The translations under genes were made by a program, and so were the position numbers. A DNA stretch of 62,991 bases, the filler included, from Rhabdomonas costata (Eukaryota), in the NCBI GenBank assembly GCA_019059605.1. It is 55 parts of 55 records of this genome, joined end to end, with 100 filler letters (N's around TTAATTAATTAA, not from the genome) between each part and the next. Parts side by side here need not be neighbours in the genome. Positions count along the whole stretch, not along the records: positions 44,737 to 45,783 come from JAHMHO010031498.1; positions 45,884 to 46,930 come from JAHMHO010031499.1; positions 47,031 to 48,078 come from JAHMHO010031500.1; 52 more parts are not named here. One strand, 5' to 3'. The notes under the pieces are model-generated. The model did no database searches, was not told the origin of the DNA, and was given only the letters and a program-made list of their open reading frames with translations. Of the stretch, positions 1 through 62,991 are shown one piece after another. The stretch's first letter is position 1. Every line of letters begins with the position of its first letter.

Positions 1-1048
1 GTTACCCAGACATTTCAGCCACCGGCACAATTGAAATCACATTCATACCAGATAAAAACCTGTGTGTAGGGTCAAAACAAAAAAGTGTGAGGTTGAAAAA
101 AGTCATTCCAACTACCTCATCGCGCAGTGCGTTGGACCGCAATAATAAGCGCAACTTTCGTACATAATCATTTTAGAAGAGAAACCGAAATTCGAATGCT
201 CACGGAACCAGAATTTAAAGTCAAGGTATTAGGGATTGCCAAAATATCACACAGAAGAGCGTGCAACACGCGGTTCGCGCTTTTCGATCGAAGTAGGCAA
301 CTGTCCGGCACCATAGGTCACCTGACTTGACACTTGGCTGTTGCTTCTCGAGCACTGTAAGACAAACTGAAGCATTTCTTGCTTCCGCGTTTCCCGCTCT
401 GGAGCTGGTGGTGGAGGATGTTTCGACTTCCAAGCATTGTACACCTGCATAAAAAATACAGCCTTCATTCAGAGTGAAAAACAACCAATGTGCAAACAAA
501 GCAAGAACGCAGACCGAAATCATTCTCTGAAGCTCTTTCTCCTGAGCTTTCGACAAGAGCTCAGCCTCCATGAATCGGCGCATCGCCTCCAGTGCGTCTT
601 TGAGCTCCCTCGTGATAGAAGGTGCCGCAATGCCTTTTGAGAACGTTGCATGATAAAAGTAGCATAGCACCTGCAACCCAAACGGCGGAATATGAGAAAT
701 TCAGCTTGACACCAAAAGAGGGAAGAAATGCAAATAAAAAAGGCGCGCGAGCACTTTTCTCAAAAAGTTTGGATAGTCGGAGTTGTTTGGGTCTCTCATC
801 AAGGACAGGGCCTCGGGCGCCGAAACCCAGCGACACTCGGCCACCTCTGCTGGGTCGCCGTCAGCCTGGGGGCCATCACTCAATTCCCGAGATGGCGGCA
901 GTCCACATACAATCATGTGGTTGGTATTGCCAAGATCCCTGCCCCAACTACAAAGCAAACACATCAAACACATCCAACGCAAAAAGCACAGCCTCAGAGA
1001 TTCTGTCAAAGGTTGAAACAAAGAAGGGGACATGTGACACAAAAAACC

Positions 1049-1148
1049 NNNNNNNNNNNNNNNNNNNNNNNNNNNNNNNNNNNNNNNNNNNNTTAATTAA
1101 TTAANNNNNNNNNNNNNNNNNNNNNNNNNNNNNNNNNNNNNNNNNNNN
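1049..1148. other. Artificial contig-joining spacer (N-run/TTAATTAATTAA/N-run); first of about 54, recurring every ~1148 nt
   Basis: Identical 12-mer with stops in all six frames, flanked by N runs, at 1093, 2242, 3390 ... 61889. ORFs ending in 'XXXLIN' or 'XXXN' are artefacts of it. Confidence 0.99.
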
Positions 1149-2486
1149 GGCTGGGGCTCTTTAGCTGAGGCGGGGCCGGGGTCTTGGGCAAAGCGGGTGG
1201 TTTAGCTGGACTTCTCTTGCTGTGGATTCTGCTGACTGCTCGTTTCAAAAGCCTTTGCTTTCGAGGGTTCCGCTGGGAGGTAGGGTCCTGGAGGTATTTC
1301 CTCTACCAAGCCGTCCGCTTACGCCTTTCCCACCCAAAAACAAGGCAAGCAAGAATGGAACGGCACCAAAGCACAGCACAGGGGAAAGTGAGAAGGTTCA
1401 GCTCTCAACCTTTTCAGCCCTGACTCGCCTCTATCTCGCTTTCGCATCGATCCGCTGGGCTTTTAGCTACAACCTGTAAAATAGGTAAACAGCTTTCTAT
1501 TAGCAACCCAAAAACACCACGAAAACAAAAGTATACCAAAATTAAACTCAACCAAATAGCATCCGACGTCAGACGTCGGTTTCCAGACCTTTATCGGGAT
1601 CTTATTCTAATCTCTTGAAATCGGCGTTAAAGAAAACCGACTTGTTCCATTTTAATCCTACATCCGCTCGTTGTCAAATTCAATTTGACCTCCTCTCTGC
1701 TCGCTGGCTGCTCTCCTTTCTCTTGTGCTTTTCGCTTGCCGTGCCTTCCTGCTTTTTGCGTTTTTTTTGCTTTCCTTCCCAATCCTTTCTCTCAATGTCT
1801 CGCTCGAGGGGCTTGCCCTTCTCTCTCTCTCCATCTCCGGTTCTGCCCTCTCTCTCATTTCCCTCTCTCGCTTTGCTTTTCTGCAGGGCAGGGTTTCGTA
1901 TGCTCGAGTTGTGCTTTTTCCCTACTTGCATCGGTCAGATGTTTTTGCTCTTGCTTCCCCTTCTTCATCAACTTTCTCTCCATTCAACTGCTCTTGTATA
2001 TCTCCCGTGACTTCCTCACTCGCTTTATCCAAATGCACCACTACTTCATCAACTCTCGAGCTTTTCTGAAGTCTCATCTCACCAACAGAATTTATCTGCA
2101 GCAACAACGCTCTCCTCTCTTCTCAACTCAAGCGCTGAACTTGCAATCTTTAGCTGGTCAACCATTCCTCTCAAATCTCGTATATCGACAACACCCCNNN
2201 NNNNNNNNNNNNNNNNNNNNNNNNNNNNNNNNNNNNNNNNNTTAATTAATTAANNNNNNNNNNNNNNNNNNNNNNNNNNNNNNNNNNNNNNNNNNNNTGT
2301 GGTGTGTACGGCAATACCACCGGGTTTCCCCAGGTGCACCTGTATACCCAACCGGTGTTCCCACGGACCCAACCGGGGGACAGGAGCAGTAGAATCCATG
2401 CGGCAACCCGGTGGTATTGCCGTAAACAACGAAATCCACGGATGATGAACAAAATCCGCACTTCCCGCTGCCCGAAGGCACCGTAA

Positions 2487-2753
2487 TCAGCTCGACTTCT
2501 TCTGCGCCACAGTAGTACGGTGAAGCGTCTCGGCCAGACGGGCGACCTGGGCCTCCAAAGTAGCGGGCAGCGCCTTCTGCACTCGAGCCAGTGCCTCTGC
2601 GGAGGGCTCGGACTCCCCGCCGCGGCCGCCGTGGTGGAACTTAAGCTGTTGCCCCAGCCAGCTCTCCACGCCTCGGACACACTTCAGAAGCGCGGAGGCC
2701 TGTGTGGCGAGGGCCCGCAGGAAGGGCAGGCCATCCACTGTGACCAGCTTGCT
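2487..2753 (-). CDS. Terminal coding exon of an unidentified protein
   Basis: Acceptor tgtgtgcag| followed by GC-rich open frame SKLVTVDGLPFLRALATQ...AQKKSS*. No family recognised. Confidence 0.4.
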   Translation of the reverse strand, partial: SKLVTVDGLPFLRALATQASALLKCVRGVESWLGQQLKFHHGGRGGESEPSAEALARVQKALPATLEAQVARLAETLHRTTVAQKKSS

Positions 2754-3445
2754 CTGCACACACAGAAGCGTGGAGAAGAGATGAGATTGTTATAAATAGT
2801 TTCTCTTGTCGCATCTTATCGCATCGCTTTCCTTCCATCCAATCCGCAACCAATGATTGCTTAACGATGTGCTTTCTCAGAGTATGCAATGCAACGCAAG
2901 TCTCCATTCAAGAATCGCTTCTGAAGACACCGAACACAGAGTATGGGATACCACGCTAAGGCACTGCTGTCGGTCTCCTTTGACGGCTATTGAAGATTAC
3001 TGTGGGCATTCTTTCGCTTCGCGACACATGACCCTTGGAATTACTGGGCGGAAGTCTGTGCTCATGGGTGCATTGCGTGCGTCCGTTCCGAGGGGTGCAG
3101 GGCTCTACGTCTTTGGAATTCTGCGAGGCGATTCTCTCAGGGGCGATGTTGAGGAAAGAATTTCGTGGTTTTTCCCGCTGACCCGTCACAGCGAAGAACC
3201 ATAAGTGTAGTTATGTCATCGGATGGACCGAGCATTTACACCGACCGGAATAGAGACTTCCCCAGTGCGGTGGTGCTCCATCTGATGACATAACTACACT
3301 TATGGTTCTTCGCTGTGACGGGTCAGCGGGAAAAACCACCAAACCNNNNNNNNNNNNNNNNNNNNNNNNNNNNNNNNNNNNNNNNNNNNTTAATTAATTA
3401 ANNNNNNNNNNNNNNNNNNNNNNNNNNNNNNNNNNNNNNNNNNNN

Positions 3446-3929
3446 AGGTGAGATGGGAAAATGAAGACGAGGCCGCAAGAGCTTGAATTCCGGCATCGCT
3501 GAGCGGGTTTTCACTCACATCCAAGGAGGTGAGGTTCGGGCAAAAGGGGGCTGCCACAAGTGTTTGCATTCCTGCACACATGATCTGGTTGCCACTTACA
3601 TCTAACGAGGTGAGGTTGGGGAAAAGGCAGGTAGCGGACCTGGAGAGCATTGCAGCCCCAAGCAAAAGCTCCACGAGCTTCTTCCCTTTCACTGAAATTC
3701 CCGAAGCAGAGCATCCCAGCCAAAGACTCCCGGGAAGACTCTCTGCCGCCTCGGGGTTCGCTCGGAGCTCATTTCCGGCCCCGAGCACAACCCTCCACTC
3801 AGGAACGAAGATCTCATCTACCAGCCCTCGAAACTGCGTGTACACCAGCCGCAAGGCAAGGCGAGCTGTGGCGTTTCCCCCCAGGAACCGAAAACTGCAC
3901 ACCAAGGTGTCCTCAGGAAGCCTGGACAT
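3446..3929 (-). CDS. F-box/leucine-rich repeat (RNI-like) protein, N-terminal part
   Basis: ATG 3929. F-box-like MSRLPEDTLVCSFRFL...LRLVYTQFRGLV, then LRRs FPNLTSLDVSGNQI / CPNLTSLDVSENPLSDAGIQALA; runs into the gap. Confidence 0.7.
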
Positions 3930-6627
3930 GCTGAGGGGGCGGGAGGTGCTTCGTGTGTGCTGTTCAATGAGAAATATGAGAGCACCTGTGGCGAGAATGA
4001 AAGGAACACAATCGAAATTCGTGGGTGGTCGGGAAGGGAAAAATGCATCCTCCACCTGAGCGGCAAACGGAAGCCATCTCACTGATTCACTGCCAGGCCC
4101 AAATCAATTCGGTCATTTGGGGCACGCCTCATGCCTACATGCGCACCAGGCTAAGAAATCGCAGGATGTTTCCCAGAGAGCTGTTGTGGTACTTCCGAAG
4201 AGCACGTCATTCCTGAAATTCGCCTCTTCCAAAGTGCTCTGAGCACCTTTCTGTTACCGTCCTTCGCCCTTGACGTCAACTTCAGGACCTGAAGCAATGA
4301 CCCCACATGTTCCCTCCAATCGTCTCCACAGTTTTCCTGCGTGGACAGCGCAGCTTTTGCTTGGACAGCTGTGATTCCAACTTTCTGAAAAATCCCGGCT
4401 CTGCCGAGAGACCTTGCAAGTAAATTCGGAACAATAGTGTGTCAGTGGTTTGGTGCGGAGGAGGAAGGAGGGGAGAGAGGAAGGGGAATATCANNNNNNN
4501 NNNNNNNNNNNNNNNNNNNNNNNNNNNNNNNNNNNNNTTAATTAATTAANNNNNNNNNNNNNNNNNNNNNNNNNNNNNNNNNNNNNNNNNNNNGGGGGTG
4601 TGTGCAGTGAAGACATGGTGCCCGTCGGCCTTCTGCGGCTGCCGGACGAGAAGCTCGTGGCATGCTACCAGCCCCTGGGCGAGCACGCGGCCCCTACCGG
4701 TCCTGACGAGTGGTGCGCAGAAGTTGCATTTTTTCCCTCTTCTCGCATGGGTCTCAGTGTGGTGGGGGAAGTTGTCGGAGGTTGCTGGCAGCCGGGTGCG
4801 CGCGGGACAGTTGTGCTTCTCTGAAGTTCGTGCGCAGCCAAAGCAGTAAGTTTCAGTTGGCAAACTTTCTTGCTTCTTTCTCTTTCAAGTTCTCGTTCCC
4901 CGTCTCTTTCTCTATTTTTCTTGGTGCAGCCGCGTTTTGATCTCATTGATTGGGAAACACGACCTCAATTTAACCTCTGCTGCCCTTCGCATCCCTGAAA
5001 TACAACAACAAAACAATCGAAACAATGCGCGCCAGAGCGTCGCATTGGGTGGGTCATGCCTACCTTCTTGATGTGGGGGCCGAGTCGACAGTCGTTATTC
5101 TGTGGAGTTTAATTTGACTTCCTGGGGGCATTGCGCTTGGACTTTTCACGGTTTCGGTTCACGTTGGCTTACTCCCCAACCTTTGTTTCCCACGGCTCAC
5201 CTCTACTCCCAGGTTCCAGATGTTCCAGGGGATCGTGGGTAGGTGGCTAAATAGTAGCTTTTCGAGTGGGTTGCTCACCAACCTGGGAGGCTTGGGGCTT
5301 CTTGAGTCTTCTCTCCACGCCACGCAACGAAAACACAGTTGCTTGTCATATGCCGTCCCCAGGCTTGAGGTCTCATGAGCTTAGGGGGTCGCACTGACTT
5401 AGTGAAGCATTGATCCCATGATTGCAATGCGCCCGCCACTCGCCCGTCGATCTGGTTGCTGCAGGATGTACACCTTGGGTCGCACCATGTGGAACCACCA
5501 GCCCGTCACCGACCTCTTCGAGGCCTACCTTGCCGAAGCTCGAAGCCGCCATGGTCCCTCAGCAACCACCACCTCCCCATCCGCTCCCACGGTGGCTCCA
5601 GGCGAGGGCTCTTCCGGGGGTGGCGAGCAACCCACCACCCCNNNNNNNNNNNNNNNNNNNNNNNNNNNNNNNNNNNNNNNNNNNNTTAATTAATTAANNN
5701 NNNNNNNNNNNNNNNNNNNNNNNNNNNNNNNNNNNNNNNNNGTTGTGTGGTGTACGATGACCAATGGGGATGGTAGTTACGTGGGACTTTCGGGTCAGCG
5801 AGTAGCCCAAGCGGTTGTTTCTTATGAGCATGCAGCTTCCTTGTATGTTCACATCTACACCGTGCGCGATGCTGCGTTTTTCGTGTGCTCTTTCTCTCTT
5901 GAACAGACGAGGGGGCAAGGAAGGCTTCCCTTGAAGGCAAAAGAAAATGATTGCGAGCGTGTGCATTCGTGTGCGTAGCGTCCTGTGGAGTGACTATGGA
6001 GTGATGGGGTGGATCACAGCTTTCATGGGACGCTATTTCGGTGGTGCCCAACTTTCTGCCGACTGGGGTGGCGGTACTTTTCCTGGGCGGGGTCGCGCTT
6101 CCCATGGCAGGGCTGCTTGTGTTGGGGCCCTCCCCTGCTTTGGTGGGGCACAAGCCCCGAGTCTCTGCACCACGACTCAGCCTTGCACTGGTGACCTCGC
6201 TGTTTTCCATCGCAGTGAGTGGCATCCTATACTGGTACTCCTCTCTGTCTCTCTCTCTGCCGTTTTCTTTGGGGCAGGTGTCTTGTTGGACGTTGGAGCT
6301 ATGCTTCTATTGTGGTCTTCACCACCTTTTTATTGTTTTTCCGGTGGCCAGATATCTCCACATCGGTGGCAAGAATGCTAGGGCACACCCTCCTGCTATT
6401 GCTCGTGCAGGGTGCTGCACTGAGCAGGTACTATCTACGCCTTCCGTGACCTGGGGGTGATCCCCTCCCCGGGTTGCAGGGCAGCCTGTGTGCACTTAAT
6501 GTTTTGTGACAACTGTACGCCATTCACGTCTTGAGTTTGGAATAGGCAGCGCCAGCCGTTTTCCTGCCAATTGTGAAGTGCTATGAAAATAGGAGATAAG
6601 AAGAAAGCCAGCTAGAAAATACCAAAA

Positions 6628-6658
<31 letters not shown>

Positions 6659-6659
6659 G

Positions 6660-6695
<36 letters not shown>

Positions 6696-6699
6696 AAGA
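6628..6699 (+). repeat. (AAAG)n/(AG)n microsatellite
   Basis: Directly visible aaagaaag...agagagag tract. Confidence 0.95.
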
Positions 6700-7167
6700 A
6701 ACCAAAAAGCATATCTTTCTGTTCTGTCTCTATTTTTCTGTGGTGGTTGCTCTTTCGTCTCACCCGAATCAAAGAGCAACCACCAACACNNNNNNNNNNN
6801 NNNNNNNNNNNNNNNNNNNNNNNNNNNNNNNNNTTAATTAATTAANNNNNNNNNNNNNNNNNNNNNNNNNNNNNNNNNNNNNNNNNNNNGGTTGGGTGGC
6901 AAGAAAGGCTGCGCTGTTGTACTGCGTCGCTGCCTCTGCTGGTGATTTGTTCAAGCCACCTCGCAAAGCGTTAAAGCATGTCGCATCCTTGCACAAATTC
7001 AATATGAAAAGTATAAGAAGAAACAGCAGAACAGAGTACACTTCTTCTCGAACACGCTCTGCGTGTTTGTTGGCTGGGCGTGTGTTGGTGTCTCTGAAGC
7101 CGGACTTTCAGTATCCCCTTTCCTCCCCCTCCCCAGCTTTCCGTCCCTCTTTCTCCCTTTCCTCCAG

Positions 7168-7292
7168 GAAACACAACGATCACCGTCGTGGGCGAGCACC
7201 TCAGCGGAGAGCTCTCCACAGTAGTCCGGCTGCTGCGCACGGGGCAGAACCCAATCTTGTGCTCCACCGTCACCCCGCTCACCTCCACAGAG
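7168..7292 (+). CDS. Internal exon, possible IPT/TIG-like domain
   Basis: Pyrimidine tract + cag acceptor, gtcagc donor. Peptide (G)NTTITVVGEHLSG...ILCSTVTPLTSTE resembles the G.T.ITI.G.NL...C pattern of IPT/TIG repeats. Confidence 0.35.
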
Positions 7293-8037
7293 GTCAGCCC
7301 CATTTTTTCGCTGTGCGTTTATGTTTTCTAAGAGGTGCACTCCAATCCCTGATTTGCATTTGGTTTTTCGCTCGCCGTTTGCGCTGGCCCTGTGGTGGCC
7401 CAAGCTTGGCAGGGGAAAATGGTGCACAAGCACTCTACCTCCCACCACTGCTGTAGGGGAACGGCCAATATCGAGTTCGCACCTCTCTCGTCTTCTGTCT
7501 TTCCTTGTTGCCCAGGCCGTCGCCCGTCATCCCCAGCGCGGCTCCGGCTTTCTCTCCTCCGCTTCCCCGCGTCCTCTTGATGGGTTGTTCGCGGTCGGCA
7601 TCCACACGCGGAACTTACACATTCACACATGCATCTCTCAATTCTAACCCTTTCGCCTCCGCCGGTGCTCCCTCTCATTTAAATTTCTTCAGTCTCAGTC
7701 TTTTCTCCGCACGCTCTCTCACCTTCTCATGCCGCTTCCCCTGTAACTTAACTTAGTTGCCTTGCGTTTTCTTTTTGCTCAAGTCCTTCTCCTTTCCTAC
7801 ACTGTGAACACACTGCCCCAGAAACTGCAAAAAACAAAAAACCGTCTGAAAACGGTAGTGGTTTCGTGTTTACATCCTGAGTTCCCTCATCGTTGTTTTG
7901 GATGATTTAAAGTGAGGTGTTCCCCCTCCCCCACAAANNNNNNNNNNNNNNNNNNNNNNNNNNNNNNNNNNNNNNNNNNNNTTAATTAATTAANNNNNNN
8001 NNNNNNNNNNNNNNNNNNNNNNNNNNNNNNNNNNNNN

Positions 8038-9075
8038 TGCGAAGTACGTTCCGATGGAGCTTCTGCGGCACCTGCTGAGCCAGCCCGTGCACACCGGCGC
8101 CTTCATGGATCACCGTGTAGTGACCGTGGCCTTCTGCGACCTGCAGAAGTTTCATGTTTACCACGAGACGCTGAGTCCCACGGAGCTGCTTCTGGTGCTT
8201 ACGCAGTTCTTTGACCTGATCTGTGAGACGGTGAGCAGCAACTCCGGGACTGTGGACAAGTACATTGGAGATTGTGTGATGGTATGGCTTTTTGTTGCCT
8301 TTGATTTTTTTTTTACCAATTTTGCGATACTTGATTTTAGTCCCTGGTAGGTCAAGCCTTTCATGCATGCATTTTTCGCCTGGGTCAGATGTTTGCTTGA
8401 TTGATCGATCGATTGACTTTTTACAGCGGGAGGCTTTTCTTTGATCCGTTTTTCATTCACTGTGCGATCCTATGGATGTTATTGTCTGGTTTTCTTCGCT
8501 GCCCGCATTTGAAAACAACTCCAGCTGTCGCGAGGACGCCCACCGCAGTAGGCTCGTTGTTTTGTTTCGCCTGTTTGGAACGCAGGCACTCTGGAACTGC
8601 CCGCAGCCCGTACCCGAGCACGAGGAGTGTGCCCTCATGGCAGTGCTGCAGATGCGGGCGGGACTGCCCCGGCTCCGAGAGATGGTGGGCCGGCTGGCCC
8701 CGACCTCCGTAGACTTCACCGCTGGGGTGCACACGGGGCGCGTGATGGCGGGCTCGATGGGCTCCTCGGTGCGGCTGGGGTACACGTGCATTGGGGCGGG
8801 CGTGAACATGGCGTCCCGCCTGCAGCCCCTGAACCTGGAGCTGGGCACCCGAATCCTGGCCAGTGCGGAGACGATGGCGCGGGTGCAGCGGGTGATCTCG
8901 CGGTACATCGGGACGGTGCGGGTGCTTGGGTCGTGCAACTCCATGGAGGTGTTCGAGCCTGTGGGTATTCTTTCGGATGCCTCGGGACATGGGAACGAGG
9001 GGCCATCCGATCTGGTCGTTCTGGCGTCTCAGCTTGAGCCAAGATGGGAGCAGGAGGAGACTGTGATGTTCCTGG
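8038..9075 (+). CDS. Class III adenylate cyclase catalytic domain; exons 8038-8281 and 8586-~9075
   Basis: Removing intron 8282-8585 (gtatgg...cgcag, phase 0) joins VTVAFCDL...VDKYIGDCVM to ALWNCP...GVHTGRVMAGSMGS..RLGYTCIGAGVNMASRLQ. Both metal-binding Asp, the ATP-specifying Lys and Thr, and the catalytic N/R are present. Confidence 0.93.
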
Positions 9076-9343
9076 GTAAGCCCNNNNNNNNNNNNNNNNN
9101 NNNNNNNNNNNNNNNNNNNNNNNNNNNTTAATTAATTAANNNNNNNNNNNNNNNNNNNNNNNNNNNNNNNNNNNNNNNNNNNNGTTGTTTGTTTATGCTC
9201 ACCTCCCACCCGAGAAAGCATAAAGAAACAGGCCAAGGGAGAGGGAAGAAGAAGTAAACGGGGAATAGGTGAACATTCCGCTTCCCAGGCTTATATAGCC
9301 CCCTTTGCAAGGCTGTGGGACGCTCGCGGTTACGTCCTCCGCT

Positions 9344-9551
9344 TCAGGCCAGCTTGGTTCCCTTGTACGTGTCGCGAAGGATGTTCTTCTGGACCTTCCC
9401 GGTGGCGGTGTGGGGCAGCTCCTTCACGATGAAGCAGACGTCGGGCACCCACAGCTTCGCCAGCTTGGGCCGGAGGTACTCGATCAGCTCCGTGCCGGTG
9501 GCCGAGGCGCCGGGCTTCAGCACTACCAGCAGAATGGGGCGCTCATCCCAC
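9344..9551 (-). CDS. Last exon of an acyl-CoA ligase (AMP-binding C-terminal domain), AlkK/DmdB-like
   Basis: (CT)n + cag acceptor, then WDERPILLVV...AKLWVPD..IVKELPHTATGKVQKNILR...KLA*. Contains the A10 motif LPxTxTGK and the WDERP/W.PD signature of medium-chain acyl-CoA ligases. Confidence 0.85.
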
Positions 9552-9553
9552 CT

Positions 9554-9602
9554 GAGAGAGAGAGAGAGAGTGTGTGTGTGTGTGTATGTGTGTGTGTCTG
9601 TG
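9554..9602 (+). repeat. (GA)n(GT)n compound microsatellite; acts as the polypyrimidine tract on the minus strand
   Basis: Directly visible next to the acceptor of the ligase exon. Confidence 0.9.
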
Positions 9603-10500
9603 TTAGACGCATAGGGCGCTGGCTGTTGCCTGACTGATTGTTGGTAAGCGCTGTATGTGACTGACGGGCGCACGCGCTGTTGGCCACGGTACCTTCAAAA
9701 CAAGCGGTGCCGTGGGGAACCGGCTCACCGCCGAGCCTTCCACATGCGGCAACCTCCCTTCTGCCCCAGAGGCCCGGGGCGTTTGTCGCCGCATCAGCTT
9801 TTTTTCACTGGTTACCAGGGCTGCTTAATTCTCTGAAGGTGCGTGCTCCTATTTTGTGGAGGGGGGAGCTATCTCGTTGAAACGCACCTATGAGCTTTTC
9901 ATTCGGATGTGTGTGAACAAGCAGAAACGGAGTGAGACAGTGATGTGTGTGTGTGAAGCCAAATTAGCATGATGCATGCTGACCATTACCTCTCTAATGA
10001 GGACCCATTCTGAGCACAGCCTATTGCCATCCCAACTCGATAGGGGGGGGGGGAGGTAAACGCTCACTTACCACTTCCAAACAGAATTCACCATCTAACA
10101 ACCACCACCTCTTTAGTGAGCAACCCGAGCTGACCTCAGTTGGCATAAACACAGCACTGTCAATACCAGGGCCTGGCAATGTCTGTCAAACCACACCCCA
10201 ATCCCGTAGTGAAGCCCCCCAAAACNNNNNNNNNNNNNNNNNNNNNNNNNNNNNNNNNNNNNNNNNNNNTTAATTAATTAANNNNNNNNNNNNNNNNNNN
10301 NNNNNNNNNNNNNNNNNNNNNNNNNGTCCTTCTGACAAAGGTCTTGGTTGAGAACGGAAAATTCTTGAAAATGTAAAACAGGATAATACAGCAGGTTTTA
10401 TGGCTGGAAAAGGTGTATCGCAAAAAAAAAAGCAGATTGCACTTTTTGCAGTTGTGGAGGACCTAGGGGGGGATCACCTGAATCTTCTGCCTCTCTTCAG

Positions 10501-10611
10501 GCCAATGGCTACCCCACCATTCTGTTCGCCCCGGCCAACAATAAGGACTCGCCGGTGAAGTACGAGGGAGAGCGGGAGGTGGCTGCGATGAAGAAGTTCG
10601 TGGTTGACAAG
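10501..10611 (+). CDS. Protein disulfide isomerase / thioredoxin-domain exon
   Basis: cttcag|ANGYPTILFAPANNKDSPVKYEGEREVAAMKKFVVDK|gtgtgg matches the PDI a' domain pattern G(F/Y)PTI.F.P...K..P..Y.G.R. A possible next exon is 11151-11198 (GATTASLKGKKKSKK*). Confidence 0.82.
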
Positions 10612-11473
10612 GTGTGGAAGCCTCCCTCGCGCAGCGCCCCGTACTTTTCCCTTTTCCGCGGTGCTGATTGCTGTGCATAATAAGAGATGTGAAGAACTGT
10701 CTCCGGTTTTTTTTTTGCGTAAGAGCCACGTAGGAGCCTATAATGTTACCTCTGCCTGGAGTCCTTCTTGGCCAAGACTCACAACCCGCTTTCGTGCATC
10801 AGAAGAGAGCGGTGAGTCCATTTTTTATTTTTTGTTGAAGGAATTGCTTGGTCATTTTTAAGGAGCCCCTTCAGTCCTTCAGTAAATTATGATGGTTCTC
10901 ACTGACACGCGTTATTCATGGAATCTAAACATAAGAATTTGCGTAATGAACGTTTGGTCTCCCTGATTTTTTTCGGTCGTATGTGGCGATGCACACAAAG
11001 GGAAGCATGAACGCTGGTCTAGGGGGGACCGGCCCTCGTCGGCTCTCGAAGTAGTATCAACCCTTTTAACATTTCAGACCCAGTTCAGCTTTTTGTGCGC
11101 TTCTATATTGTTTCACTGCTCCTTGCTTTCCTAAATTCCCACACACACAGGGTGCCACCACTGCATCGCTCAAGGGCAAAAAGAAGAGCAAGAAGTGAGC
11201 TTTGCCGGCGAAGTCCGCCTGCGGAGGGAGAGATAGGGGGAGTGGAGAGAACTCGGGCTCTGACCCTCTTCTTCTTTTAGGGAGGAGTGGGATGGGAAGG
11301 GCTGACAATCGCTTTTGTTTTAATGCCGCAATCCGATTCTGCACGCACGCCCACGCGTATACTGATATTTGACNNNNNNNNNNNNNNNNNNNNNNNNNNN
11401 NNNNNNNNNNNNNNNNNTTAATTAATTAANNNNNNNNNNNNNNNNNNNNNNNNNNNNNNNNNNNNNNNNNNNN

Positions 11474-12185
11474 GGGGTGTGGGCAAGCTGTCATTGGCGG
11501 AAAATACCTTCACGGGCACCCCTGACCTGACCGCACTGCCCTTCACAGTGGTGGCGGTCAACCTCAGTGGGAACCACTTCAACGGCACTGTGGTGCTGTC
11601 TGGGCTTCCGCCGAACCTGACGGTGCTGAGTCTGGCAGGGAACCAGCTGAGTGGGCTTGTGGTGGGGAATGACACGGCGGGGGTGTTTGCAAGGAACAAC
11701 CTCAGCCTGAAGCTGGTTGGCAACCATTGGGCCTGCTGGTTGAGCCTTCCTCCATGGGTGCAGACGCCCTGCACTGGTATTTGTGCGTTGCATCATTTTG
11801 TTTTTGGATATATTTTGTTATTATCGATTTTTTATTGTCGATTATCGGCATCGGCAACTTAATTCTTTCTAATTTCATCCTTTCATCTGAGTTCATTGTT
11901 GCTACCGCGTCGTTATTCGTCCATCGCCCCTTTCTCTGTGTTGGTTTTTTGGTCTTTCCGTTCTGGTCCCATCTCGCTCACGGGATCAGCGTTTCTTGTG
12001 CGGTCGGGAAACAGCCGCTTGCGGAGGATCGTTTCACAATGGGACGTGCTCTGCGAGCTGCGGCACGGGCGTCTACATGGCCACGTTTATGATCACCGAC
12101 CCCACCACGGCCTATGCTTGCAGCCATGCCAATGGAACCACGCTGCGGTGGACGTGCAACAGCTTTCCCTGCGAATTGACTCGAG
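11474..12185 (+). CDS. Extracellular LRR protein with spondin-type TSP1 domain; exons 11474-11776 and 12015-~12170/12185
   Basis: LRRs LSLAENTFTG, VNLSGNHFNG, LSLAGNQLSG, then LRR cap GNHWAC. Phase-1 intron 11777-12014 joins in frame to ACGGSFHNGTCSASCGTG...TFMITDP...C...CNSFPC. Confidence 0.72.
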
Positions 12186-15130
12186 GTACTCGTCCGCTTA
12201 GCATATCGCAATTAGTTTTCTCTTGAGAGAGGGGTGGTGCAATGTCCTCCTCGACCGAGCCTGTGCTAAAGAAAACATACCCACAAGCTCTCTGTATCTG
12301 GGTGCTCACAAGTACTTCGTGTAAGCCACCTCTAATGAGCCAACCCCAACCCGACTGCATCTGCATCTCCCCATTCATACTGAACTGGCATGTGTGAGGA
12401 CCCCGACTGGGTAATGGCAAGCAGATCTCTAAGTACTGCGCATGACTTTATACCTTTTGCACTTGCGCGTTTTTCCTTTTTCTCAAAAACTTCAAATCGG
12501 TGTCCACCAACCACCAACACANNNNNNNNNNNNNNNNNNNNNNNNNNNNNNNNNNNNNNNNNNNNTTAATTAATTAANNNNNNNNNNNNNNNNNNNNNNN
12601 NNNNNNNNNNNNNNNNNNNNNTGGTGGACGTGGTGATGTACTGTGCGCCGTGGTTCGTGTCCAATGCTTTCAAGGCACCGAAACGCTACGCAGTATAATG
12701 GGCCCGCAGAGAGAGCGCAGTGCTTCCTTTTGGGTCGGTGCTCTTCTGTGTGTGTGCAAGGCGTTCTCTCATCTTTTATCCTTTCTTGTCACACACACAC
12801 GGGCACAGCCTGTGCGCGGTTGGCTCCGGGGTGCTGCTTCTTTGGGGTATATATCATGGGAAAGGTCTCTGGCGGTGTGTAGTGAAGCACAAAAGCCCTC
12901 TCCCTCACTCCCGCAGAGCACGTTTGGAACACTGTGGAGGGTGTTGCGGTGACGCCCCGGACGCTTCTCGGGTGCGACTCGTTTGTATCACAGTGAGTGT
13001 TTTCTTGCTTCAACAATGGTATTTTTGCTAGGGTTGAGCGCAGAGGCGAATAGAGAGATATTGGGGGGAGATCCACGATTCAGTTTTAGCCGAAATCCCA
13101 ACAGAGGGTTAGCAGACCAGAAAGTTAAAGTTCATGCGATGAGGCAGGTTTGAAGCGAAAACAATCCACCGAAATCACTGTATGTCAAAAATATTCCCTG
13201 AGAAACTCTTAACTCTCGGGGAACAGTTTGTGGCGCCATACCCATGCTCGCGCTGATTGCTCAATTTCGCAACATTGAAGACACATGGCCCAAGTCCCAG
13301 TGCTGGGCCTTACCCGCACCGTGCAGAAAGTGCTGCCGGACCCGGTCTCGGACCTGCTCTTGAGTTGCACAGCTGCCTGTTTCAAGGCAAAGAAGAATGG
13401 ATCTCGCAGGATCCGTTCCCAATTGTACTTTTTGCTCTTGTGGTTCTCCGGGTTTTTCGCTTGCTTTCCACGCCCGTACTGCTCCGAGGAACCTTTCTGC
13501 CTTTTTTCGCCACACACTGGCCGCAGGAAATTAACCGGACCGACTTCGACCGCCTTCTGTGCCCTTGGCGGTCTGGTTCAACACCCTGTGCTGGCGCCTT
13601 TTCGGTGCCTGGCCGGCGGGCCGTTGGGCTAAATGGGGCTGGGTTGCCCACACCCCNNNNNNNNNNNNNNNNNNNNNNNNNNNNNNNNNNNNNNNNNNNN
13701 TTAATTAATTAANNNNNNNNNNNNNNNNNNNNNNNNNNNNNNNNNNNNNNNNNNNNGTCACGGTGACCAAGGACAACCTGAAGATCGACCCTGCGCAGTG
13801 CCCAGGGTGGGACCGGGACTTCATTCCGGTCACTACGCTACGCTCGGGCACCGACGTTTTGCTGATCCTGTACATTTCCGAGCCTCAGGCCCACCTGGTA
13901 CACCGCAACCTTCGCACAGTCGCACAGTGCCGTCGTCATTGTGTCGTTGTCTATGCAGGGGCTTTTCTATGTGCTTTTCTGGAAAACTACTGTGTCAATG
14001 GGTTTCTGCCTGGAACCGAACTTCCCCAGTTCTTCAGCATACGCTCCCCTGCTCTATTTCTGCTGCTTCTCAGCTGTGTTGACGGTCGAGGTCCCTCCTA
14101 ATCGCCCCCGGTTAAGCGTAGTTGGAAAGGTAACTGCTTAATCGTGCGCGCTTCTTTCTTTTCTTTTCTTTTTGGTGATGGTTTTTGGTGACTGTACAAA
14201 GGCGCTTGTTCCTTCCCGTTCCCTTCTGCACTGCCGCCATGGTCGGCGCTTGTGCTGTTTTTTTTTTTTTGGTTTGCTTTACTTCGCTTTGTTCCTCGGC
14301 AATCTGTGTGCTCTTTCTGAGAGCAACGTTGTACTTTCCCCCCTTTTTTTAATGTGGCGACGCGTCCGTGGCGTGGCTCCCACGCTGCCTTACACTTCCG
14401 TTTTGTTCTATGCTGAGCCAACCTTGGAAATACGTCAAGGTATCTCAATCCTTTCCGGTCTCTGAGATCAAGAAAGCATCAGCACCAACCCAGAACCAGA
14501 AGTCCTCCCTCGCGTTTATCCGCACCATTGTGCTTGGGTCACTTCTCCTGTAAAACTTGTTGTCGAGCCATTTCTTTCTCTACTGAGCTACTGGTTGGAG
14601 AAAGGTTGGGCTCAGTATAGACTTTCCTGCCGTTGCTAGTAGTTATTAGGTCACTTAGTCGGAATCCCCTTCCCGTGAATGCCCCCCTCTCTATACACGC
14701 ACGGGTTTCAATCTAAGGAGCCACAGAACCCCGGACAGCACGGTAGCCTGAAGCTCAGCGTCACCTTCCGCTCTGCGGTGCTGCTTATGGGCCCCACCCC
14801 ACANNNNNNNNNNNNNNNNNNNNNNNNNNNNNNNNNNNNNNNNNNNNTTAATTAATTAANNNNNNNNNNNNNNNNNNNNNNNNNNNNNNNNNNNNNNNNN
14901 NNNATGGTTTGACTGTTCACTGATTTTCATTCCGCGGATTCCTGAGCTTCTGCTCAACTTGTTTATGCGGGTCCTCGGCGGTCATTGAAACGCCAGACTG
15001 GACGAGTCTTGGCTGTCCTAGTGCCTTCGGTCGACAAGTTGTACATCTGAGTTGTACATCCGCAACACATCTCTACCCGCTTTTGTCTCCATCAGCCAGC
15101 GAGTTTTTGCAGCGCCCATTCCCTCTCTCC

Positions 15131-15706
15131 ATGGCTCTTCGCTTCATTTCTGTCGCGGTGGTCTTTGCGCTGATCACCCAGTTGTACGCCCAATATACCG
15201 CATGTATGCTTTTTTAGTTTAAATTGGGGTGGCAGTGACTTGGGCGGTTTAAGGATGCGCTATTTGCTGCAATAGCTCCGATTGCAGCTCACTGTGTGTA
15301 ATTGCTTTTCACGCCCCATCGGAACATCAAAGCACCTCTCGGCTCGTAGCCAGCAAGCGGTTGCTGATCGTTCTTAACAATAACCTTTGAGTAGTATTTC
15401 ACTGGCAAGCACCTGCACATTGTCGGGTTTCAGGTGCCAATAGAGCCCTCGACAAAAGATTGCTTCCCACTTCTCTTTGGTGGTTTCTCAGGCAACTGCG
15501 GGGCCTCGTACTACAGTGACAGCAAGTGCACAACATCTTTCTACCCCACCACAAGCTACGAGTTCTCGGGCCGATGCATCAGTAACATGATGCCCTTGGG
15601 CTCTTGGGCTTCGTACAAGAACGAGACCACTGGCCTTCCCGTGGGTGCCGTGGGCCTGAGCTACAAGTTCAAGAACTGCATCTCGCCCTACGGCAGCACC
15701 CAAATC
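15131..15706 (+). CDS. Secreted Cys-rich protein, exons 15131-15203 and 15492-15706
   Basis: ATG + hydrophobic signal peptide MALRFISVAVVFALITQLYA. Phase-1 intron gtatgc...tctcag restores the frame to CNCGASYYSDSKCTTSFYP... Confidence 0.65.
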
Positions 15707-18512
15707 GTAAACACGGCATGGAAATCACTTGTTTGTCGTCTATGTGCGCTCAGCATTCCGTTCTATTTCTGATCTGGTAACTGGTAGCTGTCGAAAATTT
15801 CCATTTTTGCCTTATACAATGTTGTTCCGTGCTGTATGTATTTTCGATCGTCGCAGAGAAGGTAAAACGCACCTGTAAATTTGTGACAGAGAAAAACTGA
15901 AGACACTTGAACTCTGTCACAAATTTACAGGTGCGTTTTACCCACCAACNNNNNNNNNNNNNNNNNNNNNNNNNNNNNNNNNNNNNNNNNNNNTTAATTA
16001 ATTAANNNNNNNNNNNNNNNNNNNNNNNNNNNNNNNNNNNNNNNNNNNNGTGTTGTGTGGGTTTTGAGGGTGCGCCGCCCCCGAACTCCTACTGCAATTC
16101 CTGAGAAACGTGTATGGCACTCAGGTGTTTCACTCCACGCCGCGCCGTCTGTCCCAGGGTTTGTCATCGCGTGGAAGCGTTTTCCGTTTGCGGTCGGGTT
16201 CTATGGGCTCTAAAATGCGATGCGCGAGAAATATGAGAGTAAATCGAAGAAAGATTTGACGACACTCACGTAAGACACCGCAGGCACACAGTGGCTGCTT
16301 TCTATCGAAGATATGCCAGCAAAGACCACAAAGCAAGCGAAGGAGAACCTGTGGTTGAGCAGGACGGCGGAGAGCGCGACCAGGGGCAGGGCGTACGCTG
16401 TCAGCGAAGAGCTGTTCCCCAAGCTAACCGCCGTGAGGGTGGTGGAAAACACCAGAAAAATCTGCACAAACATGCCCACGCAAACAAACGAACAAATCAA
16501 CTCAAGGGGAATGTTTGCGAATGCATAAACATCTCTTTTTTTTACCAGAACAGCAAGACGCTTGTGTCGTCAAAATTCCTGAAATGACCCACAAAAAGCG
16601 CTCCTAAGCAAGGACAAAACCAAAGACCCATTAAAACGGGAAAAGCATCAGGTCCACCGGCTCCAAGCGCCAGCTCCGGCAAGCATTGACGGGTGCAAAA
16701 TCCCACAGAACGAAGCAAAAAAATGGGGGGGGGGGGGATTCGTGCCCCGAAGGCACCACGATAGTAGGTGCTAGAGGTTCCACCCGGTTCCCTCCCTCTA
16801 TCAAAACCCTACCCCATTGCATCCCACAGCAATACCGTATGCAAGGTGACGCTGGTAAGCGCCTCAATGGGGAAGACGCCTGCCGCAGCCTGGGACCGTA
16901 CCATGGATCTTGGGGTTGGTCCCGTCACAGCGATCTCCTGCGCTACCACTGCGGAGCGGCCTTTGAAGAACACAACAAACCAAAACCATATCGCCAGAAG
17001 CTGAGGCTGATCCCGAACGCAATTAGGCACAGGGGCACAGCAACAGGGGACGAGGCTACAGCACAGCCGTCTTTCATCTTTCCTATAGAAACCCCACNNN
17101 NNNNNNNNNNNNNNNNNNNNNNNNNNNNNNNNNNNNNNNNNTTAATTAATTAANNNNNNNNNNNNNNNNNNNNNNNNNNNNNNNNNNNNNNNNNNNNGTG
17201 GTTTTTTTTTGGACTATTTTGTGGTGGGTGTGCCGCGTTGGCAGTTGGAAAAGTGCCTTTTCTTCAAGAGGAGGACTCGGGCCGCAGGTCAATGGAATGC
17301 GATTGTGAGCCAGACTGCTCATTCCGAGGGACCAGCAGGTAATGGTTTACGATGGTGTATGTGGTGTAGGCCTGGGACCAGGCATGCGTTGAAAGAGAAA
17401 GAATGGGCTTCTCCGTGTGTGGTGTTCTCTCGCTTGTAAACGGTATCCTCGGGGTACATTTCTCTCATTGCAGCTCTTGCGCTTTTCATTTCCTTCTGTC
17501 TGGATTTGTGTGTTTCGTGGTCTGCGACTTCCAGCCCAACGCAGGAGAGGCGAGAAAGCACTTTGTGAAGACCAAACCGGCTTCGATTGGTTTCTTTGAG
17601 AGATAGACCCTCCCTCGCCAAGCAAGGCCAGCAAGAAAAAGGCTGAATGCAGTGCTGGGGATACGCCGACGGGTACCGTCGGCGACAGCAGCAGCAGACC
17701 TGTGGGTGTGGTCCTCGGTCGCCCTCGCCCAGCAGCACCTCCTCCACCACAGCGACGCCATGCCAATGCTGCCGGCAGCCCGGCGGGCCGTGCGCCCCGT
17801 CTTACGCCACGCAAATCGAGCGGCAGGTGGAGCGCGTAGTGTCGGCGTCGGCGCGGCTGGAGGCCTACCATGAGGCCATGGACCAGGTCCAGGCCCAGGT
17901 GAGCACCTGCGACGACAAGATTGCCAACCTCACCCAGGTTGATCCCACATTCCAGCCACGCCATCTCCTTTTTTTTTTTTTGACCTTTCGCTCGCTTTCC
18001 TTCCTGGGGATATACGGTGATTTCGGTGGCTCTGAAACAAAACCCAAAGAGGGCAAATTTGCTGCCCGTTTTCGTGGTACTCCCATTTCAGTATCCTTCA
18101 CTAAGGTGGCTGCGGCTCGCAGGATTGGATTTGGGTAGCATTGTGCCAGCCATTCTGATTGCAGCAGACAGGGGATTGACATTCTACATTCTTCCCATAT
18201 TTGTTCCTCTGCAGTCCCACCCACCCCCACCCAACACACCCAACANNNNNNNNNNNNNNNNNNNNNNNNNNNNNNNNNNNNNNNNNNNNTTAATTAATTA
18301 ANNNNNNNNNNNNNNNNNNNNNNNNNNNNNNNNNNNNNNNNNNNNTTGTTGTTGTGATTCCGAAATACCTATGCATATACGTACGTTTGGTGATTGTCTG
18401 GCTGTGTGCATCATGTGGTCCATCTCCTCGGTGCCGTCCTGGCGTTCGTTCTCTCGGATCCAGTGCACATTTCCGTGTGTGCGTGTGCGTGTGTGTCACG
18501 CATCTGCATCAG

Positions 18513-19323
18513 GCAACGTGACGATGTGGAGTGATCCGGCCCTTGCCGTGCTGAACCCTGGCCTAAGCCTGCCCGACGTCCCCATCCTCATCCTTATTCG
18601 CGCGGTATGTCTTCCAGGATGGCTTTTGGCAACAACTTGAGTCTCGTCCAGTCAGCACAAATTCTGGGGTTGTCACCCTGCTCCCTGACTGCCGCAGGCA
18701 TGCCTTGCAGTGGCTGACCGCTTTCGACTCGGGAAGCTGCAACGTTTTGCAAAACTGACGGATACTGTCCTTCGCCCCGAGACTAAGCTGTCCCACTACA
18801 TTTGACGTGCAAACCAAGAATACCACTACCAAGAATCTACAACGTTTTGCAAAACAGGATTGAACACTCCCCCTTTCCCCCAGTCATGGTCAATGTTGGG
18901 ACATATCGGTACTTTGTCATCATTGACGTATTGGGGTGAACGGGGGGCGTTCAATATGTTTTGCAGAACGTTGTGATGCTGCGCCACCTCCCCCTCTCGT
19001 TTTGCCCTGGTCGTTGTTGTTCCCTGTTCACTGAACTCATCCCCAATTATGGACTTTACCTCTCACCTGTTGTGAAGTAGCTCTTCCGTGCAGCTGCTGT
19101 ACTGAGGCTGCGCCGTGGTTCAAGGCTTACTCCAGTCCAGACAGCCTCGACTTTTTTCCCTTCACAGGGTGACTCCGGGGCCACCTCGATCCTCACCAGG
19201 GCGATGACGAAACTGAGCCCGCGGTGGGCCGCACGGTTTGGGGAGTTCTCCACTCCGGAGGGCTTCGCAGGCTCCACGGCCAACATCACTCTATGCAAGG
19301 ACGACCCCACTATGGCCTCCACG
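18513..19323 (+). CDS. PstS-like (type 2 periplasmic-binding, phosphate-binding) domain; exons 18513-18604 and 19168-19323
   Basis: Spliced peptide GNVTMWSDPALAVLNPGLSLPDVPILILIRA|GDSGATSILTRAMTKLSPRWAARFG fits the PstS pattern G.IT.W.DP.I..LNP...LP...I.VV.R.D.SGT...FT..L......W. Phase-0 intron gtatgt...cacag. Confidence 0.8.
18839..18974. mobile_element. Imperfect ~136-nt hairpin / MITE-like element inside an intron
   Basis: Arms acaacgttttgcaaaacaggattgaacactccccc and the reverse complement of 18942-18974 (acaacgttctgcaaaacatattgaacgccccc); the interior also pairs (gtcaatg/cattgac, gaca/tgtc). Confidence 0.5.
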
Positions 19324-22300
19324 GTGCGCCCAGTTGTGCTGCTCCTAGTTTGTGAGACTCCCAAGAGATGCCACCGTTGTGGGCCCAACACAANNNNNNN
19401 NNNNNNNNNNNNNNNNNNNNNNNNNNNNNNNNNNNNNTTAATTAATTAANNNNNNNNNNNNNNNNNNNNNNNNNNNNNNNNNNNNNNNNNNNNGGGTTTG
19501 GGGGTCATTGGGTTCCTCGTGGTGGTGGCATGGAGTGGGGTCGTTGTGGGCTGTGGTGACGGTGGGTGCTGTGGGTCTGTCGGTAGTTGGAGTGACGCCG
19601 GTGGGTTTACTTTGGCTGCAGGTGGGCAGGGGTTGATTCTGGTTGTGTGTGTGCAGGATTACTGGTGTCGGTTTCTGGAGTGGGAGTGTGCGATGTTGGA
19701 CCGTGGGTTGGTTTGGACTATCTGTGTGTGGATTTGTGTGTGTGTGTGTGCTGGTGGAGTGCTGTCTGGATGTGTGCTTCTGATCCGTGGTTATTGGGTG
19801 ATGTGTTGGAGGTTGGCACGTGGGTTGGAGTGGGCAATCTGTGTGATGTGTCTCCGTCTGTGCCTCTGTCTTTGGGTACGGTGGGTGTCATCATGACTGT
19901 AGTTGCGATGTGTGGTGTGGTGGTGTTTCTGGCGTGTATGTTTGCAGTCGGTTTTCTTCTGACGTCATTTTGGTTGTCTACACAATCGGGGGTATTTTAT
20001 CTATGATATGTGGTAGCTCAGTGACCTCAGAGATGATCAGATATGACTTCCACATATAGTAGTAATGGGAACGCCCATGAAATTATGCGCCTTGGTTGGT
20101 ATGTCCAACTGACCAAACAAACAAGAACCACGTGATGACGCAGGTAACGGTGAGGCTATTCAAAGCAGAGCGTAACTCAACACCTAATGTTGTACGTTAG
20201 TAGTGGTTAGAGGCGAGTCGTTACACAAAGCCACAGGTTGTCCCAGGTAGCATGACCTCTGTTGGTGGAGTAATGATACTAGTAGTGCCGTGTAGGTGTC
20301 CCAAAGTTGACCTGCTGTGGGCATGCAAAACACACCGTAGGGGATAATCAACCCACACGAGACCCATTCAACCGAGTCTAGTGGCTGAGATGGTGCAATG
20401 ACCGGCAGTGGTAGCAGCAAATATAACATCTGCTTTGTTGTATCATTCGAGTCACACACTCGATGCATGAGTTGATGTGTGAGAGGTACAGTAGTGGAAG
20501 TGCATGTTGCCATTGCTGACACTCAGACACCCAAACTACTCNNNNNNNNNNNNNNNNNNNNNNNNNNNNNNNNNNNNNNNNNNNNTTAATTAATTAANNN
20601 NNNNNNNNNNNNNNNNNNNNNNNNNNNNNNNNNNNNNNNNNGTGGTTTGTGAGAAGCCGCAGCTGGCTCCGAGCAGAAACACCTTTCATGGCGGTGTGGG
20701 TGGTAAACAAGTCCACCGCCTGGTTCCCTCGTTCCCTCAAACTGGAAAAAGAACACCCCAAAACCCTGTAACCAGTCCCGAATCGCAAGGCCGCAGAGTC
20801 TCACCAGTTTACTGCTGCTGTTTGCTGCCTGAACTTTTCTCCAACAAGAGACATAATAACCATCACTCCAAAGGAGCGTGCCTTTCGAAGCATCCTCCCC
20901 GCTGTCATCACCGTGGGGTGCGTCGTCGTCGGCTCGAGTTCTTTTCATGGTATTGCAATCAAAGACACCCAAATCCGGAACAGAACACTGGCGAGAGCAT
21001 GGATGTGGCAGGAGATTTGAGAGCACTTCAAGGAGAAAGCCTTCTCAATTTAAACCCGCAAAAACCATATCAACCCAAAAAAGTTCACTCAACGGTTCTA
21101 ATTGGCATGCCCACCATTGTAATCATGATTATCATCAGCTTCGCATAATGAATACAGGGGGAAACAATGTGGAAACCCACGCAAGGGGAGCAACTGCCAA
21201 AATCCCCACTTTTATTTCAGTTTTCCTAACCCTAGGAACGAGTAGTGGCACAATTTACTCCTGCGCTTACCCCTGAAAAGCATGCAAACCAACCAAAACA
21301 ACAACAAAACAACAAAAAACAACAACAACAGCTTAGCCTCATAAATAATGAAAGACAGGTTTGGTAGAGAAGGTTCATTAGAAAAAAAGGAACATTAGAG
21401 CATTGCATTTTGAATCTCCAAGCCTATCCTATTCAGAGCAACAGGTGCATGGGACAGTAAAACAACACCTTCTGAAGCTATGGTGCACAGAAGAGCGAAA
21501 CCGTGGCACAGATGGCAATAGCACAACAGAAGGGTAGTGCACTGGTGACGAATCCTTGAAACCAACAAAACGCACATATGTACACTGAAAACTTTTGACA
21601 GGGGTGAAGGCAAATATGCACAAGCCAGGGAGGGGACTCACCTCCCTTGAGACGGTGCTGGCCATCCAGCCAGCTTGCCAGCCCAACCCNNNNNNNNNNN
21701 NNNNNNNNNNNNNNNNNNNNNNNNNNNNNNNNNTTAATTAATTAANNNNNNNNNNNNNNNNNNNNNNNNNNNNNNNNNNNNNNNNNNNNGTTGTGGTGTG
21801 AATGTGATGTTTATGATATATTTTAGTTAACCGTGCGGGCAGTTGTGTGTTTGTTTGTGCTTCTGCATCTACGAACGAGGTCTGTGGTGGAAAGTGGAGC
21901 CCTGTTGTTCACGTCAGTGAACTAGTTACTTGTTATTAGAGTCAACCAGGCAATGAATCCCACTAAAAATTCCCTACTGTCCCCACTGACGCACCCCCAC
22001 CTCTTCGGCAGCTCCTCGTACTTGTCTTCTCACAGAAAATAATTCACTACATTTTGTTAGGCAATCTACTTGGAACCGTCCATCTCATTCAGTGGCAATA
22101 AATAGATTTCCCTGCCAACTCCCACTTCCACTTCCACTCGCACACAGTCTACTTCTGACGCCACGGCGTCTGCTTTCGCACCAAAGTAATTCCATCCACT
22201 TTGTTCCACACTATCATTGGAACCGTTTACTTCACTCTGTGGCAACATCTACGACGTCCACTGAGCTCCGTTTGTTATTCACGGACGCAAACCACAAGTG

Positions 22301-23474
22301 CTTCACTGGGTGTCTAGTTTTGTCCTCGCATCGAACAATCAGTGCCATTTCCGCCTCTTTGTGCGGACTGCCGAAATTCCAGACCCTTGAATATCTCTGT
22401 GCGTTTTAGTGTGTGAGGTCGACTTTTTAGTTGAATCTATCTACGGCGTCTTCCAGGAGACTGCGACACGTGGTGTGCTATGGGATGCTTTGTAACTTGG
22501 CGTGGATGAACAATTTCATTGTGTCGCTCCAAACAATGGCCGGGTCGCATAAGTTGAATAGACCCATAGTCCATTCGGGTTTCAGCATGCCGAAAATACA
22601 CCGACTCCATAACGTTTAGTGAACAAATGATTACACGTGGACGTGGCCGTCCGGACTGGTGTTTACGTGTCAGTGAAAGTGTGTATGTGAGCGGTGAATA
22701 AACCTTTGAACCAGGCACAATACCAAGACGTGTCCCATCTTCAAACAACAACAAGCCATTGCTGCTGAAACTCTAAAACTGATCGCAAAACAAAAATGGC
22801 CCAACCGTGACACAACACTTCCGTACAAAACACAACANNNNNNNNNNNNNNNNNNNNNNNNNNNNNNNNNNNNNNNNNNNNTTAATTAATTAANNNNNNN
22901 NNNNNNNNNNNNNNNNNNNNNNNNNNNNNNNNNNNNNGGTGGGGGGTGCAAAATAGCCCTTACTGGGCTTCAGGATACCAATCGTTCGCCGAGGGCCTCA
23001 CCGGATTGTGGGGGGTTGCACTTCCCAATTGAACCCGAAACGTGACATCATTCGCTGAGCTGCATAACTTACCGACCAGATAAGACCTGTAAGATAAGTA
23101 TAGACCTTTTTTTTCGGCCCCTGTGTGTGCCGAGATGGCCCGCTCATTTTTGACCTATATGGCTTAGAAAACGTCAACGTTCAGTGCACTTTTTGAACTG
23201 TATTCTGAGCCTAGGTTTTTGGCTGTGCCTTCTTAGCAAACCTGGGTAGACCAGATTGTTTCGGTATGTAGCTTCCCTCGAGGCTTTCATAGGCAGCTTT
23301 GGGGTTTGCCAGCAGCAATTTTCTTTTCGTACCTTCCTTAGTGTTGACATATGTTCCATCATTGCGCTCGCTTCTACCTAACAGAATTTCTTTCTCAGTG
23401 CGGCCTCACCCTAACCCAGGTTCTCGATCCCTCATCTTTGTTCTTCGCCTCTGCCCCCGTGGGGTTTCTCGCCG

Positions 23475-23633
23475 ATGATTCACTTCACTCCACAGCAGCT
23501 GATGGGGGGCGCGAGCTACCGCAGCTCCACCCTTGTCGGAAACTGGAGCGAGGAGGCCCGCTTCGCGGAGGACCTGACCCGGCACAAGGAAGGCCAGAAG
23601 CAGCGCGGCGAACTTCTGTCTCAATCGATCTTG
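23475..23633 (+). CDS. CFAP161: First exon of CFAP161-like axonemal microtubule inner protein
   Basis: MIHFTPQQLMGGASYRSSTLVGNWSEE...KQRGELLSQ: Y....L.GNW.E motif followed by a K..G.LL segment as in CFAP161. Putative donor gtcaat at 23634. Confidence 0.6.
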
Positions 23634-24085
23634 GTCAATCAAGCCCACCTGCCCGTCGACCTTTACACATTCGTCAACAATCAGCGCTCTCAATATACCA
23701 CGTAGGGTGGGATTGCTCCCACGGGCTCATCACGGTTTGCCAGCTGCCCCAATGCAATAAAAACACTTCCTAAAATAAGGGAAGGGATGACACATCACTC
23801 TGCAAGAAGTTTGGAACGACGCATTTACAAACACGAGCGGACCGAATTATAATGGCAATCAAACTCATTGTATATATTGAACACAATGGCGGGGCGGTTG
23901 TATGATTTCGCCAACGGGAATGTAATTATGACTTAGTCACTCCCAAAAGTCGCAGTGAGAACCTGGGACAGCAGCGCGGCGCAGGNNNNNNNNNNNNNNN
24001 NNNNNNNNNNNNNNNNNNNNNNNNNNNNNTTAATTAATTAANNNNNNNNNNNNNNNNNNNNNNNNNNNNNNNNNNNNNNNNNNNN

Positions 24086-24349
24086 GTGGGGTGGTCCCAT
24101 CGCTCCGACCGCAAAGGTGATTCCAACTTGATTAGGAAGACGCCTGTTCATCTTTTTCACCAACTTGATTATCCACGGCAGGAAATTCTCTGGGTTACCA
24201 TCGTATGGCGGGAACTCTGGGTCACGTTCATGCAATTTCCTCGGTGCTACTTTCTCTCGACCTGCACCCTCTTGGTTCGTACTCTCCGTCAACTTTTCAA
24301 GAGCTCTTGTCATCACTTGAGTTGTCGCCACCTGATTATGATTCTTCAA
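24086..24349 (-). mobile_element. Ty3/gypsy LTR retrotransposon gag fragment
   Basis: PEFPPYDGNPENFLPWI matches the gag P.FDG.P..F..W motif and lies downstream of a PBS. Confidence 0.65.
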
Positions 24350-24705
24350 TCGCTAGGCCACGGACAACTGCACCAACAATTTTCCCGCACCGACAGGATC
24401 ATCGGGCGCTGGGCTCACCGGTGGAACCGGCAGGACCGTTGACATCTCTTGGACTGGACCGGTGCCCCCTATTTGGGGCTGGCTCTGTCCCGGCTCGGTC
24501 ATTCTTTTCTCAAACAACCAAAATCAAACTTTTCCCTTCGACCACGTGTCACAACACACCAAACTGTCCCCACTTCCAATCGAAACCTATGTTACCAACT
24601 GTCACAAAGTGCAAATTGACACCTCTTCTCCAGTGCTGCCCTCTTTCCGCCGCACAAGTTGTTTTTTACCACGTGTCACGTGTTGCGCTCTGTGACTTTA
24701 TCAAC

Positions 24706-24717
24706 CCTCTGCTACCA
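24706..24717 (-). promoter_or_regulatory. Primer-binding site complementary to initiator tRNA-Met 3' end
   Basis: Minus strand ...TCTGACA-GG-TGGTAGCAGAGG: an LTR-type CA end (24720), 2-nt spacer, then TGGTAGCAGAGG. Confidence 0.75.
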
Positions 24718-25004
24718 CCTGTCAGACGGCACGGCGGTCTCGGACCAATTACGTGGCTCTTGACTTCCACGCGTAGCCCACTCGATCCGCTCCCCTCCGT
24801 GGTACCTCCCGACAAAACTTTCGCTTTGTGAGCGCTGTCAACCCACCTAAGTGAGGAGACTTTCTTTCCCCCCGGTTGGACTCGCTTTAGCCAAGGGCCG
24901 GGTAGAGCCTGGCAGCAACCACTCCTCGCAGCTGCCCAAGCCTGTGGACTCTTGGTCGACGACTCTCGGTCGCAACCTGCATCTCAAACTCATCCGAGGG
25001 GACT

Positions 25005-25133
25005 TAATACGGCGACGATCTCGTGAGCTGAACGTCCAGAAACTTCATCAGCTCTTTCCAAAACAACGAGATGAACACCGAGTCCCGATCACTCACAATG
25101 GACCATGGCAATCCGTGATAACGCACCACCCAC
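25005..25133 (-). mobile_element. Ty3/gypsy integrase core fragment (truncated)
   Basis: VVRYHGLPWSIVSDRDSVFISLFWKELMKFLDVQLTRSSPY* matches HG.P.SIVSDRD..F.S.FW; stops before HPQTDG. Confidence 0.85.
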
Positions 25134-25699
25134 NNNNNNNNNNNNNNNNNNNNNNNNNNNNNNNNNNNNNNNNNNNNTTAATTAATTAANNNNNNNNNNN
25201 NNNNNNNNNNNNNNNNNNNNNNNNNNNNNNNNNGTGGTTTGTTTGGAAGGCGTAAAGTTACCCGTAAATCCTCAAATACAATCCCTGTCCTGATAACCCT
25301 GGCGCTTCCATTTGAATTCGGGCTTGTACCGGTATTGCCGCTTTCCGCTGGAAGGTGAACGCGAAAATACTGTCCATCAGGGAAATGCCAACTTGCAAAA
25401 GTCCATACCCGTCGTACAAGGATCTACGACATCCTTGCCATCATTTTCTGCCTTTGGGTGAAGAGAGATTTTACTCTGCCGTGGTGACAAAGAAGCGTCC
25501 AATGAGGTTGAATTCCTGCCCCAAGTGCCCCAACGAATATACAGTCCCTCCCCTAAAGGTTAATACATTCCACCCGTTGGGGTTAGCAAGGATGTTCAGA
25601 ACCCGTGTTAATGCCAAGCTACAGCTTCTGCTGCCACTGCCGGGCTTTGATTCCCCCTGACTGCTGCTGGGAGGGCGAGAAGCACCCAGGTCATTCAAT

Positions 25700-26281
25700 T
25701 GCTCGGGCGGTGCAGACGCCTCCGAGTGCGGAGAAGTGAAGGTTTGCTGTTGGGTGGGGTCGTTGGTGAAGTCGTCCAGGTAGTTCGATCCATACACACG
25801 GAAGACGCTCATCGTGCAGTATGGCTGGCGCCCGTGAAAACTCACCAAAAGGACCTGCAGAAGAACACACGACGAAAGTTGGATGTGACTTCACAGCTGG
25901 CGTGAGAAAGCGGCATGTGAAGGAGCAATCAAACGTGCAAACGCTAAAGCTAAAGATCCCGAAAGCGAATTGCAAAAACAAAGCAAAATCTTGAACACTC
26001 AGCACCTTGAGATAACGGACTATGACTGGGGTTTTCAGGGCAAACTCTTGCAGATCCATCGTCGGTTCAACGTGAAAATTCCCCAGCATCTGCCACATGC
26101 ATCCCCGCTCGGGAACGCAAGGATAGGCTGTGGAGCCCAGCAGGGTCAGCTGCGCAACCCCACTGCTGTAAAACTCGTAGTTCGCCAAGGCAAAGGCGGC
26201 CATGCGAACTTCATCCGAGAGCTCCACCACAAACCACTTTCGCGCCGCAATGCAGGGAATGAGAAGATACCACAAAAAAAC
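25700..26281 (-). CDS. Mid-SUN (Sad1/UNC-like; SLP1/SUCO type) domain protein; exons 26281-26006 and from 25854 (3' limit uncertain)
   Basis: YLLIPC...KWFVVELSDEV...ANYEFYSSG...LLGS..YP...W..LGNF...VRYLK|VLLVSFHG.QPYCTMSVFRVYG, with phase-0 intron gtgctg...ctgcag. Confidence 0.85.
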
Positions 26282-27611
26282 NNNNNNNNNNNNNNNNNNN
26301 NNNNNNNNNNNNNNNNNNNNNNNNNTTAATTAATTAANNNNNNNNNNNNNNNNNNNNNNNNNNNNNNNNNNNNNNNNNNNNTGTGTTGTGTGCTGTATGA
26401 AACACCTTGAAGCTGCGGCTTAGCATTGCCCAGTAGATTCACTAACGTATTGCATGTAACTCCAAATGACATCCAGTCTACATTGCACGTACGATGTAGA
26501 ATGAGTGTGTGTAGTCGGCGGGTTACTTTTATCAACTGCTGACAAAATTGCACGTAAAAGCAAGTCTGGATTTCTTGGCAGTGACACTTAACGCATCTCA
26601 CGTGACAGTGACTCTGTTTAGAGGTTGGACGGTGTCCACAGCGGAACACAAGTCTGTCAACGTTCACAGATGGGTCTCGGTCTCACAATCTACAATGACC
26701 TCCGTAATGTCAAAATATTTTGAATTTGACGCATCAAATGTAAATGGTGAAACGCACACAATTATGTTAATTAAATACGCCAAATGCGCAACATTTGCAC
26801 TGTCAAGCTGTGGATCATTGCTTTTGGCTTGATGATCAAAGTCAATTTTTTCAACAGCAGTCGTGGTAGAGTTTAAAACTAAGACTCTGTTTGGCTTGCT
26901 GCCTCGTCAGAATATAATGACCACACGTCTCAAGCGAGTTTCATTGCCTTTGACAAGACCTTTGTATCCTGCGCCTTGTATAATGAAGATAATTCATGCC
27001 ATTTAATCACGGCACTCGGCTACACAAAGTAGTTCGTAAATACAGATAAAATGAATGAACATTACTTGTAACGCTGACAACAGAGCTGCGCCACAACAGT
27101 TTATTGGACATCGTGTAACTCAACATCATATCGAGAGACAGCCGCTAATTTTATCTCCCGTCACAGGTCTACCAAAACCAACACTCCCCCCGACACAATA
27201 AACGCTACCTGTGCTCCTTCTTATTCTTTCTCAGTGGCTTTGTATTACGCTGTGAGCTATTTGTGACAAAGTTTCCACTGCGGCCACGGCGGTGACCGGA
27301 TATATCATTCTGGGGAAGCAGTTTTGTAATTGGGGGTCGTTGGGCTTGCAGTGGTCTAAATTTCGCTGGATGCAAGCTTCGGTACCATATGTTTGTCACG
27401 ATAGATATCCCGATTGCGGCATCATTCGTNNNNNNNNNNNNNNNNNNNNNNNNNNNNNNNNNNNNNNNNNNNNTTAATTAATTAANNNNNNNNNNNNNNN
27501 NNNNNNNNNNNNNNNNNNNNNNNNNNNNNCGGACCCGTCACCTTGACTCCAGGGGACCTTCGCTCTTTTCTGATCATCTTTGTTTCCCTGTGCCAACATG
27601 CACTCGCTCAG

Positions 27612-28365
27612 GTCTGCGTGGCCTGCATGGGATACCTCTTCACGGGCTACAACAACCAGATCGCCCCCCGCACGAGGTTCCCGATTCTATTTCTGTCTGC
27701 CTCGGCGATCAACTTCAGCTTTGGGTTGACCTCCGCACAGGAGCGGCAGAAGTACTTCTCCTCCGTGACCTGGAGGTTCATCGACGGTGGGGAGCAGCAG
27801 CTCAAGGACCGTGTTAAGCAGATGTGGAGGGTGCTTTTCAAGGCCTGTCGGAGGTTCAAGGTGAGGCAAGCTCCTTCCGCCCCATTTTTTTCTCTCGTCC
27901 ATCTGGGAGGAGTTTGGAAGCCTAATAACTGCGGGGAAGTCTGCGGGTAACGTTTGTGGGACAGGTGTTGTATGGGAAGAGATGAGGATTACTCTGGACG
28001 CCGCGCTTTGGATGAAGGAACGTGGCCGTGTTGGAGCTTGTCTATGAATCGAATTAGCTCCTGAAACTCCCTGCGGTTATTTGGGTACCTACCAACAGGT
28101 GATACAAATCGTGATTTTGGTGAAATAGGATATGAGCTGTATTGACTCCGACAATGTTTAAGTTCAAAGGCGTTCAGCCGTAGCCAGGAATGATGTCAGC
28201 AAGCGTGGTGACTTTTTATTTTGGGGCGTTGTGGATGTGGGGCCCAGGTGAGGTATCCCATCGCGGTCCCGATTGGGCTGAGCAACTTCCTCGAAGGTTT
28301 CCGCGGGAAGTACGCCGTGATGCTGGTGTATCATGAGGCGATGTTTGAAGTCTTGTGTGAGCAAA
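27612..28365 (+). CDS. Unidentified protein, exons 27612-27860 and 28248-28365
   Basis: Canonical splice sites give an in-frame join ...LFKACRRFK|VRYPIAVPIGLSNFLEG...; GC3-rich codons. No confident family. Confidence 0.5.
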
Positions 28366-28676
28366 GTATGTGCGGTGGTCTCTGCCTTTGCATTGTGCCA
28401 GAGGGTTATTAGCAATTTCGTTTACAATTGCCTTTTGAGAGGTCATATGATTTGTTGGAGCACCCTCCATAGTTATCTGTTCTGATTCACACAGCCACAG
28501 GGTGAATGGCACGTCACTTTCATGAAAATTCCTCGCCAATAGGACGCTTTGGACTTTGAGAACTGGAGAGACAAGTNNNNNNNNNNNNNNNNNNNNNNNN
28601 NNNNNNNNNNNNNNNNNNNNTTAATTAATTAANNNNNNNNNNNNNNNNNNNNNNNNNNNNNNNNNNNNNNNNNNNN

Positions 28677-29724
28677 CTGCGATGTAGCGGAAGCGCTTCT
28701 TCAACGGCTTCCAGATCCCGTAGTTGTAGACGATCCCGTCCCCGGTCTTGAAGCTCCACTTCTCGTTGAAGGCAACAGCTTCACGATGAACGTCATCCCA
28801 GGACAGGTCCGAGGACTCGAAAACAGAGTCGTCGGACAGGTACTTGGCCATCTCCTTCTGGTACCAGCGCTTGCACACCAGCACCAGCCCGTGAGGAGCC
28901 CGATCGTCGTGCAAGAAGACCAACAACTCCTGGGCTTCACGGACGGCCTGCCTCAGTCCTGGGAAGCCGTGGGGCTTCATCGTGTCCTGCTTCTCGTTCA
29001 CCCAGCTCAGCCAGTTGTTGCGGCACTTCTCGTACACCGTGTCGGCCCACTCGTCCAGCTTGTCCAGGCGGCGTTGATCTCCTCGTGAGCACCACGCGGC
29101 GTAGCCGTTCAGCGAGGCGCGAAGGTCCACGAACACGCTCTCCATGTCCGTCTGCAGCCGGAACTTCCTGCCCCGCTGGACCATGGTGCGCAGGTAGGGC
29201 CACTTCAGGTTCCTCGTGTCGAACATCACGATATGTCCGTCGTGGAACGCCTCGTCGTCGGGCTTGGAGAGGCAGTTCTTGCACGGGCAGTTCTCCAGCG
29301 TGTCCTGAAGGGCTCGTTCAATGTTCAGCTCCTCCGCCACCTTCGCGAAGTTGCAGAGGATGGCCTGCAGCTGCGGGCTGAACTTGTCGCACACCATGAT
29401 GGCGGCTCCCACCTCCGGCTCAGGGTGCTTGTTGTAGACCTCCGGGTCACGCAGGACGTTGCGGAGCAGCAGGTGGACGGCGTCCTGGTGGCCGAAGTGG
29501 AACTTCAGGTAGTGCCTGTCCGGAGGTGAGGCTCTTCGCGCACGCAGCTCGTCGATGATCGCGGCCTCCACGGACCTCAGTCCGGCCCAGCGCTTGTCTG
29601 CAGGGACGTTGGCCTGGATCCAGTCGAGAGACTCCCGGAGCTTGACCTTGTCCCAGGCCTTGATGCTCTTCAGGGCGTCCGCACCGAGAGTCTCGAGCTG
29701 CTTCAACCAGGTGGAGACCTGGCG
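28677..29724 (-). mobile_element. Penelope-like retroelement (Naiad/Chlamys-type) ORF, region upstream of and entering the RT
   Basis: Intronless frame open across the whole contig. CPC...GHIV...LRTMVQRGRKFR, LVFLHDDRAPHGLVLVCKRWY and YNYGIWKPLKKRFRYIA parallel the PLE motifs C.C...GH...LR....KGP.FR, FV.VP.DKA.NN...VCK..Y and Y..PK.HK...RFIA. Confidence 0.65.
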
Positions 29725-31126
29725 NNNNNNNNNNNNNNNNNNNNNNNNNNNNNNNNNNNNNNNNNNNNTTAATTAATTAANNNNNNNNNNNNNNNNNNNN
29801 NNNNNNNNNNNNNNNNNNNNNNNNTTGTTTGGGTTACTTGAACATTTGGCTTCTTGTTACCACAAAAGGAAGCACTTCCGGGGGGAAAACACCTGGACAA
29901 AGGGGGCAGCGCCAATGGATGCCATCAGGTCATTCACGACAAGAAAACGAACCTGCCAAAAAAAGCGGATTATGCGGCATTCCCCAAGCAGAGACACATC
30001 AGTCGGAGTCGCATGTCTCGGATGAGGAAACAGGGGCCACACACCAGCTCAGGAATGGGACAATCCCAGCCCAGCAGTTGCCTGAGGTGCTCAAAGCGGG
30101 ACTGACCGCTTGACTCCAGAAAAGTTGCCTGCTCAAGTTTTTCTCGCACAAGTCCCAGCAGTAACTAAAAGCGGAGAGGTCGAGAGCCGCCGCAAACTAA
30201 CGTCCTCTAACGTCCCACAGAAACAAACCGAGAAAAAACCACAGCGACCTGTCGCTTTACAATGAACTTCTTGATTTGCTTTTCATAGCAGAGCAAAGGG
30301 CTCAGTGCCTGCTCTCCCAAAAGCTCTGAAGCAACGTCCTTCAACTCACCGTACACCTGAACACCACGAACGTAGAACGTAAGTTCATTTCTCTGTTGAC
30401 TTGGAACACCAAATGCTTTGTGAAATGAGATTGAGCCACCTTTAAAAAAATCCGTTGAGGGAAGATACAAAACAAAAATATTGCAATGAAAAAATACCTG
30501 TGAAGGCCAATGGAGCTGAGCGGAAGCTTCATCGACACCAACCACCCATTTCGCTTCCAAGGCAAGTTGAATGGGAAGCTTCCGTAACAGTGCGTCCCTT
30601 TGGCCGAGCAAGGCACGACTTTGTTCCCAAACTGAACTGGTCAAAACCACTGTGACCCTTTCTTTGCCTTTGAGGCACTCCACGGAGAACAACGGTGGAA
30701 AACGCAGCAGAAAATCTGGCATGGCCCCAAGAGTGAGGAAGTAGGCACGGCTCCAGCTGACGTCTGCCACAAGCAACCGTGGACCAAATGTCACGTGTGA
30801 AAACGACAAGATTTTTGAATCAAAGAAACTTTTCTTTTGGATCTTAATCCTTTCTTTGATTCAAAAACCACCNNNNNNNNNNNNNNNNNNNNNNNNNNNN
30901 NNNNNNNNNNNNNNNNTTAATTAATTAANNNNNNNNNNNNNNNNNNNNNNNNNNNNNNNNNNNNNNNNNNNNGTGTTGGTGTCTTTGAATCTCTCCTGTG
31001 TGCTTTCTTGGTGCAAAGTTTGTTTGCTGACGCTCCAGCTACTGTGTTGGCAACCCCTGTTGCCGCCGTGCCGTTCAAAGAAGTAATCTTTCTGTCCTTT
31101 GTCCTTGAGTTTAGCGACTGATTACC

Positions 31127-31272
31127 CAGGTTCACCATGATGTCCGCGCAGACGTGCTGTCGCTGTGGACGCTACAAGCACACCAAAGCCTTCTTGAGAA
31201 AGCAGCCATTGCATGAACGCAGGTCCCGAAATACAATCCTGCTCATCGACATCGAACTCCCGAAATGTTTCC
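31127..31272 (-). CDS. Exon with EF-hand-like motif
   Basis: tttag acceptor, then ETFREFDVDEQDCISGPAFMQWL (F..FD.D....IS...F). Confidence 0.4.
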
Positions 31273-34200
31273 CTAAAATTTGAGATGGCAAAAAAGAAGG
31301 CGCAACCCATAATGGAAGAGAGGTTGAGACCATGGAGATTCACCCAGTGGTCCGAGCATACACAAAACTTATCGCAGCTCAGGACGCCAACACCAAGACT
31401 CAGCAGAAAAGAAAGAAATGAAACGACCCAAGCTTCGCAAGAAGGTTGGGAAAAAAGGGCCCCTTCCTCATGCCTGAGGTCCTCTTCTGTGAAGCGAGTC
31501 CCCGAGATGTCATTGAAGGAATAAACGGCAGAAGTGCGGTCCCTGGGAACCATGGAGAAGTCTTCAGCGCCCGTCAGGGCGGGAACCGAACTCAGCAAGT
31601 GCGCAAGCGGCGGCCTGGCCAATGACTAATGAAAACAACAAGGAAACCGGAACGAATAATGTGGGCAGAAGATCAGGTCCCTGCAGTACGCACGCGACGC
31701 GCAAGGCCAAGTAAGAGAAACCCACAACTTGTTGATGTTGCATCCCTCCTCCTTTCTGGCGTGAAATTGGGTTTGCATTTGAGTTAATGAAGCGGGTCTC
31801 GGCCACCCCGCTCATCCCATTCACAAAATAAATTATTGACGGTGAAATGATGATACAAAAAAAATGGTCCAGCGCCACACCGAGTTTAAGACATGGCCAA
31901 TTCAGAAGACCCCCCCCTACCCCTGCAAGCTGCAAGAATCTCAATTATTCTGTAATTAAATGAAATCTCGAGGTGTGTTTGGTTGGGTTTGTTAATTGAT
32001 TGGGTCGACCTNNNNNNNNNNNNNNNNNNNNNNNNNNNNNNNNNNNNNNNNNNNNTTAATTAATTAANNNNNNNNNNNNNNNNNNNNNNNNNNNNNNNNN
32101 NNNNNNNNNNNTTGTTGGTTGGTGCTTACCCTTAGCGCCCTGCTAAAGCATACCACGGCAAGCCATAAGGTCCGCCACAGCACCGAGGAAGAGGGAAGAA
32201 AGGAAGAATTGGAGGCGCAGGTGCATCTTTGACCCCCCCCCCCCTCTATCAAGTGCATTTTGGGGACCAACCCCATTTACGGCGCCAGGTCAAGATAGGT
32301 CTCGGGGTTAGGTAGCGATGTAAAGCAAGATAAAAGGTGTCTAGCCCGTTTGTCACCTTCGTTTACCACCTCTGAGGCACCATGTCTTGAGGTACTAAGG
32401 GATGCGCACGTGCGTGACTGAGCGAGCGGGTGGGTGTGCCTGTGGCACAAGCAGCGGCTCCAGGATCGGCAAGGCCATCCCGGGAACCCTCGAGGTCCTC
32501 ACACTCGTTGGACTCTGCGGGCAGCACGGGCAGCACCCGAGACGGCAGCATGCTGCGCCGCCGCGAGGACTCCGCCGAGCGCTGGGAAGCCGGAGAGAGA
32601 GAAGCAGCCTTACCTTCCGGCTCCTCCTTGTGCTCGTCATTGGAGGTGTTGTTCTCTCCCAGCACGGCCTCAGGGAGGTACGCCCGAAACTCCTAAACAC
32701 AGGGGAAGCGGATAAATTCCGATTAGCCCAAACCCCGTAGGAGGCGAACTATGGAAACATGGAAAGTGGGACTTCACATGATGTTGCCTGTGCATTCACC
32801 AGAGCATGCTACAGCATCTGCTCAGAAGTGAGTGGTGGGGGGCAGGTCCATCTTTTTCCTTCCCCACCTATGCCACACCCCCACACTGTTCCAATCATTT
32901 GCAAAATCGCAATGAAACTATAAGTTGAATGAAATTCAATGTGCGAACACAGCTTATAGCTGCTGCGCTCCCCACTAACGGGCAAGCCCAAGAAGACTGA
33001 CCGGATGGCTGCCACATTATTCGGTTGGGAAGAACGCTCTTCACTGGAGTTTCAAAGAGTTAGGTGTGGGGGTACACACATACACACTTGTGACGCCTGC
33101 CAACCGGTCAAAGGACCATCAAGGAGAAATCTCTCAGCTATAACTGCAACAACCCAACCNNNNNNNNNNNNNNNNNNNNNNNNNNNNNNNNNNNNNNNNN
33201 NNNTTAATTAATTAANNNNNNNNNNNNNNNNNNNNNNNNNNNNNNNNNNNNNNNNNNNNGTTGGTGTGGTAAATCAATGAAAAAGCGCTTTAATTTGAAG
33301 AAAAATAAACCCATTAGGAAATAAATATTAAACATTCCAACGTGCACATAAACAGTCACCACCATAAAGAGAGCCATGTCTATTTACGTTTTCTGTTATA
33401 GTATTATCGACTTTGGAACTGACATGATAATGCATGGTAAGTTGAGGATCCACTACACATCAAATAAAGCTTAGACACCCGTGAACGTGCAAAGCACAAA
33501 GCATAGAGGAGAAAAAATTTGCCTATACCACATACAATAAATAACAAGCGTATATTTTTGGTAGAGTAATTAAACAAAACCTCAGTAATGGGAAAGCAAT
33601 CTTTCAAGAAGCTAAAATGTATATGCCACATATAAGCTCATAAACATGCTTGTCAATTCTGGACTCGAGAACGCTGTCATGCCTCTATTGGTACTGTACA
33701 CACGCCACACACGCTCTCTATGATTTGTGTATGCACAGTTTGGTGTTCTGTGTGCACGAACTCATACTGCGGATAATTTAGAGCATTGTTCTTCTATCAC
33801 AAGCCATTTAAAAACCTAACCCTAACCACAAATTTAACCCTAACCATATAATCATATAACTCTAAAGAATACGTTGATCCACTGCTTCAGATGAAGTTTT
33901 GACAAAGCATCTTAACCAGAGGGGGTTTGTGTATGTCACCAGCTTGATGTTGTTCTCTTACAGGTGGATTTTTGTGAACCTTGTTTACTACCACATTTTT
34001 TCAGCTCACATTTTTCAACTCTCCACAACACTTTCGCCACTAATTAGTGTGATACTTGCATTTACTTATTTGAAGGGATCATTGACTTAACTGTTTTTGC
34101 AATCACGTATTCATGTGGATATGTTACTTTTAGCCACAAAATCCTTATTTCCGATGTAATGTGTTTATTCAGGCGTTATCAGTGTTTTTGATTTGAATCT

Positions 34201-36369
34201 TTGTTGATGTGTGCAGTCCAAATCATAAATTACAGTGTACTAGTGAGTTTTTGGTGGCTACCAATTGACATCCAGGTGGACATCAACAAAGATTCAAACA
34301 AAAACACNNNNNNNNNNNNNNNNNNNNNNNNNNNNNNNNNNNNNNNNNNNNTTAATTAATTAANNNNNNNNNNNNNNNNNNNNNNNNNNNNNNNNNNNNN
34401 NNNNNNNGTTGTTTTTTTGCTATGCTATGAGAAACGAAGCTAAGATATAAAAGTGCCTTTATGCTGTGGTCTCATGCTCCTACGTCGCATGTCCCATAAG
34501 TGTATGAACACCTATGCCATATTCAATATTTTTGATGCCGTGGTGACACTATTATTTGCTGTTCGTGTACTTTGCTACGCTCGTATACTCACTACTGTGC
34601 GTGTTTCAGTCGCTACCATCTGCGCGCGCTAATTAGCAGTACAAGTAGTGGTAAAAATGGGAAATAAAGTTAAGTTGTAAAAAGTGCCTTTGTGTGTTTG
34701 GTGGGTAGCATGCTCCTCACAGATGAGTGGGTCACTTCGCCCCACACCTAGCGGTGGTACTCTCGTTCCATTCAGTTAGTGATGATGTGGTTGTCTCTCC
34801 TCATGCCCTCTGTCATTGTCGTCACATTTGCCCTCTCTCCACGATCAATGTACTCATGTTCCTACACAGCACTATTCCTAATTTAGGTATTTGGTAGTGT
34901 GAGCGATGGTAAGAGTGATGGTTGAGAGGAGCTGTTTTGGTAGGATGGCAGGTTTTCTTGGTGTAAAGTTCAGTTCTGGTGTAGTTAGTTGGTGAAATCG
35001 GCGGTGGCTCCTGTTTTGTATGTTGATTGAGTACTCGTGGCAACGGAGCAGTTGGTTAAAAAATTTGGAAAGGTGCAATATCTGATGCAAATTTGTCATA
35101 CTTGTAGTTTTGTGTGGAGATTTAGCAGAAATAACGCACCAGTCGGAGCACCTTCTCATGGAAAGGTTGATGGATGGTAGTGAGTTCCAGTTAAAAATGG
35201 AGAGAAATCTTCCAAAGAGGACTTAGTGTGGATGGTTCACGAGTTCATGAATGATGAGTTTGAGTTCAAGAGATGGTGAAATCGAGTGTTCAGAGAGACG
35301 TAATATAGTATTAGTTTCCAGGGAGTACTTTGCAGTTATGTTATGGAACTGTGGGTAGTGGTTGCACACCAGGTTGTGCTAAGTGGTGTTAAGCTGAAAC
35401 TCGAAACCCCCGTGAACCACCCCTGTGGTTAACTAACGTGAACCAAAAACACACANNNNNNNNNNNNNNNNNNNNNNNNNNNNNNNNNNNNNNNNNNNNT
35501 TAATTAATTAANNNNNNNNNNNNNNNNNNNNNNNNNNNNNNNNNNNNNNNNNNNNGTCTTTGGGTTTGACCACCCTTTTCTTTCCTCAGTTCCCCGTTTT
35601 GAGTTGGCTTGGTCATTTTTATCCATGGAGCGCCGGTGAGCACACCAACAGATTCATCATCAGAAGACGGGGTTTTGGACCGAGACTCCGGTTATCCGCC
35701 ATCCTACCACTCGCGCCACCTGCGTTGAGCGGGGGTCGCTCGTTGTGGGTCGCTCGTTACCCGATCCACCCAGAGGTACTCCGGATCTGTTGGGGGTGGA
35801 AAAGTGAGGTGAGAGCAAAAACGATACACCGAGAAGAATAGGAGAGAGCTAGGAACCGAGATAGACGGAGTAATCCCTTCTTCAGACCGAATGCTTGAAA
35901 TATCGGTACGTGTGGGTTGAGCGAGACGGAAACGAGAGGGATGATTGGGAGGAAATTACTTTGCTTCAATCGTTGCCTCAATTGCGCCTTGCCAGTGCCT
36001 CGTTGGACCGAGCCAGACTATGGAGATTGTGTTGTTCTTAACTTCGTTCTGCCAAGAACCTAACAAAAGAAGGCTGAACCAAGCCATAGAAAGTGCCAGG
36101 CATAGAAACCGAGACTCGAACCACAGCCGGCAACCGATTGGTTGAGGTATAGATCCTGCGCATTGAAAGTCCAGTTACCATACCAGGCAAATCCGACCGG
36201 GTTCGGCATGACCGGCTCCCCAAGTCGGCCCTACCGTAACACTTAATATCAGGGTAAAATACCATCTTGGCCCGAAGTTTTGATATACGATCTGGTCCAG
36301 CGAAACACCGGAACACATTATTGGAGAGTTTCGGCGGGGAGGTGTCACACCTCTCCTGTTGCCCGTTCA

Positions 36370-36455
36370 TGCTGGAGAGGATGTCGGAAACAACATTCGA
36401 CTTACACGGAATGTGGGTGATGGTCAAATCAAATTCCTGTAATCTGGTGTAGCCA
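36370..36455 (-). mobile_element. Degenerate Ty3/gypsy RNase H C-terminal remnant
   Basis: LQEFDLTITHIPCKSNVVSDILS matches LQEFD..I.H.PGK.N.VAD.LS. Confidence 0.75.
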
Positions 36456-36702
36456 ACGAATATGGCATGGGCTCGGCTTCTCCATGGTGTGAAGGTACTG
36501 GAGGCAAGTGTTGCAGGTGAATGCTTCGAGTTTTGCACCATGGAAGTAGTAATTGAACTGTAAAATAACAGAAATTTTGGACATGTTGGTGGCAAAAAAC
36601 AANNNNNNNNNNNNNNNNNNNNNNNNNNNNNNNNNNNNNNNNNNNNTTAATTAATTAANNNNNNNNNNNNNNNNNNNNNNNNNNNNNNNNNNNNNNNNNN
36701 NN

Positions 36703-37750
36703 GGTGTTTGTTCAGCCCCATGGCAGCACAGGAGAGCGCGTGATCACCGAGAGCGTCTTGGCAGGCACCGCAGGCTACACACGCAATGGGGAGGCCCCCA
36801 CCACTCCGCCGAGGCCCACCTGGGGGAGGGGTGCTTCGGGGCTGAGCAGCCAAGCGCCTGCGTGAGCTCCGGACGCGCATCTTGCGCATCCGGATTGGCA
36901 GGTTCGTCTCGAGCAGACTGGAGCTGAATTCGTGCACCGCGTCCATCCATTGATGCTGGTCTGTCCAGGTTTCGAAAAGATCCAGCTGTGCAACGTCGGA
37001 TGCCAGCGGTTGCCCCACCCGTACAAGAGTACGAAGGGCACTTACATGAGCAGGGCAGACCTTTGCGAGCTCCGCCAAGGGGGTGAAGAAGGACTGCGGG
37101 ACTTTTCAGGCGGGCAGGTGACTGGAGGAGGCCGCTGCCGAGCTGGAGAGGAACGCTGCCACATGAGCCGGGGCGGCGGCGTTAACAGGGTCCAAGATCC
37201 CCAACCCACCCCTTGCGAACGGGAAGCCGAGCAAAAAAGCGACCACTGTGTCTCGTTTGAGGCATCAAGTATGTCACTAAACGCGGAGCGCATTCTCCCC
37301 TGAGCCTCTGTGGCCGACTCCAGTTCCAGTTAAAAGGCAGCGTCCTCAGTAAAAACACCACCTTGCACGCCGACAAGGATGTGGAAGGCTGAAAATGAGC
37401 ATCCCAGCAGCCTTAGTCGCTCCAGACAGGTCTGCAGCTTAGCCAATACTTTCCGGAAGTACTCCTGCACGAACCCCGTAGACCGGATAGGTACTCCCAG
37501 GACCTTCACACCGGTGCCCCATGGTATATAGGGAGCGAGAGCTGACTGGGAGGAGACGGGGCCCCACTGCTTGCACTTCTCCACATTCACTTTGAGCCCC
37601 AACCCTGGGGACTGCTGCACAAGGGCTGCGAACATCCGCTCCACCGCCACCGTCTTTTCCACAGAGGGAACCGTCATCGAGAAACCACTGGCTCCATGCC
37701 TCTCCAGAGGCAGGGCAGCACCTGCGCAGAAGCTGAAGGGCCACAAACAC
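36703..37750 (-). mobile_element. CRE-clade-like non-LTR retrotransposon (RT-thumb-Zn knuckle), frameshifted
   Basis: WFLDDG RT motif, GLKVNVEKC..WGP, LGVPI, FLLRTLP and CVACGACQDALGDHALSC, spread over several frames. Confidence 0.8.
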
Positions 37751-38588
37751 NNNNNNNNNNNNNNNNNNNNNNNNNNNNNNNNNNNNNNNNNNNNTTAATT
37801 AATTAANNNNNNNNNNNNNNNNNNNNNNNNNNNNNNNNNNNNNNNNNNNNGGTTTGGGGTGGCACACGTGTGCTGAAACCACGGCAGCAATTGGCACCTT
37901 TGTGAACTTGCTTTGAGCCTTGCCTGGAGGTGAGAAGGGAATCTGCCCCCTCATGAGAATCACCTGAATCAACTTCCTGGTTAAATTCAAAGGTGCAATT
38001 AATGTGCAACGGATGATGTATCGCTGATGTGTCCTCTGATGATCCCTTGTCTTTTGTGATGTTGAGCTGCGTGCAATGCGTGAGTCTGCTGGCAGCTCAA
38101 CATCACAAAAGACAAGGGATCATCAGAGGACACATCAGCGATACATCATCCGTTGCACATTAATTGCACCTTTGAATTTAATGTGCAACGGATGATGTAT
38201 CGCTGATGTGTCCTCTGATGATCCCTTGTCTTTTGTGATGTTGAGCTGCGTGCAATGCGTGAGTCTGCTGGCCGGCGCAGCACATTCTCTTGTTCTCTTG
38301 TTGACAGCCATAGGGTGCTACATCCCGCATCCTCGCGTATGTGTTTGAGGGCACCTGGATTCTTGACCTTCACCCCTCACTCACTCCATCATTTCATTTG
38401 GAGATGTCTCTCCGACGGGCCCGCAGCGAGATCCAGTACAGCTCAAAGCACATTCCCCGCCTTTACTTTTCCGCACCAGAGAGCTTGTCTTTGCCAAAGT
38501 AAACTCCACATTGGTTTTCCAGAGCAGAAAGAAAGCCGTGGATCCACCATGCGATAGGATCTGGTCTCTGCATGCTGCGGTGTGACAG

Positions 38589-38735
38589 ATGGTAAGGCGC
38601 AATAGTAGGGGAGGAGGGGGGGTTGTGGCAGAGCGGAGGGACTTCGTTCTGGACACTGTGGCGGAGTATGCGAAGGTCTCTGACCCTGCCGTGGTGCGGC
38701 AGTGCTTTCGAGTGATCCTGGAGAAGCTTAAGACC
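38589..38735 (+). CDS. Exon of alpha-helical protein, weakly RRP12-like
   Basis: gacag acceptor, then RRDFVLDTVAEYAKVSDPAVVRQCFRVILEKL; weak recollected similarity only. Confidence 0.25.
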
Positions 38736-39012
38736 CCGCCCCGTGCCCAATCTACGGGTGCACAACTAGTTTCTCATAGGCTGCTGACCATGTATTCTTT
38801 GCGGTTTAGATACGCTGCTGCCCTTCTCGGGCGGCTGTTGGGGAACGTTTGTCGGGTTTGTCGATGTTTTGATAGGATCAATTTGAGAGAAAAACCCNNN
38901 NNNNNNNNNNNNNNNNNNNNNNNNNNNNNNNNNNNNNNNNNTTAATTAATTAANNNNNNNNNNNNNNNNNNNNNNNNNNNNNNNNNNNNNNNNNNNNACA
39001 TTTATTGATAAC

Positions 39013-39456
39013 ATGTATGACTCTATGTACTATTGTACAGATTTCAGTATAACTGATTTTGACGATACATATTTAAAATACAAAATAACTGATTATATTT
39101 ATCGTGATTATACAAAAAACAAAAAATGTGATTATATATGTGATATGTCATATATAAAAAAAAATATGTGGTGTTGTAGAACATATGAAGATAGTATATA
39201 TATAACTGAAATACTAATATATAAAATTGATATCAATCAGTATTTAAAATACAAATATTATATGTATTCAATATTTCCGATGGATATTGTTAATCATATA
39301 TTATCATTTGCATATATACTGTTTTTAGACAGTGATGAAAATAATAATGATGACGAATTATTAGAAGAAGAAGAATATGAAGACTCATCAGATTTAAGAG
39401 AATTTGGAGAATCAGAAGATTTTGAAGAATCAGACTATTCAGAAGAATTGTATTAA
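39013..39456 (+). CDS. AT-rich intronless ORF with F-box-like motif and acidic tail, giant-virus-like
   Basis: 147 aa, Y/I/K/D-rich; FPMDIVNHILSF resembles the (L)P.DI...ILSF F-box-like motif common in NCLDV proteins. Contig composition is unlike the host contigs. Confidence 0.55.
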   Translation: MYDSMYYCTDFSITDFDDTYLKYKITDYIYRDYTKNKKCDYICDMSYIKKNMWCCRTYEDSIYITEILIYKIDINQYLKYKYYMYSIFPMDIVNHILSFAYILFLDSDENNNDDELLEEEEYEDSSDLREFGESEDFEESDYSEELY

Positions 39457-39501
39457 ATATAATAAAATTATAGAGTTATAATACGTCTTGTTACTATTTA
39501 T

Positions 39502-39527
39502 TAAATAAAAATTATAATTTTTATTTA
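39502..39527. terminator. Perfect 26-nt AT palindrome downstream of the stop codon
   Basis: TAAATAAAAATTATAATTTTTATTTA is its own reverse complement, ~45 nt after TAA; consistent with the Mimiviridae hairpin polyadenylation rule. Confidence 0.5.
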
Positions 39528-39586
39528 GTCAACATCTTGTTTATTTTAAATTGTTGTGCATATCAGCGCGCATATCATGGTTAAAA

Positions 39587-39930
39587 GAATATTAAAATCA
39601 TAATAAATATATTTTATCTTTCATTGAGATATTGTATAAACATATGTTATTAAAAATAAAATATGAAAAGAACCATAGTATAGCGCTACATAATCCGTTA
39701 TTGGATGTTACTACATCCAATAACGCACATATTTACGAGAATATTAAAATCATAATAAATATATTTTATCTTTCATTGAGATAATGTATAAATATATGTT
39801 ATTAAAAATAAAATATGAAAAGAACCATAGTATAGCGCTACATAATCCATTATTAGATGTTACAACATCCAATAACGTATATATTTACAAGAATATTAAA
39901 ATAATAATAAATATATTTTATCTTTTCATT
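39587..39930. repeat. 152-bp tandem repeat, ~2.3 copies
   Basis: GAATATTAAAAT(C/A)ATAATAAATATATTTTATC starts at 39587, 39739 and 39891, with several substitutions between copies. Confidence 0.92.
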
Positions 39931-40009
39931 ATGTCTTTTTAATTAGATATACAAATAGTTGTAATCATCATATAAGTATGTATTACAAATTGTTTTCTTG
40001 AATAATAAA

Positions 40010-40017
40010 AAAATTGA
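40010..40017 (+). promoter_or_regulatory. AAAATTGA motif (Mimiviridae early promoter consensus)
   Basis: Exact octamer in intergenic AT-rich DNA at the contig end; the downstream gene is not visible. Can arise by chance in AT-rich DNA. Confidence 0.4.
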
Positions 40018-43000
40018 AAAAAATAAGATTATAACACCCACAACANNNNNNNNNNNNNNNNNNNNNNNNNNNNNNNNNNNNNNNNNNNNTTAATTAATTA
40101 ANNNNNNNNNNNNNNNNNNNNNNNNNNNNNNNNNNNNNNNNNNNNGTTGGGTGTGGTTGGTGGGGGGGGGTATTGACCGTGTTGCCGCCCTCTCGCACCA
40201 TAGCGTCGGCCTGGGCCGCGGTGTGGCGGCTACTGGCCAGAGCCGCAGCAAGGGCGCCCACGAAGGTGTTGTGGTGCAGCCGCAGCTCCCCAGTACACTC
40301 CACAGCCTTCCCACAACAGGGTACATATGACGTAGGCAAAGCAACAACACGGAGGCGACCGACCATCGAAGGACTGAATCCCCGCCTTGGTCGATGAGCA
40401 AGCTACCACTTGGAGGTGCTACATTAACCCAACGTCAGTTGTGGATGAAGAAGAACGTGTGCCCAGAGATGCGTGCGTACAAAACTGATCCGAACATTCC
40501 TTCCAATAGATTGTCGAGAGATTTGTGGCTGAGCCCTATATGTGTTATTTTGGTGATTCCTTCGCCAATCTTGCAACCCCAAACGTTTGCGTAGTATGCG
40601 TGTCGGGAGAGGTGTGTGTGGGTGTGAATGGGAGGGGAGGCAAGCCTCCACTCCCACGCAGCCGGAGTGCCCCGCGGCGTCGAAGTGCAGCCCGCGCAGC
40701 GTGAGGTCCACTGCGCCCGCGACGAAAAGCAGACTCTGGCGGGTTCCCGTGGCTCGGAACACGGGCGGGGGCGCGGGCTGCCCACTGGCTTCCGCCTTGG
40801 CAGCGGAAATGGTCAGTCCTGTTCGCACGCGGTTCGGGAAAACTCAGGAGCAGCAAACCCGCAAAAGCGAAAAGGTGCAGGTAGCCTTGTGGGAAGAGGG
40901 GAGCCAGCAGTTAAGAGCGGTAACGATTGCCAGTGAACTGCGTGGTCGCTCCTGCGAACATGAACAGAATTAAAACCCAGGAAAAAAGGCACTGCCATCA
41001 ACCGAGATTGTCACGCCCAGAGAAGAAGTTGTCACAGCTATGCATTTAGATATGCAAAGTACACTGCGCCTTGATGCAGCTCTGAAAAGATAAAAACATG
41101 CATTTGAGATACCATCCCGTGGGGAGGGGGGTTTCGAACATTCAGGGATTTTTGGCTCCAAAACCTGTAGGAATTGCAGGTGCCACCCCACACNNNNNNN
41201 NNNNNNNNNNNNNNNNNNNNNNNNNNNNNNNNNNNNNTTAATTAATTAANNNNNNNNNNNNNNNNNNNNNNNNNNNNNNNNNNNNNNNNNNNNGGGTGGG
41301 GGTGTGGATCACAACAAAGGCGAGTTTTGCAGACGGCAGCGTTTTAACAGCGCGTCGTCTCAACCCAGGGCATTGATGGGGCCTGGGGGCAGCTGAAAAC
41401 CTTCCTGAGAGCTCGCGGGGGCCATTTAGAGACAAATGTTAAGAAATTCCAGTGGCGGCGGAACTTGCCCGCACACTCTGATCCTTTTTGGGTTTGCTGG
41501 ATTGCATCAAGGACGGTTGTTTTCAGTGATGTTCTCTTTCTTCTGTAGTTATGCCGAACATATATCATAATAGCAGGCTGTTAGAGTCTAAGCGTTTAAT
41601 AAGAGCCCACTGTTCGATGCATCCACAGGACGCGCAACTTAGCCAAAACCAACTGAACCCTTGCGGCAGCCCTTCAAAGCGCAAACGAGGAAAGAACAGA
41701 CATCTCCAGCCAACAGGAAGAGTTTGGGCGAGGAGCTCAGCAGCTCAACCACAACTCATTGCAGGTCAGGGTACATAACACCAGTGCCACTTTCAGCGCA
41801 GGGCTCACCGTCCCCACACCGGCAAAGGGCCTCAGGGTGAGCATTACCCACTGTGCAGTGCCGTAGCTGAAGTCAGCACAGGTCTCATTCTTCGCTTCCT
41901 GAGGGTTGTCTGCTACTGTGTCTCGCCCACTCAGCCGTTCCACCACGACAGTGCACCCAGGCCGTCGCCCAGGAAGCTTCCCTGTGACGCACAAATCGCC
42001 CCCGCTATCGCACATCTCCATGTGTGCATGCTATGTGTCGGTATGAAAAGTGCAGCATCATGTCTGCTCAACTCGTTTTGGCGTATAGCGATGAACTCTG
42101 CGTTCACGAGCCTCCAGATTCACTAAATGGGTGGCTTCCGCAACAGTGGACCGTGACGATGCAACGCCTGCTAACCGACGAACCAAGCAGCTGTGGCAAA
42201 ATTGCATCATTGCGAGTTTCCCGGAGGAGGAGGCGAAGCATTGTGAAGTGTTTTCTCTTGGGCGTTGTACAGAGTCATGATCTGATAATGAGAAGTGCAC
42301 TGAAGCAAAAGGAAGAGGGAACTCATGCAGGCAAACCAACCNNNNNNNNNNNNNNNNNNNNNNNNNNNNNNNNNNNNNNNNNNNNTTAATTAATTAANNN
42401 NNNNNNNNNNNNNNNNNNNNNNNNNNNNNNNNNNNNNNNNNTTTTGTGTTTCCTGAAATATTCTGAAATATTCGAATCTACGGCCCCGGCTTCCGCCATG
42501 GCCGTAGATTCGAATATTTCAGAATATTTCAGGAAAAACGAACTTAAAAACCCGACTCAAAGGAACGGACACACGAACTGGACACTCCTAGCAACTGGAA
42601 GCGTGCACGCCCTGAGACATCGCCCGATGTCAAGCGCAGTACTTGGGTGGAGCTGCTCAGGCATAAGACGTTAAACTGGTGAGAGGCTTCTCATCGGGGT
42701 ATAGCATGAGTTGAATTGGTGGATTGGAGCGACAGCAGCAACGCTGGACAGCAGCATGGCTTGCAGATGTGCTTCGTTTCCCAACAGCGGGATTACTGTA
42801 CGGCCTTCACCGGCAGCGCACGTTGCCTGAACCTGACTGCGCTCTTTCAGACGGCCTCCGTGATGTCCCCACGAAGACATATGTCCTCACATGCTTCCCT
42901 CTTCTGTTGCGGAAAAAGGCTTTAAAAAAACCACGCTAAATAGTCACAGCGGCATTCCGCCCAAGATTGGGGTGTGCAGGGTGTGTGAGGACACAACCCA

Positions 43001-44513
43001 GCCAATGCCCATCGACTGGCGATCAGCGAAAAGGAACGGACCTTGCGAACAACACAGATTCCGACAAGGAGAGCAACCAATCCCGCAGGGACAAAGCATT
43101 CCATAAAACCCAAACTGAAATATATGTGCCGAGGATGGGGAGGCAGAGTCCAGCCCCCCACCACTCAACCCTCGGAAAGGATCCACCTGCACGTTGGAGG
43201 AACACTCACCCAAATGAGAAGACAAACATACATACATACATCAGTACCACACACAAACCTCGACACACCTTGGCCCCTCAGCACACCGACAGACTCAAAC
43301 GATCCGTTCCATGGCCCGAGCACCCGATGCCGCAAGATAACCACTGCGCTCCAGGGCGTTCATAGGTTGGAGCTGGGGGCCTTCCAGGTGCCATACATCC
43401 GACCTGCCGCGAGAACGCTTCTGTGGGTGCCCGCCGCGGACGTGGTGGCGGCCAGGGGCAGGGGAGAGGTTCCTCGCAGCGGCGGCCATNNNNNNNNNNN
43501 NNNNNNNNNNNNNNNNNNNNNNNNNNNNNNNNNTTAATTAATTAANNNNNNNNNNNNNNNNNNNNNNNNNNNNNNNNNNNNNNNNNNNNGGGGTTGTTTT
43601 CCGGAGGACGCCCGATGCGCTCGTGAGAGCTCTGGGTTGCGTAGGTGAGGGGTAGGGTTGTAATTATGGTTCGCGGTAGTGGTAAATAATGGGAGGCAGG
43701 TTCAGATCCTGACAGGGGAATTTAAGGGCAATACACGGGGAATCTGTAAGGTCATATCTTCCTCCCAGTCATCCCCATTAGGATCACTGAAAATATTATC
43801 CATCCCGTCTTGGGGTACGGCGAAGACCAGTTGGGAGCGCTATTTCAGTGTGAAACAGTGTGCCCTTGAGACCAGGGCCGCCCTGCAGGTTTAACAGGAC
43901 ACTTGCCCGTCCAGCCTACATAAACGGGTCAGTACATAAACCGACCCGCAGAAGTGGGCACCACTTGACGATTCCGTTCCCGCTCCAGCGGACAGATCTG
44001 TCTCTACACCTTCTTCACCACACATCAGGACCGAGCCACTCCTGAAAATCACCGTGACAAACGATGCGCAAGTCAATGACAAAAGAGACAGGTTCCGACA
44101 ACCCCGGAAAACGCGGTGTGCATTCCGCTCCGCACAGGTCACATACCGACAATAATGTTCCAAGTGGAACACTTTTGTCCTCAGACTGGCGCTAGAAAAG
44201 AATGCTGCGCGTGCGCATGCGCGCGCACACACTCACATACACGCACGCACGCACACACAGGGGCACGGTGACGCCTGAAGATACCGGTGCTGCCCGTTCA
44301 CTCCTATGAAAGAAAAGCACAAAGGGGCGTTCCCGCTAGAAAAGGCCCCAGCCCCCCAAGGAAGGAGTGTGGGTCTCAGTGACCTGAGCAGCAATGGAGC
44401 AATGCAGGTAGCCGCTGGGAAAGAGCAGCTGCACGACAAAGGCCCAGGACAAGTGGGGCTGAAGGGAGGTTACCAGATGTGGAACGCTCGTCCGTGAGCC
44501 GGTTCCGGTTCTC

Positions 44514-44625
44514 CACGGCACCGTTCACTCCAAGGGCACCTCTCGCGAGCACCCGTGGCCAACAGCGGTTGCGCCCGTCAGTCCACAGTGGTCACCAACA
44601 ACCAAGCAACCAGGCAACCAGGCAA
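44514..44625 (+). repeat. Dispersed repeat, copy 1
   Basis: ctctcgcgagcaccc.tgg.caacagc...gtcagtccacagtggtcaccaacaaccaagcaaccag is shared with 57140-57249 (minus). Confidence 0.85.
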
Positions 44626-45263
44626 CCCCCACACCCNNNNNNNNNNNNNNNNNNNNNNNNNNNNNNNNNNNNNNNNNNNNTTAATTAATTAANNNNNNNN
44701 NNNNNNNNNNNNNNNNNNNNNNNNNNNNNNNNNNNNCCCCCCCAGGCATGAGAGTTCGGAATTGGGGCAGGCAGGCAGGCCTTGAGCGAATTCTGGACTC
44801 TCAAGAACGCACGTACGCAATGAGACCCATGAGACCCAGAGGGCAGCTTACGCACGAGGACCGCTATCGAGGCGATGCCCTCACACACTATTACACCGCC
44901 TTTGTTAAGTCTCATCTGAGGCGACCTCACGGTAGACCTAACATACTCGCATTTTAACCTCACTGAAGTGCCCTGAGAATGACTTATCCAAGAGCTTATG
45001 AGGTGAGCATCGTCCACTGCATCCCACGCTCCTGCAACTCCTTCCACCCCGTGCGAGAGCAGTTTGACACACGTTCAGAGGTTATCTGGAAAGGATTTTG
45101 CTTTCGTTGGCAGAACGGCATAGTGATTGGCAGGCGTTCGAAGTTGTGCACCGATTGTAGCTCAGCCGATGGGTTTTGGGGTTGGCATGACAGAGCCGGT
45201 TGGTCCTTCAGGATTTTACGGGGTCAGTGGATCGCCCGTCAATCCCCCCTCCCCTTGCTACAG

Positions 45264-45536
45264 GTGGCCCGCAACGCACTAATGGGCAGCCTTTCCACGG
45301 TCGTCGCGGACGTTCTGGGAAACCCCGCCCGGGTCGTAAAGACGGCGATGCAGACCCACCCCACGCCGGGGGCGAGGTATACGGAAGTGGTGGCGCAGAT
45401 CCTCGCTAAAGATGGCCTGCCAGGTCTCTTTCTGCGAGGGCTGAAGACCCGTTTGCTAGTGAACGTGCTGCAGCGCACGCTTTTCTCCATCCTGTGGAGA
45501 ATGCTTTCGGAGGCCTTTGCCGGAGACCCGGGGTAG
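45264..45536 (+). CDS. Mitochondrial carrier family protein, last exon
   Basis: tacag acceptor; GNPARVVKTAMQT...YTEVVAQILAKDGLPGLFLRGLKTRLL: carrier P..V.K...Q and (D/E)G..GL..G motifs; stop at 45536. Confidence 0.8.
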   Translation: MARNALMGSLSTVVADVLGNPARVVKTAMQTHPTPGARYTEVVAQILAKDGLPGLFLRGLKTRLLVNVLQRTLFSILWRMLSEAFAGDPG

Positions 45537-47097
45537 TAGGCTTTAACGGGAGGTCCTGCAGTTGCATGGGATCCCGGATCTCGCTTTTGCTGCTGGCTGA
45601 GTCTGCTGTTGCCGTGAGGCAGGGCACAAGCTTCAGTGAGACCTGACGAAAACGGTGCTGCTGGGCGCGCCATTTTCGACTATGACAAAGAGTGAAGGGA
45701 AGAGCAGCCGCATCAGCTGCCCAAATAGATCACCGTCTCTCAGATGCCGTGTTTCGGTCATGCTGCGGAGTGGCTTATGTCAGNNNNNNNNNNNNNNNNN
45801 NNNNNNNNNNNNNNNNNNNNNNNNNNNTTAATTAATTAANNNNNNNNNNNNNNNNNNNNNNNNNNNNNNNNNNNNNNNNNNNNCATCGCCTTTTATTTTA
45901 AGTGTGTTTTCTCTCCGTCCCAGGGCCTGCATTGTCAGCGAGCATGGGCTAGGGACTGTGTACACATGTAGAAGGGGAGAAGGGTGGGGTACGTCTGGAG
46001 GCGGAGCGTGCGCTATCGGAAGTGCCCACAGTGCAGTCTCAGGTCAGGTACAGACTGCGCGCCACGGCAGTGCCCAGCAGAATACGGTATAGCCGTGCTT
46101 CTTCCACACACACATATTCACTTTGCTCTGCTTTGGGATGCCCCTGCTAGCTGGCTGGCGATTCGCCTCCATTGAAAACCCCTGCCTGCTGATCCCCTTG
46201 CTTGCCGATTTTTGTACAGCTCAGGACTGGGACTCACGGATCGCTTTGCACGGATTTCTGTTGGTGGGTGCGGTTCCAGTTCCCACCTGTTGGGCTAGCA
46301 TGCTTTGAATGCCGTTGTCGGAGGATCGTGGAGTATCTTGTGTTTCGCTACTTTTGTTGCAATTTGCCGCGAGAAGGTTAGATGTTTCCTGGTGTAGCTT
46401 TTCCTCCAGGATTTTTTCTAATCCTTCACTTGCCCAATATAACGGGGCAACGTGATGGGAACAAATCGTAGCATTCTTCCTCTGCGGTCGTGCCTCCGGA
46501 CCTGCCTCCCTGAGGACTGTATCCCTTCTTCAAGTGGTCTCATATAGGTCCGCTCCGGAGTTCTTTTTCCACGCTTGCTTCTGGGTCCCCTTTTGAAATG
46601 GTCGGTTCCAACCACTTGCCTTGTGAAAAGCCGATTTGGTAACTACGAAATCCGAACTCGCACGCGTTCTGCAAGATGGGTCGTAAGTGGCACGCGTGGC
46701 TGTTGAATGCTGCTCCGGACGCTGTTTTTTTCGATGGCAGTGGTGCTCCCAATACTGTGACTCTGGCAAAGATTCCGCGGATGATTTTCCCCTAGCTGCC
46801 GACACATGCCCGCATTCACCCTTCCACCCTGCCGGCCGGCAGGCTTTTCCGTCACACGCCCGCCCCCAACCGGCATATTCTGCCTGGTTTCTGTTTATCC
46901 TCCGGCAGTTTGTTTTCGGCCGGGCACCCCNNNNNNNNNNNNNNNNNNNNNNNNNNNNNNNNNNNNNNNNNNNNTTAATTAATTAANNNNNNNNNNNNNN
47001 NNNNNNNNNNNNNNNNNNNNNNNNNNNNNNTTTGTTTTGTTTTAACCTTCATTTTGTATAAATACAATAGAAAATTTTTTACCATTGTTATAGATTT

Positions 47098-47352
47098 TTA
47101 GTTGTTCCAACAACGACCACCGTTACAACAACCTTCACATCGTTTCATCATTTGATCAGTAAAGTAATTTTGATGGTAGGTCATTTGTACTTTTAATTCG
47201 TTAATCTCATACACTAGTTGATTTATTTTAATATTTGTGTTAAGATCATTTACAGAATTTAATTGTAACTGCATTAATTCTTGTTCTTTAGACGCAATCA
47301 TTATTTTTAGATTTTCGACTAAATCCATAGTAGTATAATAATCAAGGGACAT
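47098..47352 (-). CDS. Small AT-rich virus-like ORF (coiled coil, C-terminal CxxCCxxxxC)
   Basis: 84-aa intronless ORF; TCTA motif 13 nt upstream of ATG. Confidence 0.55.
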   Translation of the reverse strand: MSLDYYTTMDLVENLKIMIASKEQELMQLQLNSVNDLNTNIKINQLVYEINELKVQMTYHQNYFTDQMMKRCEGCCNGGRCWNN

Positions 47353-47428
47353 TCTATATTATCAATAGAGATTTTATTATTCCCTTAATAGGACACATTA
47401 TTAAAGTCAATATTATTTCAAAGTTCAT

Positions 47429-47800
47429 TTATACAATAGAACCTACACAAATTAAATTTCCATTTGTTCCATCTCCAACATATATAAATTCACGGCACAA
47501 CCACGACGTACTATATGTTTTTGTGGCAAGTCCTTCAATTTTATTATTACTCCCTTTACACAATACAATACTAGTATTACCCATTGCACCGTTTTTATCA
47601 ACTATACGGAATGTCTGACCATTTTATATACTCCAGACACTGAAAAGGGGAACGCTGTTAATAGAGCAAAAGATCCAACAAAAAAGACCGTATTTACATA
47701 ATCTGGTATTGGAGTGTTAGCATTATTTAAATCTGTAATCCTAAAGCCTTGTGTACCATAATTTGGCAGAGCACTATAATAAACTGATGTTTCGCACATG
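47429..47800 (-). pseudogene. Frameshifted viral fibre/baseplate-like gene 3' end
   Basis: After a frameshift near 47620 it reads GQTFRIVDKNGAMGNTSIVLCKGSNNKIEGLATKTYSTSWLCREFIYVGDGTNGN...*, resembling the G..(F/V).I.D..G......I......I.G......T......(L/F).Y.G beta domain of phage/virus fibre proteins. Confidence 0.45.
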
Positions 47801-47874
47801 CTCCGTCCCTCCACAGCACACCTCTTTCATACCCTAATTTTGTGTGTTCCGGAACCACGCTCCCTCACTCCCTC

Positions 47875-48078
47875 ATGTCTTCTGAGCCTGACCCACAGCG
47901 GAGGCGGACGGAGGAGGCACCCCCACGCTGGGCGCTTGAGCTCTCCGAGCAGGTGCGGCACCTGAGCGAGCGCGTTCAAGCGCTCAGCATTGCCTCGACG
48001 CAGCACCCCCCCACCGTGACGTATCCCACCCATGTCACGACCCAAGCTCTGACAGACCTGGCCAGTGACCCCCCCACA
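47875..48078 (+). CDS. GC-rich ORF start with coiled coil (host gene or gag-like)
   Basis: MSSEPDPQRRRTEEAPPRWALELSEQVRHLSERVQALS...; begins ~75 nt after the AT/GC junction. Confidence 0.35.
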
Positions 48079-50005
48079 NNNNNNNNNNNNNNNNNNNNNN
48101 NNNNNNNNNNNNNNNNNNNNNNTTAATTAATTAANNNNNNNNNNNNNNNNNNNNNNNNNNNNNNNNNNNNNNNNNNNNCGAGGCCCGCACCAAGTCCCTC
48201 AGCCAGGCCGGCGCTCAGGCAGAACGAGCCGTGCGAGTGGTACGCGCTTCACTGTTTGGACGTCGTTTGGTTTTTGTGACCCCATGTGAGTGCTTTGTCC
48301 ACTGAGGTATGACTGGGCTCTTGTGAGTGAATGTTTCAAAATCGATTGTGACTGAGTCAGTGAGTGTCTGGGTAGGTTGGTGGGTGGGTGATGCCCGTCA
48401 CCAGTGGTTTCCGTCCAGGCTTGTATCATCAAGGGCTGAGAATGCCGTGCACCGTGGTACAAGCTACATTTTTACAGGGGATATGTACCTTGTCGCTGTG
48501 TATATGCGGGGTGGGGCAGAGCAACCCATCGACCTCATAAATTGCTTCACACTGTTTTTGCTGCTGGAACGGCACCCCCACCCCTCCAGACTCACAGCTG
48601 GTTTGCTGCACCCACTGCCATTGACTGTGCATTGCTTGTGTGGCATTGCCCGAAGTGGTGTCGCTTGTGAGTGCCCCTTTTCTTCGCACCCGGTTTTCCT
48701 CAAAGGAGGCGGTGTCCGGAGATTTGATGAAGACAAATGCGCGCCTCCAGGATGTCGTAACCAAGCTCACGATGGCTCAGGTGTGAACCATCAAGAAAAA
48801 CAGCTTTTTGCTTATTTTCTTTGCCAGGGATGCTATCCCAGCGCTGCACCCTGCATGCAATGGTGATAAATCAGTCGCTGCTGCTATCCGAATGGATTTT
48901 TTCACAGGCCAGTGCGTAGTGCGTGGAACCCATATACAGTCCACTTTGACTTTCATCAACTTCCTGGGAGATGTGAAAGTGTCGTTCTTGTCCTTTCGAT
49001 TGATTAATTAGGGTGGCTCAACGAAGGGTGTGGGGTTTTGTACATACATTCTAAGTACCGTCAATAAACCCTCTGCTGCGCTGGGGAAAGAAGCGGTACA
49101 CGATTTTAAAAACGGTAAGCCGCCAGGGGCACAGGTGGATTCCGGCCTGAGGGTGCAAGGAGATTAGTCAAAAGCCAAAGTGAACCGAAAAAGTAATGCC
49201 ACCCCCCCCCACCACACCCAACACANNNNNNNNNNNNNNNNNNNNNNNNNNNNNNNNNNNNNNNNNNNNTTAATTAATTAANNNNNNNNNNNNNNNNNNN
49301 NNNNNNNNNNNNNNNNNNNNNNNNNGTGGTGGTGTTTTTTCCAGGTCCCGCTCCCCTGTCATGAGCACACAAATGTGAATTTCGTGTGGTCCAACAAGCT
49401 CTTCGTCCTAGGGTAGTCTGGGAACGCTGACTTCAGCCTGGTTTGCTTTGATTTTTTCTCAGGGCCAATTTGTCGTTTCGGAACATTGAGGATTGCGGCT
49501 GATTTCTGGGGTTCACTTACCTACCCTTTTGCAGTGAGAGGTTGTCTCTCTCTCTCTCTCTCTGTGGGAAAGCGGAAGCCCTGTCGGAAGCTCTGTCTCT
49601 GACTCTCCGCTCTGGCCCTCCTTGGCGGACTCCGTGCTTTGAGCCGGGTATTGGCACGCCTTATGCTCTGCGTTGGCTTCTTATATCAAATGGATTAGAC
49701 CGCTGCCCTCTCCCTCGCTATTTCGTTGGCGCCCTCATCTTCTGAGCCTTTGGTGTGGGCGGTTTCATGCAGGCATGGGAAGCACCAGTTTCGAATTGGG
49801 CAGGGTAAAGACGGGTGCAGACGCTTATTCGCTCCGGGACTCATGGCTGACGAGCTCGGCAGTTTGTTGCGAGAATCGATGTGGAATCGGTGTGGGCTAG
49901 AAAAAAATCACACGCGTCTCCATCCAAAGCATTTTTTCTTTTCCTTCTCAGTTTTCGGGACTGCGAGGGGTCTTTCTGTGGGCTTTGACCCGTGGGGCGC
50001 ACCCC

Positions 50006-50242
50006 ATGAGCTCGGGCATCGCAGGTGGTCCCTCCCGCGCGGGCGGGGCCTCCCCCTTTGTGGTGGTGCAGGACTTGGGCTCCGGGGAGCCTAGCTCCCT
50101 GCCCTCGCGGGAGTGGCTCCTGCTGCACACCCACGGCGCGTACTCCACCGCGCGCACGGTGGGTCGCGGAACCGCGGTCTTTGACTATGAGGGCCACCTG
50201 GCCCGGCTTGCTGAGAGTGTGGCGTTACTTCTGGCCAAGGAG
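50006..50242 (+). CDS. Class IV aminotransferase-like (BCAT/ADC-lyase fold) protein, first exon
   Basis: HGAYSTARTV...VFDYEGHLARLAES matches G.(Y/F).T.R......F....H..RL..S; donor gtctgc at 50243. Confidence 0.72.
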
Positions 50243-53200
50243 GTCTGCTTGCCCCATTTGTTGTCCTGTAGATGAAAATCCTGGAAGGACTGAAGCAAAA
50301 GAGTTGTTTTTCCAATCGTGGCGGAAAAGGTGGAGGAACCACTTGTTCAGTTTCAAAGACCCCAACACCNNNNNNNNNNNNNNNNNNNNNNNNNNNNNNN
50401 NNNNNNNNNNNNNTTAATTAATTAANNNNNNNNNNNNNNNNNNNNNNNNNNNNNNNNNNNNNNNNNNNNACAACCACCAAGTGCGCGCTGACAAACTCCT
50501 CGAAGAGAATTCATGCTGAGTGGCTAAGCTGCATTAGAGCTGAAGAGGACTAATTATATAACTAAGCTTAAGGTTAGCTCTGCACGGAAACGGAAATTTT
50601 GTCTGCATTTCATTTGTCTGCAACATTTCTTAGAGTTGTTTTTTTTAATGTTTGTCTCTGATCTAACACGGTACGGTAGCGCATGTGACGATGAGCGAAG
50701 CTCCAGTTCACAGCTGCGCACTCACATAACGCCTCAGTTTCCCACCCGACAGAAAGAAGAACGTTTTATCCATGAAACCACCGCCTATGCACGTCAACGA
50801 CGAACTTTCAGCTCTGTGCGCCACGCGTTTTCTGTCCTTCACTTTCCCCATTATTTTTTGTTTGCTGCTCACCATCTGCCAACAGACTGTTCACGAAACC
50901 GTGGTGATCCCGTGTCATCCATTATTCTTCATAAGCAACAGACGAACGTACTATTGCACAAGAAGCACAACGGAAGCTCAGGGATGTCAAAACCACCACC
51001 TTAGTTACATATCCTCCCCCACCATTCGACCATCTGGCCCTTCTTCTGAGAACTTGGTGCAACACAACAGAACAGAACGGTACTACCACGCTAGTGAAGG
51101 TTCCAACGGTTCCGCAAAGGAAAGAAAATTGGCCGAAGTCAAGCGGTAGAAAGAAAAAAGAGCTGAGCTGACAGAGGGAGAGAGGGGACAAAAAAAGGCA
51201 ACCAAACTACCCGAAATAACAACGCTCATGAGATTGCCGAACAGTGTGGCCCCAACGGGACGATCCCGACGGTCATTATCAGAAAATAATGGAGGAAACC
51301 AGAAAAAGCCAAGAAGTTGGAAAATGCATGCAACGCAGAAACCCCAGTCTTTGAGACTCAGCGTGCCACAGCCACGCCGAAGACACTCGCGGAAGCGCCC
51401 TTCCGCAGGACTTCAGCAACAGCGGGCATCGTCAGGGACCAAACCACCCATACACATACAAAAGAGCCAAAACGCCAGAAAGCCCTTTTGTCGTGACTCA
51501 TGGTCACCACCCAACCNNNNNNNNNNNNNNNNNNNNNNNNNNNNNNNNNNNNNNNNNNNNTTAATTAATTAANNNNNNNNNNNNNNNNNNNNNNNNNNNN
51601 NNNNNNNNNNNNNNNNAAATCCCAGAAATGGGGGGGAAGGGGCATGTTGTTCCCTTGCACGCGCTGTTTGCTGTGATTTTTTTCTTGTATACAAAAGCTG
51701 CTCTGTGGAAAAACATCTTTTCCCTCCTCTCTGGCGTTGCCCCCCTTCCGTTGTTAGCTGTGCACTTGCGAGGTGAATACTGCACCTGGCTCTGTTCGGT
51801 TTGCTTTCAGTTGGTAGCACTAAAAAACAATTCTAGAAGCAGAAAATGTGAATGGTGTTTAGTGCCCCCAGATTAGTGTTCCCTCCCTCCCAAGAAAGCC
51901 CGCAATCTGACAACTGAATCCATGCGAACCAGGTGGATGTCTCCCATTGTTCTTAGAGGGCGAAGCAGAGTAGGCGTGGGGTCTTGTGGATATTACATCT
52001 TTGGAATCTCTGGAATCACCACTCAATGAATGGCCAGGGTTGCACCGAATTCCTCGAATTCACGGTTCCTCCGGAACGTTTCCTTCTCTTGCCCAAATCG
52101 GTACTTCACACACTGCACATTCACCACGTCACGGCTGCATGAGTGCAGCAAGCCGCGAGGGCTCAAATTATTGCTGCGTTTTTTTGTTCTCTCCTCTTGT
52201 CCCCTCTTCGTTCTCATATTCTCCTCTGGATTTTTTCGTGCGATTTTAAGTGATTGGGTTTGTCTGTTGTAGTTGTCATTAAACGTATATGTCCCATTCT
52301 CAATTCTCCATCATCCGTTGATTTTTCTGTTTTTAGACCACCAGCCCTCCCATCCTCCCCGTGCTGCACGACTTGAAGCAGTGCGCAAGTCTTGTCGCGG
52401 CCCACGCTCAGCAGGGGGTATGTCACAGGGGAATAGCTGGAGAAATTGTGCATGCGTGTGCGTGTGGCGATGTGTCATCTTGGCTACAGTGTATTCGATG
52501 CGCCCTCATACTCAGTACCTGTTGGAACACTTCGGGAATTCCTTTTTTGCCAGGCCAGCAAGTTCCAAAAGGCCTGAAAAGCCAGGAAAAAAGGATCCGG
52601 ATCCGGATAAAAAGCCCAATAACCGAAGCGAAGTGCGTCTGAACGCCCCACACCCCCCAAAAANNNNNNNNNNNNNNNNNNNNNNNNNNNNNNNNNNNNN
52701 NNNNNNNTTAATTAATTAANNNNNNNNNNNNNNNNNNNNNNNNNNNNNNNNNNNNNNNNNNNNCCGCTCTCCCCCGGCTGGTTTCCTACGAATGTTTCCT
52801 GCACATTTATCTGTGGTCTTTTTGTGGTGACCCAACCTGTCTTCTCTAGAGTGTTGCCTCGGGAGCAACATGTGGAGGCTTCCCTGTATGAGCATCTTGG
52901 CTGCGCATCAGGGGTGGGGACATGCTTGCTTTCTCTTGCTTTTCCTCCCTCTGTGCACCCCGTTTCCTTATCTGTCTGTTTCCTGACTTACCTGGTGCCC
53001 TGTCGAGCTCTGAGTTGTTTTTTTCTCTCGGCGGGAGGCGCTGCAAGCTTTGTGGATGCTTCCTATCCATCCGTCGTGAAAACTGTGCCTACCCGTGCAC
53101 ATATGCATCACCCTCCCTCTTCTCGCTCCTCAGGTGCGACGGAGCCAGCCGATACTGCCCTCGCGATTCCAAGCAGACCGCGGGTTTCATTTGCCGCTCC

Positions 53201-53458
53201 GCGGTTGGAACCTGGTAAGCCCCCGTAGGCCCGTAGCGCGACTTAGCGACTTTCTCTGAAACTGGATGCGACTGCGGGTTGTGCGATTCCTGCGAAGATT
53301 ATCTGGGCTAAGAGAAGCCCGATGGGTCATATCCCTCATTGGATGGTTTCGCCTTCGTTTGGCACACTAAGCCAATTGGCTGCCCTAGCCCTTCGGTTTC
53401 GGGAAACCTGAATGTTTGTTTCTCCCCTTGTCTCTGAGCTTGTTCGTTCTTTGTTCAG

Positions 53459-53810
53459 TGACGCAAGTGAGAGCTGTGATGGACTTACCGACTTCTGCCC
53501 GAAGGACGTCCCCATGCGCCGCGACTACGTCTGCCGTGCTGCTGGAGGACTCTGCGACGGTGTCCCCCCTCCCTCCCTCATTCCCTTCCTCCACTATTGC
53601 ATCTCGCAGTCTGATTGTTGGCCTAACAGTGGCTTTAATTTTTAATTTATTTTCGATATCAATATCACAACAACTCGCGGTGCCACTTGTGCCCCTCCTT
53701 CCAGTTGCGGAAAGCTGCGATGGCTTCACTTTCGAATGCCCACTCGACGAGAAGGTCTCCAACGGCACGGTCTGCCGCAACGCCTCCGACGTCTGCCAAC
53801 ACCCACACAC
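53459..53810 (+). CDS. Disintegrin-like Cys-repeat protein; exons 53459-53559 and 53705-53810
   Basis: DASESCDGLTDFCPKD...VCRAAGGLCD|VAESCDGFTFECPLD...GTVCRNASDVC: CR.A.G.CD.AE.CDG....CP.D repeat; the phase-1 intron restores the frame. Confidence 0.75.
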
Positions 53811-55378
53811 NNNNNNNNNNNNNNNNNNNNNNNNNNNNNNNNNNNNNNNNNNNNTTAATTAATTAANNNNNNNNNNNNNNNNNNNNNNNNNNNNNNNNNN
53901 NNNNNNNNNNGTTGGTGGTGAGCATATGCGTGCCGTGGACCTTAATCACTGCAGACAATATGAGTCAAGTGGAAAGGTCCACTCTGTTGCAGGGCATGAT
54001 GAAAACTCGCTGTGTCATCTCAGAGAGCTCGACAAAAATGACAAACCCTTCCTTTTGGGTGTCTGCTGAAATGCCACCTGACGCCATCTGACGCCAACCG
54101 AATCTTTCAGGCAGGCCATTGTGTCAGAGCCATATCTGGGATTGTTTTTCCTCGTTCACCTTTCGCTGTTGGCCCAAGTGGCTGGAAATGTCGTACGTCC
54201 CTCGTTTAGAAACTGTTTCGGTGAGTGAGACCCCTGCAGTGACTGGAATTTGAGTAGCTGTTTTGCAGCAGCGCAATCTGACGCCATCTGACGCCACCTA
54301 AATTTATTTGTTCGGCAGACACCGTTTTCCAATTGCTCGATTTGCGGAATATGGTACAGGGCTGCATATACGAGTAGACGCGAGGTAAAACCAGAAACAC
54401 AGCATTGCCCGCCGACCAATGAGGGCAAAACCAGGGCACATTGCCGCAAGATAACATCAGCAAAACGAGACACTGTTTGAACATTAACCGATGCTTTCAG
54501 CGAAGCAGGTGCACGAGTCGTCCACCACATAGAAATCAATATGCCCTTTGGACCCCCTCCACCTCTTCGGTGCATACCCTGGTACTGCACGGCTTCGAAA
54601 AACAAGGACACCGCCTTGAGAGCCACCAGGGCAGCTGCAAACGAGCGGGTGAAGAGGAAATCAAGGCAAGCACTTTGGCACTGGCCCCAGGCAGTATCGC
54701 ACTCGCAGATGCAGAGTATGCCATTCAATGGTATAATCTTTTCAAGAAGTGACAGAAAAAATTATCCACAAGTCAGAGGAGGGCAAAAGGGCACCACAAG
54801 CTAATGGGGCAAATTGAACAAACCGGCACAAGTGCTTGAGATTTGTTCGCTTCGCCATTTTTCCATTTCAACCAGTAATGACATTTAAGCCCGACCACAA
54901 AAGCTAAATGGGACGTTTTTTTTGTGGACGGTGAACCGAACGCACACCCCAACAANNNNNNNNNNNNNNNNNNNNNNNNNNNNNNNNNNNNNNNNNNNNT
55001 TAATTAATTAANNNNNNNNNNNNNNNNNNNNNNNNNNNNNNNNNNNNNNNNNNNNGGTGTTGGGTGGTAAAATATGTCTGGTGCTGGCTTAGCACAGTTG
55101 AAATTGTTCTGTAGTGAACTTGCAAAGGTCAGCTGTGAAAGACCACCAAGGACTAGCCTCACCGGAAGAATTTATGCCATAAACTATCACGAAGGGGCGG
55201 TCTCCTAATATCGTCTAAGAGAGTCTTTTTTGGTGGTCAGGGCTTCCCGGTCCGCTGAGAAGCAGTATCGTCCGCTTTTTAGAAAACTCGTCGGCTTCAG
55301 GTACGGAAATGCACCAGACAGGTGGGCTATGGGTTTGCGTGTTTTGTTCGTTTCCCTTTTTCGCGTTCCTTTCACACG

Positions 55379-56075
55379 ATGCTTCGCGGGGCACTGCGCG
55401 GGGTTGTGCTTGGGGTGCCGCGAGTGTTTGCCGCGCAGTGGGCTGGGTCCCGGGGCTACTCCACCACCACCACGAAGACCCCGGTGCCGATGCGGTTTGT
55501 GACGGCCACCAGCCTGTTCGATGGCCACGACGCCAGCATCAACATCATGCGCCGGCTGCTTCAGGAGTGCGGGGCGGAGGTGGTGCATCTGGCCCACAAC
55601 CGCTCCGTCGACGAGGTCATCCACGCTGCCCTGCAGGTATGGCTGAAGATCCTCCCTCCCCTCTTCCTCTTCCCACTGCTGCTAAACTCCGACGTGCCGG
55701 CGCCATTCGCCCGGTCCCAAATCGGACTGACCCCCCTGATGCGCCATTTCTTTTTACGGATAGCCAAGCCGTTTTCTTGATTTTTAATGTCGGTTGTCCC
55801 CTTCCGAAGATTAAAAAAGACTGAGCACAATACCGCCTTGGGCGAGTTTTTCTTCTTCCCCAGTGGATCTTGCTTTGGTAATGCGGTGCACACCACGGGG
55901 AACAGAAGAACCAGAGGAGATTCTGCTTGATATGAAGGGAACTGTCTGCAAAGGCTGTCGTCCTTCTTCACGTCGGCTGCAATCGAGTCCCTCGTGTCTT
56001 CGCCTGTTCTCAGGAAGATGTGCAGGGGGTGGCGATCAGCAGCTACCAGGGTGGGCACATTGAGTACTTCCAGTA
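55379..56075 (+). CDS. icmF: IcmF-type fused isobutyryl-CoA mutase, N-terminal B12-binding domain, with N-terminal presequence; exons 55379-55636 and 56014-~56072
   Basis: Spliced [68 protein letters not shown] closely matches the IcmF N-terminus. Intron 55637-56013 is gtatgg...tctcag, phase 0. Confidence 0.88.
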
Positions 56076-56220
56076 CTTGGACCCATTTTTGCCCTATTTA
56101 TGNNNNNNNNNNNNNNNNNNNNNNNNNNNNNNNNNNNNNNNNNNNNTTAATTAATTAANNNNNNNNNNNNNNNNNNNNNNNNNNNNNNNNNNNNNNNNNN
56201 NNTGTTGGGTGTGTTGGGTT

Positions 56221-56716
56221 TTTTGGGTCTGGTTCCAGAACCAGCTGCAATCCGACAGGCCTCTTAGGTTCTACTGGACTTTCCTCCTGCTCTTTCTCCG
56301 GCGGAGGTAACGGAAGGGTGTCCATCAGCGCGGAAGCCCGCCTGAAGCCTGCCAAGTCCATGGGGGGTGACGAGTCACCCTCCACAGCTGCGCCACTTTG
56401 TGGCAAGGCCTTTTCCTCAGAGCTTTCGGGCACAGCACCAAGCAAATCACCGCTGCGGTGTCTCTTTCGTAAGGGGGGCTGGGCCGTTTCCCCGAACGAG
56501 CCCAGCTGAGAAGGGACTCGGTATACCCGCGCCTTGGCCGTGGCCAAGGCCCGCGAGGTCGCGGGCAGAAACATCCACTCCGGGGGCGGAGGGAGCCAGG
56601 AGGCGGGCACGGCTGGAGCCCGCAGCAGGGTGTCGAAGTACTGGTAAAACCCCACGCAGTCCGTGCTGTGCAACAGCTGCACCAGGCTGCGTAGGGTGCG
56701 CAGGTCCTCGACAAGC
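56221..56716 (-). CDS. ERCC4: DNA repair endonuclease XPF/ERCC4 (Rad1) exon
   Basis: LVEDLRTLRSLVQLLHSTDCVGFYQY...EWMFLP...AKARVY...LVLEPDPK parallels XPF LV.DL..LR.LL..L..YDCV.F...WLFL...ARARVY...VLE.NPKW; tatag acceptor. Confidence 0.85.
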
Positions 56717-57139
56717 CTATAACCCCAACCAAAGCCTGCAACCCAGCGGCAAACAGGTTAGCTCGATGCAGATAAGTTTTTGCAGAATACCGTAAAGGTA
56801 TTAATGATGGATTATTAAAAATAATGGATCGGATTATTAATGGTTCAATGACGGATTTCGCATTGGAGAAAAATAATGGAACAGCAAAAAAATGGCTCAA
56901 GGAAGGTGTCAAGGGGGCTTGGAAACAGCAAAATAAATGGACCATCAAATAATAATCGATAAATTCCACGCTGATCCAATGATCCATTATTTGTACTCAT
57001 CCGTCAAAAAAAAATAAACGAAAGGAACTAAAATCTCGACTTTTAAAAAAGAACCAGAGGGCGACGCTGATGCCTGACATCTTTTTGAACAAAAGCCGTG
57101 GTGTATGTGTATGTGCGTGTTGGCGCATTGCGCGCTGGC

Positions 57140-57249
57140 TGTAGCCTGGATGACTGGTTGCTTGGTTGTTGGTGACCACTGTGGACTGACTGGCGCACGC
57201 GCTGTTGTCCATGGGTGCTCGCGAGAGCTGTTGGAGCGGTGCCGTTCAC
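57140..57249 (-). repeat. Dispersed repeat, copy 2
   Basis: Reverse-complement match to 44514-44625 with several substitutions. Confidence 0.85.
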
Positions 57250-57595
57250 NNNNNNNNNNNNNNNNNNNNNNNNNNNNNNNNNNNNNNNNNNNNTTAATTA
57301 ATTAANNNNNNNNNNNNNNNNNNNNNNNNNNNNNNNNNNNNNNNNNNNNCAACTTCAGATGGGGTGGGGTGGGGGGAGGAATTCCGCAGCCTACAATCTA
57401 TTTGTGCGAAAGAACCAGCGCAGCCTCGTCTCAACATCAAGTTTGTATGGCATCAGTTCGATGAAAAGGATACCTCTTGTGCATCGCCCATGCATCAATG
57501 CATCACAAAAGCTACAAGCCGAAATACTTTCATATCGTGAGGGCGAACACGAAGAGTTTGGAAAAGTGTGGGTGTCAGGGAATTGGGCCACTCAC

Positions 57596-58046
57596 CTTCC
57601 ATCGTTGGCGACGATATCCCCACTCTGCATGCGATGAGGGCAAGCGCGCGTGTGCGTGTCGTGTAAGTGCGAAAACCGTGACCCATTATTGTACACGAAG
57701 TTGAGGGGGAGGGCGTTCCTAACTTCGGAACCACCCTTGGATCGCGAAAACTCTGGCTCAGGCCGCTTCGTTTTCTCGCTATCTTCCGCTTTCCGCGAAG
57801 AAAGCCTACTTAATTCGGTGCCCTACAAAGAAAGGGATTTTGTATGGACCACTAAGATCGCTGTGTGACGTCAAACCTTATGCGTGAATGGATGCGCGAG
57901 GGAATCAATGCATGAGGTTTCAGATGCGAGCAGGGGTCTGATGGGTGAGGTGGGAAAGACCTGCACCAGCAACCCAGGCACGATACGGTGGAAGCGAGTG
58001 CCCTTGTAGTGCAGCGGTAACCCACGGCGGCAAGTGCCACGCTCCC
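57596..58046 (-). CDS. Cyclophilin-type PPIase; exons 58046-57961 and 57624-57596
   Basis: GERGTCRRGLPLHYKGTRFHRIVPGLLVQ|SGDIVANDG matches GE.G....G..LHYKG..FHR..P.F..QGGD....G. Confidence 0.85.
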
Positions 58047-59838
58047 CTATTTTGTATTTTTGGATTATGTCCGTTGCCCACACCTCTCTCAGAGACGGGG
58101 CCAAAATTTTCTTTATCGTTCTTATGCGATTATTTTCCCCTTACCTCCGTCGAATTTCCTTGGGGTGACATTAGGTGGTGCTCGAGGAACAAAAACGATT
58201 TGATCTCTTCGAACGAAGAGGTCAACCGATCGTGAGACCAAAGTTCGATTTCCTCCACATGTTAGGGAGTTTTTACCACGTTTTTCTGGTATGCGCTCGA
58301 TTTTATGCCTGCTGCGCTTACAAATAGATTTTTGTTACAGCCAAAAGCAGGTACGAATGTGGAAAGAGTGACAAAAATCCACGAATCCGACCCAAANNNN
58401 NNNNNNNNNNNNNNNNNNNNNNNNNNNNNNNNNNNNNNNNTTAATTAATTAANNNNNNNNNNNNNNNNNNNNNNNNNNNNNNNNNNNNNNNNNNNNTTTG
58501 TTGTTGGCTCGAATGATGCTTGCTCATGGCCCAAGCACCTGTGGGTAGTGACCATTCTGATAGTGATCGCTCCTCACTGCCGCAACCCACAACCATCCGC
58601 GCGCACACACGCATACACCGTTCAAGGGATGTTTGTTCTTCCCAGCCTCCCCAGCCTCCTCCACTGGCTCAGTACTATCGGGACCGAGCGTGAAGTCCAA
58701 AGTTGAACATTAGCGGAACTCATGCGAGCACGGCGTTGACTGTGGGTCTCGCATCGGCTGCTGTGTGGGTTCGCCTGTCAGCCTTGCCAAAGTGTTTGGA
58801 GACATGCACGCACCCGCTCTCTTCTCCCACCTTTCACTTTGCTGCCGTCGCGAGCACGCGACATCTCAACACCTCGACCGATGCATTGTTTTAGGCAGTG
58901 CCCCGCATCCTTTCGGCGGCGGCTGGGGGCCTACGCCAAGCTTCACAACTCCATGGATATGATGCGGGCCGCTGTGGCCACGGTCTACGACGAGAAAAGG
59001 TCCGGAGCGCGGGAGGGGAAACACGAACGGTGGCAGTGAGATGCGGTGGGGAGCTTTTGGAAGCTGTCCCGAGCTTGTGCGATTTTTGCTGCAGAGCTTG
59101 CCGGCTCTGACTTTGTTTCCACACAATACTTTGTGTGTTAGCAACGTGGCGTCACCGCTGTGAGAACTCCTAACATGTGCCCCAAGGAATAAATGCCTGA
59201 ATTCTGAGGAGGAAGCAACGTTATACAGTTGTGCTTGCTATTTTCGCGTTTTTCTTGGAACAGCCCAGTGTACTGAATAAGTCTCTCTTTAAGAAACAAG
59301 CAGCGGTCAGCATTTGCCGAGCCTTGGTCTTGCTGCAGAACCTGTTTTATTGAGTTCCCATTCCCGGAGCGCTTTCCTGCGGTTGCAGTCACTTTTCCTT
59401 CACTCGAAACCGGGTTCAGGGCATCTCTCATCAGATTGGCTTCTTTTTGCGCAGAGAGAAGTTCCGTCTCCAGTACTCGGCCAGCCAGGCCGAGTACTGG
59501 AGACGGAACTTCTCTCTGCGCAAAAAAAACCCAACCAACAACCNNNNNNNNNNNNNNNNNNNNNNNNNNNNNNNNNNNNNNNNNNNNTTAATTAATTAAN
59601 NNNNNNNNNNNNNNNNNNNNNNNNNNNNNNNNNNNNNNNNNNNTTTTTGTGTTGGGTGGATTTGAATTGTTTTCGTTTGCAAATTGCGAGAGGGAGAGAG
59701 GGTGCATCAGAACTGGAATGCTCTCAACCCGCGAAGGGGCTGCCATTCTGGATGTTTGATGGTCATATTTGAGATATGTGTCATCTTTGAGCATTCTTCG
59801 TCTTCCCTCGACGCTCTATTGGGTTGCAGTGCACATAG

Positions 59839-59987
59839 GATTGATCTCTGGAAGCGGTATCTGGGAGGACGGTCAATTTGATGTCACGGACCAGATGCGC
59901 CCGGTTTTTGAGGACCTGATCCGGCGCTCCAGTTCCCACTACCCCACCTGTGGTGAAGTCCACGTTGGGGACGTGGTCATTCAGCAG
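59839..59987 (+). CDS. Internal exon of unidentified protein
   Basis: catag acceptor and cag|gtgagt donor around the open frame LISGSGIWEDGQFDVTDQMRPVFEDL...VVIQQ. Confidence 0.4.
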
Positions 59988-60796
59988 GTGAGTTGAGTAG
60001 TGGATTGAGAAGAATGAGCGTCAGATCTTTTCGCTTTTATCAGCCGTGTCATGTATGTTAGGAGCAAAAGTAGTCTATCCCACTGCCCACACAAAATGCG
60101 AAAGGTACGAGAACGCGTCGGCAACATCCACCGTGGACAAATTAGAACTAGATCTATCGAGTAAGAGGAAGGAATATCGGGCAGACTTCATCGTTCGAAT
60201 AAGCACTTGAAAACGTGAGTTTGAGCGTGTTCAACTTTTCGGGGTGTTACCTGCGTTAATTTTTTCTTAGTTTTCTTATCCTGACACATTTCCGGTTGTT
60301 GTTGGTATTTCTACCTTTTAGCCAGACCCCTAGAAGTTTTTGTGATATCATTTGACAAATCTAGAAAAGCACCCATCGGCTTTCCAAGGTCTTTTTGATG
60401 ACAAGGAAGTCGTCAACAATCGTGTTTGAAACCACTGTTGTACGGTATGTATGGACTGCTCGTGATAGTCGCACCGTTTGCCTGGCGGTCACCATAGGAA
60501 CCGGTAACAAACCGGACTGCTGCATTTTCAAGTGAAATGGAAATTCGTTTGGCACTGATGCATGATGTATTCATGCTGCGCACTAATAGAATTTGCAAAG
60601 AACAGCAACGCGTTCAGTAGTACTCCTAGCGCTCCATTCTGAACAGGTGTTCCGCATCCAGAATCAGGTTGTGCAGCAGGAGTACCACAACCCCCCNNNN
60701 NNNNNNNNNNNNNNNNNNNNNNNNNNNNNNNNNNNNNNNNTTAATTAATTAANNNNNNNNNNNNNNNNNNNNNNNNNNNNNNNNNNNNNNNNNNNN

Positions 60797-61345
60797 ACTC
60801 ATTCAAGTGCCATCAATCCACCAGAACTACGAGCTCATCTACCTGGGGGCGCCGCTGACATCTGGTCCCAACCACGCATCCGACGCGGCCCCCAAACGCT
60901 GTCACAGTGTCTCGCAAGCGGTCCGGCGCATGGCCGTGCAGTTCCCCCGCCAGGCACTGGAAATTCTCAACGCCTGCCTTGGTCCCTGTCGGATTCAGCA
61001 CATCGCACAGGAAATACCAAGCGATGAGTGGCCGGAATCAACGACAACACTGATGCTGAACGAGGGCATGGACACGCTCAAGACCATCATTGGGCTTCCG
61101 CTCACCACGGAAGCACGCCTGCAGGCCAGCCTCGGCAGAAAACACGGCAGACTGGGACAAATGCTCACCAGTCACAATTCTAAACGGTAAAGCTTCCCGG
61201 ACTCAACAGTAACACTGATGCGGTATGATGGCATGTGCACTCTCCAGACCATCATAGGGATTCCGCTCACCACGGCAGCGCGCCTGCAGGCCAGCACCGG
61301 AAGAAGAAGTCCATGTCGTGTTAAGCACATTGCACAGGCAATACA
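60797..61345 (+). mobile_element. Degenerate CRE-like non-LTR retrotransposon thumb region with internal duplication
   Basis: YLGAPL...ILNACLGPCRIQH...LKTIIGLPLTTEARLQASLGRKHGRLG; the TIIG.PLTT.ARLQAS segment is repeated at ~61245-61300. Confidence 0.6.
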
Positions 61346-62688
61346 AAGTGACAAGTCAGTCCCAAAACTATTACAGTTATTGCCCCACTGGTGGGAGACA
61401 CTCGCTCACACATCTGCCAAAAAGGAACTTGGTAAAAGCAAGAATAATGTGGGAATTTCTTTGATTTTGCGAGGATTTAGAAACTGCAATGGTTCTGATG
61501 TATTTTTGAGCTTCTTTTGGAGGAAAGGAATGCGCGTGCTGTTAAGTTGGGTATTTTTGGAAACAACACACGACACACTGACGAACAGTTGTCTGTACTG
61601 GATGAGGAAAGGCGTTGTTATTAGAGAGGGAATGGAGAATAAATGGATTTCCGAGTCCTCCATTACTGTTTGATGTTTGCTTTTTATGTTTGTTTGCGTC
61701 CTCTCTTATTTTCCGCGACCGACGCGGAAATACTCTGTTTCGACTGTGTTTTCGTAGCCTTTTCTGTTCTCACCACGGAAGAGGAAACACAAGACGCCCG
61801 AGATATGCCTGCTTTCGAATTCCTCATTCAGTTTTGTGTGCCCANNNNNNNNNNNNNNNNNNNNNNNNNNNNNNNNNNNNNNNNNNNNTTAATTAATTAA
61901 NNNNNNNNNNNNNNNNNNNNNNNNNNNNNNNNNNNNNNNNNNNNGTGGTGGGTGTGGGTGGTTGGTTGGGGCTTGCAAACGTTTCGTGTCAAGTGGTGTT
62001 TTTTCTCAGGGTTCTTCCTGCGCAGCGTTTTCTGGAGCTCGTGGACCATCCGTTAGTGCCACACCATACCTGCACCCCTTTTTTTGTTTCTGTCCATCCT
62101 CCCAGTCCCTGTTCTTTTTTCCTCGCAACAATGCACTATCTTGCCGCGAACAACCGCTTCCCTCCCCTTGCCTCGCCCTTCACTTCTCTGTCCTGTTTGC
62201 TGTTGTTGTGTTTCTTGTTTCCTGTTTGTAATGCTGGCATACTATGTGGTGACACAGTACCATGGTTTTCGCACGCAGACTTTCATTTGTGCAGTCCGCG
62301 CAAGAAACTGCAGAAGGCCTGGGGGGCAATGCAGGCTTCCACCCCCCCCCATTTGCAAGGTGTTGCTTTGCCTTTGTGTTCTTCGTTTTTTTGTGCTGCA
62401 CAGTTGTGGAGATAGCGACGACACCTGCGGCAAGCCCCTCAGTCCAGGCAGAAGCCATCGCCCCCGACGAGGAGGTCCCCGTTGGTATGCACCCACCCAC
62501 CCATGCACTCCCCCTCGCACTCGTAGCCCCGTAGCGCAACTTCCGCCGGTCCAAACCGGTTAGAAGCGTGGCACGATGCCACTACTGTGGTTAATGCGTT
62601 TGCAGGATTAGGTGGATGTAGATTTCAGTGCTCGAGGTGTTCTGCCACGCGGCCCGCGCTTGCTTCTGATTTGTGTGCGCTTGCCAGT

Positions 62689-62895
62689 GATGCGCCCGCC
62701 GAAGTCAGTGCACGCGGACGACGAGGAGCTGACCCTGGAGGACGAGATTGTGCTGCTGCAGGACCAGATCTCCGCAGTGAAGGAGCAGTCTGCGCGGCTG
62801 CGCGAGATCAGCCGCGCCCTCCGCGCCCAAGTTATGGAGATCGAGGAAGAGAACCAGGGCATTGCCATCATTCACCTTCCGCCGGAATCCGCAAG
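62689..62895 (+). CDS. Coiled-coil protein exon
   Basis: MRPPKSVHADDEELTLEDEIVLLQDQISAVKEQSARLRE...; heptad pattern and GC3-rich codons. Confidence 0.4.
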
Positions 62896-62991
62896 GTCCT
62901 ATTCCTCCCTCTCCAAACGCGTCTGGCTCCAGCCCACCCTCTGTTTCCACTCTGCACTCTGCACGTAAATCCCCTGTTGCGCAAACCCCCC

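Follow-up and report, generated by a model that had tools for sequence, protein, structure and literature searches.

An AT-rich contig of Rhabdomonas costata as a probable remnant of an endogenous Polinton-like virus, cut by a tyrosine-recombinase retrotransposon

The 1048-bp contig G000:C31500 (L001) of Rhabdomonas costata is the meeting point of two different repeat families. Its AT-rich part is probably what is left, in a chromosome, of one dead copy of an endogenous Maverick/Polinton-like DNA virus, namely its variable accessory region. This virus would have colonised the protist genome many times and would bear a phage-like fibre for attachment, a polymerase of the protein-primed kind and a probable rve integrase; 'probably' is meant here for all parts of the reading taken jointly. 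The fibre gene is cut, at an AAAC core, by what its repeats and motifs identify as a tyrosine-recombinase retrotransposon of the VIPER/Ngaro type.

The contig belongs to a window of 62,991 nucleotides (assembly GCA_019059605.1), a chain of unrelated contigs of ∼1048 bp with N spacers between them. GC content is 29% over the first 754 bp, against ∼50% in most other contigs of the window, and ∼63% over the rest of the contig. A DNA search of the same genome, in which 40 of 104 candidates were scored, found at least 23 other contigs matching the AT-rich part (∼70–99% identity) and at least 16 matching the GC-rich part, and both sets of matches end sharply at 47784. A preliminary description, made from this DNA alone, had proposed a virophage- or Polinton-like cassette of three co-oriented minus-strand genes with a repeated TCTA promoter motif. 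It was right on the AT-richness, the 84-aa open reading frame (ORF) and two TCTA sites, but its gene model had to be corrected, as the stretch holds remnants of four genes, including a coiled-coil stub. The retrotransposon insertion, two deletions, the fourth-gene remnant and a third TCTATTG had been missed. All features are listed in Table 1.

Table 1. Coordinates of the features discussed; positions count along the window.
Feature	Position	Strand	Remarks
Target contig, G000:C31500 (L001)	47031–48078		1048 bp
AT-rich part, probable endogenous-virus remnant (accessory-gene region)	47031–47784	−	29% GC; at least 23 other contigs matching
Candidate start of another ORF, truncated where the contig ends	47031–47052	−	alternative in-frame ATG at ∼47085
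TCTA before the candidate start at 47052	47068–47071	−	15 nt upstream
Intact 84-aa ORF	47098–47352	−	coiled-coil-like, Cys-rich tail
TCTA before the 84-aa ORF	47366–47369	−	13 nt upstream of ATG
Coiled-coil gene stub (∼74 aa when whole)	47377–47428	−	∼170-bp internal deletion
Fibre gene 3′ remnant (head region)	47429–47784	−	frameshift near 47621; last codons deleted
Third TCTA (in TCTATTG), upstream motif of the coiled-coil stub	47437–47440	−	8 nt before gene start
AAAC, putative crossover core, common to target and both retroelement ends	47781–47784	+
A1 split direct repeat, retrotransposon 5′ end	47785–47856	+
Gag-like ORF1 start, open to the contig end	47875–48078	+	97% DNA identity to L008

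Genes of the AT-rich part and the insertion in the fibre gene

The fibre remnant is 94% identical to an open frame in contig L002 and carries a one-base frameshift relative to the other copies. A fibre-like gene had been correctly recognised here, but it is no simple 3′ end: the retroelement cuts it between 47784 and 47785, and the frameshift lies in what is left. Contig L005 provides 359 fibre codons, and its N-terminal repeat region matches the tail-fibre family phrog_9729 (E 3.8e-6) and, in a separate comparison, 2347 proteins. One relative, the unnamed protein P0025 (36% identity over 287 columns), reaches into the head region, which in the atlas matched unnamed viral clusters only. The structure model of the fibre was poor (pLDDT 41.9), and the matches of the resulting fold to phage fibres were left uncounted. 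Matches to phage genes had been proposed as grounds for abandoning the viral reading; the fibre does not provide them, because a fibre of phage type is usual for a Polinton-like virus (PMC12220804). The protein may serve for attachment at the capsid vertex.

The 74-aa coiled-coil gene is whole in contigs L013 and L023 and has dN/dS values of 0.18–0.34 among four other copies. Compared with L002 and L013, the present contig has lost ∼40 bp between short direct repeats, comprising the fibre gene end and a spacer, and a further ∼170 bp that took most of the coiled-coil gene. Both deletion points are crossed, with no difference in sequence, by contigs from all three sequencing runs; the runs stem from one sample, possibly the source of the assembly, and are not independent. 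The frameshifted fibre allele was not found in the contigs of these three runs.

The 84-aa protein shares 68–93% of its amino acids with four copies, and its dN/dS is 0.14 and 0.09 where measurable. It has no Pfam match, and a word-based search limited to proteins of 46–147 aa returned no homologue; like the coiled-coil protein, it fell into no family in the searches made. The last candidate ORF comprises seven codons before the contig end, or starts at the second in-frame ATG, and none of the other contigs covered it in the own-genome search (40 of 104 candidates scored). For the fibre, coiled-coil and 84-aa genes together, dN/dS was 0–0.34 in the 16 measurable pairs out of 18, the other two being saturated; these ratios show that all three genes have evolved under purifying selection, as judged by substitution patterns among their copies. 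Overlapping contigs show a variable region with the following gene order. A small Cys gene diverges from the fibre gene, which is followed by the coiled-coil and 84-aa genes; these converge on two opposite-strand genes, one for a zinc-finger protein and one for a protein of 104 aa. Many small Cys-rich orphan genes and paralogues populate this region.

In eight other fibre copies the AAAC site is uninterrupted and the fibre gene continues through it; a ninth has a small deletion there. Contig L035 contains the upstream fibre part joined at exactly the same AAAC to a B1–A2–spacer–B2 end. A1, with the core, is identical to A2 of L035 over all 76 bases; within L035, B1 and B2 agree at 64 of 64. 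As assembled, L001 and L035 thus show both junctions of the fibre-gene insertion. A retroelement circle would have integrated by a tyrosine-recombinase crossover within the shared AAAC, leaving one core at each end, and this may have happened recently, because the paired repeats are still identical. The contigs of the sequencing runs included one with the insertion junction, with 26 letters on its short side, under the 31-letter threshold.

Overlapping copies of the retroelement extend ORF1 into a Cys/His knuckle followed by recombinase motifs. The Gag-like box, Cx2Cx3Hx4C, was recognised by eye in L030, L033 and L174–L176, without a family match. L173 and L177 carry the HxxR box of a tyrosine recombinase, the catalytic Tyr falling beyond the contig end. 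The recombinase stretch reached an atlas score of 0.95 to the PF00589 (phage-integrase) cluster, while its HMM scores were below cut-off (Pfam E 0.11, PHROG E 0.028), and no solved structure matched the fragment. RNase H-like motifs, seen by eye and without a Pfam match, stand just before B1 in L108; no reverse transcriptase segment was recovered among the retroelement copies examined. Genome-wide, AAAC occupies 9 of the 16 left retroelement junctions and 13 of the 20 right ones, and most of the remainder have a near-match. Solo A–spacer–B units account for many of the copies. An LTR element was rejected, since the ends are split direct repeats with no separate duplication. Likewise rejected was a retroelement that targets viruses: the L001/L035 insertion is the only one in viral DNA among these left and right junctions, and nine other AT-richer flanks looked host-like.

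TCTA upstream of gene starts

An AT-flanked TCTA is the late motif of CroV and of mavirus and type-4 EMALEs (PMC8547959; PMC5294985), in agreement with the preliminary description, which had named it as the late promoter shared by CroV and mavirus. The third copy, in TCTATTG, was brought beside the end of the fibre gene by the ∼40-bp deletion. TCTATTG occurs three times in the 754 bp, a number reached in none of 2000 approximate dinucleotide shuffles, for a motif chosen after it had been seen. TCTA alone is not enriched in this stretch (7 seen, mean 3.5; 11.6% of the shuffles reached even 6).

We counted a gene family of the element as TCTA-bearing if at least one copy had the motif 5–22 nt before the ATG. 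By this count TCTA precedes 4 of 12 families and is absent before 8; the four exceed a background of 0.075 expected per start (p ∼0.01), in a comparison that is circular. Without the three starts of the window, TCTA is found in one of nine families, the fibre only, against 0.7 expected. Among distinct upstream sequences TCTA occurs in 2 of 6 for the fibre gene, 6 of 8 for the coiled-coil gene and 2 of 11 for the 84-aa gene. Homologous copies carry TCTG or TCTC instead, or none of these, with frames still under selection, and the distance from TCTA to ATG varies between 6 and 15 nt. All TCTA-bearing starts of the element lie on the fibre strand, and the rve gene of a second polymerase family (below) has the motif 7 nt upstream. 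Directly before the ATG, all element starts have a run with almost no G or C, as do Maverick-like contigs of IMG/VR, where two of nine relatives have TCTA enrichment (3 of 7 starts in one, 4 of 9 in the other).

A pattern search with TCTATTG returned 31 matches versus six for the control, the excess consisting of the window itself and of copies of a single gene start, and no further viral gene family emerged. With TATTGTATA, 26 matches versus three were obtained; new among these were starts of fibre genes and an AT-rich contig with an endonuclease, and no capsid gene was included. The consulted text of PMC12945077 and of bioRxiv 10.1101/2025.10.09.676808 contains nothing on TCTA in the clade of the polymerase described below.

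The suggestion that the element relies on giant-virus transcription is unsupported as it was put, because TCTA marks only one in nine families outside the window's starts; the motif is also absent before 8 of 12 families and has been lost in homologous copies. Such patterns argue only weakly for a mavirus/CroV-type giant-virus promoter in the cassette. The upstream elements may instead be a start-proximal promoter or leader, with an AT-only, TAT(T/A)-rich run beside the ATG as its core and TCTA as an optional part, and would more likely be read by machinery of the host or of the element than act as a strict CroV-type late promoter.

Replication genes, host DNA and competing readings

Two kinds of protein-primed polymerase are present in the genome, typified by contigs L036 and L037. 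The L037 polymerase matches PF03175 (E 3.2e-7) and is multi-copy, with at least 40 matches, several of them with stops (36 scored of 235 candidates). Its nearest relatives are unnamed assembly proteins at 61–83% identity, and the next stand at 35–39%. Three joins connect it to the cassette: L076 links the zinc-finger gene to the N-terminal region of the polymerase (E 2e-15), L130 links the fibre gene to the polymerase, and L152 runs from the polymerase stop into a non-coding repeat region that is shared with L067 and lies upstream of the 104-aa gene there. Several of the short contigs contain visible fold-back joins, and L076 and L130 are possibly rearranged or chimeric; even so, they would indicate that cassette and polymerase lie close to each other. 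In L160, the linked polymerase is followed by an rve-like start of only 41 codons (pairwise E 8e-5 to an rve).

A second polymerase–rve pair, in L036/L059, has a clear rve (Pfam, 6.7e-13). Small contigs overlapping the L036 polymerase are 98–100% identical to it, the named relatives of this type are coral proteins, and no tie of the pair to the cassette was found in the contigs examined. The non-coding region of L067/L152 consists partly of inverted repeats and has AGT/ACT runs, which we take to resemble the Polinton terminal motif. Two candidate element ends share only ∼140–200 bp at 78–90%; true terminal inverted repeats were not demonstrated in them, and no target-site duplication was seen.

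The preliminary description had seen no hallmark gene in the contig and looked for such genes elsewhere in the assembly. There, a protein-primed polymerase and a probable rve have come to light, but own-genome searches with PF04665 (Pox_A32, for a packaging ATPase) and PF21738 (capsid) were empty; both are insensitive, and the control of the capsid search likewise matched nowhere. No capsid or ATPase gene was linked to the cassette in the contigs examined. Scans of IMG/VR with the fibre, with one polymerase and with two alignments built from the clade of the linked polymerase yielded no relative, and a scan with the second polymerase type yielded nine Maverick-like contigs, none with cassette genes. 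A JGI metagenome contig (at least one locus) carries a polymerase of the same clade as the cassette's, cut by what we take, from its motifs, to be a CRE-like retrotransposon. The reverse transcriptase match was below cut-off. This interrupted polymerase suggests a second eukaryote in which the clade is endogenous. For the insert in L009, a CRE identity is only a lead (pairwise E 4e-4; nothing by tblastn).

Contigs of the retroelement family also adjoin host genes, e.g. an intron-split thiolase; the viral copy therefore lies in the host chromosome. The host DNA is that of an intron-bearing eukaryote with mitochondrial carriers. Independent of the insertion in the fibre gene, 17 of 100 virus-family contigs were flagged because they continue into DNA with a GC content of 45% or more. 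Six of these (L067, L068, L084, L092, L130 and L145) were discounted, since the DNA in question is viral, either repeat region or other genes, leaving 11 that run into host-like DNA, some of them possibly assembly chimeras. Together with the paired junctions of L001 and L035, they indicate that the virus family is integrated in a eukaryotic chromosome, and the present contig is direct evidence that at least one family of the assembly's Polinton-like fragments is host-integrated rather than co-sampled virus. Insertion would have been through the virus's own integrase.

A Maverick/Polinton-like virus fits these data best because of the three polymerase joins and the probable rve behind one polymerase copy. 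Of the sources first offered for the stretch (virophage, Polinton-like virus or nucleocytoplasmic large DNA virus), what stands is a virus of the polinton-like supergroup, multi-copy and integrated, and the evidence supports such a fragment associated with this host. Polymerase plus rve fits mavirus too, and we weighed a mavirus-like virophage or helper-dependent Polinton-like virus whose fibre-strand TCTA genes would be late and transcribed by a giant virus, the opposite-strand genes using another promoter. The restriction of TCTA-bearing starts to the fibre strand, the TCTA before the rve of the second polymerase family, the enrichment in two of nine IMG/VR relatives and the identity of the motif with that of CroV and mavirus/type-4 EMALEs (PMC8547959, PMC5294985) all speak for it. 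We nevertheless hold it unlikely: beyond the window's starts the motif is near its expected frequency, copies under selection replace or drop it, its spacing is not fixed, exact-motif searches turned up no other family of viral genes, and none of the contigs examined links a virophage capsid to the cassette. The boldest form of this proposal is distinctly unlikely, namely that euglenids harbour multi-copy helper-dependent mavirus/Polinton-like viruses of an undescribed polymerase clade, with a CroV-type late TCTA promoter and a VIPER-like nesting that arose independently of the Ngaro–EMALE pair in Cafeteria. If true, the TCTA reading would point to an undiscovered giant virus of euglenids.

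That the cassette is instead the accessory region of an integrated giant virus (Nucleocytoviricota), with its polymerase link due to chimeric contigs or nesting, seems to us very improbable. Euglena gracilis is reported to carry giant endogenous elements (PMC12455990), small Cys-rich orphan genes with paralogues abound here, and two of the three polymerase links could be chimeric. Yet three separate links lead to one polymerase family, no giant-virus gene adjoins the cassette in the ∼100 short family contigs examined, and the cassette's copy number is high, with subfamilies at 70–97% identity, parallel to the polymerase. Contamination by phage, bacterial or free-virus DNA, misassembled onto a host repeat, could draw on the likeness of the fibre repeats to phage tail fibres and on a highly fragmented assembly with fold-back joins. 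It would have to account for two contigs with reciprocal junctions at the same base, formed by the element's own AAAC core, for many decayed copies, for a linked polymerase of the eukaryotic Maverick-like type and a second type related to coral proteins, and for a kind of fibre that is usual in Polinton-like viruses (PMC12220804). We consider it barely credible.

Comparison with known systems

It is established that Polinton-like viruses can be endogenous and can have retrotransposons nested within them (PMC10120064, PMC12220804, bioRxiv 10.64898/2026.07.28.741278). Protist Maverick-Polintons and Polinton-like viruses (PMC10120064; for cryptophytes, PMC12220804) are likewise AT-rich, integrated and multi-copy, with a protein-primed polymerase, rve and a phage-like fibre, and they are often cut by GC-rich retrotransposons, fibre genes included. 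The present virus differs from those described in that its polymerase has only unnamed relatives at 61–83% and then at 35–39%, and that no capsid is linked. Our literature search found no paper on endogenous small DNA viruses in euglenids; at least one euglenid capsid gene, from Euglena gracilis, stands among the supplement entries listed by Bellas et al. (2023, PMC10120064). Such viruses thus appear barely reported in euglenids. The virus is new as a lineage and as a host record, of a kind already known from other protists.

The EMALE virophages of Cafeteria burkhardae with their nested Ngaros (Hackl et al., 2021, PMC8547959) show the same combination of an AT-rich virus and a GC-rich A1…B1 A2 B2 insert, and there, as here, solo AB repeats occur elsewhere in the genome. 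Unlike Cafeteria Ngaro1/2a, the present retroelement has no preference for virus, with its single viral insertion, and its recombinase lies directly behind Gag instead of last. In contrast to EMALEs, only some gene starts have TCTA, and a virophage capsid is not linked.

VIPER/SIRE and TATE of kinetoplastids (Ribeiro et al., 2019, PMC6681497) have the same A1…B1 A2 B2 repeats and a Gag-like ORF with a Cys/His box. Their recombinase is the second ORF, giving the order Gag, recombinase and RNase H, which the motifs of the present element would follow too, and the solo A–spacer–B copies resemble SIRE. The likeness is one of layout. In R. costata the repeats are shorter (A ∼72 bp, B ∼64 bp), as is the knuckle, by one residue (Cx2Cx3Hx4C), and an AAAC core is used for insertion. 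If the host assignment holds, this would be a VIPER/SIRE-like recombinase retrotransposon, with an AAAC core, outside the kinetoplastids.

Retrotransposon insertions and solo repeats

Besides the insertion in the target contig, GC-rich DNA breaks into a further fibre copy in contig L009 (G000:C30384) of Rhabdomonas costata, and this insert weakly matches a CRE-type retrotransposon in the N-terminal part of the latter. In the JGI contig Ga0118677_10049153 (L172), a polymerase of the same clade as the cassette-linked one is cut by a CRE-like retrotransposon, whose ORF is full-length and runs on the strand opposite to the polymerase. Solo A-spacer-B repeats of the SIRE-like type (∼205 bp) are dispersed in host DNA (contigs L094, L098, L099, L104, L106 and L118), and their junctions carry the AAAC-type core.

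Non-coding DNA near the cassette and other contigs

The non-coding DNA adjoining the viral cassette contains a palindrome, inverted blocks of ∼33 bp tandem repeats and AGT/ACT runs, and possibly represents element ends or an origin.

Positions of some of the features described here
Feature	Contig or stretch	Positions	Location or content
Non-coding region	L067	676-1478	between polymerase and cassette
Non-coding region	L152	856-1233	between polymerase and cassette
GC-rich insert	L009	~870-1067	in a further fibre copy
Second AT-rich contig	window	38998-40045	GC 20.7%

The second highly AT-rich contig of the window looks viral, with an ORF bearing an acidic tail and a ∼140 bp tandem duplication; it was absent from the matches of own-genome searches with the target contig as query. 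In contigs L145 and L006, fibre sequence is intermixed with pieces of a second gene, either fibre-like or capsid-associated. Fold-back (inverted) joins in the short contigs L010, L018, L020, L058 and L133 suggest chimeric assembly or amplification artefacts in the R. costata genome.

Start motifs and a second polymerase element

The AT-rich contig L189 (G000:C27587) encodes a GIY-YIG endonuclease and carries a start motif of the TATTGTATA type; DNA comparison with the virus family gave no match. A second polymerase–rve element (L036 and L059; G000:C10922 and C80350) has open frames and is apparently single-variant; those of its relatives that bear a name come from corals and share about 47% identity with it. 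In two Maverick-like viral contigs from IMG/VR (L123 and L124), TCTA lies upstream of gene starts more often than expected (3/7 and 4/9 respectively).

Follow-up and report, generated by a model that had tools for sequence, protein, structure and literature searches.

First exons of a nuclear IcmF-family gene with a presequence-like leader in the euglenid Rhabdomonas costata

The closest described relatives of the gene reported here are the bacterial IcmFs, fused B12-dependent isobutyryl-CoA mutases. These proteins begin with a B12 domain and continue through a G-domain and a linker to the substrate barrel at the C-terminus; the G-domain binds and hydrolyzes GTP, and this is described as controlling both how AdoCbl is loaded from the adenosyltransferase and how damaged cofactor is removed (PMC10356863, PMC11672702). 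In the IcmA/IcmB and HcmAB systems (4R3U for the small subunit), a B12 domain likewise begins the protein. Eukaryotic methylmalonyl-CoA mutase (MMUT) is also an AdoCbl-dependent acyl-CoA mutase that needs both a G-protein and an adenosyltransferase (PMC10356863). In MMUT, the B12 domain is C-terminal and the chaperone, MMAA, is a separate protein. Isobutyryl-CoA mutase was listed in 2021 among prokaryote-restricted enzymes (PMC8085122), and in the portions of a further paper that were at hand it is treated only in prokaryotes (PMC2667541).

Here, we describe a contig that, on well-supported sequence grounds, carries the first two exons of a nuclear IcmF-family gene of the euglenid Rhabdomonas costata. 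The contig was found in a window, the whole stretch of DNA that was analyzed, of 62,991 bases, which consists of 55 short contigs (1035-1053 nt) separated by N/TTAATTAATTAA spacers. The IcmF locus occupies the contig at 55056-56102 (1047 nt, GC 0.549), and when five bacterial IcmFs were compared with the entire window by tblastn, this was the only contig that gave a match. Taking all observations together, we favor the explanation, with a probability of roughly 0.78, that an expressed nuclear gene of R. costata begins on this contig and encodes a bacterial-derived, mitochondrion-targeted fused IcmF. The features of the locus are collected in Table 1, together with the ordinary host-gene exons that served as comparators for codon usage.

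Table 1. Features of the IcmF locus and isolated comparator exons, in positions of the window
Feature	Position	Strand	Evidence
Upstream non-coding region or 5′ UTR	55056..55378	+	Pyrimidine-rich tract right before the ATG
Exon 1, leader: 37 codons, basic, acid-free, with R-G-Y-S site; putative mitochondrial presequence	55379..55489	+	Translation; GC3 0.81
Exon 1, start of IcmF-type B12-binding domain from M38, with DGHDAS cobalamin-ligand motif region	55490..55636	+	NF045497 positions 2-51; GC3 0.90
Intron 1: conventional GT..AG spliceosomal intron, 377 nt, phase 0	55637..56013	+	GTATGG...CTCAG; missing from P0157
Exon 2: 22 codons, B12 domain continued	56014..56079	+	NF045497 positions 52-74; P0157 residues 87-108; GC3 0.82
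Start of intron 2, no GT/GC 5′ end; candidate nonconventional euglenid intron; contig ends	56080..56102	+	Divergence from P0157
Adenylate/guanylate cyclase exon (isolated)	8445-9083	+	Domain match
AMP-binding_C exon (isolated)	9347-9694	-	Domain match
Sad1/UNC exon (isolated)	25694-26281	-	Domain match
LRR exon (isolated)	3447-4103	-	Domain match

Exon 1 is open for 86 codons from the ATG at 55379 to its end at 55636. There is an in-frame stop upstream of 55283 and no in-frame ATG 5′ of 55379. The upstream region has a GC content of 0.483 with unbiased values at the three codon positions (0.50/0.53/0.47), and its ORFs gave no family matches; in the leader, GC rises to 0.712. Together, the two exons account for a basic leader of 37 residues and for 71 residues from the start of the IcmF B12 domain. 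The initial annotation had proposed here an ATG, an acid-free leader, a B12 signature with HNRSV and a 377-nt intron, and each of these elements is present in the sequence as described.

The intron between the exons has a length that is not divisible by 3, and reading through it leads to a stop at 55778-55780. To score the junction, we used a profile built from the first 160 residues of 42 full-length bacterial IcmFs and considered every GT..AG pair, 50 in total, for which the reading frame stays open up to the contig end; the pair 55637/56013 ranked at the top with 159.5 bits versus 150.1 bits for the runner-up. A short-protein search then matched the spliced product, with 100% identity and 100% coverage, to the 117-residue protein RCo019539 (EukProt EP00906_Rhabdomonas_costata_P013619), referred to below as P0157. 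Residues 1-86 of P0157 correspond to exon 1, with the leader included from M1, and residues 87-108 to exon 2, with AALQ joined to EDVQ precisely at 55636|56014. RCo identifiers are given to R. costata proteins, in a set predicted by TransDecoder from a Trinity transcriptome (PMC8219788). Because a protein from this transcriptome is identical to both exons and joins them exactly, the gene can be taken as eukaryotic, transcribed and spliced, and not as bacterial contamination. The protist host and the spliced GT-AG intron that had been proposed from the DNA alone are thereby borne out, and so is the argument against contamination, since the intron is absent from a transcript-derived protein in which the leader is present. 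As judged from these identities, the gene is nuclear, transcribed and spliced, and it belongs to R. costata or to an organism that does not differ from it in this region.

With its GT..AG ends, its precise removal and the restored frame in P0157, intron 1 is of the conventional spliceosomal kind. We also considered it as a structured or self-splicing element and rejected this option, as no Rfam family matched and its fold z-score of -0.63 is nothing special. The situation differs at the 3′ side of exon 2. After ...EYFQYL, P0157 continues with VDLLRKHGR, which aligns with the IcmF 4xc6, while the genome from 56080 reads GACCCATTTTTGCC... instead. The tblastn similarity to the five bacterial IcmFs ends at 56079, and beyond this position (56080-56102) GC falls to 0.39. 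Exon 2 ends at 56079 or 56080, and the bases that follow are GA or AC, i.e., neither GT nor GC, in the 23 nt that are visible. Since P0157 remains IcmF-like past exon 2 whereas the genome diverges without a GT, a second intron would begin at about 56080, and it is probably of the nonconventional type. The absence of GT/GC fits the nonconventional introns known in euglenids, which lack GT/AG borders and have ends that pair into a stem; a few candidates exist in R. costata (PMC8219788). Alternatively, the divergence at 56080-56102 is possibly an assembly error at the contig end. The feature had initially been drawn from 55379 to 56102; this span stands for exons 1 and 2 but not for its end, where homology stops at 56079 and the last 23 nt are not contained in P0157.

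Several comparisons identify the encoded domain as the N-terminal B12-binding Rossmann domain of IcmF. The NCBIfam IcmF equivalog model NF045497 covers exon 1 with its positions 2-51 (E 1e-23) and exon 2 with its positions 52-74 (E 1.8e-9), leaving neither gap nor overlap. These are far better matches than chance would be expected to give, and because they adjoin in the model, the coding parts are contiguous across the intron. P0157 as a whole scores 149.7 bits against NF045497 (positions 2-81), while the next family, the generic mutase B12 domain, reaches 37.3 bits and methylmalonyl-CoA mutase (MCM) 23.3 bits. The score of 149.7 bits derives from 81 of 1076 model positions and is far under the equivalog cut-off of 1500 bits, which applies to the whole protein, because the remaining model positions are missing from the known sequence. 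Among proteins of known structure, exon 1 matches residues 46-95 of IcmF (4xc6/8ssl) with an E-value of 4e-18 and the HcmB small subunit with only 8e-5; for P0157 the match extends over residues 46-125 of IcmF with an E-value of 6e-38 and ∼62 of 80 residues identical, as counted in the printed alignment, versus 1.5e-9 for HcmB. A 15-residue stretch covering the cobalamin-ligand motif region (Asp-x-His...) is identical to 4xc6; we take the His of the DGHDAS region to be the lower axial ligand. Thus, the domain is of the IcmF sequence type and starts at the mature N-terminus, in agreement with the identification made initially. Identity to bacterial IcmFs amounts to 77-82% in the mature part. 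The ESM Atlas returned only weak matches (0.77 or below) in bacterial fragment clusters, and an exact 30-mer from exon 1 had 0 matches in JGI metagenome contigs.

The leader starts with MLRGALRG, extends for 38 residues ahead of the conserved RFVTA motif and contains no Asp or Glu, while its first 36 residues include 4 Arg and 1 Lys. In 116 database N-termini of bacterial IcmFs, the extension before RFVTA has a median length of 21 residues (range 8-53), and of the 17 long extensions (≥25 aa) none is acid-free. A HMMER search of 1.84 billion representative proteins gave 1316 matches at E ≤ 0.001; among the best 150 of these, only P0157 and a second protein, P0158, align from residue 1, and the rest begin at query positions 20-38. 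The leader is, accordingly, a basic, acid-free extension that has no bacterial counterpart in these comparisons, and the earlier view of it as presequence-like and atypical for bacterial IcmFs holds. The GC3 values of the leader and the two exons (Table 1) resemble the 0.68-0.94 of host exons elsewhere in the window. Mitochondrial presequences often show an R-3 processing pattern, and the R-G-Y-S site fits it. The hydrophobic moment of residues 1-18 is modest at 0.45, a value for which there is no calibrated threshold. Because a plastid is reported to be absent from R. costata (PMC8219788), the mitochondrion is the likely destination of the leader. By its composition, then, the leader fits a mitochondrial presequence.

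P0158 is a protein of 123 aa from ENA, encoded on a 684-bp contig outside the window. Its first nine residues are the same as in P0157, the RGY and TPVPM motifs are kept, and its leader is also basic and acid-free. The mature parts are identical at 49 of 50 positions up to ...AALQ, where both exons end; beyond it, P0158 has a different read-through. This read-through begins with Ala (GCN), and the P0158 intron may begin with GC. P0158, which shares this exon boundary, is either a paralogue or comes from a close relative. While the core of the leader and the intron have diverged between the two loci, the enzyme part is nearly invariant, which speaks for selection at the level of the protein; the pattern indicates purifying selection on the mature part across both loci.

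The presence of a bacterial-type enzyme domain in a eukaryotic data set raises the question of whether the gene is a bacterial contaminant, or a bacterial gene with an inserted element. The high identity of the mature part to bacterial IcmFs is in line with this scenario, as is the report that 12% of robustly placed R. costata proteins branch with prokaryotes, some of which may be contamination (PMC8219788). However, the 377-nt insert has GT..AG ends, shifts the frame and is precisely missing from the transcript-derived protein; it lacks both an Rfam group I/II intron match and a fold signal; a second intron probably follows exon 2; the leader and the upstream DNA have no bacterial counterpart among the matches listed; and GC3 is like that of the host exons in the window. 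We therefore regard contamination as having only the slightest chance of being correct. A different scenario accepts a full IcmF of R. costata but not its mitochondrial location: translation would start at M38 (55490), or the extension would be a non-targeting tail, and the enzyme would be cytosolic. The IcmF model begins exactly at M38, bacterial IcmFs too have N-terminal extensions (8-53 aa), and the pyrimidine tract before 55379 is followed by AGs within the leader (55424, 55438 and 55477) that could be trans-splice acceptors. Against this, the transcript-derived ORF carries the leader from M1, and GC, at 0.48 before the ATG, climbs to 0.71 after it, where GC3 in this frame is 0.81. Moreover, P0158 preserves the start and both motifs of the leader, neither leader contains Asp or Glu, unlike any of the long bacterial extensions, and with the plastid reported absent (PMC8219788) the mitochondrion is the obvious target. 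On balance, a cytosolic enzyme appears unlikely.

The remaining scenario is that the gene is real and expressed but yields a B12-domain-only protein or is a decayed remnant, i.e., it would encode a split small subunit with separate partners or be a transcribed pseudogene. What gives this scenario some weight is that no sequence is seen past model position 81, that P0157 has only 117 aa, and that among the best 120 of 7813 matches there is no R. costata protein of ≥152 aa, and hence no long transcript with this N-terminus. P0157, however, breaks off partway through the Rossmann fold, at a point where IcmFs continue, as would be expected of a partial Trinity transcript, and the conservation of 49 of 50 mature residues at two loci with diverged leaders and introns suggests purifying selection. 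Also, the domain is part of a fused protein wherever its context is visible: within the same best 120 matches, all 42 that are ≥1000 aa carry the B12, MeaB-type and mutase Pfam domains. Short close matches had prompted us to consider a stand-alone B12 protein, but this candidate was rejected, as the 8 short matches on long contigs that were read proved to be truncated or frame-shifted fused IcmFs; 4 of them reach the P-loop, the other 4 enter the linker and have frame-error-like tails, and none is a compact stand-alone protein. A B12-only protein or remnant is therefore, in our estimate, quite improbable. Conversely, we consider it probable that the gene encodes a complete IcmF, of which positions 2-81 of 1076 are known from sequence.

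Compared to C. metallidurans IcmF (4XC6, 8SSL) and NF045497, the R. costata domain corresponds residue for residue over 80 positions, DGHDAS included, and, like fused IcmFs, it begins to match the model at position 2. The C. metallidurans enzyme also has the G-domain and a TIM barrel, whereas the R. costata gene is known from the B12-domain part only. In contrast to bacterial IcmF genes, the R. costata gene lies in a eukaryotic nucleus and probably contains at least two introns, and its product has an acid-free leader of 37-38 residues, which was not seen in the 116 bacterial N-termini. With MMUT it would share the expected mitochondrial location, but the domain order, the predicted built-in rather than separate chaperone, the expected substrate and the scores (23.3 versus 149.7 bits) set the two apart. 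IcmA/IcmB and HcmAB are far more distant, as the E-values for HcmB and IcmF illustrate, and the closest relatives of the R. costata sequence are all fused. Within R. costata, the HemN-type CPOX and ferrochelatase offer a parallel, as they are reported to be bacterial-like, to carry a mitochondrial targeting signal and to derive from horizontal transfer (PMC8219788), although they belong to other enzyme families.

We suggest that the gene arose by lateral transfer from a bacterium and subsequently would have gained introns and a presequence. We infer this origin from the 77-82% identity to bacterial IcmFs, the ∼80 aligned residues being too few for a tree. Following import into the mitochondrial matrix, the leader would be cut near R-G-Y|S. 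The remainder of the gene is predicted to encode a MeaI/MeaB-type G-domain and a TIM-barrel substrate domain, and the enzyme would interconvert isobutyryl-CoA and n-butyryl-CoA, and possibly isovaleryl-CoA and pivalyl-CoA. By hydrolyzing GTP, its own G-domain would control when an adenosyltransferase hands over AdoCbl and when damaged cofactor is removed. For the R. costata mitochondrion, MCM, epimerase, PCC and the reverse-beta-oxidation enzymes of wax-ester fermentation have been reported (PMC8219788); as it has MCM, it must receive AdoCbl. Degradation of branched-chain amino acids has been reported for the mitoproteome of Euglena gracilis (PMC7403612). In the facultatively anaerobic R. costata mitochondrion, the enzyme would connect the breakdown of valine with a butyryl-CoA pool that serves beta-oxidation as well as fatty-acid synthesis by reverse beta-oxidation (wax esters). 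Both the substrate and the pathway role of the R. costata enzyme are purely what we infer. More tentatively still, and with somewhat less than an even chance in our view, euglenid mitochondria may contain a complete and active IcmF that interconverts valine-derived isobutyryl-CoA and n-butyryl-CoA. Its gene would then be a bacterial acquisition of sufficient age to have picked up introns of the conventional and the nonconventional kind, to have been given a presequence and to have been duplicated.

The other contigs of the window contain exons of the eukaryotic type, including mitochondrial carrier (Mito_carr), Sad1/UNC, adenylate/guanylate cyclase, AMP-binding_C and LRR exons, and scans of the 62,991 bases for Rfam families and tRNAs gave 0 matches. 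The mitochondrial-carrier exon (45261-45533, + strand) has R. costata RCo028167 as its top match with only 69% identity, followed by matches of 51% and 49%; by comparison, the IcmF exons match their R. costata protein at 100% identity. Presumably, the carrier exon is from a paralogue whose own transcript is missing or beyond the searched length range. The contig at 38998-40045 departs from all others with a GC content of 0.207, compared to ∼0.5 in the rest of the window. It contains a 152-aa ORF (38998-39453) that ends in an acidic Glu/Asp-rich repeat tail, and a tandem repeat at 39581-39930 (unit 152 nt, 2.3 copies, 93% matches) with a perfect hairpin inside each unit; this contig is without a Pfam match and may be organellar, viral or contaminant. 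On the - strand of the contig at 28678-29724, the full 1047 nt form a single open frame of 349 aa (P0153) with a GC3 of 0.877. No Pfam family matches P0153, and the frame is probably a long exon of an uncharacterized euglenid or mobile-element protein.

The novelty that had been claimed for a eukaryotic IcmF is upheld by the literature: a search of the full text of papers found none that describes an IcmF or isobutyryl-CoA mutase that is eukaryotic or mitochondrial. The main texts of the mitochondrial-proteome papers do not mention IcmF (PMC7403612, PMC8219788), and this includes any mention of an IcmF of R. costata in the R. costata paper itself (PMC8219788). The N-terminal fragment of the protein is already public in EukProt, where it has no functional name. 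That R. costata has laterally acquired bacterial enzymes with mitochondrial signals is already known (PMC8219788).

Altogether, the R. costata gene is a well-supported new member of the IcmF family in an unexpected domain of life, as judged from its first two exons. To our knowledge, surveys count three types of B12 enzyme in eukaryotes, i.e., methionine synthase, methylmalonyl-CoA mutase and class II ribonucleotide reductase. If our reading is true, IcmF would be a fourth type, the first eukaryotic acyl-CoA mutase besides methylmalonyl-CoA mutase and the first B12 enzyme in eukaryotes to carry its own G-protein chaperone. The requirement of euglenids for B12 is well known, and the enzyme would provide an extra reason for it. 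It would also suggest that, in an anaerobic, wax-ester-forming mitochondrion, valine catabolism has an unrecognized connection to the butyryl-CoA pool. By this route, carbon from branched-chain amino acids could enter the synthesis of straight-chain fatty acids and wax esters by reverse beta-oxidation, bypassing propionyl-CoA; in the opposite direction, butyryl-CoA could give rise to iso-branched primers. Finally, the gene would be an example of the domestication of a laterally acquired gene, which appears to have gained two kinds of introns, a targeting peptide and a duplicate.
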